From assembly GCF_006345805.1 (NCBI RefSeq), contig NC_043004.1, positions 14,322,001 through 14,386,000 on the forward strand: a stretch of 64,000 nt of DNA, read 5' to 3'. Of this stretch, positions 1-64,000 are shown one piece after another; position 1 is the first letter of the stretch; each line of letters begins with the position of its first letter. The position numbers and the translations under genes are program-made. A model generated the notes under the pieces. That model ran no database searches. It was given only the letters and a program-made list of their open reading frames with translations, and was not told where the DNA came from. This DNA is from Octopus sinensis (Eukaryota).

Positions 1-560
1 TGTAGACATAACTCATAATCTTTTCTTGTATCTGATCTAAACGATCCAAATTTCCATTCACTTTCTGCAATACATATAGGCCTTTTAAACGATCATTAAT
101 TTCTTTTACGTTTCCTGTTGTTATGTGTAATTTGAAATATAAGGCACTAATTGTTTCTCGTGCACCTGTTGGCATACAGATCCCCTATATTCATCTGTTC
201 TGAAATACATTCTTATGCCTTGGTTAAAATTGTGCACAGTCAGTTGCACCTGCATATGATACTTACTAAACTACTACAAGCAGTGGGCATAGAGGAAATT
301 GATTATAGTTTGTTCAAATGTTATAGAAGACATGGTAATTTCGTCCGACAAGTTGGGTAATGGAATCATTGCTTGCCAAAAGAGTCAAGGACACAAAGCA
401 TTTACTTCAAAAGCTTTTATTCAATGCTGGTCTTGACTGTCTTCTCTTTGTCTTATAATGGTGCAATACCGTTTTCCCATTTTACCTTTTTATGACCAAC
501 GAATTTCGTTAGAGTTGATGTTATGCCTCAACACCATTCAGGAGAATGCGATATTAGATA
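1..560 (-). mobile_element. Degraded reverse-transcriptase fragment of an R4/Dong-type non-LTR retrotransposon
   Basis: Minus-strand translation gives ALCP*LFWQAMIPL / IINFLYAHCL**FSKY / VHNFNQGIRMYF, colinear with the SPLLF..L.PL / HLLYMDDLKL / V..FS.DI.M.F RT motifs of this clade; many stops; upstream flank is (AAG)n(AAT)n on the sense strand. Confidence 0.6.
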
Positions 561-593
561 TCTAAGAACATATGGCAAATAAAGAACCAACTC

Positions 594-682
594 TTCTTCT
601 TCTTCTTCTTCTTCTTCTTCTTCTTCTTCTTCTTCTTCTTCTTCTTCTTCTTCTTCTTCTTCTCTTCTTCTTCTTCTTCTTC

Positions 683-731
<49 letters not shown>

Positions 732-751
732 CATTATTATTATTATTATTT
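594..751. repeat. Compound microsatellite (CTT)n then (ATT)n
   Basis: Seen directly in the sequence. Confidence 0.98.
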
Positions 752-756
752 ATTTA

Positions 757-1095
757 TTTTTCATATACGCTCAGCAGACTGTTGGAAAAGAAAAACTCCT
801 AACATGTGACTACAACAAATGTTTAAGGATAGTTCCCGATGCATCTATAGAGACAGGGGTACCTTTTGCCCGCACTTTCCCCAGTCTCTGTAACTCAATG
901 GCCAGGTCCTGTTACATTGCTATTTTCCCTATACTTCTCATATTGATTCTCATCATTTACGACTATAACGTCAATTATCCGGCACTTTCTATTCTCTTTA
1001 TCCATTACTACTAAATTAGGTTTTCTAGCTTCTTTTACTATGTCCGTTTAAATGTTAAAGTCCCACAGCATCTTATATTTCTTACGTTTTCATAC
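757..1095 (-). mobile_element. R4/Dong-type 3' fragment (endonuclease domain plus short 3' UTR), family B
   Basis: Minus strand reads KMLWDFNI*TDIVKEARKPNLVVMDKENRKCRIIDV...DLAIELQRL; 3' end abuts the (AAT)n tract. Confidence 0.85.
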
Positions 1096-1104
1096 TTAAG
1101 CAAA

Positions 1105-1250
1105 GTCGACATCAAATTCCACCGAGGTCGACTTTGCATTTTATTCTTTCAAGTTCGATAAAATGAGTACAGTTTCAGTACTGGGGTCGATGTATTAGAC
1201 TCCCTCCCCCAAATTTCAGGCCTTGTGCCTCTAGTAGAAATTATTATTAT
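1105..1250 (+). mobile_element. SINE family A, 5'-truncated copy with (ATT)n tail
   Basis: tcaaattccaccgaggtcgactttgc...ctggggtcgatgta...agtagaaattattattat matches the body and tail of the full copies at 2986 and 37989. Confidence 0.85.
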
Positions 1251-1415
1251 TTCACTTTACTACATGTGTTTTTGGAGCTTCTGGAATTTGCATGCGTAGC
1301 GGGCTTGCTAACTACAGCCTACGGTACTATGCTATTCGTTCTTTTCAGCTATCTAATACTTTTCTGATTATTCAGGCCGTGCCAAGGAGGCAAACGTTTT
1401 GTAATGTCAAGCAGA
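1251..1415 (-). mobile_element. R4/Dong-type extreme 3' fragment, family A
   Basis: Minus strand ends CLLGTA*IIRKVLDS*; its 3' UTR resembles that of the copy at 1950-2925; it is joined tail-to-tail to the SINE (ATT)n tail. Confidence 0.8.
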
Positions 1416-1784
1416 GAAGTTGAATTGTTGAGAATCTTTTTAACTTAGCTCTTATATCTATTGTTTGAATATATATATATATATATATATATAAATTAAA
1501 ATATAAAATTAAAATAAGGGTGAACATTTGAATAATAATTTGATTAATATGAATTTAAAACCAGTGGTGTAGCATATAAGACCATAGCGGATCTTCTTCT
1601 AGCAAAATAGATGTCCACTGTTAATGGTTCATCCCTGTTATATAATAGTTTCACTTTAATAGGTTCAGTATTAAAGTGAAAGTATCTGACATTACTATAG
1701 AGAGATGTTTTTGTTTCACTTTTAACAAGTAATACTGAAACAGTGGAGAAGATATGATATTGCTGTGGGCTCGCCCTAGGTCAT

Positions 1785-1942
1785 AAGTTAAAACTTTTTC
1801 CCCATGACACTACATGGACCCTACGTAGGCATGTGTAACATTTGAATGAAATTGGTTGTGTAGTTCTCAAGTTTTAGGGATTCACACACACACACACAGA
1901 GACAGACAGACAGACACACATTCTCAGTTTTATATACATAGT
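1785..1942 (+). mobile_element. DINE-1/HINE-like (Helitron-related) non-autonomous 3' end
   Basis: gaaattggttgtgtagttctcaagttt...(CA)n/(CAGA)n...cattctcagttttatatacatag has the DINE-like 3' layout; related ends occur at 18630, 19085 and 50300. Confidence 0.4.
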
Positions 1943-1949
1943 TTATTAT

Positions 1950-2924
1950 TATTTTCTCTTTATCACAGTTTATTCTGAAGATCTTGGAGTCTTGCATACC
2001 TAGCGGCCTTGTTAACTGCAGCCCACGGTACCATGCTATTCATTCTTTCGAGCTAACTAATGCTGACTAATAATTCCCTGATTATTCTGGCCTTACCAAG
2101 GAGGCAAACCTTTCGTAACAGTTCTACTGGGTACTTTATTCCAGTTTCTTTTATATATTTCTTGATACCTTCTACTATTGTTTACAAGGACCCAACAATA
2201 ATTAACACCATCTTCACCGTCTTCATTTTCCATAGTCGGGCTATTTCGTACTTTTCGCCTTCCTTCTTGACTATTCGTGGGTCAAATGGACATGCAACAA
2301 GAAGTATATAGCTAGCATATGTGGTCCATCTTGTCCACCACCACTAGGTCTGGTCTGTTATGCTTTAGCACCTAATCTGTTTGGATTGGGAAATCCCAGA
2401 ATATTTAGCTAGTCTCCAATTCAGTTTCTCTCTACGCTTTGTTCTCATACCATGTCTTGCCCCTCTCTAGCCGCCACTTTTCGCACAGTTTCCAATCTAT
2501 CCTTTTCGCTACCTGGTCGTGTCGCCACGACTTTTAGTAGTTTGGGGAAAGTCTGGGACATTTGTTAGTGATATGTGCAATTGCTTCATCCACTCTAATG
2601 CAGATGCGGCACAGCGGAGACACTTGCACATTCCTAAGGTTGACCCTCCAGTTTGTAGCCAAGGCTTCGTCTTGCGCTGCCAGTATAGTGCTCTCGGTTT
2701 CGTCTTTTAGTGTTCATTTCATTAACCAATCTCGCCTATTTTTCTCAGTAACTTTTGTTCTGGCTACATAGAATTGATTGTGTAGTCCCTTCTTGTGTAA
2801 TTCTTCTTCATCTCCTTTTTGCACTTCTTCCTTTGTTTCCCCTTTTTTCTCGGCTCTCAATACTCTCTCGTTCTTAACTGTCACTAGCAAGGTTTCCTTA
2901 CTTTGGTACTTTGAGCCAATTATC

Positions 2925-2925
<1 letters not shown>
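1950..2925 (-). mobile_element. R4/Dong-type 5'-truncated copy, family A (degraded)
   Basis: Minus strand reads ETESTILAAQDEALATNW...CRICIRVDEAIAHITNKC...RHDQVAKRIDWKLC (CCHC knuckle), then the endonuclease domain; flanked by (AAT)n and (GAT)n on the sense strand. Confidence 0.88.
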
Positions 2926-2967
<42 letters not shown>

Positions 2968-2985
2968 TATTAACTTTATTATTAA

Positions 2986-3197
2986 GGCGGCGAGCTAGCA
3001 GAATCGTTAGTGCTCCGGACGAAATGCTTAGGGGGTTTTCGTCCGTCGCTACCTTCTGAGTTCAAATACTGCCGAGGTGGACTTTACCTTTCATCTTTTC
3101 AGGGTGGTTAAAATAAGTACCATTTGAACGCTGGTGTCGATGTAATCGTCTCATCCTCTTCCCTACAATAGCTCCACCTGTGGAAAATTTTGAAACC
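2986..3197 (+). mobile_element. tRNA-derived SINE family A
   Basis: ggcggcgagctagcagaatcg (A box), gagttcaaatac (B box), conserved body, followed by a (CAT)/(ATT)n tract to about 3297. Confidence 0.9.
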
Positions 3198-3226
3198 ATT
3201 ATTATCATCATCATCATCATAATCAC

Positions 3227-3298
<72 letters not shown>

Positions 3299-4614
3299 GG
3301 GTTTTATACACTCTGTATGCATACAAAATATTTATTGTCCTGTTAAACAGTTAGCAGTTTGCTATATTTGAATTTTGGGAAAAAGAGTTTTTGCGGAAAG
3401 TACAATACTTTGATTTTGTTTCTAGGTCACTGGGTCTAAAATTTTGAAATATTATCAAAGGAATTTATATTTGAAAATACGAACACAGTAGCGATTATGG
3501 TGGCAGCATATACGAGGGATAAAAGGAAGGTGATTCATATAGTGGGTAGGAATTCGCATTAAAAATATTATCTCTGCTATAAACATGAGTAAATATAACA
3601 CGAACCACCATCGATGATGACTTGTAAAACCGCCACTACCACCACCTTAACGCATGCTTCCGCCGCTATAGCCGCCGGGATCAACACCACCGCCACCATC
3701 AGCATCAGCCCCGCCATCACTACCACCACGACTGTAGCATGAAGAAACAGCAGAAAAATCATGAAAATTTAAGAAGACATTCACAAAACAACTGAAAGAG
3801 AATTATTAGTAGTAGTACGAGCAGCGACAGCAATACCAGGCCCACCACTACCACTAACATCACCTCTATCATAAACATCGCAAATGGCGAGATTACTATA
3901 TCGTGTAGTAAAGACACGAACAGAAATAGTTGCGCTAAACTCTCAGCACAAATGCTCACCATTCTCTTTGCAGTACTGTAAACATTTCTAATGTTTGTTT
4001 TGGAAACAAATTAGTGTCAATGTTTCTAACATTTTCATATGAATTTAATATCATAAGTTCTTTGGCATTTTACCAAAACTATTGTAAAACTCAAATTTTA
4101 TTGTGACAAATTTCTTCAGAAATTTAATTGAGAAATAAACTTGAAGGTCAACATGTGTTTTCTGAAGTGACAATAACGATATTTAACATAAGCGGAAAAT
4201 AGTTTGTTTACAAAACATAGAAAGAACGATTATATCAACCTCAATATTTGTCTGGTATTACTTTAACGACTTGCGTCTCATAAAACGTAGAGTGAACATT
4301 TGAATTGGGAACATAAAGTAACGTAACTAAGGGTCGGTTAAAATATTGTCACTCGACCAACTATTTCTATCAACTCAGGAATAATATCCAGAATAGGCAC
4401 TTTCACTTTCGTATGTTTCATGTTCTTTCACTCCCTCTATCTCTCTTTTTCCATCCCTTTTCCCGTCTCTCCCTCTTTCTCTAGCTCTCTGTTTTCCACA
4501 CACACACACACACACACACACCATGCATGCCATTCATTCCATTTTCCCATATAATCCGTCCATTATTCAATGTGTCCAACACTATCAACCCAACCACCAC
4601 TATAATTATCATTC

Positions 4615-4897
4615 ATATAAGCAAAACAGATTAGATCTGGAAAAGAAAAATTGCAAAATCGAGTCAAGAGCCCTTCTAAGTGTCCTAGCTGTCCCTAATA
4701 ACACTGTTATCTGGAGCTGTAGTAAACTGTACTAAACTAGGTTTAGTGCCTATTTCCTCTATCCTTCTGTTCAAATATTTAGGGATAGTTCCTAATACAT
4801 CTATAACTAATATGATACATTCTACCTGCATTTCCCATAATCTCTGTAGTTCAATGGATAGGCTTTGGTACTTCGCTATTTTTTCTATACCTCTCCA
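4615..4897 (-). mobile_element. R4/Dong-type 3' fragment, family B
   Basis: Minus strand reads EKIAKYQSLSIELQRLWEMQVECIILVIDVLGTIPK...VLLGTARTLRRALDS; the 3' UTR motif ttttcttttcca...tatatgaa is shared with 757-1095. Confidence 0.85.
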
Positions 4898-4923
4898 TTA
4901 TTATTATTATTATTATTATTATT

Positions 4924-6140
4924 TTTTTTTTCTTCTTCTTTCAAATTAGCTTCCATTTCTTGCCGAGTGTCTTCCCGACTCCTAGGGCAAAGAAACTCAT
5001 AGTATACATTGGTAGGCCATGAAACTAAACTCAATAGTTCGTTCATTTAAAAAAAAAAAATTAAGTTAAATTAAAATACATGGGTAGTAATAGTTCTCAC
5101 ATCGACAATGCTCTTCTCAATACGTGTGATGTACCAGTTAAGACAATCTTTTGCACCTCTTGCAGGGATGGTAAGCCAGGGATAATTCTCATATAATTTT
5201 CGGTTCCCTTCTTGATCATTCCTAGTGCTCCTACGATCACTGGTATTGTAACCGCCTTGAGATGCCACATTTTCTCAATTTCAATGAGCAGGTCTTTATA
5301 TTTACTGAGCTTGTCAAACTCTTTCGCTGAGATATTATGATCACATGGGATGCTCATGTCAATCAATAAGCAAACTTTATTGTTTTGGTCTTTCACAACA
5401 ATATCTGGTTTATTGGCCTTGATGGTTCGGTCTATATGTACTGGAAAGTCCCACAGAATGGTTACATTTTCTCCTTCAGTTACAGCCTCAGGGTGGTGAT
5501 TATACCACTTGTCGGCAGTTTTGATATTGTAATGCCGACTTATTAGCCAGTGTAGATATTGGCCAACTCTGTCATGTCTTAATTGATACTCCACTGGTGC
5601 TAAGACTTTACATCCAGAGATTAGGTGGTCCACTGTTTCAATCATGTCGTTGCAGAATCGGCATTTTGGGTCTGCTCCATTTTTCATCACATTGGCCTGG
5701 TAGTTCCGAGTTAATAGGCTTTGATCTTGAGCAGCCACGATGAAACCTTCACTCTCTGCTTTTAGCCCTGAGCTCCGTAGCCACTGATGGGTTTCCTTCT
5801 GGTCAACATCAGCTTGTTTGCTGCGAGCCACATATTTGCCGTGCAGAGGTTTCTCCTTCCACCCATCAGCCAATTGCTCGTGCGCTTTTTTCGTTGCCAT
5901 TATTTTCACCTTCTCTGCAACAATATTTGCCGTACTTCCCTCGGGTTGTTCAGTTTGGGTATCCTGCATGAGATCAATAGCAAATTTTTTGCTTTCCTTT
6001 ATGATAGAATGAAGCTTCTTTCGTCTCTCGTGATTTTCCACGAGCTTTACCATCCAGTCATTCGTTATTTCGAGATATTTGGCCAGTCCAATTGTGGTTG
6101 TTTTGTAAGCTAGTTCAAATTGGATCAGGCCTCGACCTCT
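4924..6140 (-). mobile_element. R4/Dong-type 5'-truncated copy, family C, with an uninterrupted reading frame
   Basis: (ATT)n on both sides on the + strand (4898-4923, 6141-6157); open frame to its natural stop; about 170-bp 3' UTR. Confidence 0.95.
5097..6140 (-). CDS. C-terminal 347 codons of a non-LTR ORF: RT thumb, CCHC zinc knuckle, restriction-like endonuclease
   Basis: The frame is open for 29 codons upstream of the tracked Met (RGRGLIQFELAYK...). Contains AAQDQSL, CRFC...HLISGC, RHDRVG, WDFPV, KPDIVV...LIDMSIP...KLSKY and VIVGALG. Confidence 0.92.
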   Translation of the reverse strand, partial: RGRGLIQFELAYKTTTIGLAKYLEITNDWMVKLVENHERRKKLHSIIKESKKFAIDLMQDTQTEQPEGSTANIVAEKVKIMATKKAHEQLADGWKEKPLHGKYVARSKQADVDQKETHQWLRSSGLKAESEGFIVAAQDQSLLTRNYQANVMKNGADPKCRFCNDMIETVDHLISGCKVLAPVEYQLRHDRVGQYLHWLISRHYNIKTADKWYNHHPEAVTEGENVTILWDFPVHIDRTIKANKPDIVVKDQNNKVCLLIDMSIPCDHNISAKEFDKLSKYKDLLIEIEKMWHLKAVTIPVIVGALGMIKKGTENYMRIIPGLPSLQEVQKIVLTGTSHVLRRALSM

Positions 6141-6157
6141 TTATTATTATTATTATT

Positions 6158-6671
6158 GGGTGAGAGAGCAGAGCATGCCATCAAAGTGACACTGGGGTAA
6201 AATATGTGAAGTCCAGTATACCCATCATGACTGCCCGTCTGATAAAGGTACATCAGGCACATGCATCAAAACTATATGTGCGCGACATGGTGATCTCATA
6301 TCGAGATAACCAGCACATGACCTTGCAGGTGGGGCCCAGTTAGAATTTTCTTCTTGTCGATTAACCATACCACTCAAAAGGTCCCTGTTTCCAGAGGTGA
6401 ATTATTCAAACCACAAAGAATACCTCTCAACACATGGCCATGATGCTCCCCCACTACTTCTGCTTGTGATCAGAGATGCACATATCGTCAGCCACTAAGG
6501 GACATGCTCAAATGGTTAAGGTAAAACAACTGACAAGCAAATCTGTGGTATTGAGCAGAATATTTGCTGTAGCCCATCTTTTATACGAAGACAAAACAAT
6601 GTACATGATAACATTTCCAATTAGTTAAGTTCTGAAGCAAAGAGAGATAATGCCTGGTATTGCATGAAGAC

Positions 6672-6673
<2 letters not shown>
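6158..6673 (-). mobile_element. Copy of the ~556-bp non-coding (AAT)n-targeted element, with a ~39-bp internal deletion
   Basis: Reverse complement of 60159-60714 and 60804-61359 with the same two termini; (ATT)n on both sides. Confidence 0.9.
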
Positions 6674-6735
<62 letters not shown>

Positions 6736-6745
6736 GTTATTGTTA

Positions 6746-6800
<55 letters not shown>
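6674..6800. repeat. (ATT)n microsatellite
   Basis: Seen directly in the sequence. Confidence 0.98.
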
Positions 6801-6802
<2 letters not shown>

Positions 6803-7896
6803 CAAACGAAACGTTGTGTTAACAACAGTCAAAATGAGGATAAATATCCGTCAAATGTAAATAACATACGTAATGTAAATACTGTACATATTTCCTCATC
6901 TCTTAAATATAGAACCGAAACATTCTTAGTTGTAGGTGTTACAAGATACAATTCAAGAAACTGGAAGAGGACATTTTTAAAGAACAAAACAGTGCAGTTA
7001 AGCAAATAACTGATCCCAGTACAAGCAATACGGTTAAAGAGTAAGAATCCCAAACATAAACTACAACTTTAACATAATAAACTGGTATTTGATTGAACCG
7101 AAGAACTTTGATCTAAAAAAAAGAAACATTGATAGCAGTCTGAAACAATCATCCTAAAGGCGATATAGTTAGACTTAAGTCACTCCACACACGGGGATAA
7201 CAGAAACTGACGTAATTAGATAAACACAAAAATCAACTGCAGGGGTACAAGAGCTTAAAATATTACAAATAGAAATTTGTAGGATAAGAAAATATGATGA
7301 AAGCAGAAAATTTTACTTTTTATATTATGAAAGAAACTAAATAAAAAAAAAGAACAAACAAGAAGTTAACTAAACTCGGAGGATATATTTAGAAAAGTAA
7401 AACATCATAGAAAAAAATCGGAATGAAATAAAAAGACAAGATCAAATCAAAATTCCAAAATATACTTAAGATTTAAAAAGAACAGGAAAAGCTATTTCAG
7501 TCCAAAGTCACGCAATATTCAGTCGAGATTAAACATGCTAGATTGAGGGCTAACAATGGTTTAAAATCTTCGTGTTAAAAACAAAATCGAATGTCTGAAT
7601 TTAGCTAAATAACTAGAATAATAACAAGGTAGGGAAAATGTTAAAAAAAACGCAAGTATGGGATGAAAATAATGCAATCAGACGAGTTAACTGCAATATT
7701 CGATGCAAAATACCTTCAATATTTGAATACATCAATAAATATTATATAGTGGAGATTTTCGACAACTGAGTAATAAACTGAGCAGCATAGACATGTATCA
7801 GACATTAGAGTGTAGTGTTAATAATTTAGGGCATGTGTTTTTAGCTGACTAAAGACGTTAGAGAAAATCACTCAAATATAGTAAAGTACTATAATA

Positions 7897-8349
7897 GGCG
7901 CAGGAGTGGCTGTGTGGTAAGTAGTTTGCTTACCAACCACATCGTTCTGGGTTCATTCCAAATGCGTGGCACCTTGGGCAAGTGTCGTCTTCTACTATAG
8001 CCTCAGGCCGACCAAAGCATTGTGAGTGGATTTGGTAGACAGAAACTGAAAGAAACCCGTCGTATATATGTATATATATATATGTAGGTGTGTGTGTATG
8101 TGTTTATGTGTTTGTCCCCCCAACATTGTGTTTGTCCCCCCCAACATTGTGTTTGTCCCACACCCAAACATCGCTTCACAACCGATGCTGGTGTGTTTAC
8201 GTCCCCGTAACTTAGAGGTTCGGGAAAAGAGACTGATAGAATAATTACTAGGCTTTGAAAGAATAAGTCCTGTGGTCGATTTGCTCGACAAATGGCGGTG
8301 CTCTAGCATGGCTACGGTCAAATGACTAAAACAAGTAAAAGAGTAAAAG
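7897..8349 (+). mobile_element. tRNA-derived SINE family B, full length, with 13-bp target-site duplication
   Basis: Head ggcgcaggagtggctgtgtggtaag, B-box-like gggttcattcc, internal (TA)/(TG) tract, (gtaaaaga)n tail; agtactataatag is repeated at 7885-7897 and 8350-8362. Confidence 0.92.
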
Positions 8350-8479
8350 AGTACTATAATAGAAATGACTGTATTTTGGCCGTCAGACAATCAGATCGAG
8401 AAAACATCGAAGAGCGAGTGTTTTAATTTTAATACGCGTGTGGTGTGGCGTGGTGTATAGAAGTAAAATCAGTAATGTA

Positions 8480-9300
8480 CAATGAATACATATATCAAGC
8501 ATTATAAAACATACCAGGGTACGCGATTTTACAAACTCCCCGAAACGAAGTCCTCTTATACGACAAATCAAACATCTCAATTCTGTTCCACTACACCAAT
8601 AGAATCACAATACAATAAGCCTGTACGACACATACTTGACGAAAATACCAATAAACAACGTAACACGATACATATATCCCAAGGGTAGAGAAAGATGTTA
8701 AAAGAGTCTAACAGCATTCCTTTTAATTTCTAAATAATGGGCCCGTGGATATTTTTGAGCAGCAGATTAAGATTTTTGCAAATTATTTTATGAATAGCCA
8801 GGAGAAAATATTTAGAACTAATCCTCAACATATATATTTTATACAATCAATAACTTCCGATTTATTTGAATAGGACAGCTTTAGCATTTACATTTTGTTT
8901 ATAACAAATAATTCACAAAAAGTAAAATGAATGAATAAATAGCAATAATGGATTTATTTTTTGGCAGAAGTTTGATACTTAAGTGCATTCATTGTTTTAT
9001 TATTAACAATGATATAACAGAGACGTTGAAATAAATCGAAACATTTTAGAAAGTGTTTTTAAATAATATCAATGGTTTTAGAAAGACAATGTTAAGAATT
9101 AATTGCAATTATGAAAGAGAATAGACAACAATATTGTATTATTTTAAATCAACAAATAATAAGAAAACAGATGTAAATTATATAAAACCGAATAATATTA
9201 TTCAATACATGTTAACTTTTATGAAACAAAACAAAAAATCAAAGGATTACGTATTTCGATACCATTGAAATATTTTCGATGATAGTTTGGTTATTTTGAG
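8480..9300 (+). mobile_element. Heavily degraded Penelope-like RT remnant
   Basis: Colinear peptide relics RFYKLP..., NSVPL, LELILN...RTA and KTDVNYIKPNNIIQY resemble the Penelope FY.LPK / VPLRP / LELIL.NN..GTAMG / TDVY.KPT...QY motifs; many frameshifts. Confidence 0.4.
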
Positions 9301-9734
9301 AACTTTTGTCAGTATAATTTCTCCTACAAAAAAACATGACATATTACGAAGTAGAAGAAAATATTCTCTAACATTAATGTGTTGACGAATATACTGTTAA
9401 TGTTACCACTGCAAATCTTTTCATAAGGGGTAAATTTTCAAGAAAACGTTTCCAAAATATCAAATAATCAAACTCCGGAATTTTCGGTCCTATTACTGTC
9501 GTTTCTCAAACCCTTTCAATGCATTTTTTCATCGACTCTAAATGGTTTCAATAAACTGAACATTTTTAGAGTAAAGATTGTTTACCAACATAACATGACA
9601 GTCCTGGTTTAGGACGAATGTTGCTGAAATTTAGCCCCAGGAGACATCATCTCCAGCTGGCTATACGACACGATCAGTGTCCTTATATTTTCGAACAAGG
9701 GAATCTAGCACTCTCACTAAGTTCAAAACAATAT

Positions 9735-9777
9735 CTGTGTATCGCGATTTCCGGGTTATTTCCCTTCATCAGCACAG
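9735..9777 (-). ncRNA. Minimal type I hammerhead ribozyme motif
   Basis: Minus strand: CTGTG-CTGATGA-AGGG aaataa CCCG-GAAA-TCGCGA-TA-CACAG, giving stem I (5 bp), complete core, GGG/CCC stem II, palindromic stem/loop III (ATCGCGAT) and a UA cleavage site. Confidence 0.8.
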
Positions 9778-9899
9778 AACAATTGTTCGGCTAGATGTGG
9801 CGCTGTCAAATTCCCGTTCGAATTATATAGTTTTCAAAGTGACAACCAATCACTGATCTATAAATTAGAAAATTACTATTTTTTAAATCTCACAACCTT

Positions 9900-11560
<1,661 letters not shown>

Positions 11561-12088
11561 AGAGAATTCAATAACATCTCACCGAATAAATATATATAGA
11601 ATAAATCATATTACTGCAACGTATATTCCTAAAACACCACAGTGAAGACTTGTCTAATAATTACATATACACGTTTACATTAAATTCATAATTTGTTACA
11701 GATAATATTAATGAGTGACTCGAACAATATCATCATTGATAATGAAAATCTCACAATATTAATAGCGGTGGGAAGGCATAATCTTTGATGCATAAAATAG
11801 ATGTGACAGGCCTAGATGTTATAATAATGCACGGAAAAATATATTCGTATATCTACTGCATTTAGAATACGTGAACACTGACAGATTTCTTAATTTTATA
11901 AAGGAAAATGCTTATTATTCACTAACTCGTCGATAAACGGAGTTTTGTTTCAAATTTCTGTTCTACTATCCTAAAACTGCTACCAGAAAATGAATGCACA
12001 AAAGGTGTTATTTTTATACAGATAATTAAATAATTTCTTTTCCTTATAGATATATACACACACAAACGCACACACACACACAAATATA

Positions 12089-12129
<41 letters not shown>

Positions 12130-13029
12130 CATACACACAAAACACACATTCCCACACACGTATATATGTATTTATGTATTTCAAACGCAGTCTACGAAGA
12201 CCCTGTATGTGGGGAAAAATCTAAACGATGTTATGCGCAAGATAATATTAAAAAATGTATGTATGTTTTTTTAATATGTGAAAGAGTAAAATTTCTGTGT
12301 CAATAAGGAAAATATATGAAACGGGTGATATTTTGAAGGCATGTGATGTAGTAGTTACTGTAGAAAATGGAAGTATAATAATGAGGAAAAGGTAAAGGAA
12401 TCCATGAAATAGTTTCTGTGTATGTGTAATGAAAACAAGTATACTCTTGCGTAGTTCAACATTAATACCCTGCATCATATTTATTATTAAAATGATTTCG
12501 TTATTTTTATTTGCTTAAAAAACATACATTTTTCTTTGTTTCTTGTATATAGTAAGTAAATATATATCGGGTTTTATTTTACTTTGTACACTTTTAATTT
12601 CATGAACACTCTGATACAAAATATTACACGGGTTAATGAGGGGCAAATAAATTAAGATCAAGTCGAAATATTCTTGCTATTTACTTTTGTTTGTCCTTAA
12701 TGATGTCTATTAACAATGTTGTTGATGTATTGAAACTGAGTCGAGCGCATCACTGCTTGTTTATGTAACCGGTTGTGTATTCACATGACGGAAAGTATAT
12801 AATTGCCGTTTATTCTCTAATGTATTATTCTAAGATGGTTTTTACATTTGATACTAGATATGTGTACACATATTTCTAACGGTTCATTGAGAAATGTCTG
12901 CCAGTTCCAAAAAGGAATGTATATACGTTTGATATGGTGGTAGTCTCATGTGGTTCTAGGAGGGCTCTGCATTTTTTTTTTATGGAACCTGTAAAAATGA
13001 TTTATTTATAGTGATCGAATGTTTGTGCT

Positions 13030-13200
13030 GTATACTCACTTCGACCATGAAATTGACGTTGCATAAACCGGCGCACGGTGTATCACACGTCAGGTTTTCA
13101 GGTGATAGCAGAGCAACGTGAAATGAAGTCCTTTGTTCAAGAGCACAAAGCAGAATCTGGTGCAGGGATCGCAACAGCGATCTCATGATCGTGACTGCAA
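13030..13200 (-). mobile_element. SINE family C, partial and diverged
   Basis: gagcaacgtgaaatgaagt...caagagcacaa...tcatgatcgtga is the reverse complement of the body of 40003-40238. Confidence 0.65.
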
Positions 13201-13230
13201 CCGTCAGATATACATATGTAAATAACAGAA

Positions 13231-13383
13231 CTTAATCCGTCAAAAGGTGCATTTGTTAATGTATTGCATAATTGTCAATGCACAAAAGAAAAATTAGATA
13301 GTCTTGGTTTCAATACTTATATGTTTCGGTCCATGGACGAAATGACAACGAGTCAGGCGATAAGAGAGTACGCAATCAACAAA
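13231..13383 (+). pseudogene. Duplicated coding segment (copy A) of an unknown protein
   Basis: Open frame LNPSKGAFVNVLHNCQCTKEKLDSLGFNTYMFRSMDEMTTSQAIREYAINK; aligns without gaps to 15128-15268. Confidence 0.55.
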
Positions 13384-14115
13384 ATCCCTAACTTCAGTAT
13401 ATTCTTAAATACATAAATGAAAAGCTCATAATGTCAACACTGAGAATTTCACTATCGAACCGACTATTCGAAAGATGTTTCGTGGAACTCCTGAAATATT
13501 TAGTATTGTATGTTACTCTTGCTACACCCGTGTTTTTTTTCTGGGTAATCAGGAACAGTAAGTATGAAATCTGAGTGTAAGCCATGAATTCATCATATCA
13601 AGTAATTTGTGATAGATGAAGAATGTAATGAATGTGACGAATTACATATTACAACAGAAGAATTTTTAGTACAACACGTCTACTTTGATCTATTTGTTTT
13701 AGAACTGCCAATCTGCCCTCCCAAAATAATTGCATTAAAAGAAATATCAATTACACTATGTTTTATTTTTTTCAATTGAGCTGACACGAAAATTTCTGCA
13801 ACCAAGCAATGCAGTAAATGTATATATGTTATACGTCGACAAACAATGAACACTCTTCTGTTTGTGATCATGCGATAATTACCACAATCCAAAACATCGA
13901 TAAAGACCTAAAGGTTTACACATAGGATATAAGTAGAAACCTACTTCAAAGACAAGATTCAAATACAATACATGATTGATGACGCTGCTGAATTTGTTTT
14001 TGGACTTCGTCTTGGTGAACATTACACACATGAATCCGAGTGACAAATTAGATCTAATTATACGTTAAAGAAAAAAATTTACACGGTTGATCCTTCTACA
14101 ATAACCACAATACAA

Positions 14116-14120
14116 TAGTA

Positions 14121-14153
<33 letters not shown>

Positions 14154-14155
14154 GC

Positions 14156-14203
<48 letters not shown>
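14116..14203. repeat. (TAG)n microsatellite
   Basis: Seen directly in the sequence. Confidence 0.97.
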
Positions 14204-14204
<1 letters not shown>

Positions 14205-15599
14205 AATATCTGAATAAAGAACTAAGGTAGTGTACGCATTTTTATTATCAATGGATGGGTGGATAATGGTTGTTTTTCAGGTTTAAGCGTAACTAAGCGT
14301 AATTAACAATGTACTGTGTTGTATGGCACCTACTTAAGCGCACCATTTAGACACGCAGATATGAATTAGAAATAAAAGTTAGAAAATAACAGAAAATTAT
14401 TGTAAGCAGATAATTGAAGCTTTAAAAATACGAATATAATCACCACCTTTGGTCGAAGAATGGGAGAACAATTATGATCGTACGTTACTTTTACATCTTT
14501 CACAACGAGATAGCAACGAACTACAAAACAGCGTGTAACAGTAAAATAAGGCACTGTAACTTCATGGAAATGAGGTATATTTATAACTACCCCAAATACT
14601 ATGCGATTATTGATTGATCTCCTTTCAAAGAAATTCATAGCTGATCTATTAACCTTATTGCCAATACTTTTGAGCATTCTATATAGAGTTATACTTGTTA
14701 TTGGGGATCCTAATATCAGAATATATTATTGCATTTTGATACTATTGTAATTTTCGTATAATTTTCGTACAAGTAATATTCTTAATGACCTTCTTCCGTA
14801 TATTGCTGTTAGTTTTAAAAGAGCAAGGTGAGAAGGAATGGAAAACGCTTTACAAGAATATTTGCAACTAAGAATAATATGCAAAAATTTTTAGCTTTCA
14901 GAATTCTGATGTTCTATACGTCGCGATTGACCCACATATTAACGATAAAGCTAGAGAAACAACAAAAATGGCTGTCCGGTTGTTGAGAGAACACAACGTG
15001 GTTCTCCATTGTTGCAACTCACATGATTGGTAGATCTACATAAATCAACGTGTCAAATTCTAAACAGTGTATCGCCATTCATGAAATAGCTATGGAATAT
15101 CTTGCGAATCATATTCTACGGCCTTCAAAAGGTGCATTTGTTAATGTAGTGCATAATTCCCAATGCACGAAAGGAAAATGAGATAGTCTTCGTTTCAATA
15201 CTTAAATGTTTCGATCCATGGACGAAGTAACAACGAGTCAGGCGATCAGAGATTATGCAATCAACAAAACGGTAAGACAAGAAGCCAACCGGAATTTTTA
15301 TCCATTATCTTAGATTTTGGAGTAGGTTTGTTAGCTTAGAAGAGGCGGAATATACTCAGAACAATGAAGTACTTTTGCAATAAGCAGAGTTAATGATTCA
15401 CGCTGTCGATATTATTTTAATACAACTTTTAGGAGCTTATCAAAATTATACAAATATAAGTACTTTTTTAATCTCTATACATTCACTGATATAGTCATGA
15501 ACTTCATAACGAGAAAGGTGTCTGAACAAAAAAAAAATAAAAGAAAAAAGCAAAACACTAAAACATTAATGTGGGATTCAGTTTGAAATACCATTAGAA

Positions 15600-16002
15600 T
15601 GTATTCTTTTCTACACTAGGAACAAGACCGGAAATTTTGCTGGAGGGGGCCTAGTCGATTAGATCGACCCCAGTGCGTGACTGGTACTTAATTTATCAAC
15701 CCCGAAAGGATGAAAGGTAAAGTCGACCTCTGCGGAATTTGAACTCAGAACGTAAAGACACACGAAATACCTATTTCTTTCCTACCCACAAGGGACTAAA
15801 CACAGAAAGGACAAACAAGGACAGACAAACGGATTAAGTCGATTATATCGACCCCAGTGCGTAACTGGTACTTAATTTATCGACCACGAAAGGATGAAAG
15901 GCAAAGTCGACTTCGGCGGAATTTGAACTCAAAACGTAACGGCAGACGAAATACGGCTACGCATTTCGCCCGGCGTGCTAACGTTTCTGCCAGCTCGCCG
16001 CC
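15600..16002 (-). mobile_element. Dimeric SINE family A
   Basis: A full head monomer (ggcggcgagctggcagaaacg..., 16002 to about 15770) is fused to a second 5'-truncated monomer; the B box and body occur twice. Confidence 0.88.
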
Positions 16003-16416
16003 TTACAGTTAGAACACATTAAAACAATCTATAGTAACACTTCGCCATATGGCGGGTCAACAATCGCAGTTCACCTATCGCGTTTGCCTTTGTGGTGTTA
16101 TGTAAAATAAATGTATAGAATTTATAGAAATAAATACACTGTATAGTACTGTTTCTACTTCGCAGATTTTCACCTATCGCAGGAGGTGGGTTGGAACGTA
16201 ACACCCGCAATAATCGAGGAATTACTGCATTGAATTATGAAATGCTTAAAAGGCATGGATGCTGCAAATTCCGTTTCTGTCGTCATATTCGAAATAATAC
16301 AGCAGAAAACGCAGCTGGGAATAAATCAGAACATAAACCATCAACAAAATTGCTTCATACATTATAAACCAGTTGAATTGGGAATAAACCTCTGAAATTC
16401 ACGAACCCAAACTAAT

Positions 16417-16767
16417 CAATACATACATACATACATACATACATACATACATACATACATACATACATACATACATACATCCATGCATGCATGTGCGTGT
16501 GTGTAATATGTTTGCATGTATGAGTAAAGTCATGAGATATACGAAGGTTTTGGAGACAAGTTTAATTTTACAGTATATTTATGATATCTGGTATGGCAGG
16601 GATATTCTAAAACATTACTCGTATATCTTCATTGGATATTTTCTGTATTTGACATATCTTCGATAGTATTATATCATCTCCACGTCTCTAAAATAATTAT
16701 ATATATATATGCATGTATGTATGTATATATGTATGTATGTATGTATCTATTTATGTATGTATGTATG

Positions 16768-16798
<31 letters not shown>

Positions 16799-16991
16799 GT
16801 GTGTGTATGTATGTATGTATATATCAGTGTGTATGTGTGACAGTGTGAGTGGAGAAAATGAAAGAGACACACACATGTAAGCATATATGTGTATATACGT
16901 AAATACGTATAAATATATATTTAACTATGTACGCTTATATATATATATATGTATATATATACATATACATACATATATATATATATATGTA

Positions 16992-17022
<31 letters not shown>

Positions 17023-17200
17023 GCAATTATATGTATATATGTATGTATATGTATATATGCATGTATATGTATGTATATGCAATCATATGTATATATGTAT
17101 GTATATGTATGTATGTGTGCATGTATGTATATAATGTGTACCTGTGCGTGGGATTCTATTTGCTTATGTATGATACTTTATATATGTGTGTCTAAATATT
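16417..17200. repeat. (TACA)n/(TATG)n/(TA)n microsatellite field
   Basis: Seen directly in the sequence; interrupted by short unique stretches. Confidence 0.9.
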
Positions 17201-17815
17201 TTTATGTGTATGTTTAATTTTCAATTCTATGCTTCTTTCGAAGATGGAAATTCTGCCCTTAGGTTAATAATGTGATGCATCTTTGACACAAGGTCCAATG
17301 GGATAATGAGTTTTTCAGATTTGCCACTCGAATGCTTCTTTCTTCGGTTTAGATGAAGAACCTAAAAGACATAGTCGGCTCTAAAGTTGCATTAATATCT
17401 CTGTTTTCATTATAAAGAAAAGTGAGAAACTATTGCGAATGCTCTTTGTGTAGATATTACTCACTGGCATATGTTAAAGAATAAATTGCTTTCCATCATT
17501 TCATTTGTTTCTGCTAGGTATAGCATTGTTTGGTTGACAATAGAGTCGTAAAGGAAGGAAGAAACGGAATGACGAAAAAGACTCGTGAAGTAGCAGGAAT
17601 ATAGAATGAAAAGACTTGTGCTATAATTACTAAACTTCAACCAGAATGAAGTTGGTTTAAAATGTTCAGTTTTTATTCTTACCAGATTCTCACAAAAGTA
17701 TGTCCATATTCATATAGACTGAAACGAAGTGTCTGGAGCTTTTGTATATTGTTAGACGCTTGTGAACATTGTTGCCAAAGAATTACAAGCGATTCAGAAT
17801 GTAGTACGGTAAGTA

Positions 17816-17829
17816 AATAATAATAATAA

Positions 17830-17900
<71 letters not shown>

Positions 17901-17935
17901 GTAATAATAATAAAAATAATAATAATAATAACAAC
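17816..17935. repeat. (AAT)n microsatellite
   Basis: Seen directly in the sequence. Confidence 0.97.
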
Positions 17936-18629
17936 AATGTTCATATATAATTAGCTTTAATAAAAAAAAGATTCGGAAGCAACGTAATGAAATTTCATTG
18001 TATCTTACAACACAAAATTACGTACTCGTAACACGTAAATATAGAATAGGAAATAAATTTTCATCATCAGCCTAATGTTATATTTATGCTGAGGTAAAGG
18101 ATGATACCGAAAAACTTAGTAGATTCTGCCTACGTTCATTGCATTAATCATGTACATGAAATGCACACCGATAATACTTATCAGGAAAGAGAAATCGATT
18201 ATAGGTCCGGTGGTTATAAAGGTGTGTTAATTCTACAGTCATGGAAATAAATCGAATATTTCTCAAGCAAAATGATACAATTCGATTTGAACGCACGTAA
18301 ATTTGCCGAATCAGGAGTGTATTATCCATGGATGCCTCATAGACACACATACATATACATGTATACAAATATTCACGTGCTCACACACACTCACACACAC
18401 GCACATACACACGTGTGTGTGAGTGCGTGTATGTATGTGTGTACATACACGCTTATATAAAACATGCGTATACAAAGAGTATATACGAAGACGTGTATGT
18501 CCGAATATATCTATGGGATTGCATGTATATAAAATTGAGTGCTATTTATGTCTATTTGTGTGTGTGTGCGTGTGTGTGCGTATGTGTACGTGTGTGTGTG
18601 TATGTGTGTGTCGTATGTTCTTTATGCAT

Positions 18630-19560
18630 TCCAAAATCGATCTACCGATTTTGACGTACGGTGTATCAAAAGATTCAGTACTATTTCGGGTACCAAACGA
18701 ACTTTATTTTCTTTGACATATTTGCATTACAAAAATTTAAAATTATAATCTTTTCCATAAGTTATGTATCGTTAAAAAACATTTTATTCGACGACGACAA
18801 CGATGAAGTGGCATGTTCTATATGAGTATGTACCTTAAAAGACATCCATCATCACGACAAACACCTTCACTCATTCACTCTTTCTCTCTCTCGCACACAC
18901 ACGCCGCACACACACACACACACACACACATACACACACACACGCACACATACACGTCCATTTCATATACACATACTTACATCTTTCATTTTCTCATATC
19001 CTTTACTTTCGCTTTCTCATTTCTTTCAATTTCTGCTCTCTTCAAAGCATAAATAAATAATTTTTTACGGAATTGTTTGTGTGTGTGCATGTATGTTCCT
19101 TATGTAGTCCAAAACCGAGTTGCCGATTTTGACGTATGGGCTATCGAGATGACATTTACGTACTCCGCCCCTTATTTCTTTCTTCAATTTACTCACACTC
19201 CTATGTTTTCCATACAGAAGATTTGCATTTCGCCCCAAAGTGGGTAACTGATGAGTGGCCGAGGTGCGGGAAGGGTCATTCGATATTTCTTTCAGGAAAA
19301 TTAAACTTTCAAAAACAAATTATATTTCCCAAATTTGTAATCTCTATTTTAACACGTAGATGACAAAAAAAATTCGAAAAACAGTTTAAAATTATGAAAT
19401 TTCGGTGGTAGGGGGAAACTATAACTTTGAAAATCTGATTTCTGGGCAAAATCATATTAACACCTTTTTATTCGATGAACAGTACATAGTTTGTGATCCT
19501 TTTTAAGAACATAAATAATTTTCATGCAAATTATACCCTCTCCACTTCACTTCTGGACAA
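18630..19560 (-). mobile_element. Two DINE-1/HINE-like (Helitron-related) non-autonomous segments
   Basis: Related ends tatgttc(c/t)ttatg...ccaaaa.cga....ccgattttgacgta at about 18630 and 19090, each next to a (TG)n tract; the reverse complement has the CAAAATCGG...ACATAC(AC)n layout of DINE-like 3' ends. Confidence 0.45.
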
Positions 19561-19720
19561 GCAATAACTTCCATTAGCCAGTAATCCACTCCACTATGTA
19601 TCAGCTAGCAGAATGCATTACACTTATCAACACAGAACACAGCCAAATAATTGAGAGTTTACCGTTTCTTCTCATAATACCAATATACAAATTCAGATTT
19701 GAATTTTACTACATACTCAT

Positions 19721-20112
19721 TTACTCTTTTTTACTTGTTTCAGTCATTTGACTGCGGCCATGCTGGAGCACCGTCTTAGGTCGAGTAAATCAACCCCAGG
19801 ACTTATCCTTCGTAAGTTTAGTACTTATTCTATCGGTATCTCTTGCTGGACCGCTAAGTTACGGGGACCTAAATACACTAGCATCGGTTGTCAAGTGATG
19901 TTGCGGGGGGGAACAAACAGACACACAAACACACACGCACATACACATATATATGACGGGCTTCTTTCAGTTTCCATCTACAAAATCTACTCACAAGGCT
20001 TTGGTCGGCTCGAAGCTATAGTAGAGGACAGTTGCCCAAGGTGCCACGCAGTGGGACTGAACCCGGAACCATGTGGTTGGTAAGCAAGCTACTTACCACC
20101 CAGCCACTCCTC
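19721..20112 (-). mobile_element. SINE family B
   Basis: Reverse complement of 7897-8349. Confidence 0.92.
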
Positions 20113-20212
20113 TCTACATTCGTTTCTAAAAATGAAACGTTATACAATGCACGACTTCAAATTGCTATGTCTTCCATCTTATATGTTCCTTAATCGTTTG
20201 CTCTTTTCAGTC

Positions 20213-20460
20213 ATGCCACCAAAGCGAAAACATTCTAGTTTATCTGCACAAAGACCGCGAAGAAAACTGTCTCTGTTCGTGCTCAAGTAAACTCACTTCA
20301 GCTTGAACAATGTTTACTCTCAAATAAACAATGAGCTGCAGCGATGCTAGCGTAAGAGTCTCACAATGAACGATTGCAAGGATTTTCAAAAACCAGGTGT
20401 AGAATAACAGCAGTACGGCAATCTGAAATAGACCACCACTACAATCAACAGTCCAAGGTC
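20213..20460 (+). mobile_element. Helitron-like Rep/helicase N-terminal remnant
   Basis: MPPKRKHSSLS...RAQVNSLQLEQ...ESHNERLQ...R.RITAVRQSE resembles the repetitive ES.EQR..RL N-terminus of animal Helitron proteins; contains stops. Confidence 0.45.
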
Positions 20461-20968
20461 AAACTTTACTATGTGTCTGACTGTCTCTCTATCTCCCTGC
20501 TTACCCATGTGTGTGTGTGTGGCGGGTTGCGCATGTCTGTATACCTGTGTGTGTGTGTGTGTAATAGGAAAAGCTCTTCTTTGAAATACTTTACTTTGAA
20601 TATAAAACTATCTGCTGGAATTTAATTTCTTTTATGAAAGAATTATATAATATTTCTTCATTAGTCTATCATGTTTAGTTTGATACAATAACGTTAATAA
20701 GCATAGAATCATTAATGAATTTAGGAGACTCATTGTTCGAAGCTAAACATAAAATACCAATAACGAAAATTGAAAAATGTAATAAAAGAGTTTCATCTTA
20801 ACCGCCGCCATGACGATGATATATATATATATATACTTACATACATACATACACACACATATATATATATATAATAAATGTCTGTCTGCTCACATTCACT
20901 CACCGACACGTATATATACAAGCATGTATGTGTATATATATGCGTGTGTGTATACATATGTATATATA

Positions 20969-21007
<39 letters not shown>

Positions 21008-21659
21008 AAAAAATACACACACACATATATATATATAAAGTAATATTATATTAATCGTACTCCAGACGCGTCTTAAGCTTTCTGAAAGTTGAAGAATCGT
21101 AGTCAGTTAAGAAATGCAATTAATTTCTTTAATGTACAATGTATCTTAAATTACAATATTTCAATTTCACGTAATTTACCTTTTCTCGGAGATTACTTGG
21201 TCTTCTTTTGATATACAATCTTACCCGTTTTGGCTCACTGAAACAGTTTTCTGTTGTACTACGTATACCGTTTTTTTTTTCCCAAATAATGAACAGGAGA
21301 TTAATGAGTCTTAGATTCCCATCCAATTCTTTCTCAGATTTATAACCTCTTCCACAGTTCTGATCTTTTATCAGTTTCTTTTATATTCGACTTTTTTTGT
21401 GTCAGTTTGTTGCGGACTTGCTTGGTCATTGGTTTTAAGGTGGTTAGTCGAATTACTCGACTCCAGTACTTCGTTTCCATTCTTTTTCAAATTCTGCTAT
21501 AAAATCTATAAATTTATTCTGCCGAAACATTAAGTTACGTTAAACATAGAAAAAAACAAAACAATAACAGCGATTGTCAAGCTTACATAAAAACACAACT
21601 TCACGTACATACACACTCATACATTTATCTATACACACCTATATTTGTAAATATTTATA

Positions 21660-23686
<2,027 letters not shown>

Positions 23687-25911
23687 AATAGTTCATCTAT
23701 CCGAAAAAGAACACTCTCTAAAGCGTTAGTCTAAAGCGTTAGTGACGTAATATACTTGTAGGAAGTTAAACGTTATGGCCAGTCGAAGAGTGACCATTGT
23801 CTTCGCACCTATAAAATACCTAGCAGTTTAGGTGATACGTCACAATTAAATGCCTGAAGACGCATGGCATCTGTACAACTGCAGGAAGAAATACGTAATG
23901 GTTAGTTTGTTTTGTAAACGCAAAAGTAAATTGCACATGCTCAAGGGCGAGACAGGGCTAGCCTCATTACATAGGCTCCGGCCATGTTGATATTCGACGG
24001 AACTGTTCAACGTATGGTTCCCGGCTTGAACGAATTTTTAAGTATTGCTGCCTAAAACTCGCTCGACCTGAGGACCTTTTTAAATTCCAGGAATGAAGTA
24101 TTCTGTCAATATCCACATCTGAAATGTTTCCCACTCGAAACTTGGAAAATCCCCATTCGTTGAATAGTCCCGCCACAGTTTCGATTATATCACAATGGGC
24201 TGAGCTGATATAAAGGAAATATCCCCGTCAATCGGGGCTACAGTGAAGGACACTGGTGTCAAATTACTATGCAATAGGACTGAAACAGAAGTCACAAAAT
24301 CACTTAACCACACCACCAGCTCGAAGCATTTTTTGTCCCTCTCATCCTTAGTCAACAATCAGCCATTACGATCTTTTTTATGGAATCAATTCCATCATTA
24401 CTTTTTCTTTTCTTTTGAATTTTTCCTAAATATATATACCTTATATATGTTTAACTTAATTATTCATATATTTTTCACCAAATATCTTTGCAATGTCATC
24501 AACAAACCGCTCTTCCTCGTGATCGGCATGGCTCCATGTTTTCGTATTTAATTATTTACTTCAAAGCTTGGCTCTGCTTCATATAAGATTATGTGATTCA
24601 TCAAAGATGAGGAGTGCTTAACAGTAATGATATCTTACGTTCTTCTAAGTAATTATCCTCGATTCAATAGACTCATAGTTTAGATAAGTTTTTGAAGAAC
24701 ATAGAAAGGTATTTCCTCATGTAAACTGCATTACGCTTCGCAAACCTTGGTACTCAAGGGTGTGCACATAGTAAAACAGAGTTTTATAATATACTGAGTA
24801 AATTATAGTTTCTTACAGAATCAGAAGCGATAGATTTGTCATAATACCCTATTCATGGCATTCCATGAAACCGGCTAAAATTCCTTATAGGAATGAATTA
24901 CACTCAGTAGCTCCCCTCACAGAATTTAGGCTCACTGTGGTATTGATTTGCCAAAGTGTAGCTGAAGGAACTTCTTGCGACCACATGTGAGATCTGTGTG
25001 ACAAGTCTGAGTACCTTACGTCGTACTACACTTCTATTTCAGTCGATACATGCGAAACACACACACACATACATACACACAACACAAATATTCGCATACA
25101 CACACAAAAACACATACACATACACACACACAGATACCCGCGCATATACAAACATACATACAGACACACAGTGACACACACTCACACGAGCGTGTATATA
25201 CATATACATATGCGAATATATACACAAGCTTATGTATACACACACATACATACACACGCGTACACACGCACACATGTGCGTATATTTAGGTATATGCATG
25301 TACATGTGACGATTTTTCTGATGATGAGGTATTAGTCTCCATAATTATAATTTAAATTTGTGTTATTTTATATACATTTGCTAACATTACTATCCTACAT
25401 TAGAATATATGCAAAATACACACTACTGCTCCTACTAATGGGCGAATCTGAAAAAAATTGCTATAAAGTGTTGCTCGAATTCTTCCCTTTCTTATCTTCA
25501 ATTTAAGAGCATAAACACTCGGGACGTCTACTTATCTATGAAGACTAACTGTAGCGTCTCTTTTTCCGGTTTTTCTACTTAATTATATTTATACTTTCAT
25601 CTGTACAGCTTATTTATAAATGCTTTGATGTCATTAACATTTAACTGTCCATCTTTTATTTTATTTTACTTTCATTAACTCTCCAATACATTTCCTGGAG
25701 CAAAGTCTTGTTTTCCTGTATCAGATCTCCCTTTCTTTGATTTTAGTTTTTACTCTGTTCATCTGATCTAAGTACTAACCTATCTACACTTATGGCTTTC
25801 CGACTTAGATTTACCCATTATAATCGCACACACAATCACACACATGAACACAAACACATGCACACGCACACACAAGCGCACGTACACACAGAGGAACAAG
25901 CACGTACGTTC

Positions 25912-25960
<49 letters not shown>

Positions 25961-25961
<1 letters not shown>

Positions 25962-26241
25962 ACATTATTGGTGAATTGAAGAAATGGAGCTGAACGCAGA
26001 TTGAACAGAAATCGTTTTATTTCATTCTACACGTGTTTCGAAAGGCACAAATTACCAAAATCCGACTGAATAATGGGACCATATTGTGTCTTTCTCTTCC
26101 TGAAGAGAAAAGACACAATATGGTCCCATTAAACAATCGGATTTTGGTAATTTGTGCCTTTCGAAACACGTGTAGAATGAAATAAAACGATTTCTGTTCA
26201 ATCTGCGTTCAGCTCCATTTCTTCAATTCACCAATAATGTT
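25961..26241. repeat. 281-bp near-perfect palindrome (about 140-bp arms) between (TA)n tracts; probable inverted pseudo-LTR of a Penelope-like element
   Basis: aacattattggtgaattgaag...gtctttctcttc [ct] gaagagaaaagac...cttcaattcaccaataatgtt; the arms differ by 3 substitutions and a 1-nt indel. Confidence 0.95.
26097..26177 (+). ncRNA. Type I hammerhead ribozyme motif with long stem II and palindromic loop III
   Basis: ttc-CTGAAGA(26100-26106)-gaaaagacacaa...ttgtgcctttc-GAAA(26163-26166)-C ACGT G-TA-gaa; ACACGTGT palindrome; stem I reduced to 3 bp by the fold-back junction. Confidence 0.75.
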
Positions 26242-26402
26242 TTAATTTCAATTATCCGCACCAACGCACGGTTGCAACGCCAGATGGTTGTACCTCCAAC
26301 CGTGCTGTTCACTGCTGTGATTTTTGCTACTAAGGTATCGGTTAAACTTTTGATTAATCTACTACAAGATTATTCATCTTTCTATTTCACATAATATATA
26401 TA

Positions 26403-26467
<65 letters not shown>

Positions 26468-26844
26468 TATATATATGGCAAATAAGAAAAAGGAGAGGAT
26501 ATAAAATCGACAGACATCAGCCACTAAACTTTCAAGTATATCCATTTAATCAATGTAAAGTTGAATACACACACATGTATATGTATGAGTTATACAGATT
26601 AGCGAGTGGAGAAATCTGGTAACTGCATAGACAAGTGTGTGGATGCATATAAGCACATAGATACGAATGAGTAACTGAGAAAATAAGAAATGAGCAAAAA
26701 TATAAATGGGTGTGCAGGTACTAGTTCCCCACGACCGTTTCTGTTTAGAGGCAACAAAATCTTCCGGGTTATCTCCATCACTTCAATGTCATACAAGGAT
26801 GAACATACAAGGCTTGGTTTCTCAACCTCTAACTCACACAGAAT

Positions 26845-26879
<35 letters not shown>

Positions 26880-28099
26880 CATGTGTGTAAATATGTATGT
26901 CTATATATATGTATACATATGGTGACATGCACAACTATGTGTATGTATGTGCATATATCTCTGGTTGAGGTTTTGTAATTTAATATTTAATGAAGAACAA
27001 ACGGTGTCCGACTGTGAATCAAAAAATGTTTAATGCTAGTTGAAGACTGAGGAAATACTGCTATCTTGACAGACATCCCATGCTTTTCCATCCACCCTTC
27101 TTACCGGTATCTGGTAGTAATATGTTTAATATCTGTTATCATACATTTAATTCGGTGTAATTTGTGGGAGATATATCTACTATTTTCAAGGAAGCCAATG
27201 ACTGAGTAGAAATTTCCATATTCTCAATTTGAATTATGTGCGAAACGTCGTTCATCTTAATCCAGTGTCACCGATAGACATCATCCAGTCAAATGCGTTA
27301 ACGATTTGTTGAAGCAATTTAATTTAGTGGATGGCTTTTGCTTTTCGTAGTTGTTGGCGTTGTTGTTATTTTTATGGCTTTTGCCGAACAGAAAGGACAG
27401 TGCCAATTACTTTCTGGAAGCCTTCAATGTAGGCCACTAGAAGAAAGAGTGCAAGTCATCGTCAGAATGCAGTCTAATGTCAGTTCTTTGATTTATCTTG
27501 TAGTTGGACACCAGCATATAGGTTAAACCGACTGACAGATTAAGTTTACCACTACGGACAACGAAAACGATTTCAAATAGGTTCTGTCTTATAAATTTTA
27601 GAGATAAGATTTTGGTCAATTAGAAATTAGGGCAAAAAATAAAAATAGAAAAAATTCTCAAGGTGACCGGCATTGTAATCATACTCGAAATATTTTAGTT
27701 TCAAAGTAAACTCTTAACCAAGTAGTTTCATATACTTTATGGACAGGGGCTGAAAACTAGCCAATTCCCTCATAATTACTGATTGAGGTAAATCCGATAA
27801 CATGAGAAAGTCTTCAATTTCCCATGAGCACAAAATAAATCCATCTCATTCCGATTATTAAGCTAACGGCTTCTGTTAGCCAATATAATTTTCGTTCCGT
27901 CCTTTGTGCAAAGAGTACAGGGACGCCTCCCTCCAGGTAGGGCAGGATAGTTCCCAACACCGACCATTTCGAACTATAGTTAACAATACTTTACTCTAGA
28001 ATGTGGACATAGAAGACCTAATCCTTGGTGGATGGGAAGTGTACGGTGATTCGCCGTTTTTTTAAGTTCACAGAAATCTCCAGCAGAAATCATGGTACT

Positions 28100-30345
28100 A
28101 ATTATACTGCCAATCAAATATTTTCCATCAAGCATATGTCAAGGTGTACTGAGTGTAGTTTTTAATGCTGATTTCAAATATACAATTTGTTTTTGACATC
28201 ACGTACAGTTTTCAAGATGAGAAAGTTTTTTGGTTTTAGCCCATGCATTATATAGAAATTCCAATTAATGGCGTGTATGCATGTTTTTCATTTACATCAC
28301 GGACACATACCTTTATGTGAACCAATCAAATTTTGTCTGATGAAATGGGTATTTCAACATCTGAAATTGTCCAGTCATAATTGGTCTCATGCAATATTTC
28401 ATCATCTCAAATTCAATGCAAGTATAACCGTTTGTATTTATTTCCTTTCTTATTTTACAGTGTTAACAATGTCAAGACAGTGTAGAAATCGTCCTGGTGT
28501 GTTTTGTTACGTCTGGACAATTTATTGTGAAAGTTCAAAAACGTACAATAACATTAGAAATCAAAAAGATTTTAAAGCTATATTTTGACTGCCCTCTTGA
28601 AGATCAGGACAAGTTATGGGCACCATATTTTATCTGTACAGTTTGCTCAAATGGCTTACATGACTGGTTCAATAAGCAGAAGTCGCTGCCTTTTTGTGAT
28701 TCCAATAATATGGAGAGAACCGAAATACCATTTTTATGACTGTTATTTTTGCAAAGTAAATGTCACAGGATTTTCTATGAAGAATAAACACAAAATTGTG
28801 TATTTCAATTTGGATACTGCCATGATACTGTGCTTCGCAATGGAAGTCTGCCAAATCCACTTTCACCAGATGATACTGCTGACTGTCACGAGAGTGCTGT
28901 TGAGAAAGTCTACGTCGCTGATGACGATAGCTTTGAACCGCAGAAATTTTCGCAAGCTGAACTGAATGACCTTGTCAGAGACCTATCCTTCTCTAATGGT
29001 ATAGCAGAACTATTGGCATCAAGACTGAATGAGAAGTATCTGCTAGAGCACGGTGTTCGTATAACTTATTTTCATCTGAGAAATGTGGTTCTACAAACGT
29101 AATTTTCTGCTGAAGGCCCGCTTTGCTTTTGCAGTAACATCGATGGATTTTTCGAATGTTATTCACAAAATCATGATCCTGCAGAGTGGCGTTTTCTTAT
29201 TGATTCTTAAAAACGAAGTTTAAAAGCTGTACTTCATAATGGTAATTTGAAGCCCTCCATCCCTATTACACACTCTGTTCATCGTCATGAATCATATGAG
29301 AATATGGAACTTTGACTTCATGCCATTGCCTATGAAAGATTCTCATGGAAAATATGTGGAGATTTAAAACTCATTGCAATGTTAATGAGAATGCAGTCAG
29401 GTTTCACAAAATACTGTTGTTTCTTGTGTCTGAGATAGTCGGGCAACTGACAGACATTATTCGGAATCAAACTGGCAGACAAGAACATCATACGAGCCAG
29501 GACTGTCTAGTGTCAAGAAAATACCTCTTGTAGATCTATGTAAAGTCCTATTGCCACCTTTACACATGAAGCTTAGACTGAGGAAATAGTTTGTAAAGAC
29601 ACTAGGGAAGAGAAATGCCAGAGCATTTGAGTACATTGTAGAAAAGTTTCTCAAAATCACACAGGCGAAGTTGAAAGAGGGTATCTTTGTCGGACACTAA
29701 ATTAGAGAAGTACTCAAAGAAGTCAACGTCAAGACAACACTGGATGAACTGGAACTACCTGCCAGGAATGCTTTCAATTGTATCTGTGAGAATTACTTGG
29801 GCAGCAAGAAGATAATGGACTACAAGGATGACATCAAGAATCTTCTGAAATGTTACTGAGCAATGGGTTGTCGCATGTCACTTCTTGAACTCCCATCTGG
29901 ACTTCTTCGCAGATAACCTTGGCGCAGTGTCTGATGCACATGGTGAAAGATTTCACCAGGACATTAGTGCTATGGAGAAAGGGTACCAAGGCTTCTGGAA
30001 TGACAGTATGCTGACTCACTACTACCGGACACTTTACAGGTCAGGAACACTGCAGGAAATCCAAATCACAATGTTTCTAACTCTGTTGTTCTAAATTTGT
30101 ATGTTTTGTTTGACTAACTGTTTTTGTGTATTCACTCTTTGTAGAATCATAGTGATGATTTTTAACTCAATAAATTCATTTACTTTCTAAAAATAATATA
30201 TCCTTATTTATTACGTTAATGATTTCATATATTCAAATATGAAAATATTTGCTTGTATCTACTGAAAGACTGATATGTGCTGCATACAAATAGTGAGAAA
30301 GTTTGAAGTCAGCATGAAAATTTAGTCCCAAAAAAGTTGGTTTGC
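28100..30345 (+). mobile_element. CMC/Chapaev3-like DNA transposon, near full length, frameshifted
   Basis: MSRQCRNRP.VFCY, DQDKLWAP...C..C, WREP...DCYFC, FSQAELNDLVRDL, LLPPLHMKL, NLGAVSDAHGERFHQDI; imperfect subterminal inverted repeat 28160-28178 / 30302-30320 (17/19). Family assignment is from recalled motifs. Confidence 0.75.
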
Positions 30346-30843
30346 ATTCATAATGTGTATAATGCATTTAATTTTGTTGGCTAGTGTTATTAATCTCCAC
30401 CGTATATTTATGCTTCAACCTAGTCTGAATGCTGTCGCCGCCTATGATACATTTCGCAGAGAGTTACCTCGGTGGCATCATCATCATCGTCATCATTATT
30501 ATCATCATTATCATCATCAGCAACAGCAATATACTGTAGCCATTCTCGATGAAACTATTACTGTGGTTTGGCTTGTTCATGCAAGAGGACTTCTTGTTAC
30601 GTCGTGACTAAGTTTTCGTATGTTGGAGCAACTTTTGTAACCAGTGATACCCCAAGTATTGGTAAGTCTTTTCTTCGAAAATAAAATAATAGTTTTAACG
30701 GGTGAATTTTAATCCGTCTCTAATGAATTTTCTATTTATTCTCGCCAAGATGTCATATAATATTCTTTAACATGAATAACTTTGAGAGTAACTTCGGAGT
30801 TTCGGCCTGCATAACCTTCGTCAGCTATATATATTTACATATG

Positions 30844-30874
<31 letters not shown>

Positions 30875-31142
30875 CTGTGTATTTGTGTGTCTGTATGTGT
30901 GTGCATTTGTTTATTTGTGTTTGTATGTCTGTGTACTATTCTCCCACCGCAAAACGGAGATCGCAGATGCTAATAATAACATTACATACGTGGGTGTTCA
31001 TGTGTATACATGTATAATGTTTTCAGTAATTATACATCAAGCCTGAGGAAGGAAGATAGTTTTATTCTGGTTTACCTGCAGTGTTGGCAACATCAGTGAC
31101 TCCTACTTTCTCTTAATTCAGATATAATTAACGTTAAACAAT

Positions 31143-32250
31143 TCACGGGGGTTTAATTATTATGACTATGATTAATATAATATAAAACGTTCCTGATGAT
31201 GCTACACATTGATTGCTTTGGTGTTGATGGTAGTGATGGTGGTTGTGGTGTTGGGGATGATGATGATGATGGTGGTAACCATGATGGCGGTGCTCGAATT
31301 TACAACCATTGTTGGGTAGCGTAACATAATGAGATGCAGCTAAATTAACATCGTCATTACCAGCATTGTCGTCGTTGTAGTCATCGTCGTCATCATCATC
31401 ATCACAATCGAACCTACCACCACCATCACCACTACCACCAAAGCCATCACTATAACTACCACACCCACCATCATCATCATTATCATTATCATCATTAGCA
31501 CTATCATGCACTTTGTCCTACTGCTCTCCTCCGCCTCCTCCTCCTGTCCTACTGCTCTCGTCCTCCTCCTCTCCCTTATCATCATCATCATTCTATCACT
31601 ACCATCCTTACCATTATCAACATAATCATCATCACTATCGTCATCATCACCACCACCGCGATCACCACCACTATCATCATCATCATCACCTTCATCATCA
31701 TCATCATCATCATTAACATCATCGTCATCAACATCAACAAGAACAAGAACAACAACAACAACAACAACAGCGACAACAAAATCAACAACAACAGAAACCG
31801 GAGCTCCATCGTTGATAATTAATTCTGAAGTGTCAAAACGTTAAGAAAAAAGCCTTCAATGAAATATTGATGGCTATTTTTCTTTTTTCTTTTTTTTTTT
31901 TTTGTAATTTGGACCGGGTGGATTATAATTATTTATGATATTTTATTTTTATTGACTATCTGTATAATAAGGATTATATCACGTGACTTGCTTTTTTAAT
32001 ATCTTATTTGGTCCATTTCAGTCGCTGATCTGATAACATTCATGCCCCCTACTTTACAGAAAAATTTTAATGACGGTGATGGTGTGATTGTTGTTGTTGT
32101 TGTTGTTGACCATGGTGACGATTACAACAACGGTGGTGATGATGATGAGGAGGAGGAAGAGGAGGACGATGAGGAGGAGGCGGCAGAGGAGGATGGTCAA
32201 GATAAGGATGTTAGTGGTGGCGAGGAAGATGGTGGTATCGATGATCATGG

Positions 32251-32320
<70 letters not shown>

Positions 32321-32342
32321 GGTGATGATGATGATCAAGGTA

Positions 32343-32374
<32 letters not shown>

Positions 32375-32831
32375 GATGAGGAAGATGATGCTGATGACGA
32401 TAAGGGCGATGATGTAGAGGAGTAAGATTATGATGTTATGATAATGGTGGTGGCAGTGATGACAATAGTGGGTGTTGTTGTAGTGGTGGTGATGTTGTTG
32501 TTGATGTTGATGATGAGGATGATTGTGATGCCATTGATGACAACGGCGACTACGACAACGAAAACGACAGGGAAGCTGAAAGAGAGAAGGAAAAGGAAAG
32601 AGAAAAAGAATGCTAATGCTGCAGTTGCTGTTGTTGCTACTATTGATGCTGCTTGCTGCCCTCTGGAGGCTGCTGCTACTAAAACTGTTGATTCCAATAA
32701 TGCTGCTGTTGCTAATAATTACGATGAAGGGGAGGATTATCATGAAGAGGAAGATTATAATGACGCTGATGTGGAATATTGATGACGAAGAGCAAAAATG
32801 AAAGTATTTGGAAGAGAATAAACAGAAGACT

Positions 32832-32862
<31 letters not shown>

Positions 32863-33079
32863 CTGCTGCTACTCGAGATGATGATGGCGTCGTTGATGAT
32901 CTGGACGATTTCCATGATGGCGACGATTATGAGGATGATGGCGCTGCTGCCGTTGCTGCTGTTGCTGCTGTTGCTGCTGATGATAATGATGATGAAGGTG
33001 GTGATGGCGATTTTTGATAACGCCAAAGACGCCTACCGCAACGTCGACGATATTAACGATGATGAAAATGGCGATGATG

Positions 33080-33126
<47 letters not shown>

Positions 33127-33181
33127 CTGATGATGCTGATGATGATGATGATGTAGATGATGATGATGGTGATGATGATGC

Positions 33182-33215
<34 letters not shown>

Positions 33216-33400
33216 AATCATGATGTTGATGATGATGAGGATGTTATTGATATTAATGATGTTAATCATGAAGAGGATAATAATGAAGATGATGATGATG
33301 ACGACGACGAAGACGACGATGATAATGACGATGTGTTTTGATAAAGATGAAAAATAAGAAAGAAATATATTACGATGATAATGCCGGTGCTATTGATGAT
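31143..33400. repeat. About 2.3-kb cryptic trinucleotide field (CAT/CAC/CAA block followed by GAT/GGT/GTT/GCT block)
   Basis: Seen directly in the sequence; low-complexity ORFs arise in several frames on both strands. Confidence 0.9.
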
Positions 33401-33654
33401 GAACCCGATCAATACAGCTCACACCACCGTAATTCAATACTCACAATATACATCACAGCAAGTCCCTTTTTGTTCCATGGATTTTCCCCCTTCTTTTATG
33501 TAATAATTTCATATTTCCGAGTCGCTTTTCTTCACAGCTGCATTTTCATAAATAAATAAAAAATTCAGACAAATAAAGAAAAGAAAAAGGCATTGATGTT
33601 ACTATAATCGCTGATTATTCCATTTCAACATTAAGGCTATATTTATATACGTAC

Positions 33655-33877
33655 ACCACACACACACACGCACACGCACACACACACACGCACACGCACA
33701 CACACACATACACACACACACGCACACGCACACTCACACGCACACACACATACATACACACACACATATATACATCACATGTATATATACATATATATAT
33801 GTATATATGTATATTTGTGATACATATACTCACATGTATATGTAAATACGTACTTATATATATTCATATATATATAT

Positions 33878-33911
<34 letters not shown>

Positions 33912-34150
33912 CATATATATTTGTATATATATTTATATATATATATGTATATAAATATAAGTATATATCTATTATACGCACAAGGTAGCGCACATGTATA
34001 TATATATTCATACCTATGTATATGTATATATATGTGTGTGTGTATGTGTGTGTGTAAATGTATATGCATACATATATATAATATATATACACACATGCAT
34101 ATATATACGCTGATATACGTGTATATGTACATAAGATGTATGTGTGTGCG
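33655..34150. repeat. (CA)n/(TA)n/(TG)n microsatellite field
   Basis: Seen directly in the sequence. Confidence 0.92.
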
Positions 34151-34888
34151 ATTGAGTGTGTTTATGCGGCTGTGTATGTGTAAGTGGCTGTTGTTTAGAA
34201 AATTGATTTGAAAAGAAAGAAAAACAGGCGTTGATTTCTATACCGGGTATTATTGGCTTTGAATGGAAAGCTCCATGTAATCAATTGTACTATAGAAATG
34301 TTAGTAACGTTAATTAAGGGTTGATATAATGCATCACGTTCGGTATATGTAGTTTGTCACGACTGTAACCTTATGGTTACATATTTTAACTGTTCTGCTG
34401 AGCAATTTCTTAAACGCCATTGCTGGAATTTTCTTCGAAGGCTATATATATTGACGCTTTCATTAAATGTATTTTATCAGAACTAATTATCCAAACATTC
34501 TTTTTAAATATTTTCGTTAAGTAAAATACAACAAGGTATTCTAAATAAGTATCTTACAATTCATCCTGCCCAACTCTTCTGCATGAGGTCTTTTCTATCC
34601 CAATGTCGTCGGTAGCTAAAAATATTGAAACGAAGATTAGACATTCAAAGGTTTACTGTGTGGATATTAATTCAATGGCTGCATGCAACATTGGATGTTT
34701 GCAATTAATAAGTTATTTACAAGGAAGCCTGCCACACAGTTCAATTTATTGAACGCTCACAGAAACATTTCTCTTGAATAATAATTACGATGCATTTATA
34801 CTGGATACAAGATAATATATATATCAAAATAAATGTTTCACACACACACACACTCACACATACACACATAGATAAATTATATATATAT

Positions 34889-35109
34889 ACTCTTTACTCT
34901 TTTACTCTTTTACTTGTTTCAATCATTTGACTGCGGCCATGCTGGAGCACCGCCTTTAGTCGAGCAAATCGACCCCAGGACTGATTCTTTGTAAGCCCAG
35001 TACTTATTCTATCGGTCTCTTTTGCCGAACCGCTAAGTGACGGGGACGTAAACACACCAGCATCGGTTGTAAAGCAATGCTAGGGGGACAAAGACAGACA
35101 CACAAACAT

Positions 35110-35140
<31 letters not shown>

Positions 35141-35313
35141 CATTCATATATACGACGGGCTTCTTTCAGTTTCCGTCAATCAAATCCACTCACAAGGCTT
35201 TGGTTGGCCCGAGGCTATAGTAGAAGACACTTGCCCAAGATGCCACGCAGTGGGACTGAACCCGGAACCATGTGGTTGGTAAGCAAGCTACTTACCACAC
35301 AGTCACTCCTGCG

Positions 35314-35315
<2 letters not shown>
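34889..35315 (-). mobile_element. SINE family B
   Basis: Reverse complement of 7897-8349; its head abuts (TA)n. Confidence 0.93.
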
Positions 35316-35387
<72 letters not shown>

Positions 35388-36373
35388 TATATGTGACTAT
35401 GTGTGTGTATACATATACGTATACATTGAAGAACCACAATCATATAAGTACATATATGTAAATACTCTTACCTGTCATCTATCTATCTGACTATCTATCT
35501 ATCTATCTATATATCTATCTATCTCTCCCTATGCATGTATATATGTATGTATGTATATATGTATATGTATATATATATTATATATACATTCCTTTCTCTC
35601 TCTCTCCCTTTCTCTTTATATATGTATATATAAATACATATACACATACACACGCACACACACGAACAGACACACATACACAGATAGACATGTGAACTTG
35701 TGTGTATTTTGTAATCATCCATGAAGCTATTCACATACTTAGTAAATAGAATTAAAGGATAACATATTTTACCTTCCTGATATGAAAGACGATATTTCGT
35801 TTAAGATTTGCTTTTTCCTCAAAACACACATTCAAATTACTTTTCTTTCCAGTTATGAGCCATCATCCGAGAATTTACATTAGCGCATTTGATCTCATAC
35901 GTATGCATGCAAATATACACAAACACAGGAACACACACGCATACACAGGAAAATACAGGCATACACACTAACATACACGCATGTATAGAGTCTGTATGGG
36001 CTAAAATCTAATAAAAGGCTATGCTCTGCGGCAGTAATTAGTGACGTCAATGAGAACCAGATGTTCATATAATTAGTGTTAGATTTCAATTACAGTTCTT
36101 CTGGTCATTTGCCATCAATATGATACTGCTGACAATTTTTTCTTACAGATAGAAAACTTCACATATTTCAAATAAAATATGCTACTTAAAAATACATGCG
36201 TCAAAATTTCTACTTACAGATGTTGCATATAATGGGTCTAATAGTTTATTTTTATGAAATTGCGAGATAATTTAAGGTTGATGTTGAAATTTTACCTGAA
36301 ACAATGATGTTATACAAGAATTTTGCCGTTCTACAAACATAGTATCCCTAAGATGCAAGATCTTACCCAGTTT

Positions 36374-36415
<42 letters not shown>

Positions 36416-36470
36416 GTTGTTGTTGTTGTTTTTGTTGCTGCTGTTGTTGTTGTTGTTGTTTTTGTTGTGC

Positions 36471-36504
<34 letters not shown>

Positions 36505-36510
36505 ATTATT

Positions 36511-37216
36511 ATATGTTTGACTTTTGCTTTGTATTTGTACAAGTTGACTCCATGTCTCACCCAGAAATCTCAAGAGATAACAATTTAAATTTTTAAGTTA
36601 GTGTTATACCTAGGGTGTCAAATACTTGGTTTTTTACGTAGTATTGTTCTAGAAAATGCTTAAGAAAAACATAAGAAAATTATGAGTTTGTTTTAAACTT
36701 GAGATTACATAGACAGTATTTACGTAGGATATGGGTAGTTTCCAGGAGCACTATCTTTTGAGTTTCTGCCATTTTGGGGTTTCCTGGTATATGAGATATG
36801 TAGGAATCTGCCCCTTTTGCTATCATTTCAAGGGCACCTATGACAACAGGTTTTGTTTTAATCTTGAGCTTTCACATTTTGCTAATTTCTATTTCAAGAT
36901 CTATATATTTTCTCAGTTTTAGATGGATACATGTATGACAGATACATTTATGTCGATTGGGACAGTCATATCAATGAGGGGGCATGCTTTTTGTCTGAAG
37001 TCTTCCACTATAATGTCTATCTTTCCGTCACTTTGAATGGTGAGGTGATAATGTTCAAGCACTTGAGGTGGTTTGTATTCTCATCAGTTTTTATCATGGG
37101 GCAGGTCCAGGATTTTGCGAATTACCCAGTGAACATATAGTGCTCCTCTACCATGCCTGTTAAGATACTCTGCAGGTACAAGGAGACTACACATGGAGAC
37201 AATGCTTTGATTTTGT
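36511..37216 (-). mobile_element. R4/Dong-type 3' fragment, family D
   Basis: SMCSLLVPAEYLNRHGR..YVHW followed by the endonuclease domain; 3' end caaagcaaaagtcaaacatat matches 62038-62823; flanked by (ATT)/(GTT)n. Confidence 0.9.
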
Positions 37217-37234
37217 ATTATTATTATTATTATT

Positions 37235-37895
37235 GTTGCCTTTGCATAGCTTCTAACGCTGTAGGTGTATTACAGTGTCAGCTGTTCACTACCAGTGAAC
37301 TAAGAAAACACCCCTTATTCTTTGAGCACCTTCCGGAGTATTCGAGCAGTTCCAAGCAGTGCTGTTTTCTGCAAGTGTTCCACCCTTATTGCAACCCCTA
37401 TTTGTCCCACGTGCTTCTCAAAAATTTTTCTCACTGTTCCCATGTCTCCGACAATTATTGGTAATATTGCTACCTTTTTCATCGACCATAACTGCTTAAC
37501 TTCCCAAGCTAACTTGTCATATTTCTCGACTGTTCTTTCTTCCTTGTCGCATACCTGTTGTCAGCTGGGCTTGCTATGTCTATGATCCAGCATAGTTTGT
37601 TTTCTTTCTCAATTAAGACTATGTCCGGCTTCCTATTCTCAATCTCGTGGTCACACTAAATAATAAAATCCCATAGGATCGTTGTATTTCTATTTTCGAT
37701 AATGCCTTCAGGCTTGTGGTCGTACCAATTTTTTGCTCTGTCAAGTTCATACATGTTGCAAAGTATCCAATGGACAAGCCTGGCTATATTGTCGTGGCGT
37801 CTCTTATATTCCTTCTGGGCTATTGGCGTACATTGGCTGGTAATATGCCATACGATTTCACCGTTTTCTCCACAGATTCTGCACTTATCATTTTC
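37235..37895 (-). mobile_element. R4/Dong-type 3' fragment, family E
   Basis: DKCRICGENGEIVWHITSQC...YKRRHDNIAR, endonuclease domain, KTALLGTARILRKVLKE*; (ATT)n on both sides. Confidence 0.9.
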
Positions 37896-37975
<80 letters not shown>

Positions 37976-37988
37976 TTATTATTATAAA

Positions 37989-38537
37989 GGCTGCGAGCTG
38001 GCAGAATTGTTGGCACGCCGGGTGAAATGCTTAGCGTTGTATCGTCTGCCGCTACCTTCTGAGTTCAAATTCCGCCGAGGCCTACTTTGCCTCTCATCCT
38101 TTCGGGGTCGATAAATTAAGTACTAGTTGAACACTGGGATCGATGTATTCGACTAGCCGCTCCCCCACATTTCAGACCTTTTGCCTATAGCAGAAAGGAT
38201 TATTATTATTTTTGTTGTTGTAGTTGTTATTATTGTTGTTGTTGTTATTTGTGTTATTGTTGTTGTTGTTTTTATTATTATTATCATTATAAAGGCATCG
38301 AGTGGGTAGAATCGTTAGCACGTTGGACGAAATGCTTGGCGATATTTCACCCGTCGCTACGTTCTCAGTTCAAATTCCGCGGAGGTTGACTTTACCTTTC
38401 ATCCTTTCAGAGTCGTTTGAATAAGGACAAGTTACGAACTGGTGTTGATGCAATTGACTTCCCCCCCACCCACCAAATTTCAGGCCATGTGAATATAGTA
38501 GAAAGGATTATTATTATTATTATTGTTATTATTATTT
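37989..38537 (+). mobile_element. Two tandem SINE family A copies (37989-38200 and 38294-38507) with (ATT)/(GTT)n tails
   Basis: A and B boxes, shared body, ...gaaaggattattatt tails. Confidence 0.9.
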
Positions 38538-40002
38538 TTTACAAACGCAATTACGATGTATGAAATGAATCTGTAGTGCGACAAACACAAGAGTGTCTGT
38601 TATAGTGGTGACGAAACGAAGAGGCAGAGAGAACTTAGTAGTTGATTTTATGAATGTGGGATGACAGGTAGAATATCAAATTTAGTAGAACGAGTCGTTT
38701 CCTTTGGAAGAGGGTCTCGAGATATTAAATGTGTGAGTAATAGCTTCCAGTGTCGTTCGGTGTCGAAAAAGAAACTAAGGCCCCAAATTTCGACAACATG
38801 GATGAGAATGATCATGAAGATGAATTAAGCATCCATATTAATAGAATATTATCTCATTCTTATTACAAAATCTGTTTCCCTTGCAAATTGATCTGAGTTA
38901 CCGTTTGTTAACTCGGCATCGATATTGTCAAACATTAATGTTGTGTTACGATCTGTCTCCTTTAATTTGCATGTAACTCTATTAACTGTTTCTGCTTCAA
39001 TGTAAAACGAATGTCTAATTCTAATTATCTTTAAGAGATTTATCTACTACTACTTGTGTGATACTTTCTAAAGTTCTTGTCTGTCGTTTAATCTTTACTT
39101 TATATACCTTTAAATATTTAGACATCTGCCTTGAACTACCTACAATTTAATTCAATTATACTTGATATGGTCTATTGATTTTTGTATGAAAATTCAGTCT
39201 GGTATCGATTCAATGTGATATTAAAATTAAATATACTCGAAGTAACTTCAAATCAATGTCATTATATCTGAAACACATTGTTCCAGATACATTACTTATA
39301 TCCCTCATAATCTAGATCTAAATTGTGCAATGGTAAAGTGAGTTATTTATATAAATATATTTTACCTCTTGATGCTAAGACAATTGTGAGGAAGTTTATA
39401 TTCATAATCAAATGAAAAGCTTTATTTCAATATATTTATAATAAAATTAGAATTTTTATTTCAGTATATTTATATTTCTTCCATAATTAAAAATACCTTG
39501 CAGGTACTATGATAGAGTTTAACGTCATTCCAATTTACGAATTTGTGGGAAAAGCATGTGCATTAGACTACGTTGAATTAATCGCAGAACCCGAAAATAG
39601 TTTCCTGGAGGCAAAATATACATTGTTAGATAAGATTTGGCTTCGAAAATTCATTAAAGGTTTTCAATGTTTGTCGTATTTAATAACCTGACACCGAGAG
39701 CACTCATTATTTGAGAGTAAGTAGTAGTTGTTAGTTTGTAGATGTTAGAAAAAGCTCATATATGCTTAATTGGATGAGCACTTGTCGTGAGTTGAACTTA
39801 AGAATAGTTTGTTGTTTAATCTCAGTGGTTCTCATTTAAAGAGATATTGTGTAGTAGAAAAGGAGCCGATAAAGATAATTATCTCAAATGTTCAGATTTG
39901 TAGACGGCGTAACTTTGTTGCTACACGTTATCGATATAAATATTTCTTAAGCGGGAGAAGTAATCTAAATTGTTATTGAGAAAGAGCGCTGGAACTAATG
40001 AT

Positions 40003-40238
40003 GGAGGCGCGTGGCTTAGTTGTTATGTTGTTGGACTCATGATCGTAAGGTTGTGATTTCGATTCCGGGATCAGGCGACGCGTTGTGTTCTTGAGCAAGA
40101 TACATCATTTCACGTTCATCAAATACACTTAGCTGGCGAGAATAAATAATCCTGTGTTGGACCAGCGTCCCGTCCAGGTAGGGTATATATTCGCCACGGA
40201 AACCGGTAAACCGGCCCTGTGAGTCTATATGACACGGG
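40003..40238 (+). mobile_element. tRNA-derived SINE family C
   Basis: ggaggcgcgtggcttagt (A box), atttcgattcc (B box), ttgagcaag...atttcacgtt body. Confidence 0.8.
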
Positions 40239-40349
40239 AAAGAACACTGACGGAGATATTATTATTGTTCAGTTGTTTGTACTGCCGATTTGCACAATGA
40301 CACATTTTACAAATAGAGAAAATTCCAAATGTCTAGATATGAATTATTA

Positions 40350-41230
40350 TTCATTTCAAATTATGGCTTATGCCCAGAATTCAGCAGGAGCGGACAAGTC
40401 GATTACATCGACCACAGTCTTCAACTACTACTTATTTTATTGATCCTGACAGGACAAAACGAAAAATCGACCTCAGCGGAATTTGAACTCAGAATGTGAA
40501 GACGGACGAAATGCTGCTAAGCATTTTCCCAGGGAGCTCGCAAATCTACCGGTTCCCCGCCTTAATATGAAGTAATACTGGTTTAGATTAAGAATTAATG
40601 TTGGTTTCAAATTATGGCTGAAGGCCAACAGTTTTGTCGGAGAGAGCAAATCGATTACATCAACGCCAGTGCTCCACTGATACTTACTTTATCGACCCCG
40701 AAATGATGAAAGGCAAAGTTAACCTCGGACGAAATGACGCTAAGAATTTTGCCAAAAAATACCGCCAGCTCGCCGCCTTAAATTACAAATTAATATTAAA
40801 ATAAGAAAAGCCTTTCGTTGCGAGTGAACTATCAGCAACCATCCAATGTAAGCGTATAGAAAGTTTACGATATATATTTACTTCACAAAGAAATAGTTAA
40901 TGATGATAACACAACGGGTAGAATAAGGCAAGTGGATATGATAAATATGCATAACATAGTCATCTATATTAAAGTAGAATCATTATGATTAATATAAACG
41001 AAATTGCCACAACACAACAATATATTGGCTTCAAATTTTGGCATGAGGCCAGAAATTTTGGGGAAGGGAATAATTCAACTCCACTGTTCGACAGGTATTT
41101 ATTTTTATCAACCCCAAAAGAAGGAAAGGTGAACTCGAAATCAGAGGAATTTGAACTCAGAACTTAATGACGGAAGAAATACCGACTAGCATTATGCCAG
41201 GTGTGCTGACAATTCTGCCTGCTCTCCCTC
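40350..41230 (-). mobile_element. Three diverged SINE family A copies (about 40350-40563, 40600-40778, 41020-41230)
   Basis: Reverse-complement B box ggaatttgaactcagaa, cagctcgccgcc head and atcgacccc body motifs. Confidence 0.8.
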
Positions 41231-42399
41231 TGTCAGCGTACTAATATATAACAACGTTTTTAATCAGCTCTTTCCAAATATTGGTCACGTTCTGCATGTA
41301 AACGACATCTGAAACCAAATCAAAACTGTTCATAGCTTGTTCTGGTGTTTGATATAAAAACGATGAATGATGTGAGATCTTGGATGTGGATCTACGTGAA
41401 AATAATAAGTGAAAATAAGAGAAAGATTATAAGCATATTGTCATGAGTGACATATTGGATAATAGAATACATGATATGTGGTTATAAGAAATATTTCTAT
41501 ATTTGTTCACAGCTCATCTTATTGAAATGTTAAAGCTAATAAAATATGAATGGATAGAGAGAAATGTTTCTTGCTGTTTCTGCGAATTTGCGTATATTAG
41601 AGATGTTTGTTTGAGATTTCTGTAGGGAAAAAGAACAACACACGATTTTATGTTGTTCTATTGTGTTTATATCGAAGATGGAAACCAACACCAACGTTTC
41701 AAGGTACAGACTTCAATAATTATTGAGAGATATCTCTCCTAACATGGAACCAAACGTAGTCTGGTTACCCCAGGAATACAGAACATTTAGCCACCAATGC
41801 GCTTGAACGCTCATTCTAACTGTTCGCTATTAAGACACACACACGCACGCACACACACACACACACATACACACACACACGCACACACACATACAAGTAT
41901 ATAAATATATATACATGGGGGTGGTTCTCTGTGTGCATACATATAAATACACACACGCACACGCGCATACACACACATGCACACATATATAATTTTAAAT
42001 TTTGCCATAGAAGAAATGAGGTAAGGCTTAAAATAGTACCTCGGAGATAATGATGTTGGCAGTCAGTTATCCATATTTAAGTTAAAATGAAAAAGAATTT
42101 CACGTAATAATCAATCTATTCTTCAGTGATGTTGACTATCTTAACGAAAAGGATAGAAAAGATTACACACAACTGAATGGAAAGTGTTCCTATAAATGAC
42201 CAGTTGACATGCACTCAATTTGTGGAGCCAATGTATAGCTGATGAAGCCACTCGAGTTTAAATTCGTAGGTTAGTATTATGAGGATATATTGGATAAAAT
42301 GCAGTCGCCTAAGTTTGCGAATGAAACATCTATTGATCCACTTAGTCTCTTTAACAACAAAGGTTAATAGATCTCTTTTATGCTTCTTAGTAATTCTCT

Positions 42400-43450
42400 T
42401 TATATAGAAAGATCAGAAAACTTAATGAAATTACTGTGATTAATAGTTAGTTTGACCTAGAGGTGGAATTTTAAGAGATATTTTGTGCTTTCGAAAGTAC
42501 TAGCAGCTGATAAGGCCTAATATATCCTACGGCAATGTAGAGATACCAGGGATAGCAGTGCTAATATAGATGTACATGGAATAGTTTTAAAGATTATGAA
42601 GGAAATAATCATTTTCTATGATTTATATAGATTTAATGATTTTACATGTGGCTGGTATGAGGGATCAGAAACTCATCGAATGTGAGGTATGGATGCATCC
42701 AACATCTGAAAATATATTAAAGACCTATATACTAAAAACAAACTGGGAGAAAATAATATGGATAGGAAAAAACGCCGGAAATGTTACCCAGTAACTTTAG
42801 TAATTTCCTCTGATCAGTATTTAATTCGACTGAGATATGTATTGAAAGAATAGAAATTTATATAGCTTTAAATTATAATAAGTTCTCACATCTGCTTGTA
42901 ATTTATAGACATATCTAACTACAAAACAGTAGTTAATAATGCATCTGTTTTATATAGAAACAATTTTATTATATAAACTATTTATTTTCTGATTACTGTA
43001 CAAAATGGTTCCCATAACTGGAAGTAATATCTAATTTAGCAGCTGATATATTTCTTTTGCATGTATAACTGCTTATATGTCTGATGTGGAAAATATATTA
43101 TTTACAGGAAATGCTAATGCTATTTTCGTCTCGATATGTTTTTTTATGGCATTTAGAATTATGCTATATGTCTGACGCTGTTTTACTTTTTTTTTATAAA
43201 TGTCCGAAATCACTAGTCTAGATAAACAATTATGAATACCACTAAAATATTTGAATGAATGATATTGACAAGAAATTAAGTTTTATTGATATTTGGTCTG
43301 AAACACCAAGAAATGACAGTTGTAAAACTATACATTTAGCTGAGGTAATAGCTTTGATACAGTGTAAATTAACTTTCAGATAGGATCCGTCGAAAACGTA
43401 ATACACGTCTTACAGTGTAGCGTTCTGAAATCAGAAAGAAAGGAACCACG
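42400..43450 (+). mobile_element. Possible very old Penelope-like RT remnant
   Basis: Only a relic MVPITGSN...LAADIF resembling G.PMGSP.S..LADIF, in AT-rich stop-ridden sequence. Confidence 0.25.
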
Positions 43451-43544
43451 AACATTTTAATGAATTTATCGCAGTTCCATAGACATGTTGTAATGTAAAA
43501 TTTTATAATAAATTACTGCATGTCAAGTTATTATCCTTTGCAGG

Positions 43545-43740
43545 CGGCGAGCTGGCAGAATTGACTGCAGGCTAGAAAAAAAAACTTAGCGGCATTTCGT
43601 TTACCATAACATTTTGAGTTCAAATTCTGCCGAGCGGGTCTTTGTTTTTCATCCATCAGGAGTCAATAAAATAAGTTCCAGTTTATCACTGGGGTTGATG
43701 TAATCGGATTACGCGCTCACCTGAAATTGCTGAGGTACAT
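43545..43740 (+). mobile_element. SINE family A
   Basis: ggcggcgagctggcagaatt...gagttcaaattctgccgag...ctggggttgatgtaatc. Confidence 0.85.
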
Positions 43741-43914
43741 TTCTTCAGACATACAGTCGATATTAGCTTATATTACTAACCTCTACCTTATCAGAGTGAT
43801 ATGATTTAGCGTTCTTACTTCAAAGCATCTTATGTATTTATACATCATATACATATAAAACCTTCACGAAAGAGATTCAGAAAGTTTATCTACTTTCTTT
43901 TATAATCCACATCA

Positions 43915-45260
43915 CAGCCGCGGGTGTATGGGATGCGATGGCAGGCTGCGCGGGATACAAGTCGCCAGGCTTGGATGGTCTACCTTACCAGCTCTATTAT
44001 CATATGCCAGACTTGTTTGGAGGCGTCTTGGCAGCTGTCTACTGCGAATGGCAGCAAAAGGGGAGTACCCACAGTTCTGTGAATCGAGAAGCGGTGGCAC
44101 TGTTAAAGAAAGATCCAGACAAGGAGAATGTCAGAGATACCTTCAGGCCCATCACACTCCTCAACGCAGATTTGAAGATTTGGTGTTAGGGTTAGCCGTG
44201 AGGTTGGTGCATATCATCGAAAAACGTGCGCCGTGCTGGGCAGGACTATCCATGACAACCTCCATCTGATGCATTACATCATAGAGTAGTTAACGAATCT
44301 GTCATGGGTGGGACGCTGATCAATTTGCATCATTCGAAAGCTTTCGATTAGATCGACCATCGCTAATTGGAAGCTGTCCTTAGAGCGGCTGGTTTCGGTC
44401 CCGTCTTCTGCAGTTGGATCACTGTCTTATAAAGCGGCATCCGCTCGGTAGTTCGTGTACACTGTCTTCTGTCCAGACCATTTATCATCACGCATTCAGT
44501 CCGTCAAGGAAGCCCCCTCTTATCGGTTCTGTACGTATTGACTCTAGAGCCAATAATGGGCCGAGGGGGAGTTATCCCTAAAAGGTCGGGTGGAGGTGAT
44601 GAACGCGTACATTGCATCCGTCATCGTCCCGACCCTACTCTCACCAAACTGGAACGCATACTCTTCAACTTTTTGTGGAAGGGAAGCGTTCCGATGGTAA
44701 GGCGATCCATTTGCATTCAACCCCCGCTAAATCGGGGGCTGGTTATGACGCGGTTGATGATGCGCAGAGATGCGCTAAGACTGCGACATCTCCGGCGTTT
44801 CATAGATGACAGCGAACAGGTGTGGTTGCCGTTTGTGAGGCGCGCTTTCTTTCAGCTCGTCTATTTGCCCGAACTGCAGTCGTGGATCAAACAGAGACTA
44901 GGCGAATAGTACCCCGAGTGCCACCTTGCTCTCCGAGACCAAACTTGTGCAACTTCAATTTCACGAAGGCATTTTATAGAGGATTAGTGGAGGGGAGGTG
45001 CGACGACGTTCCCGGGCAGAATCTGAGTGTCGACGAGAAAAACCTGACCCAACTGTTCAGCGAAAGGTTTAGAGAAAAACACTTTCCTCCCTGGCCAATC
45101 GCTCATCAACATTTTCAAGTACCACTCGAAAAGGAAGGTGAAAATAGAGAGACAAATTTTGCCTTATGAACGATTCAATGAAACAAGGGTGAATGTAGCA
45201 AAGATGGTATGCGCAAATGACGAAATCACTTTGAGCATGATCCTATAAATCCAAAAGAGA
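43915..45260 (+). mobile_element. L1/Tx1-like RT fragment, frameshifted
   Basis: KSPGLDGLPY.LY, LLKKD...FRPITLLNADLKI, SKAFD.IDH, SVRQGSPL...LTLEP, LFNFLWKG; GC-richer than its flanks. Confidence 0.88.
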
Positions 45261-45535
45261 GAGAGAGCACTTTGCTCTCATGTGTTTTTTCTCCTCCCAG
45301 GCTGAGGTTAATGTGATCTATTTCGTAGGATCTACTTTCCACGTACTTTTTTTTTTACATTTTACACTGTTCTGTGATAGACGATCCCTTTTAAATCGAA
45401 TTTTTTTTTCACATCGGAATTTTTTCCTCTTTTTTTTCTATTTTCCTGTTTTTTTTTTCTTTCGAAAAGAAAAGCTCTACATTGTATTTTGTCACCTCTG
45501 TGTTCGGCCTTGTGTAGCTAATAATGAAAGACATA

Positions 45536-45735
<200 letters not shown>

Positions 45736-45953
45736 TGTATTATTTCCTGCGGGAGAGAAGTTCAAAAGGAATCCATGCGTAGTCACTCAAATGTAAGTCT
45801 GAGAGTGTAAAACTATAAAATCTATAATCGCTTTTGTTTTCTAGTTTCCGATGAGTCATAGGCGAAAGAGAATATATTATATAATTTTTCAGCGAGTAAT
45901 GTCGGAGTGCGTATGTGTACCTATGTGTGTGTGCGTGCGAGTGTATATATATG

Positions 45954-46027
<74 letters not shown>

Positions 46028-46080
46028 AATATTTGTATATATAAATATACATATATACATACATACATACATACATATAT

Positions 46081-46134
<54 letters not shown>

Positions 46135-47018
46135 TATATATACAATTATAAATATATATACTTACATGTGTGTATCTATATATCTAAGTATATTTATATA
46201 CACACTACCGCGCGCGCACAAACCACACAAACACACACACACATGCAGTACACATCTATAGTGAAAAAAGTGAGATACAGCGCGAGAGACTGTGAAGGGA
46301 AAGAAAGAAAGAGAGACTATACTAGGTTTGAATACTTGATTCTTCGATTATTTAATAAAATATTTAATGACTAACACTCTAGTTTTATTATTTCTATATG
46401 TACTCTGTGATCTTTCTAGCTATGGAGACGAGTGAAAGGAAAGTTCAACTATAACAAGCCTGATTTCTCTGCTGTTTTCTTATTCGATGCACAAGAATGC
46501 GCATGAAGTTCTAAATAACAGCGATATGTCATGCAATTACAATAGCGTTATGCATACTTATATACATAGATATATAAGTAAATGTATAATGTATGTATGG
46601 ATATATATATATATATATATAAGAATGAATGTTTTTATATATAATGAACGTGAAATACAGGAAGGGACGGATACGGAACACAGACAAATCATTCGAAGCC
46701 TTCAATCTGCAGTCAGACACCGAATCATCATAGCAAATTTCGGCTGTTCAATTCTGATATTTGCTCCAACTCGGCCAGCCCCAAGAAAAAAAACTAAGCT
46801 GTAAGCATTAGATTTCTTGGTAGAAGACAGGAATGTGAACGCACAAGACGGATGTAAATACAAGAGACGAAAACGAAATTGAAAACAGTAATGAATAAAC
46901 AAAATATATATAACGATGGTTGTCATACGACTTTAGACCAAAGGAGACAAAAACAACAACAACATAGCTGGCGTAGAAATAATTACCGTTTCGGTAGCGG
47001 GGACACATGTTGGTCGAG

Positions 47019-47054
<36 letters not shown>

Positions 47055-47173
47055 GGCGTAGGATTGGGTGTGTGGTAAGTATTAGCGTAGGAGTGGCTGA
47101 AAAATAAATATAGGCGTAGGAGTGGATGTGTGGTAAGTAGCTTGCTTACCAACCACATGGTTCCCGGTTCAGA
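47055..47173 (+). mobile_element. SINE family B head region with three reiterated 5' starts
   Basis: ggcgtagga... at 47055, gcgtaggagtggctg at 47085 and ggcgtaggagtgg at 47113; truncated after the B box. Confidence 0.8.
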
Positions 47174-47469
47174 ATGTAGAGAGCCGGACGCTATACCGCG
47201 AAGCATTTCTGCCGACATGTGGGCCATTCTGCGAATCTCCCACTCGCAGATCAATGTGAAATGAATTTTTTTCCTCGAGATCCGGGAATCCAACACACGA
47301 TCATCCGATCGGCAGTGCGACGACCACCCGAACCAATACGTTGGGAATAAATTTAAAATGTTGCGACAATTGTTTCGCTAAGTATCCTCATTTTGAAGCT
47401 AGCGTAGCACAATTCTTTGGATTCAGATTTATATATGTATATATATATATATATATATATAAAATAAAT

Positions 47470-47670
47470 GTGCCCATTTAGAGCCTAGCCACGGTTATGG
47501 GCCCGGTTTGCCGGTTTCTGTGGCGTATGTTTTCCCCAGCTGAGTGGATTGGAGCAACGTGAAATGAAGTGTTTTGCTCAAGAACACAACGGATCGCTCG
47601 GTCCAGGAATCGAAACCACAATCTTACGACCATGATACTGACACCCTAACCACTAAGCCATGCGCCTCCA
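47470..47670 (-). mobile_element. SINE family C
   Basis: Reverse-complement head tggaggcgcatggcttagtggttaggg...ggtttcgattcc. Confidence 0.85.
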
Positions 47671-47697
47671 CACACACACATACATTATATGTATATG

Positions 47698-47728
<31 letters not shown>

Positions 47729-48779
47729 TTTAGCTTTTTACTTATTCAGGTATTTGGATGCGGCAATGCTGGAGCACAGTCTTGAAATATTTTAATAGAA
47801 AGAATGAATCGACCTGTGTATCGGTTTATATTTTTAAGCCTGGTTCTTTTTCTATTGCTCCTTTTTATTAAACTGGTAAGCTACTGGGACGTAAACGCAC
47901 CAACATCGGTTGCGAAGCGTTGATAGGGTAAAAGTATAGACAAAAGCACACAAACACACACACATGCACACACGCACGCACACACACACACACACACCAT
48001 ACATGTATACATATATTTGTGTAGTTCTTTGAATTACATCTCCCAAACTCATAAATCTTTACAGGACGACATACAGATCTAAAATGGGACTGACCTTGAA
48101 TAAATGGCCGAAACTTTAATCAGGTCACAAACAGAACCACACTTACAAGCAGTCACGCTAGTGTACACATTCAACCACACACACACCCACACATACAGCT
48201 CATATACACACCCTTCGTTTATTCTTACCCTTACCTGCTCTTGTAAGCAAACAAGCATTTACATAGGCACATAGGAGCTTGCTTACACACAGGCTTAGGA
48301 CTGATTCTTAGACAGACCTACAGCTTACTTTACAGACAGAAAGGAAAAATCACTACGCAATCGGGAAAGTATCGAACAGCAACGAAAGAACTTTGACTTT
48401 GAAACAATGGATTAACTGTTTAACCATGACATTAAACTCGCGTTAGATTAGTTAGATATTTAATCGATTGAGTGACTATAAAGGAGTAGATTGAACATGC
48501 GCGTGTGTTACCATTATTGGCGTAATGTCTCTCCGAAGACGCGACAAGAATTGTATCCACAGACAAACACACCAAATACAAAATCTATGTAATCTATATT
48601 ACTGTATGTGTATATGTACATACACACTCATACATACACACTCTCACACACATTTTAAAGTTGGGTATACACCTTGTAGTATGCCATTTAAAGCCCGTAC
48701 ATTGTATGTGGCTTCCTGATATCGTTAACATTATGGATGCAAAACGCTACTATTCTCTTTGTTATATTTTTTATTCTTT

Positions 48780-49960
48780 TGTAAGTCCCTTTAGTGCTTG
48801 TAGGAGAAGCGTTCTACATTATACGCCATTTTTTTCCTGACTACAGCACTTTGTTTCCTTCTTTAAATGTTTGCTTCTTCAAAAATGACTCAGAGCCGAC
48901 AATTAAAGAAGCAGACAAAGGAAGTGCTGTAGTCTTGATGGACACAGAATACGGCAAAAACCTTACTATTATCCATACTAGAAAACGATGCCTTCTACGA
49001 AAAATCTGTAAATTATAAACATTACGAAAGAATGACAAATCTTGCATCTTTAATACTTCTACATGGAAAAGACCTGACAGAAAAAGAAATAGATTATATC
49101 ACGAACTTTAAATGTTAACCTAATGTTTTTTACGGCCTACCTAAAATACACAGGAGCAAGATAGTTAATGAAACCGGCAAAAAATCAACAGGCAAATACA
49201 TAAATAACCAAACACTAGAAGACTTAAAGTTAAGACCCATTATAGCTGGCCCAGCCGGTGAAACCCACCGCCTAAGCAATTTTTATACATCCTACTGAAA
49301 CCCTTTCTGAAATACATTAAAATTTCATTAGAGACGATCATGACATGTTTGAGCATCTACCTAAAACAATTCATGAAGAGACATTATTGGTTTCCTTTGA
49401 TGTTATTAATATTTATACCAACAATGAATATATGACAATGGAATAGAAGCAATAAAATTCAGGCCGGAATATCCCGAAGTAGTTTCGGAAAGCATAAACC
49501 AGGTTTTATTATAGAAACTAAAATTTATACTTCAGAACAATTATTTCCTATTTGATGACACCTATTATCGTCAAAAATTCAGAATTGCGATGGAATCGAA
49601 AGTAGCCCCGGTTCTTGCGAATCTAATAAGGGGATATTTTGAATTCGCCATATATGAAGTGTCACTGCAAAAATTTGGCTATCCATTTCGCCATTTCGCC
49701 CACAACCAAATTATAATTGGCATCTATCATGAACCAATGGACTCGAAACAATATCTTTTCTCAACCTCATGCCACCGGAAACAAATCAAAAGGGTTTGCA
49801 AAATAGCGTCTGATATAAAAAAAACTCAAGTTTGTCGTCTTCAAGTCCTGAGAACAATACTAACTGAAACACAATATCCACTCTCAAGCGTGCTAAGAAT
49901 TTAGACCTTAAAACACTAACTGCAACAAATCGTAACACCACACCGCATCTCAAAACATTA

Positions 49961-49996
<36 letters not shown>

Positions 49997-50960
49997 GAGC
50001 AAAACGCCCCCTGTCCGATGGACGGTGCTGAGTTGTCAAAACATTTGAACCAAATTTTCTCAAAGCAACTTGTCCGACCGTCCCATAGACCTCCCCTTTG
50101 AGAAACACTGATTTAACCTAAATTTGAGACAACCAGCAAAAGAAGTAATAAAGATAGACTTTTTTCTATTCCAAGAAAAAGGATTATACAAATGCATGTT
50201 CCCACGGCTTTATCGAGCGCATTCTCACCTGGAATCGATTTTTGTAATTTTTTGAAAACCTTTACACGCCCTGATACCGTTGGTATCTAAATATCAAATT
50301 TGAGCACAATCGGATGGAGGATGCCCGAGATCCTAGAAGAAACACAGACAGATAGAACGGATTTTATATAATATATATCAACCCTAGAAACAATGCGGCA
50401 TACAACACTATTGTACAAAATCTACCTATGCTCACTAGAGACTAAAAAAAACTAACAACATTCTAAAAACACATCAATTCGTCAAATGTAAAAAGCAACA
50501 CAAATCGCTGGAAAGACTTCTAACGAAACCAACGGTTAAAAAATGTGGACACCCAAAATGTGTAAAATTCTCCAACCTACTGGAAGGCTCGAAATTCCTA
50601 TTCAAACAAAGAAAGACGTTCACAATTAAAAACAGCTTCAGTTGTGCTTGGGAGAATCTAATTTATGTTATAACTTGCACAGAGTGTAAACATAACTATA
50701 TATAGAGAACCACACGACATAACGAACACAGTCGGGTCCCGTAAAAGAGATAAATTCCTTTGAGTGAACACAAAGATATCCAACCAAACTTCACAGTTTT
50801 CCCATCTACTAGTGTAAAGAAATAATTTCTATACAAGGTCGTTTAGGTAAACAAAATTTGTTAATCGAAAAATGAAGAACACGTGTAAATATGAATGCAT
50901 AATCAAATTTGATCTCAGTATATATTTAAATTTATGATCACATACCCATGACTGCGCATA
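48780..50960 (+). mobile_element. Penelope-like element (RT plus GIY-YIG endonuclease), decayed, with a nested insertion
   Basis: IKEADKGSAVVLMDTEY, FYGLPKIH, LRPIIAGP, LLVSFDVINIYTN, ILQNNYFLFDD.YYRQ, DSKQYL...SCH, then KCGHPKC and NLIYVITC..C...YI. Confidence 0.9.
49996..50387 (+). mobile_element. DINE-1/HINE-like insert inside the Penelope element, next to (TA)n
   Basis: Interrupts the Penelope coding relic; ends caaatttgagcacaatcggatg...acacagacagatagaacggattttatata. Confidence 0.5.
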
Positions 50961-51059
50961 TTTCATCCTACCACTTTAGATTTTGAGATTTTGTGTATAT
51001 ATATTTATTCATCCCCTCCCCGAAATATGAGCAGTTACCTCCCCTGTTCCAAATAATGA

Positions 51060-51200
51060 CGATCGCCAATTTCCTCCAATTATTGGTTTCCTTCGATGTT
51101 ATTAATATTTACACCAACATCACAAATAACTATGGAAGAGAAACAATGAAATTGTACTTATTGAATCATTTATTCACAAAACTTCTCTACACGCAGCATG
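51060..51200 (+). mobile_element. Second short Penelope-like RT fragment
   Basis: LLVSFDVINIYTNI repeats the motif at about 49385-49420. Confidence 0.7.
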
Positions 51201-51336
51201 AACTAAAATCTTCTAACTTACAATAATTTCAATGTCATAATTAGGGAAACCGGTCGACAAGCACAATACAACATATATTAAAAATTATATTAAAACTGCG
51301 TGAATTGTGTGCATTTTCTTTTTTATCATATATATA

Positions 51337-51370
<34 letters not shown>

Positions 51371-51525
51371 TGCATTGCAACTTACCACGTGGGTATAATC
51401 GAAATTCCTCCCTTTTTGTTACAATATTATATATATGTGTGTGTGTGTATATATATGTATATATATACGTATATATATATGCATATATTTGCATATATAT
51501 ATATATCTGTGTCTGTGTTTGTGTG

Positions 51526-51878
51526 TGGAGGCGCAGCGGATTCGCGGTCGTAGGATCGCGGTTTCGATTCCAAGACTGAGTGTTTTATTTATTGAGCGAA
51601 AACACCCGAAGCTCCATGAAGCTCCGGCAAGGTGGCAAACCCTGCTGTACTTTTTCATCACAACTTTCTCTCACTCTTTCTTCCTGTGTCTGTTGTACCT
51701 GTATTTCAAAGGGCCAGCCTTGTCACACTCTGTGTCACACTGAATCATCCCGATCATTACGTTAAGGGTACACATGTCTGTGGAGTACTCAGGGACTTAC
51801 ACGTTTATCTCACGAGCAGGCTTTTCCGTTGATCGGATCAAGTTGAACCCCCGTCGTCGTAACCAACGGAGTGCCACG

Positions 51879-51880
<2 letters not shown>
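51526..51880 (+). mobile_element. tRNA-derived SINE family D
   Basis: tggaggcgca head, ggtttcgattcc B box, and a body distinct from families A-C. Confidence 0.65.
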
Positions 51881-51909
<29 letters not shown>

Positions 51910-52036
51910 GATAGATAGATATATAGATAAATACATACATACAGACATATGTGTGCGTGTTTATTTTTATATTTTACTCTCACACGCCTATATTTACACA
52001 CAAACTCTTACCTGCACGTACTAATATACACACACT

Positions 52037-52109
<73 letters not shown>

Positions 52110-52911
52110 ATAAAAAGAAACATATATATATATGTAAGAATAAACAAACATATTCAGAGAAATAATGAGGTTTAAATGTACTATAGGAGTGGACGACTTA
52201 TGGAGTTATCGAATAAAAACGAGATTGTTTAATTGCTGTCATATTCTAATACCTTATCAGCGAATATACGATATCGCGATGTACAGTATTTATGATTTTT
52301 TTTCTTGAATCTTTTTTAATTCGAAATTCTATCAGTCCAATTAATTTTAATGATTCTCTATAAACGTATCTTGTCAAAGACTTCAGCATTTATTTACTGG
52401 GAGTCTGTTTCACATTAATATTTCCTGAATGTGGAATGAGATGGGATTCACATAAATATGTCAGCTACAGTATTTGTCTTTTAATTTATTTCTCTCTTCG
52501 CACCGAAACTAATTTACGTCTATATCTGAAAGTTTAGTTTCTCTTAGTAACTTACAGTTTAATTCCGTTATAAAATATATCACATTTCACTTTATTTCTT
52601 TGAGTGAAAACATTATTTATTTTGCAAGTCTTTGATAAGGAATCAACAGTAAAGATAGCCAATTTTATTGGAATCGTCGTATGCTTATTTTATTGTTTTC
52701 TCCTATGTTACAATAGAAGAAATTTGCTCATATGTTCATCTCTAGCATCATAAACCAACTGTCATCTTGAACCTAGGAGATTAACTTAAACGAATAGAAA
52801 GTGAGGTATGCTGATTGTATCATGATACGGCAAACTCCTTCCTGTAATAGTATTTAATTGTCATAAATGAAGGTAGTATTTTAATGCTACGCGAGGAAGT
52901 ATTTATTCATT

Positions 52912-53185
52912 ATCTTTTATTTGCTTCAGTCATTAGTCTGCGGCTATGCAGGGACACCATCTTGATAAGTTTTTGTTGAACAAATCGACGCCAGAACTTA
53001 TTTCTAAAGCTTGGTACGTATACATACAACGAGTTTCATTCAGTTTCTGTTTACCAGATCCATTCTCACAAGGCTTTGGTCGGTCCGAGGGTATAGTAGA
53101 AGACAACTGTACAAGGTTCAGCCCAGTGTGACTGAACCTGGAACCATGTGGTTTTGAAGCAGATTTCTTACCACACAACCACGCT
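52912..53185 (-). mobile_element. SINE family B, internally deleted
   Basis: Both ends match family B; the middle section is missing. Confidence 0.85.
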
Positions 53186-53855
53186 TGTTCAAAATCAAAA
53201 CTACTACAATCAAATCCCTACATAGTGACGAATTGTTTCCTGCGGCATCTCAATAATTTCCATACCTCAAGAGGCATGACATGGAGCGATGAAATATTTT
53301 CGGTTAAGTACACTCTGAAAATGGTACCGCATACGCGTGAATTCAGTCTGAAATAGCTATACCTGGATTAGAAAATATTTTATATTATTAATTAAGCTGG
53401 AGGTAGTATCATGGATGATCATAACGTTGAATTCAAAGTATATGTAGTTTATGTACTGCGCATATTGATATTATATATACATATAGATATGATATATATT
53501 TATAAAGAAAATTGACAATATGCACATGAATTGAACAAAGATTCTATTATAGTTTGTTCTGTAATCAGTAAAATATTCCATGATTAATATTCATTCATAA
53601 TTTCTTTAAAGAAATATTACTTTTTTAATAACGTGTGTGTGTGTGGGGGGGGAAGAATTAATTGGATATAGTCCCGCACTTCTTCAATCATATTGCAGAT
53701 AGGCAGATAGATAGATAGATAGATAGATTTGTTTTTGTTTGTTTTATTCGTTTTTTGTTTTTTTTCGCTTTATTACATTTCTTTCGGAGTGGTACTTGAA
53801 TAGTGACTTGATATGAGATCGTGCGCTGAAACAAAAAGCAATTGCAATGTGGAAG

Positions 53856-55840
53856 ATATTTTCGTCGCTTTGAAACCGCAACCTTTTCACCGACAAAACT
53901 TGGTGAAAATGTTTCGGGGAACAGGTCACGGTTTCAAAGCGACGAAAATATTTTGACTGTTATGAAATTAAAATGTTGAAGCGAAACTAACGGTTTTTGT
54001 GTGTTCTTGAATGGCTTACAAATATCTTACACGCTGAAATTGCCTTCATTTGCTACTTCCTTTCTTTCTTATTCTTATTTTAGTTTTATTTTCAGATACT
54101 CTCCCATGGTTTTCTATCATTCAGTCAAGTCATTCTATTCAGTTCATGATGCAGTAAATTATGTAGAAGAAAATGAGTCTCCTAGTGATGAAAACTTTAT
54201 TGATATTTTTGAAATACCTTCATCGGTAAATGAACTAACAGATGAAGAAAACTTTGATGATGTAATTTTTTATGATGAGAACAGTGATCCGACGTTTATC
54301 TTGCTGTATGTGCCAGGAGGTGTTGAGCTTCATCGGTATGATAATGAATAAGAACTAAACCAAAAAGAAAAAGAAAGAAAACCTCAGATTTCTCTTGGAC
54401 AAAGATTGAGCTTAATTTTTCAAAATTTGCATCACCAACTATTGATTGAGCAGATGATAGAATGAAATGAATGAATGATAAAGTATTTGGCAAGAGCCCA
54501 GTTGAGATATTTGAACTTTTCTTTGACGAGGATTTACTAAGTGAAATTTGCAGAGAATCTGTCACTTATTCCACACAGGAAAATATATATGATTTTAGTC
54601 TGTCAACAAACTGTCTGAGAAAATTCATTGGAATCCTAATTTTTTCCTCAGGATACCACAGACTTCCAAGAGAACGGCATTATTGGAGCGTGTCTAAAGA
54701 CCTTGAAACTCCGATTATTCCAAAAACAATGCCAAGAGACAGTTCTAAGCACCAAAAGGTTTCTTCATTTTGTTGACAATGAAAATGCAGAAAACTACTA
54801 AGATGATAAAGGATTCAAAATTAGATCGCCAGCAGATGCTCTTAATCAGAAGTTCACGCAGTTTGGAATATTCTCTGAGAGACTGTCAGTAGATGAACAG
54901 ATAGTAAGATACTATGGAAGAAGATCTCTAAAACAACTTATAAGAGGTAAGCCCATAAGATGCAGTTTCAAATAGTATGTGCTTTTTTGTGCCCCTAGCG
55001 GCTATTGCTTTCGAGTGGATTTATATCAAGGAAAGCAAAAAGTCTTATTTCCAATACCAAGTATGTTGACAGTCTAGGTTCAAGAATGGTTTTATCAGTG
55101 ACCAATTACCTAGAGAACCCCAATGATCATGAAATTTATGTTGATAACGTTTTTCCCAAGTTATAACCTCTTTCTACAAATGAAATCCTTAGGAATCAGA
55201 ATATCGGATACAGTACGTTCAAGCACAGCGTCCAGATGTCCGCTGAAGGTTGACAAATCCCTGAAAAAGGAAAATCGTGGATCCTATGAGTGCAAGTTTG
55301 AAAAAATGAAAGAAATCTGTTTTTCTTTAAATGGCATGACGGCAGGGTTTTCACAATTGCAAGCAATCATCAGTCTGCCACCCCTGTTGGAAATGCTAAA
55401 AGATGGTCAACCAGCCACAGAAAAGAAATATTTGTTCCTTGACAATTTCTCATGTCCGAGTATAACAAATATATAGGAGGTGAGAACAACTTAGATTGAT
55501 TGGCTTATCGAAAGGTATCGCATCTCTGTTATATCTAAGAACTGGAACTTTACAAATTTCCTTGATGCTAGGATGGTTAATTCCTGGACTGTACACTGTT
55601 TTGCAAATGGAAATGCTTTGACATTACTAAATTTCAAGAGATAAGTTACTCAAAAGTTATCCTCAGATTCTGATCCCCAAAATTCGGGACTGCCAAAGGT
55701 ATTTTATTTTAAAGTAATAGCAGAAATTAGATTCTATACTACCGGACATATTCTTGATAGAACAGAGCGAGAGAAACAACGAAAATTTGCCTTTTGCTAC
55801 GAAAATGTTCCAAAACAATGTGTAAAATGTGATACGCTCT
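53856..55840 (+). mobile_element. piggyBac-like transposase remnant with an upstream 29-bp inverted repeat
   Basis: SPVEIFELFFD, LRKFIGILI.SGYH.LP.ERHYW, LSVDEQIV, GKPIR, IYVDN, NKYIGG...D, and C-terminal FCY...CVKCD. Confidence 0.88.
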
Positions 55841-56238
55841 CTCTCTTTTACTCTTTTAATTGTTTCAGTCATTTGACTGTGGCCATGCTGGAGCACTGCC
55901 TTTAGTCGAGCAAATCGACCCCAGGACTTACTCTTTGTAAGCCTTGTACTTATTGTATCGTTTTCGTTTGCCGAACCGCTAAGTTACGGGAACGTAAACA
56001 CACCAGCATCAGTTGTCAAGCGATGTCGGGGGGACAAACACAGAGACACAAACATATAAACACACATACATATATATGACGGGATTCTTTCAGTTTCCGT
56101 CTACCAGATCCACTCACCAGGCTTTGGTCGGCTCGAGGCTATAGTAGAAGACACTTGCCCAAGGTGCCACATAGAGGGACTGAACCCGGAACCATGTGGT
56201 TCGTAAGCAAGATACTTACCACACAGCCACTCCTACGC
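55841..56238 (-). mobile_element. SINE family B inserted at the 3' end of the piggyBac ORF
   Basis: Reverse complement of 7897-8349. Confidence 0.92.
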
Positions 56239-56949
56239 ATACATTTAAAAATATGCACACCCAGAAACGTATACACAAGCACACACAGATACGCATACAC
56301 ACACACACACATACACACACATTTCTTGTACGACATTGTTGTAGTTCATAGTCTTTTGTCAACTGGTAATTATTCGTCTCGTGCTTGTATTCAATGCGTA
56401 CAAGTTTCTTATATTTGTTAATCCGTAATATTTTGCTGTAAATTGGCACATCATCCGTTACTCTCACTGTGGTCATTCCGTGTTTCATGTCATTTAACAT
56501 GCAGTGAAGCTCATTCGGTTGTTCCAAAATTAACTTCTATTAGTGTAAATAAACAAAATCAAAGACATTAACATTTTGATATCACGGTAACTTGTCTTGA
56601 TTTCACCTGAGGCAATATTGCTCTTCATACAAGGGTGTTTGAAAATTAGCCAACGCATCTCCTTTTCAATCTTGAGTTTCATTTGATTATTCAGTTATAC
56701 GGATAATTTTTAGGAGGGAAAAAAACGAAATAACAGAAATCACCATTGATATTTTCTGCATAGTTAAATCGGTATGATTTAAAAAAAGACAACGGTCAGA
56801 CCATGCTTCTTCTCATCAACATCTAAATCTCTAAAACTCATGCATACGGAAGCATGTGTGTATGGAGTGTGAAGGAGAAAATGGGAGAGGGAAAGGAAGG
56901 ATAGAAGGGAGAGAGAAGAGGACAAAGAAGAGAGAACAACACATAAAGA

Positions 56950-58500
56950 TGTATAAAGATAGTTATTTGGAGATGTAAATGTAATGGAGATGTAAATGAG
57001 TATGCATAGATATATTGGAACAGGAAATTTTGAAATAATCTGAATTTTCTAAAAATGAATAGAGTGAAATCCATTTTTGACATATAGCATACGCGTTTAG
57101 TAACATTGATATAACTAAGGTAAACGCTGTTTATTACTTTTCAGATTAGTTTCCGTATCACAAACCTCGGAACCTGTGTTGATAATTAAAGATTATCCAC
57201 ACATCAATTGGGAATAAATAATGGAATATTATTAGGTGGACACATGATGCTTAGAATTCGTCATAATATTATAAGTATATGATGTCACCTTTCATTAGTG
57301 TATGAGCAGAATTCATAATGGATATCTCGATTTAAGAAATATCGATTGATATATTTAATATATCTCCTGAGACAAAATAAGATGTAGAGAAATCATTACG
57401 TCATATTCGAAATGTGTTGCTTTCATAGTTCATCATAGAAAGACCAGGAATGAATTGCAAATGCTATACGGACACGAACTGTATGTCGACAGCCAGCTAG
57501 AAAATATGTTTTTATGGGAAAATATGTTTTCTGGAAAATATGTTTAAAACAACAGTAACTTCGTCTTTTATATGACTGCCACATTGTGTTGGCATATAAA
57601 CTTTATTATTAACAAGTTGTTTGGTTAGTGTCAAATCATCATATAAAGTTAGCATTTAGTATTAATAATTCATTAACAAAAATAATATTTCTCGAGGATA
57701 AATTGAAAATGTGGTGTTAATGTGGATGAGAAATCAAACTCAGTATGTGATTGGGATCGCCATTGGGATGAGCATTTGAAATAACTGAAGATGTTCCATT
57801 TCTAAGTTCCATTTTTTACTTTTCTCTTTGGTGGAAGACAACTTGTCGTTGTTCATTGGATGCTTAATAAGTGTATGATCATATCTTTAATTGATTTCAT
57901 AAGAAATAATACTGGAACCGGTTCTGATTGTAGTAACCAGTTGCACATGATACGTGGTATTAAAAACTGCATTACTACGTTAAATTGTTTACGTACAAAA
58001 GTACCATTTAACTACTCCAGGGCTATGTGAAAGCTTCCTAAATAATTTTCCATTTTAATTTAATTTCGCTTCTGTTGGGTTTGTGTGTTTATTCTGCATA
58101 TTTCTTGTGACCCTTGTATATATTTGGCTCTTTCTTTATCATAAAAAGCAAGAATTACGAAGTCAGTACAAAGGTACAAAATATACTTTTATCATAGCAT
58201 TTCGATCGGAGATCAGAGAATGCTGAATTTATGACTTGCTCTCTGTTCAGTTTAGATATATTTTTTATACATTTCTAACGCTAATGTTTATGCTCTTTCG
58301 CTAATGTCAGTGGGGAAAGCATAATCTCTTCCCCATCATTCCAGCTTTGTTCCTTTATCTGAAAGGAATTGAGTCAATAATTAATTGCTTATTAACAGAT
58401 ATAAAAACTTTTCAAAAGTCTTTTCCAATTTCTAATTGATGTGAATGATGGTGAAATCCCATGAAAGTTTTCAAATGGAAGTGAATTTTTCATGTATTGT
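56950..58500 (-). mobile_element. Possible very old Penelope-like remnant
   Basis: An SDKG...GRDY relic near 58360 resembles the ADKG...DY motif; otherwise stop-ridden. Confidence 0.3.
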
Positions 58501-60066
58501 ATAGTATTGGTCTTTTATTTTTTAACCTCCGAGTCATATAAACACCGACCGAGGTAAGTGTTGTCTTTGTAAATTACATTACTTAACACTATTTCAGGTC
58601 TAACTGCAAACATCAAATTATAGGATGCGTCACTGGTTGCAATAAGCAATACTTTATTTAGAACATTAGCTCTACTATAGCGATAGATTACAGAAAAAGT
58701 TTGGTGACTGACGAAACAAATTCATAAAAACTTTTGGATGAAAATCTTGGCATCACACTTTATTATTATTTTTTTTTTTTTGCAATTAGAATAACATTAA
58801 TTCAAGTGTGAGTGTGATGTTTATTATGCCTTTAAGAAAGTTTTATATCGAAAATTAATTTTGGAAGTACAAGCGCAAGAGGTAATCAGTCAGTTACCTT
58901 AGATCTCTGTACACTTAACTTTAGATAACGTTGCTCCTGATCAACATATAACAAATATGCTTCTAGATTATGGCTAAAAATTATTAAATTTGTTTTTTTG
59001 ATTAAGAAGAGATTAAATGTAAATCAAATTCAACAAAATTTGAAGTAAACAGATAAGCTTTCACTTGATTCCTTCATTTTTTAAATCAAGTCTAATCTTA
59101 ATTAGAAAATAATAATTTTCAAATGGAGTTGGGAGGCTTATGAAGTGTGAGTTATTTTGGTAATTGTATATTTCGATTCGGATTCCTATTTTTAGATATT
59201 TCTTTCTACTTATGACGTTAATACTTTTGAAAAGAGATATGAGCGTCAAAATAACTCAATTAAAATATAGGAAGAGACGTTAGTTATATAGCTCAACTGA
59301 CGTAGCAGGCCAAATCTGCCATCTGGTTTAAATTTCTTGTTAGATCCTATTAGTGTCGGAAGAACTGTTTCACAAAAAAACATTTTACTATCTGTATGCG
59401 AAGTTATAACATGTCAGGTTAGATTTATGCGTACTTTTGATAAAAATCTATTCACAAATATCACTGATTTCTGTCCGGTTCTCAAACTTATTGAAGTAGC
59501 AGAGCAATTTATTGAAACTTTATGATTCAGAAACACCAAATAACCGAACAGTCAATATTCTTAGCAACTATTTGTATATCATTTATAGCTTCATCAATAA
59601 AATTATATTTGCTGACAGAGTTTTTTCGTCGTTTAATGTAAAACATTATGTTTTGCTTGGTTGCATTCCTCCGATGGCATTGCCCTGTAATTTTGACAGA
59701 GCATTGAACACTCCTAGGCAAACTATTTTCTATGAAATAAATTGCCATAGTAATGATAATAATAATAATAATGATAATAATGATGATGATGATACGTCAG
59801 ACGTATTGGGAAGAGCATTGTCGCTGTGAATTTTCTTTCTTTTTGCCCCTTATTTTCTTAGTTTACTTCTATATTTTATAGTTTTTCCTTTTCGCTCTGT
59901 CTTTCTTCCCTTGTTTTTTCTATCACGTGACTTTGTAAATGAACAATCTGGTGAGATTGTGTTAATGACCTACAAATATATACAAGGCATTTCTCTGCCC
60001 TTGGTATCGGGGGATGCGCTCAGTGGGATGGGGAAGCAAAATTAAGGGGAGATGATAATGAAAGTG

Positions 60067-60097
<31 letters not shown>

Positions 60098-60117
60098 TGA
60101 TAATAATAATAATAATG

Positions 60118-60152
<35 letters not shown>

Positions 60153-60158
60153 AATAAT

Positions 60159-60714
60159 ATGCCCTGATGCAGTACCAGGCAGTGGCTCTCATGACTTCTG
60201 ATCTTAACTGATTGGAAGTGTTATCATGTACATTGTTTTGTCTTGGTATAAAAGATGGGCTACAGCAAATATTCTGCTCAATACCACAGATTTGCTTGTC
60301 AGTTGTTTAACCGTAACCAGTTGGGCATGTTCCTTAGTGGCTGGCGATATGTGCATCTCTGATCACGAGCAGAAGTAGTGGGGGAGCATCATAGCCATGT
60401 GTTGAGAGGGATTCTTTGGGGTTTGAATAATTCACCTCTGGAAACATGGGTGTTTCGTTCAACACCCTTGAACAACCCTTATTCAGGGATCTTTCGAGTG
60501 GGATGGGTTACTCGACCTGAGGAAAATTCTAACTGGGCCCCACCTGCAAGGTCATGTGCTGTTTATCTTGATATAAGATCACCATGTCGCGCACATATGG
60601 TTGTGATGCATATGTCTGGTGTACCCTTATCAGACGGGTAGTCATGATGGGTATACTGGGCTTCGTATATTTTACCTCAGTGTCACTTTGATGGCATGCA
60701 CTGCTCTCTCACTC
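60159..60714 (+). mobile_element. 556-bp non-coding (AAT)n-targeted element, copy 1
   Basis: atgccctgatgcagtaccaggc...ctgctctctcactc between (AAT)n tracts. Confidence 0.92.
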
Positions 60715-60754
<40 letters not shown>

Positions 60755-60803
60755 TAATAATAATAATAATAATAATAAAATAATAATAAAATAATAATAA
60801 TAA

Positions 60804-61359
60804 ATGCCCTGATGCAGTACCAGGCAGTGGCTCTCATGGCTTCTCATCTTAACTGATTGGAAGTGTTATCATGTACATTGTTTTGTCTTGGTATAAAAGA
60901 TGGGCTACAGCAAATATTCTGCTCAATACCACATATTTGCTTGTCAGTTGTTTGACCTTAACCAGTTGAAAATGTCCCTTAGTGGCTGACAATATGTGCA
61001 TCTCTGATCACGAGTGGAAGTAGTGGGGGAGCATCATAGCCATATGTTGAGAGGGATTCTATGGAGTTTGAATAATTCACCTCTGGAAACATAGGTGTTT
61101 CATTCAACATCCTTAAACAACCCTTATTTAAGGACCTTTTGAGCGGGATGGGTTACTCGACCAGAAGAAAATTTTAACTGGGCCCCACCTGCAAGTTCTT
61201 GTGCTGTTTATCTTCATATGAGATCACCATGTCGCGCACATATGGTTGTGATGCATGTGTCTGGCGTACCCTTATCAGACGGGTAGTCATGATGGTTATA
61301 CTGGGCTTCGTATATTTTACCCCAGTGTCACTTTGATGGCATGGACTGCTCTCTCACTC
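60804..61359 (+). mobile_element. 556-bp non-coding (AAT)n-targeted element, copy 2
   Basis: Same termini and length as copy 1; separated from it by 89 bp of (AAT)n. Confidence 0.92.
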
Positions 61360-61409
<50 letters not shown>

Positions 61410-61452
61410 AAGTGATAATAATATATAATAGTAATTATAATAACAATAATAA

Positions 61453-61523
<71 letters not shown>

Positions 61524-61560
61524 GTAATGATAATAATAATAATAATAATAATAATAATTA

Positions 61561-61944
61561 ACGGAACCAAACAAAAATATGAGAGACCAATACAGTCAAA
61601 TAATTGATATCGTCATACCAAATGACATGAATGTTGTGAGTAATGAGGTTACAAAAATTATCAAGTACCCCGTATTGAAAGTGGAAATTGCAAGACTGTA
61701 TGGAATGCGAGAGGATAATGGAAAAGTGATACCCATCGTGAATGGAGTGCTGTGCTCAATTGCATTGAAACTTCAAGACTTCTTAAGGCAACTGGAAATC
61801 CCCTGCAAGACTGAGGTCTTGCAAAAAGCAACCTTATTGAGCACAGCGCACGTCTTAAGGTAAGTATTATCTGTGTGAGGTCCTCGTCACTTGACAGATG
61901 ACTAAAGACTCCAGGGCATTTTTACCTACACTGCGTTACGAAGG
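61561..61944 (+). mobile_element. R4/Dong-type 3' fragment, family F
   Basis: IIDIVIPND.NV...EVTKIIKY..LKVEIARLY...VIPIVNGVL...LQKATLLSTAHVLR; short 3' UTR; (AAT)n on both sides. Confidence 0.88.
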
Positions 61945-61968
61945 AATAATAATAATGATGATGATGAT

Positions 61969-62020
<52 letters not shown>

Positions 62021-62037
62021 TAATAATAATAATAATA

Positions 62038-62823
62038 AGCAGCTCAAGATCAATGCTTACCAACAAGAAACTACCAGGCCAACATATTAAAGAACGGCAG
62101 TAGCCCAACATGTCGTGTGTGTCAACAAAAAAATGAAACCATTGATCATGTTGTCTCCAAGTGCAGTCTTCTAGCGCCTACAGGGTATCTCAACAGGCAT
62201 GATAGAGCTGCACAATATATTCACTGGGTAATTTGCAAAAACCTGGATTTGCCCCTTGAAAAAAAACTGGTGGGAACACAAGCCACCTCCAGTGATTGAG
62301 AACTTCACCATTCAAACTGAGAGAAAGATAGATGCAAATAGGCCAGACATCATATTGAAAAACTTCAGACAAAGAACATGCCTCCTCATTGATATGACTG
62401 TCCCAATCGATATAAACGTATCTGTCAAGACCTACCAAAAACTGAGAAAATATAATGATCTTGAAATAGAAATCAGCAAAATGTGGAACCTGAAAACTAA
62501 AACAATACCTGTAGTCATAGGTGCCCTGGGAATGATAGCAAAAGGGCTGATTGCTACCTAACTCAGATACCAGGAAACCCAAAATGGCAGAAATTCAAAA
62601 GATAGTGCTCATATCCTACGCAAAATACTCTCTATGTAATCCCAAGGTTTAAAACAAACTTTTTTTATGTATTAGACATCCACTAGTACAACACCAAAAA
62701 AACCCCCAAATATATGGCACACTAGGCATAACAACAACGTGAACTTCCAACCTGTTGTCTCTTGAGGTTTCTGGGTGAGCCTTGGAGCCAACTTGTACAA
62801 ATATAAAGCAAAAGTCAAACATA
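62038..62823 (+). mobile_element. R4/Dong-type 3' fragment, family D
   Basis: AAQDQCL.TRNYQA, CRVC...HVVSKC, RHDRAA, RPDIILK, LIDMTVP, IPVVIGALG; about 180-bp 3' UTR; (AAT)n on both sides. Confidence 0.93.
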
Positions 62824-62846
62824 TAATAATAATAATAATAATAATA

Positions 62847-62896
<50 letters not shown>

Positions 62897-62943
62897 GTAA
62901 TAATAATAATGATGATGATTAATAATAATAATATCAATAATAA

Positions 62944-64000
62944 TTGGAGCATTGGAGCCCTGCTAGGAAAAACCACATCCTACGCAAGACACTATCAATT
63001 CATTAATACTACCTATACAAAACATTCCACAAACACGACACACTCTGTACATCAATTATCCAGTGAAATAAACATCTACCAGCAAACCGGATAACAAAGA
63101 AATACCTAAGTGAATTCCTAATACAACAAATCCCAGAATTAGACGTATTGGAAACAAGTACAGAAAAATCTAAGCGTATGAAAACCCGTGCTAAATCTGC
63201 TGCCTTGGATATTCTTACTGATAAATGGCAAGAAAAACCTCTCAAACACCCAAAGAGCGCTAATAATGCCAATGTTGACACAGCCCTCACCCATCGATGG
63301 TTAGTGCCTTCTGGCTTAAAATCAGAGACAGAAGGGTTTATCATAGCCACCCAAGATCAATGCCTACTTACAACAAGCTACCAGGCCAACATTAAAGAAC
63401 GGCAGTAGCCCAACATTTCGTGTATGTCAACAACAAAATGAAACCATTGATCATGGTATCTCCCTGTGCAGCTTTCTTGCGCCGACAGAGTATTCCAACA
63501 GGCATGATAGTGCAGCGCACTATATTCAGTGGGCAATTTGCAAAGACTTAGACCTACCTCATGGTAAAAACCTGCGGGAACAAAAACCACCTTCAGTGCT
63601 TAAAAATAATCACCTCTCACACCTTTGAAACTTTACTTCTCAAACTGACAGATAGATGCATATAGACTAGACATTATATTGAAGAATTTCAGACAAACAT
63701 CATATATCCTCATCGATATGACTGTTCCTATCGACATAAGTCTGTCAACAGTTAAATTTATGAAAAGTGAGCAAGTGTAAAGATCTTGAAATAGAATTTG
63801 GCAAAATGTGAGACCTCAACACGAAAACAATACATTTTGTGACAGGTGTCCGAAAAATGATATCGAAAGAAGCTGATTGTTACCTATCTCAGATATCAGG
63901 AAATCCAAACTTGGAAGAAATTCCAAAAACTAGTCCTCGTGGGAATTTCTTATATCCTACGAAAAATATCGTCTGCGTAATCTCCAAATCCTCTCAATCT
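62944..64000 (+). mobile_element. R4/Dong-type fragment, family D, more diverged, running to the window end
   Basis: DKWQEKPLKHP...THRWL..SGLKSETEGFIIATQDQCL, then degraded knuckle and endonuclease domain. Confidence 0.9.

What the first reader, a model, noticed from the sequence alone, without database searches (positions are those of the whole stretch)
60159..61359. Discrete 556-bp non-coding element that targets (AAT)n with R4/Dong polarity: candidate non-autonomous partner
Seen: two copies of exactly 556 bp (60159-60714, 60804-61359) and a third inverted copy at 6158-6673. All three share the same 5' start (atgccctgatgcagtacc-like) and 3' end (ctctctcactc), and all lie in (AAT)n with the same strand polarity as the 11 R4/Dong fragments. 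I see no Pol III A/B box, no TIRs and no conserved ORF. The 3' end can form hairpins present in all three copies (cccttatca-gac-gggta-gtc-a-tgatggg; actggg...cccagt). Established: R4/Dong-clade elements include microsatellite-specific (TAA) inserters, and R2 has short internally deleted non-autonomous derivatives. Inference: random 5' truncation would not give a constant 5' end, so this looks like a unit mobilised in trans by a TAA-targeting retrotransposon, with its 5' end set by an internal promoter or RNA self-processing.
Basis: partly seen in the sequence, partly recalled or inferred. Interest (0 to 1): 0.8.

Follow-up and report, generated by a model that had tools for sequence, protein, structure and literature searches.

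The report
Octopus non-coding retroposon in (AAT)n repeats
A 556-bp non-coding repeat of octopus genomes always sits, whole and in one orientation, inside AAT microsatellites next to broken Dong/R4-type jumping genes, so it is most likely a small parasite copied by their enzymes, an interesting but not revolutionary addition to known non-autonomous retroposons.

Summary
The window holds two copies of exactly 556 bp (60159-60714 and 60804-61359, 93.3% identical). A third, inverted copy (6158-6673) carries a 39+1-bp internal deletion. All three have the same termini and lie in (AAT)n in one polarity. The window is octopus DNA. I found a fourth complete 556-bp copy in Octopus bimaculoides, in an intron with unique flanks, with the same 5' start (ATGCCC) and the same 3' end (CTCTCTCACTC + (AAT)n). 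At least three or four further copies show up as pieces of O. bimaculoides gene models. Divergence among the four copies is star-like. There is no conserved ORF, no Dong coding remnant, no terminal inverted repeat and no Pol III A/B box, and internal T4 runs are present. No Rfam ribozyme matched. The sense RNA is predicted to fold unusually well. About ten co-oriented Dong/R4-type fragments in the window are truncated at different 5' points. The best reading is a non-autonomous retroposon that enters (AAT)n by target-primed reverse transcription, probably using Dong/R4 proteins. The link to a partner is circumstantial: no Dong 3' end available here resembles the element's 3' end. How the 5' end is made is unknown, and the self-cleavage idea has no support. 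Interest is moderate.

The parts
60159..60714 (+). Element copy c1, 556 bp, complete; the least diverged copy (12 private substitutions)
60804..61359 (+). Element copy c2, 556 bp, complete; 93.3% identical to c1
6158..6673 (-). Element copy c3, 516 bp; same termini, with an internal 39-bp deletion (element positions about 288-326) plus a 1-bp gap
60069..60158 (+). (AAT)n tract 5' of c1; it is the tail of the Dong 3'UTR fragment that lies upstream
60715..60803 (+). (AAT)n between c1 and c2: the tail of c1 and the target of c2, or the reverse order of events
61360..61558 (+). (AAT)n-rich tract 3' of c2; it contains 'aatgaaagtgat' at 61404-61415, the same 12-mer as the Dong 3' terminus at 60052-60068
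6674..6798 (-). (AAT)n tract 5' of c3
6143..6157 (-). Short (AAT)5 tract 3' of c3, followed directly by a 5'-truncated Dong copy
60636..60706 (+). Predicted 3'-terminal stem-loop domain of the element RNA, shown for c1 (alignment A2 columns 479-550).
60386..60609 (+). Long-range 17-bp helix (arms 60386-60402 and 60593-60609) with G.U pairs that work only on the sense strand
4924..6142 (-). 5'-truncated Dong/R4-type copy: 318-aa C-terminal ORF with CCHC and PD..D..K motifs, a 173-nt 3'UTR and an (AAT)9 tail at 4897-4923
59869..60068 (+). Dong 3'UTR-only fragment, similar to the 3'UTR at 4924-5123, ending in 'aatgaaagtgat'
61559..61944 (+). 5'-truncated Dong-type fragment followed by (AAT)n at 61945-62036
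62037..62824 (+). 5'-truncated Dong-type fragment followed by (AAT)n at 62825-62932
62933..63943 (+). Dong-type fragment that runs towards the end of the window
36416..37896 (-). Two 5'-truncated Dong-type fragments (36416-37216 and 37235-37896), each with an (AAT)n tail

Best explanation
The element is a family of short (556 bp), ORF-less, non-autonomous retroposons of octopus genomes. A defined, highly structured RNA that ends in (AAU)n is copied by target-primed reverse transcription into (AAT)n/(TAA)n microsatellites. The orientation is fixed by the tail and target repeat. The most likely source of the reverse transcriptase and restriction-like endonuclease is the co-resident, (TAA)n-specific Dong/R4-clade LINEs. 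Because the RNA is short, it is usually copied to its 5' end, which gives a constant 5' terminus. Each insertion carries or regenerates an (AAT)n tail that serves as the next target, and this builds head-to-tail, non-nested arrays of elements and Dong fragments. Shown here: discreteness, constant termini in four copies from two assemblies, the (AAT)n context and polarity, the absence of coding capacity, of terminal inverted repeats and of a Pol III promoter, and star-like divergence. Inferred: RNA-mediated copying, Dong as the partner, and the 3' stem-loop plus (AAU)n tail as the recognition signal. Unknown: how the 5' end of the RNA is made. Pol II initiation or processing of a read-through transcript are the options, and Pol III is unlikely.
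For: Four copies share the same 5' end (ATGCCC, plus or minus 1 nt of repeat phase) and the same 3' end in a fixed repeat phase (CAC(T/C)C|AAT). There are three in the window and one in O. bimaculoides CM046622.1 (L002:70546-71101), inside a PP2A-B55 intron with unique flanks. Further distinct copies appear in O. bimaculoides gene models P0001, P0002, P0123 and P0125, and P0125 includes the same 3' junction with the repeat. The phylogeny is star-like: private substitutions number 12, 19, 30 and 42, and only 3 sites are shared by c1 and c2. All element copies are complete at the 5' end, whereas about 9-10 Dong fragments in the same arrays start at different protein positions (1, 37, 68, 107, 130, 144, 199, 215, 246). 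By my own arithmetic, Fisher's exact test gives p of about 0.001. AAT/ATT tracts cover 1.8% of the window and 0.4% of L002. All window copies are co-oriented with adjacent Dong fragments. There is no conserved ORF and no Pfam hit, no terminal inverted repeat and no A/B box, and T4 runs lie at positions 78 and 512. The sense RNA folds to -186.4 kcal/mol (z = -2.8, 0 of 100 shuffles as good), the antisense to -147.3 (z = -1.9). The consensus fold keeps 95.9% of cells paired, with 4 double changes against 1.7 in shuffles. Literature: Dong inserts in (TAA)n (PMC3774820); Dong-R4 is the second largest LINE group in O. vulgaris (92.7 Mb, 51 families, 5 of them recently active; PMC13282606 and its supplement); non-autonomous elements that share their partner's target are known for R2 (SIDEs) and Tx1 (SINEU) (PMC3774820, PMC4494074).
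Against: No sequence or structural similarity links the element's 3' (or 5') 200 nt to any of the 12 (AAT)n-adjacent 3' ends in the window or to L001. LINEs with stringent 3'-end recognition would need such similarity. Only four full copies could be examined, and two of them are adjacent. The O. bimaculoides copy has only 9 nt of AAT upstream, so strict targeting of long (AAT)n tracts is not proven. Polarity would be the same for any partner that primes on an (AAU)n tail. No empty site or polymorphic insertion was seen, so mobility itself is inferred. No clear target-site duplication was found.
Confidence: 0.6

Rival explanations
1. It is a non-autonomous retroposon, but its partner is another LINE whose RNA also ends in (AAU)n, such as an RTE-type or I-type element. 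On this view the downstream (AAT)n is simply the element's own tail, and the upstream AAT reflects insertion into A/T-rich sites or into older tails.
For: Copy c4 has only 9 nt of AAT upstream and a 33-nt tail downstream. RTE is the largest LINE group in O. vulgaris, and an octopus RTE has a 3'UTR that is mostly microsatellite (PMC9115989). RTE is the clade best known for ORF-less bipartite derivatives (PMC5786205). I elements end in (TAA)n (PMC3747384). No Dong 3' end here resembles the element.
Against: Three of four copies have 81-123 nt of (AAT)n upstream. All window copies sit in arrays made only of Dong-type fragments. No RTE-like or I-like coding fragment was seen next to any (AAT)n tract in the window. 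No flanking target-site duplication of the 10-15 bp type is visible.
Confidence: 0.15
2. It is the 3' part of a long LINE with an unusually long 3'UTR. The 5' truncations pile up at one point because the cDNA joins the upstream (AAT)n by microhomology at an internal AAT/ATG site.
For: The element starts with (A)ATG, which overlaps the repeat unit, so joining by microhomology is conceivable. Only four copies were examined.
Against: There is no RT or endonuclease coding remnant in 556 bp, although Dong 3'UTRs here are only about 170-190 nt. No copy extends further 5'. The flanks of c4 are unique. Dong fragments in the same tracts are truncated at many different points.
Confidence: 0.07
3. The copies spread at the DNA level, by unequal crossing-over or gene conversion between AAT microsatellites or as a satellite-like tandem unit, not through RNA.
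For: c1 and c2 are tandem with a 645-bp period. The 12-mer 'aatgaaagtgat' flanks the pair on both sides at 60052 and 61404.
Against: Divergence is star-like, with only 3 substitutions shared by c1 and c2. c3 lies 54 kb away in inverted orientation next to a different Dong fragment. c4 lies in unique intronic DNA of another assembly. The boundaries are exact, with nothing but microsatellite shared outside them.
Confidence: 0.05
4. It is a non-autonomous DNA transposon that targets microsatellites, like the plant SaTar MULEs, or a PIF/Harbinger MITE with a TAA duplication, or a Helitron.
For: Non-nested arrays of elements separated by microsatellite are the hallmark of SaTar elements (PMC5907723). 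PIF/Harbinger elements duplicate TAA/TTA (own knowledge).
Against: No terminal inverted repeats. The termini are AT/TG...ACTC, not the TC...CTRR of Helitrons. The strict single orientation relative to the asymmetric repeat, the fixed 3' phase against a 5' phase that varies by 1 nt, and the strand-specific RNA fold all point to an RNA intermediate.
Confidence: 0.04

Closest known systems
R2 SIDEs (short internally deleted elements of Drosophila; Eickbush & Eickbush 2012, as summarised in PMC3774820)
   Same: Both are ORF-less, a few hundred bp long and dependent on a restriction-like-endonuclease LINE. Both insert at exactly the partner's target in the partner's orientation and have a constant 5' end.
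   Different: SIDEs are demonstrably made of the R2 5' ribozyme plus the R2 3'UTR. Here no ribozyme was found and no similarity to any available Dong UTR. The target is a microsatellite, not 28S rDNA.
Dong of Bombyx mori and R4 (R4 clade of non-LTR retrotransposons)
   Same: (TAA)n target and fixed polarity. The window's neighbouring fragments carry the CCHC + PD..D..K C-terminal domain of this group.
   Different: Dong is a LINE several kb long with an RT ORF and an HDV-like ribozyme that cleaves exactly at the (UAA)n/element junction (PMC3774820). The 556-bp element has no ORF and no detectable ribozyme.
SINEU families mobilised by Tx1-Mar LINEs in crocodilians (PMC4494074)
   Same: A non-autonomous retroposon whose shared target preference with a target-specific LINE is the main argument for mobilisation in trans. 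Transcription possibly depends on flanking sequence.
   Different: SINEU has a U1/U2 snRNA-derived head, and its partner carries an APE-type endonuclease. Here no small-RNA head is recognisable.
Bipartite ORF-less non-autonomous LINEs of RTE, Ingi, Vingi and R2 (Kojima 2018, PMC5786205)
   Same: Size class, lack of ORF, microsatellite tail, probable Pol II or read-through transcription.
   Different: That review lists only those four clades. A Dong/R4 derivative would be a fifth, but derivation from a Dong 5'UTR and 3'UTR is untested here.
SaTar elements (microsatellite-targeted non-autonomous MULEs of guayule and rice, PMC5907723)
   Same: They build non-nested linear arrays of elements separated by microsatellite.
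   Different: They are DNA transposons with terminal inverted repeats. The octopus element has none and shows strand polarity.

Membership tests
Canonical SINE (Pol III-transcribed) | Head derived from tRNA, 5S, 7SL or snRNA with an internal Pol III promoter (A/B boxes) | tested here: not met
   ARAGORN found 0 tRNAs. Rfam at gathering and at E<=10 gave no small-RNA match in 60000-61500. A regular-expression scan found no A or B box.
Canonical SINE (Pol III-transcribed) | No internal Pol III terminator (T4 or longer) before the 3' end | tested here: not met
   TTTT at element positions 78 and 512. The first is conserved in c1-c3.
Canonical SINE (Pol III-transcribed) | 3' tail shared with a partner LINE | tested here: inconclusive
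   No similarity to the 12 (AAT)n-adjacent 3' ends in the window or to L001. Only a small fraction of the 51 Dong-R4 families of octopus could be sampled.
SIDE-like or bipartite non-autonomous LINE derivative (of Dong/R4) | No ORF; length of a few hundred bp | tested here: met
   The longest ORFs are 87-92 aa, are not conserved between copies and have no Pfam match.
SIDE-like or bipartite non-autonomous LINE derivative (of Dong/R4) | Same target site and orientation as the autonomous partner | tested here: met
   All 4 copies lie in or next to (AAT)n in the polarity of about 10 Dong fragments.
SIDE-like or bipartite non-autonomous LINE derivative (of Dong/R4) | 5' segment derived from the partner's 5'UTR (a ribozyme in R2 and Dong) | not testable with these tools
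   No full-length octopus Dong 5' end was available; every Dong copy in the window, L001 and L002 is 5'-truncated or absent.
SIDE-like or bipartite non-autonomous LINE derivative (of Dong/R4) | 3' segment derived from the partner's 3'UTR | tested here: inconclusive
   Not met for the Dong families present in the window; other families could not be examined.
5'-truncated Dong/R4 LINE copy | Remnant of the RT or CCHC/REL-endonuclease ORF upstream of a 3'UTR of about 170-190 nt; variable 5' ends | tested here: not met
   TBLASTN with the 318-aa Dong C-terminus gave no hit inside the element. The 5' end is identical in 4 of 4 copies.
HDV-like (or other known) self-cleaving ribozyme at the 5' end | Nested double-pseudoknot fold starting at the cleavage site, or a match to a ribozyme covariance model | tested here: not met
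   No Rfam ribozyme family at E<=10. The descriptor search found no P1/P3/P2 set conserved across the four copies. R2-type ribozymes with very long J1/2 loops could escape both searches.
MITE or other TIR DNA transposon (including SaTar-like MULEs and PIF/Harbinger) | Terminal inverted repeats | tested here: not met
   None of the 7 inverted repeats found involves the termini.
Helitron | 5'-TC ... CTRR-3' termini with a subterminal 3' hairpin, inserted between A and T | tested here: not met
   The termini are ATGCCC ... CACTC on one strand and GAGTGA ... GGGCAT on the other.
Non-LTR retrozyme | Tandem units that carry hammerhead ribozymes | tested here: not met
   No hammerhead match at E<=10 in the c1-c2 tandem.

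The most novel reading that the evidence does not exclude
The element is the first ORF-less non-autonomous parasite of the R4/Dong clade, and the first aimed at a (TAA)n microsatellite. That would make R4/Dong a fifth LINE clade able to spawn such derivatives. Its exact 5' end would be cut out of read-through (UAA)n-containing transcripts by a self-cleaving RNA that none of the current ribozyme models recognises. The extensive strand-specific fold, in which the 5' end pairs with positions 456-476, would be part of that device.
Probability: 0.15. Interest if true: 0.65.

Novelty: new member of a known kind. Interest (0 to 1): 0.4.

Why it matters
If it is confirmed genome-wide, this family would show that microsatellite-specific Dong/R4 LINEs, about 3% of the O. 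vulgaris genome, support trans-mobilised parasites just as R2, RTE and Tx1 do. It would help explain how AAT microsatellites in octopus grow into kilobase-long head-to-tail arrays of repeats. It would also move one family out of the very large 'Unknown' or 'unclassified SINE' share of cephalopod repeat libraries. An element with no resemblance to its partner's 3'UTR would suggest that Dong recognises little more than the (UAA)n tail, which bears on how restriction-like-endonuclease LINEs choose their templates. It is also a practical caution for annotation, because pieces of the element, with poly-Asn from the AAT tail, are built into several O. bimaculoides gene models.

Tried and rejected
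- **More copies from public DNA.** Two exact-pattern scans of JGI metagenome contigs found nothing. Look-ups of P0001, P0002 and the window's Dong ORF found no contig. A six-frame 'polyprotein' query was the only route that worked: it led through P0124 to L002.
- **More octopus loci through Dong homologues.** Of 120 listed proteins only P0011 is close (93%), and its contig is a 2-kb metagenome fragment.
- **Known ribozymes and small RNAs.** Rfam gave nothing at gathering or at E<=10. A hand-written HDV-like descriptor gave many AU-rich chance hits and nothing conserved. The idea is rejected as unsupported, not disproven.
- **Partner through a shared 3' end.** Smith-Waterman alignment with shuffling, and a covariance model of the 3' 100 nt, both found only the element's own copies.
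- **Solved structures for the Dong C-terminus.** No sequence hit.
- **Published description.** Full-text searches and a search of the held O. vulgaris transcriptome supplement with element 20-24-mers found nothing. Repbase and Dfam are not available here, so prior curation cannot be excluded.
- **Other classes.** DNA transposon and Helitron (no terminal inverted repeats, wrong termini), recent tandem duplication (star phylogeny) and a plain Dong 3' truncation (no coding remnant) were considered and rejected.

Full report
**What is there.** The two adjacent copies are each exactly 556 bp (60159-60714 and 60804-61359) and 93.3% identical. The inverted copy at 6158-6673 is 90-92% identical and lacks 39+1 bp internally. 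All three begin (A)ATGCCC/ATGTCT and end CTCTCTCAC(T/C)C, and they sit between (AAT)n tracts read in the element's own orientation. AAT/ATT tracts make up only 1.8% of the window, so this placement is not chance.

**Organism and further copies.**
- The 87-aa ORF of copy 1 matches only two uncharacterised Octopus bimaculoides proteins.
- A six-frame query of the element found three more O. bimaculoides gene models that contain pieces of it.
- One of these (P0124, PP2A B55-alpha) led to 85.7 kb of O. bimaculoides chromosome CM046622.1, fetched as L002.
- L002 holds a fourth complete copy at 70546-71101, 556 bp and 87.8% identical to copy 1. It has the same 5' start (aataataat|ATGCCCTGATGCAG) and the same 3' end (CTCTCTCACTC|(AAT)11).
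- This copy lies in an otherwise unique intron. No homology extends beyond positions 1-556.
- P0001, P0002, P0123 and P0125 differ from all four copies (74-86% amino-acid identity). At least three or four more loci therefore exist, and P0125 reads through the same 3' junction into the repeat.
- The family is thus dispersed, discrete and present in at least one named octopus genome. The species of the window itself was not determined.

**What it is not.**
- It is not coding. Its ORFs differ between copies and have no Pfam match.
- It is not the 3' end of a Dong copy. The 318-aa Dong C-terminus finds nothing inside it, although Dong 3'UTRs here are only about 170-190 nt.
- It has no terminal inverted repeats and no Helitron termini.
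- It has no tRNA, 5S, 7SL or snRNA head and no A/B boxes.
- It contains T4 runs at positions 78 and 512, so Pol III transcription is unlikely.
- No Rfam ribozyme (HDV-like, hammerhead, twister and others) appears even at E<=10.
- A descriptor search for an HDV-like P1/P3/P2 arrangement starting at the junction found nothing conserved in the four copies.

**Surroundings.**
- TBLASTN maps nine Dong-type C-terminal fragments (CCHC motif followed by PD..D..K), and there is one 3'UTR-only fragment.
- They start at different points of the protein (1, 37, 68, 107, 130, 144, 199, 215, 246). Each ends in (AAT)n in its sense orientation.
- Together with the element copies they form two head-to-tail, non-nested arrays, at 685-6798 on the - strand and from 59758 to the end of the window on the + strand.
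- An independent copy of the 4924-6142 Dong (L001, from a metagenome) extends further 5' and also ends in (AAT)18.
- I did not place these fragments in a phylogeny. 'Dong/R4' rests on the C-terminal domain type, the (TAA)n context and the literature. That literature reports Dong-R4 as the second largest LINE group of O. vulgaris: 92.7 Mb, 51 families, 5 of them recently active.

**Evidence for an RNA-mediated, master-copy mode of spread.**
- Substitutions are almost all private (12, 19, 30 and 42 for c1-c4). Only 3 sites group c1 with c2. So even the adjacent pair is not a recent tandem duplication.
- The 3' junction has one fixed repeat phase in 4 of 4 copies. The 5' junction varies by one nucleotide of phase: TAAT|ATG in c1 and c4, TAA|ATG in c2 and c3. 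A precise 3' junction with a slightly variable 5' junction is the usual signature of target-primed reverse transcription (own knowledge).
- The sense strand is predicted to fold much better than the antisense strand: -186.4 kcal/mol (z = -2.8, 0 of 100 shuffles as good) against -147.3 (z = -1.9). The reason is that many helices contain G.U pairs.
- The consensus fold has 178 pairs with 95.9% of cells paired and 4 double changes against 1.7 in shuffles (8/500).
- With four related sequences, and a structure derived from those same sequences, this is only a hint.
- The fold pairs the 5' end (positions 6-23) with positions 456-476. It contains a 17-bp long-range helix and leaves a separate 72-nt 3' stem-loop domain just before the tail.

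**Partner.**
- The case for Dong is circumstantial: same target, same polarity, same arrays, and abundance in octopus.
- It is weakened by two points. Any RNA ending in (AAU)n would be primed on (ATT)n DNA in this polarity. And the element's ends resemble none of the 12 (AAT)n-adjacent 3' ends in the window, nor L001. This holds for local alignment with shuffling and for a covariance model of the 3' 100 nt searched without filters.
- Either the partner family is not represented here, or recognition needs little beyond the tail.
- An RTE-type or I-type partner remains possible.

**Comparison with what is known.**
- B. mori Dong carries an HDV-like ribozyme that cuts exactly at the (UAA)n/element junction. 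R2 SIDEs consist of the R2 ribozyme plus the R2 3'UTR (PMC3774820).
- SINEU and Tx1 share their targets (PMC4494074).
- Kojima (2018) lists only RTE, Ingi, Vingi and R2 as clades that produce ORF-less bipartite derivatives (PMC5786205).
- The octopus element behaves like these, but none of the sequence-level criteria for being a Dong derivative could be met or tested.
- I found no description of it in the searchable literature. Repbase and Dfam could not be consulted, and octopus repeat libraries contain over a thousand unnamed families.

**Verdict.**
- This is a real, discrete, dispersed, non-coding repeat family.
- It is most likely a non-autonomous retroposon specific for, or tailed with, (AAT)n, and probably dependent on Dong/R4 (confidence about 0.6).
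The ideas about how the 5' end is made are untested (promoter) or unsupported (self-cleavage).
- Interest is moderate at 0.4: it is a new member of a known kind. It would be more interesting if the Dong dependence, tail-only recognition or a new processing RNA were demonstrated.

Noticed in passing
window 37976-38210, 38280-38524, 1112-1251; further copies 15608-15771, 15837-16005, 40397-40526, 43587-43706: A SINE-like family of about 220 bp with a B-box-like motif (GAGTTCAAATTCCGC) and an (ATT)n 3' tail lies on the strand opposite to the Dong fragments and the 556-bp element. Read on the other strand, its tails are ready-made (AAT)n targets. Neither ARAGORN nor Rfam calls a tRNA in it.
   Followed up: partly
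window 60052-60068 and 61404-61415: The 12-mer 'aatgaaagtgat' is the 3' terminus of the Dong 3'UTR fragment upstream of c1. It recurs just after the tail of c2. This is either a long target-site duplication (about 100 bp) made when c2 or the c1-c2 pair inserted, or a second Dong copy truncated to its last few bases.
   Followed up: partly
L002:70967-71461 (O. bimaculoides CM046622.1): The NCBI gene model for PP2A B55-alpha (P0124) extends an exon upstream through the (AAT)n tail, translated as poly-Asn, into the last 135 nt of the element. Models P0123 (SVEP1-like) and P0125 (cGMP-dependent kinase) contain antisense pieces of other copies. These are either exonisation or annotation artefacts.
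   Followed up: partly
window 23324-23453 (+): A complete U4 spliceosomal snRNA gene (Rfam RF00015, 60 bits, E = 7e-11).
   Followed up: no
L001 (ENA ERZ22666216 metagenome contig, 1983 bp): A contig from a metagenome sample labelled as Italian is an octopus-type Dong copy. It is 94.6% identical to window 4897-6139 and ends in (AAT)18, which suggests octopus DNA in an environmental or sewage sample.
   Followed up: no
window 1252, about 1945-1960, 60052-60068 (3' termini of Dong fragments): Several Dong 3' ends share a loose terminal motif, (G/T)(A/T)AAAG(T/A)GA, directly before (AAT)n. The 556-bp element ends differently (CTCTCTCACTC).
   Followed up: no
window 685-6798 (-) and 59758-64000 (+): Two kilobase-scale head-to-tail, non-nested arrays of Dong fragments and element copies are separated only by (AAT)n. 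This architecture recalls the microsatellite-targeted SaTar arrays of plants, but here it is built from retroposons.
   Followed up: partly
window 54001-55476 (+): A run of ORFs of 100-117 aa may belong to a degraded DNA transposon. They were not examined.
   Followed up: no
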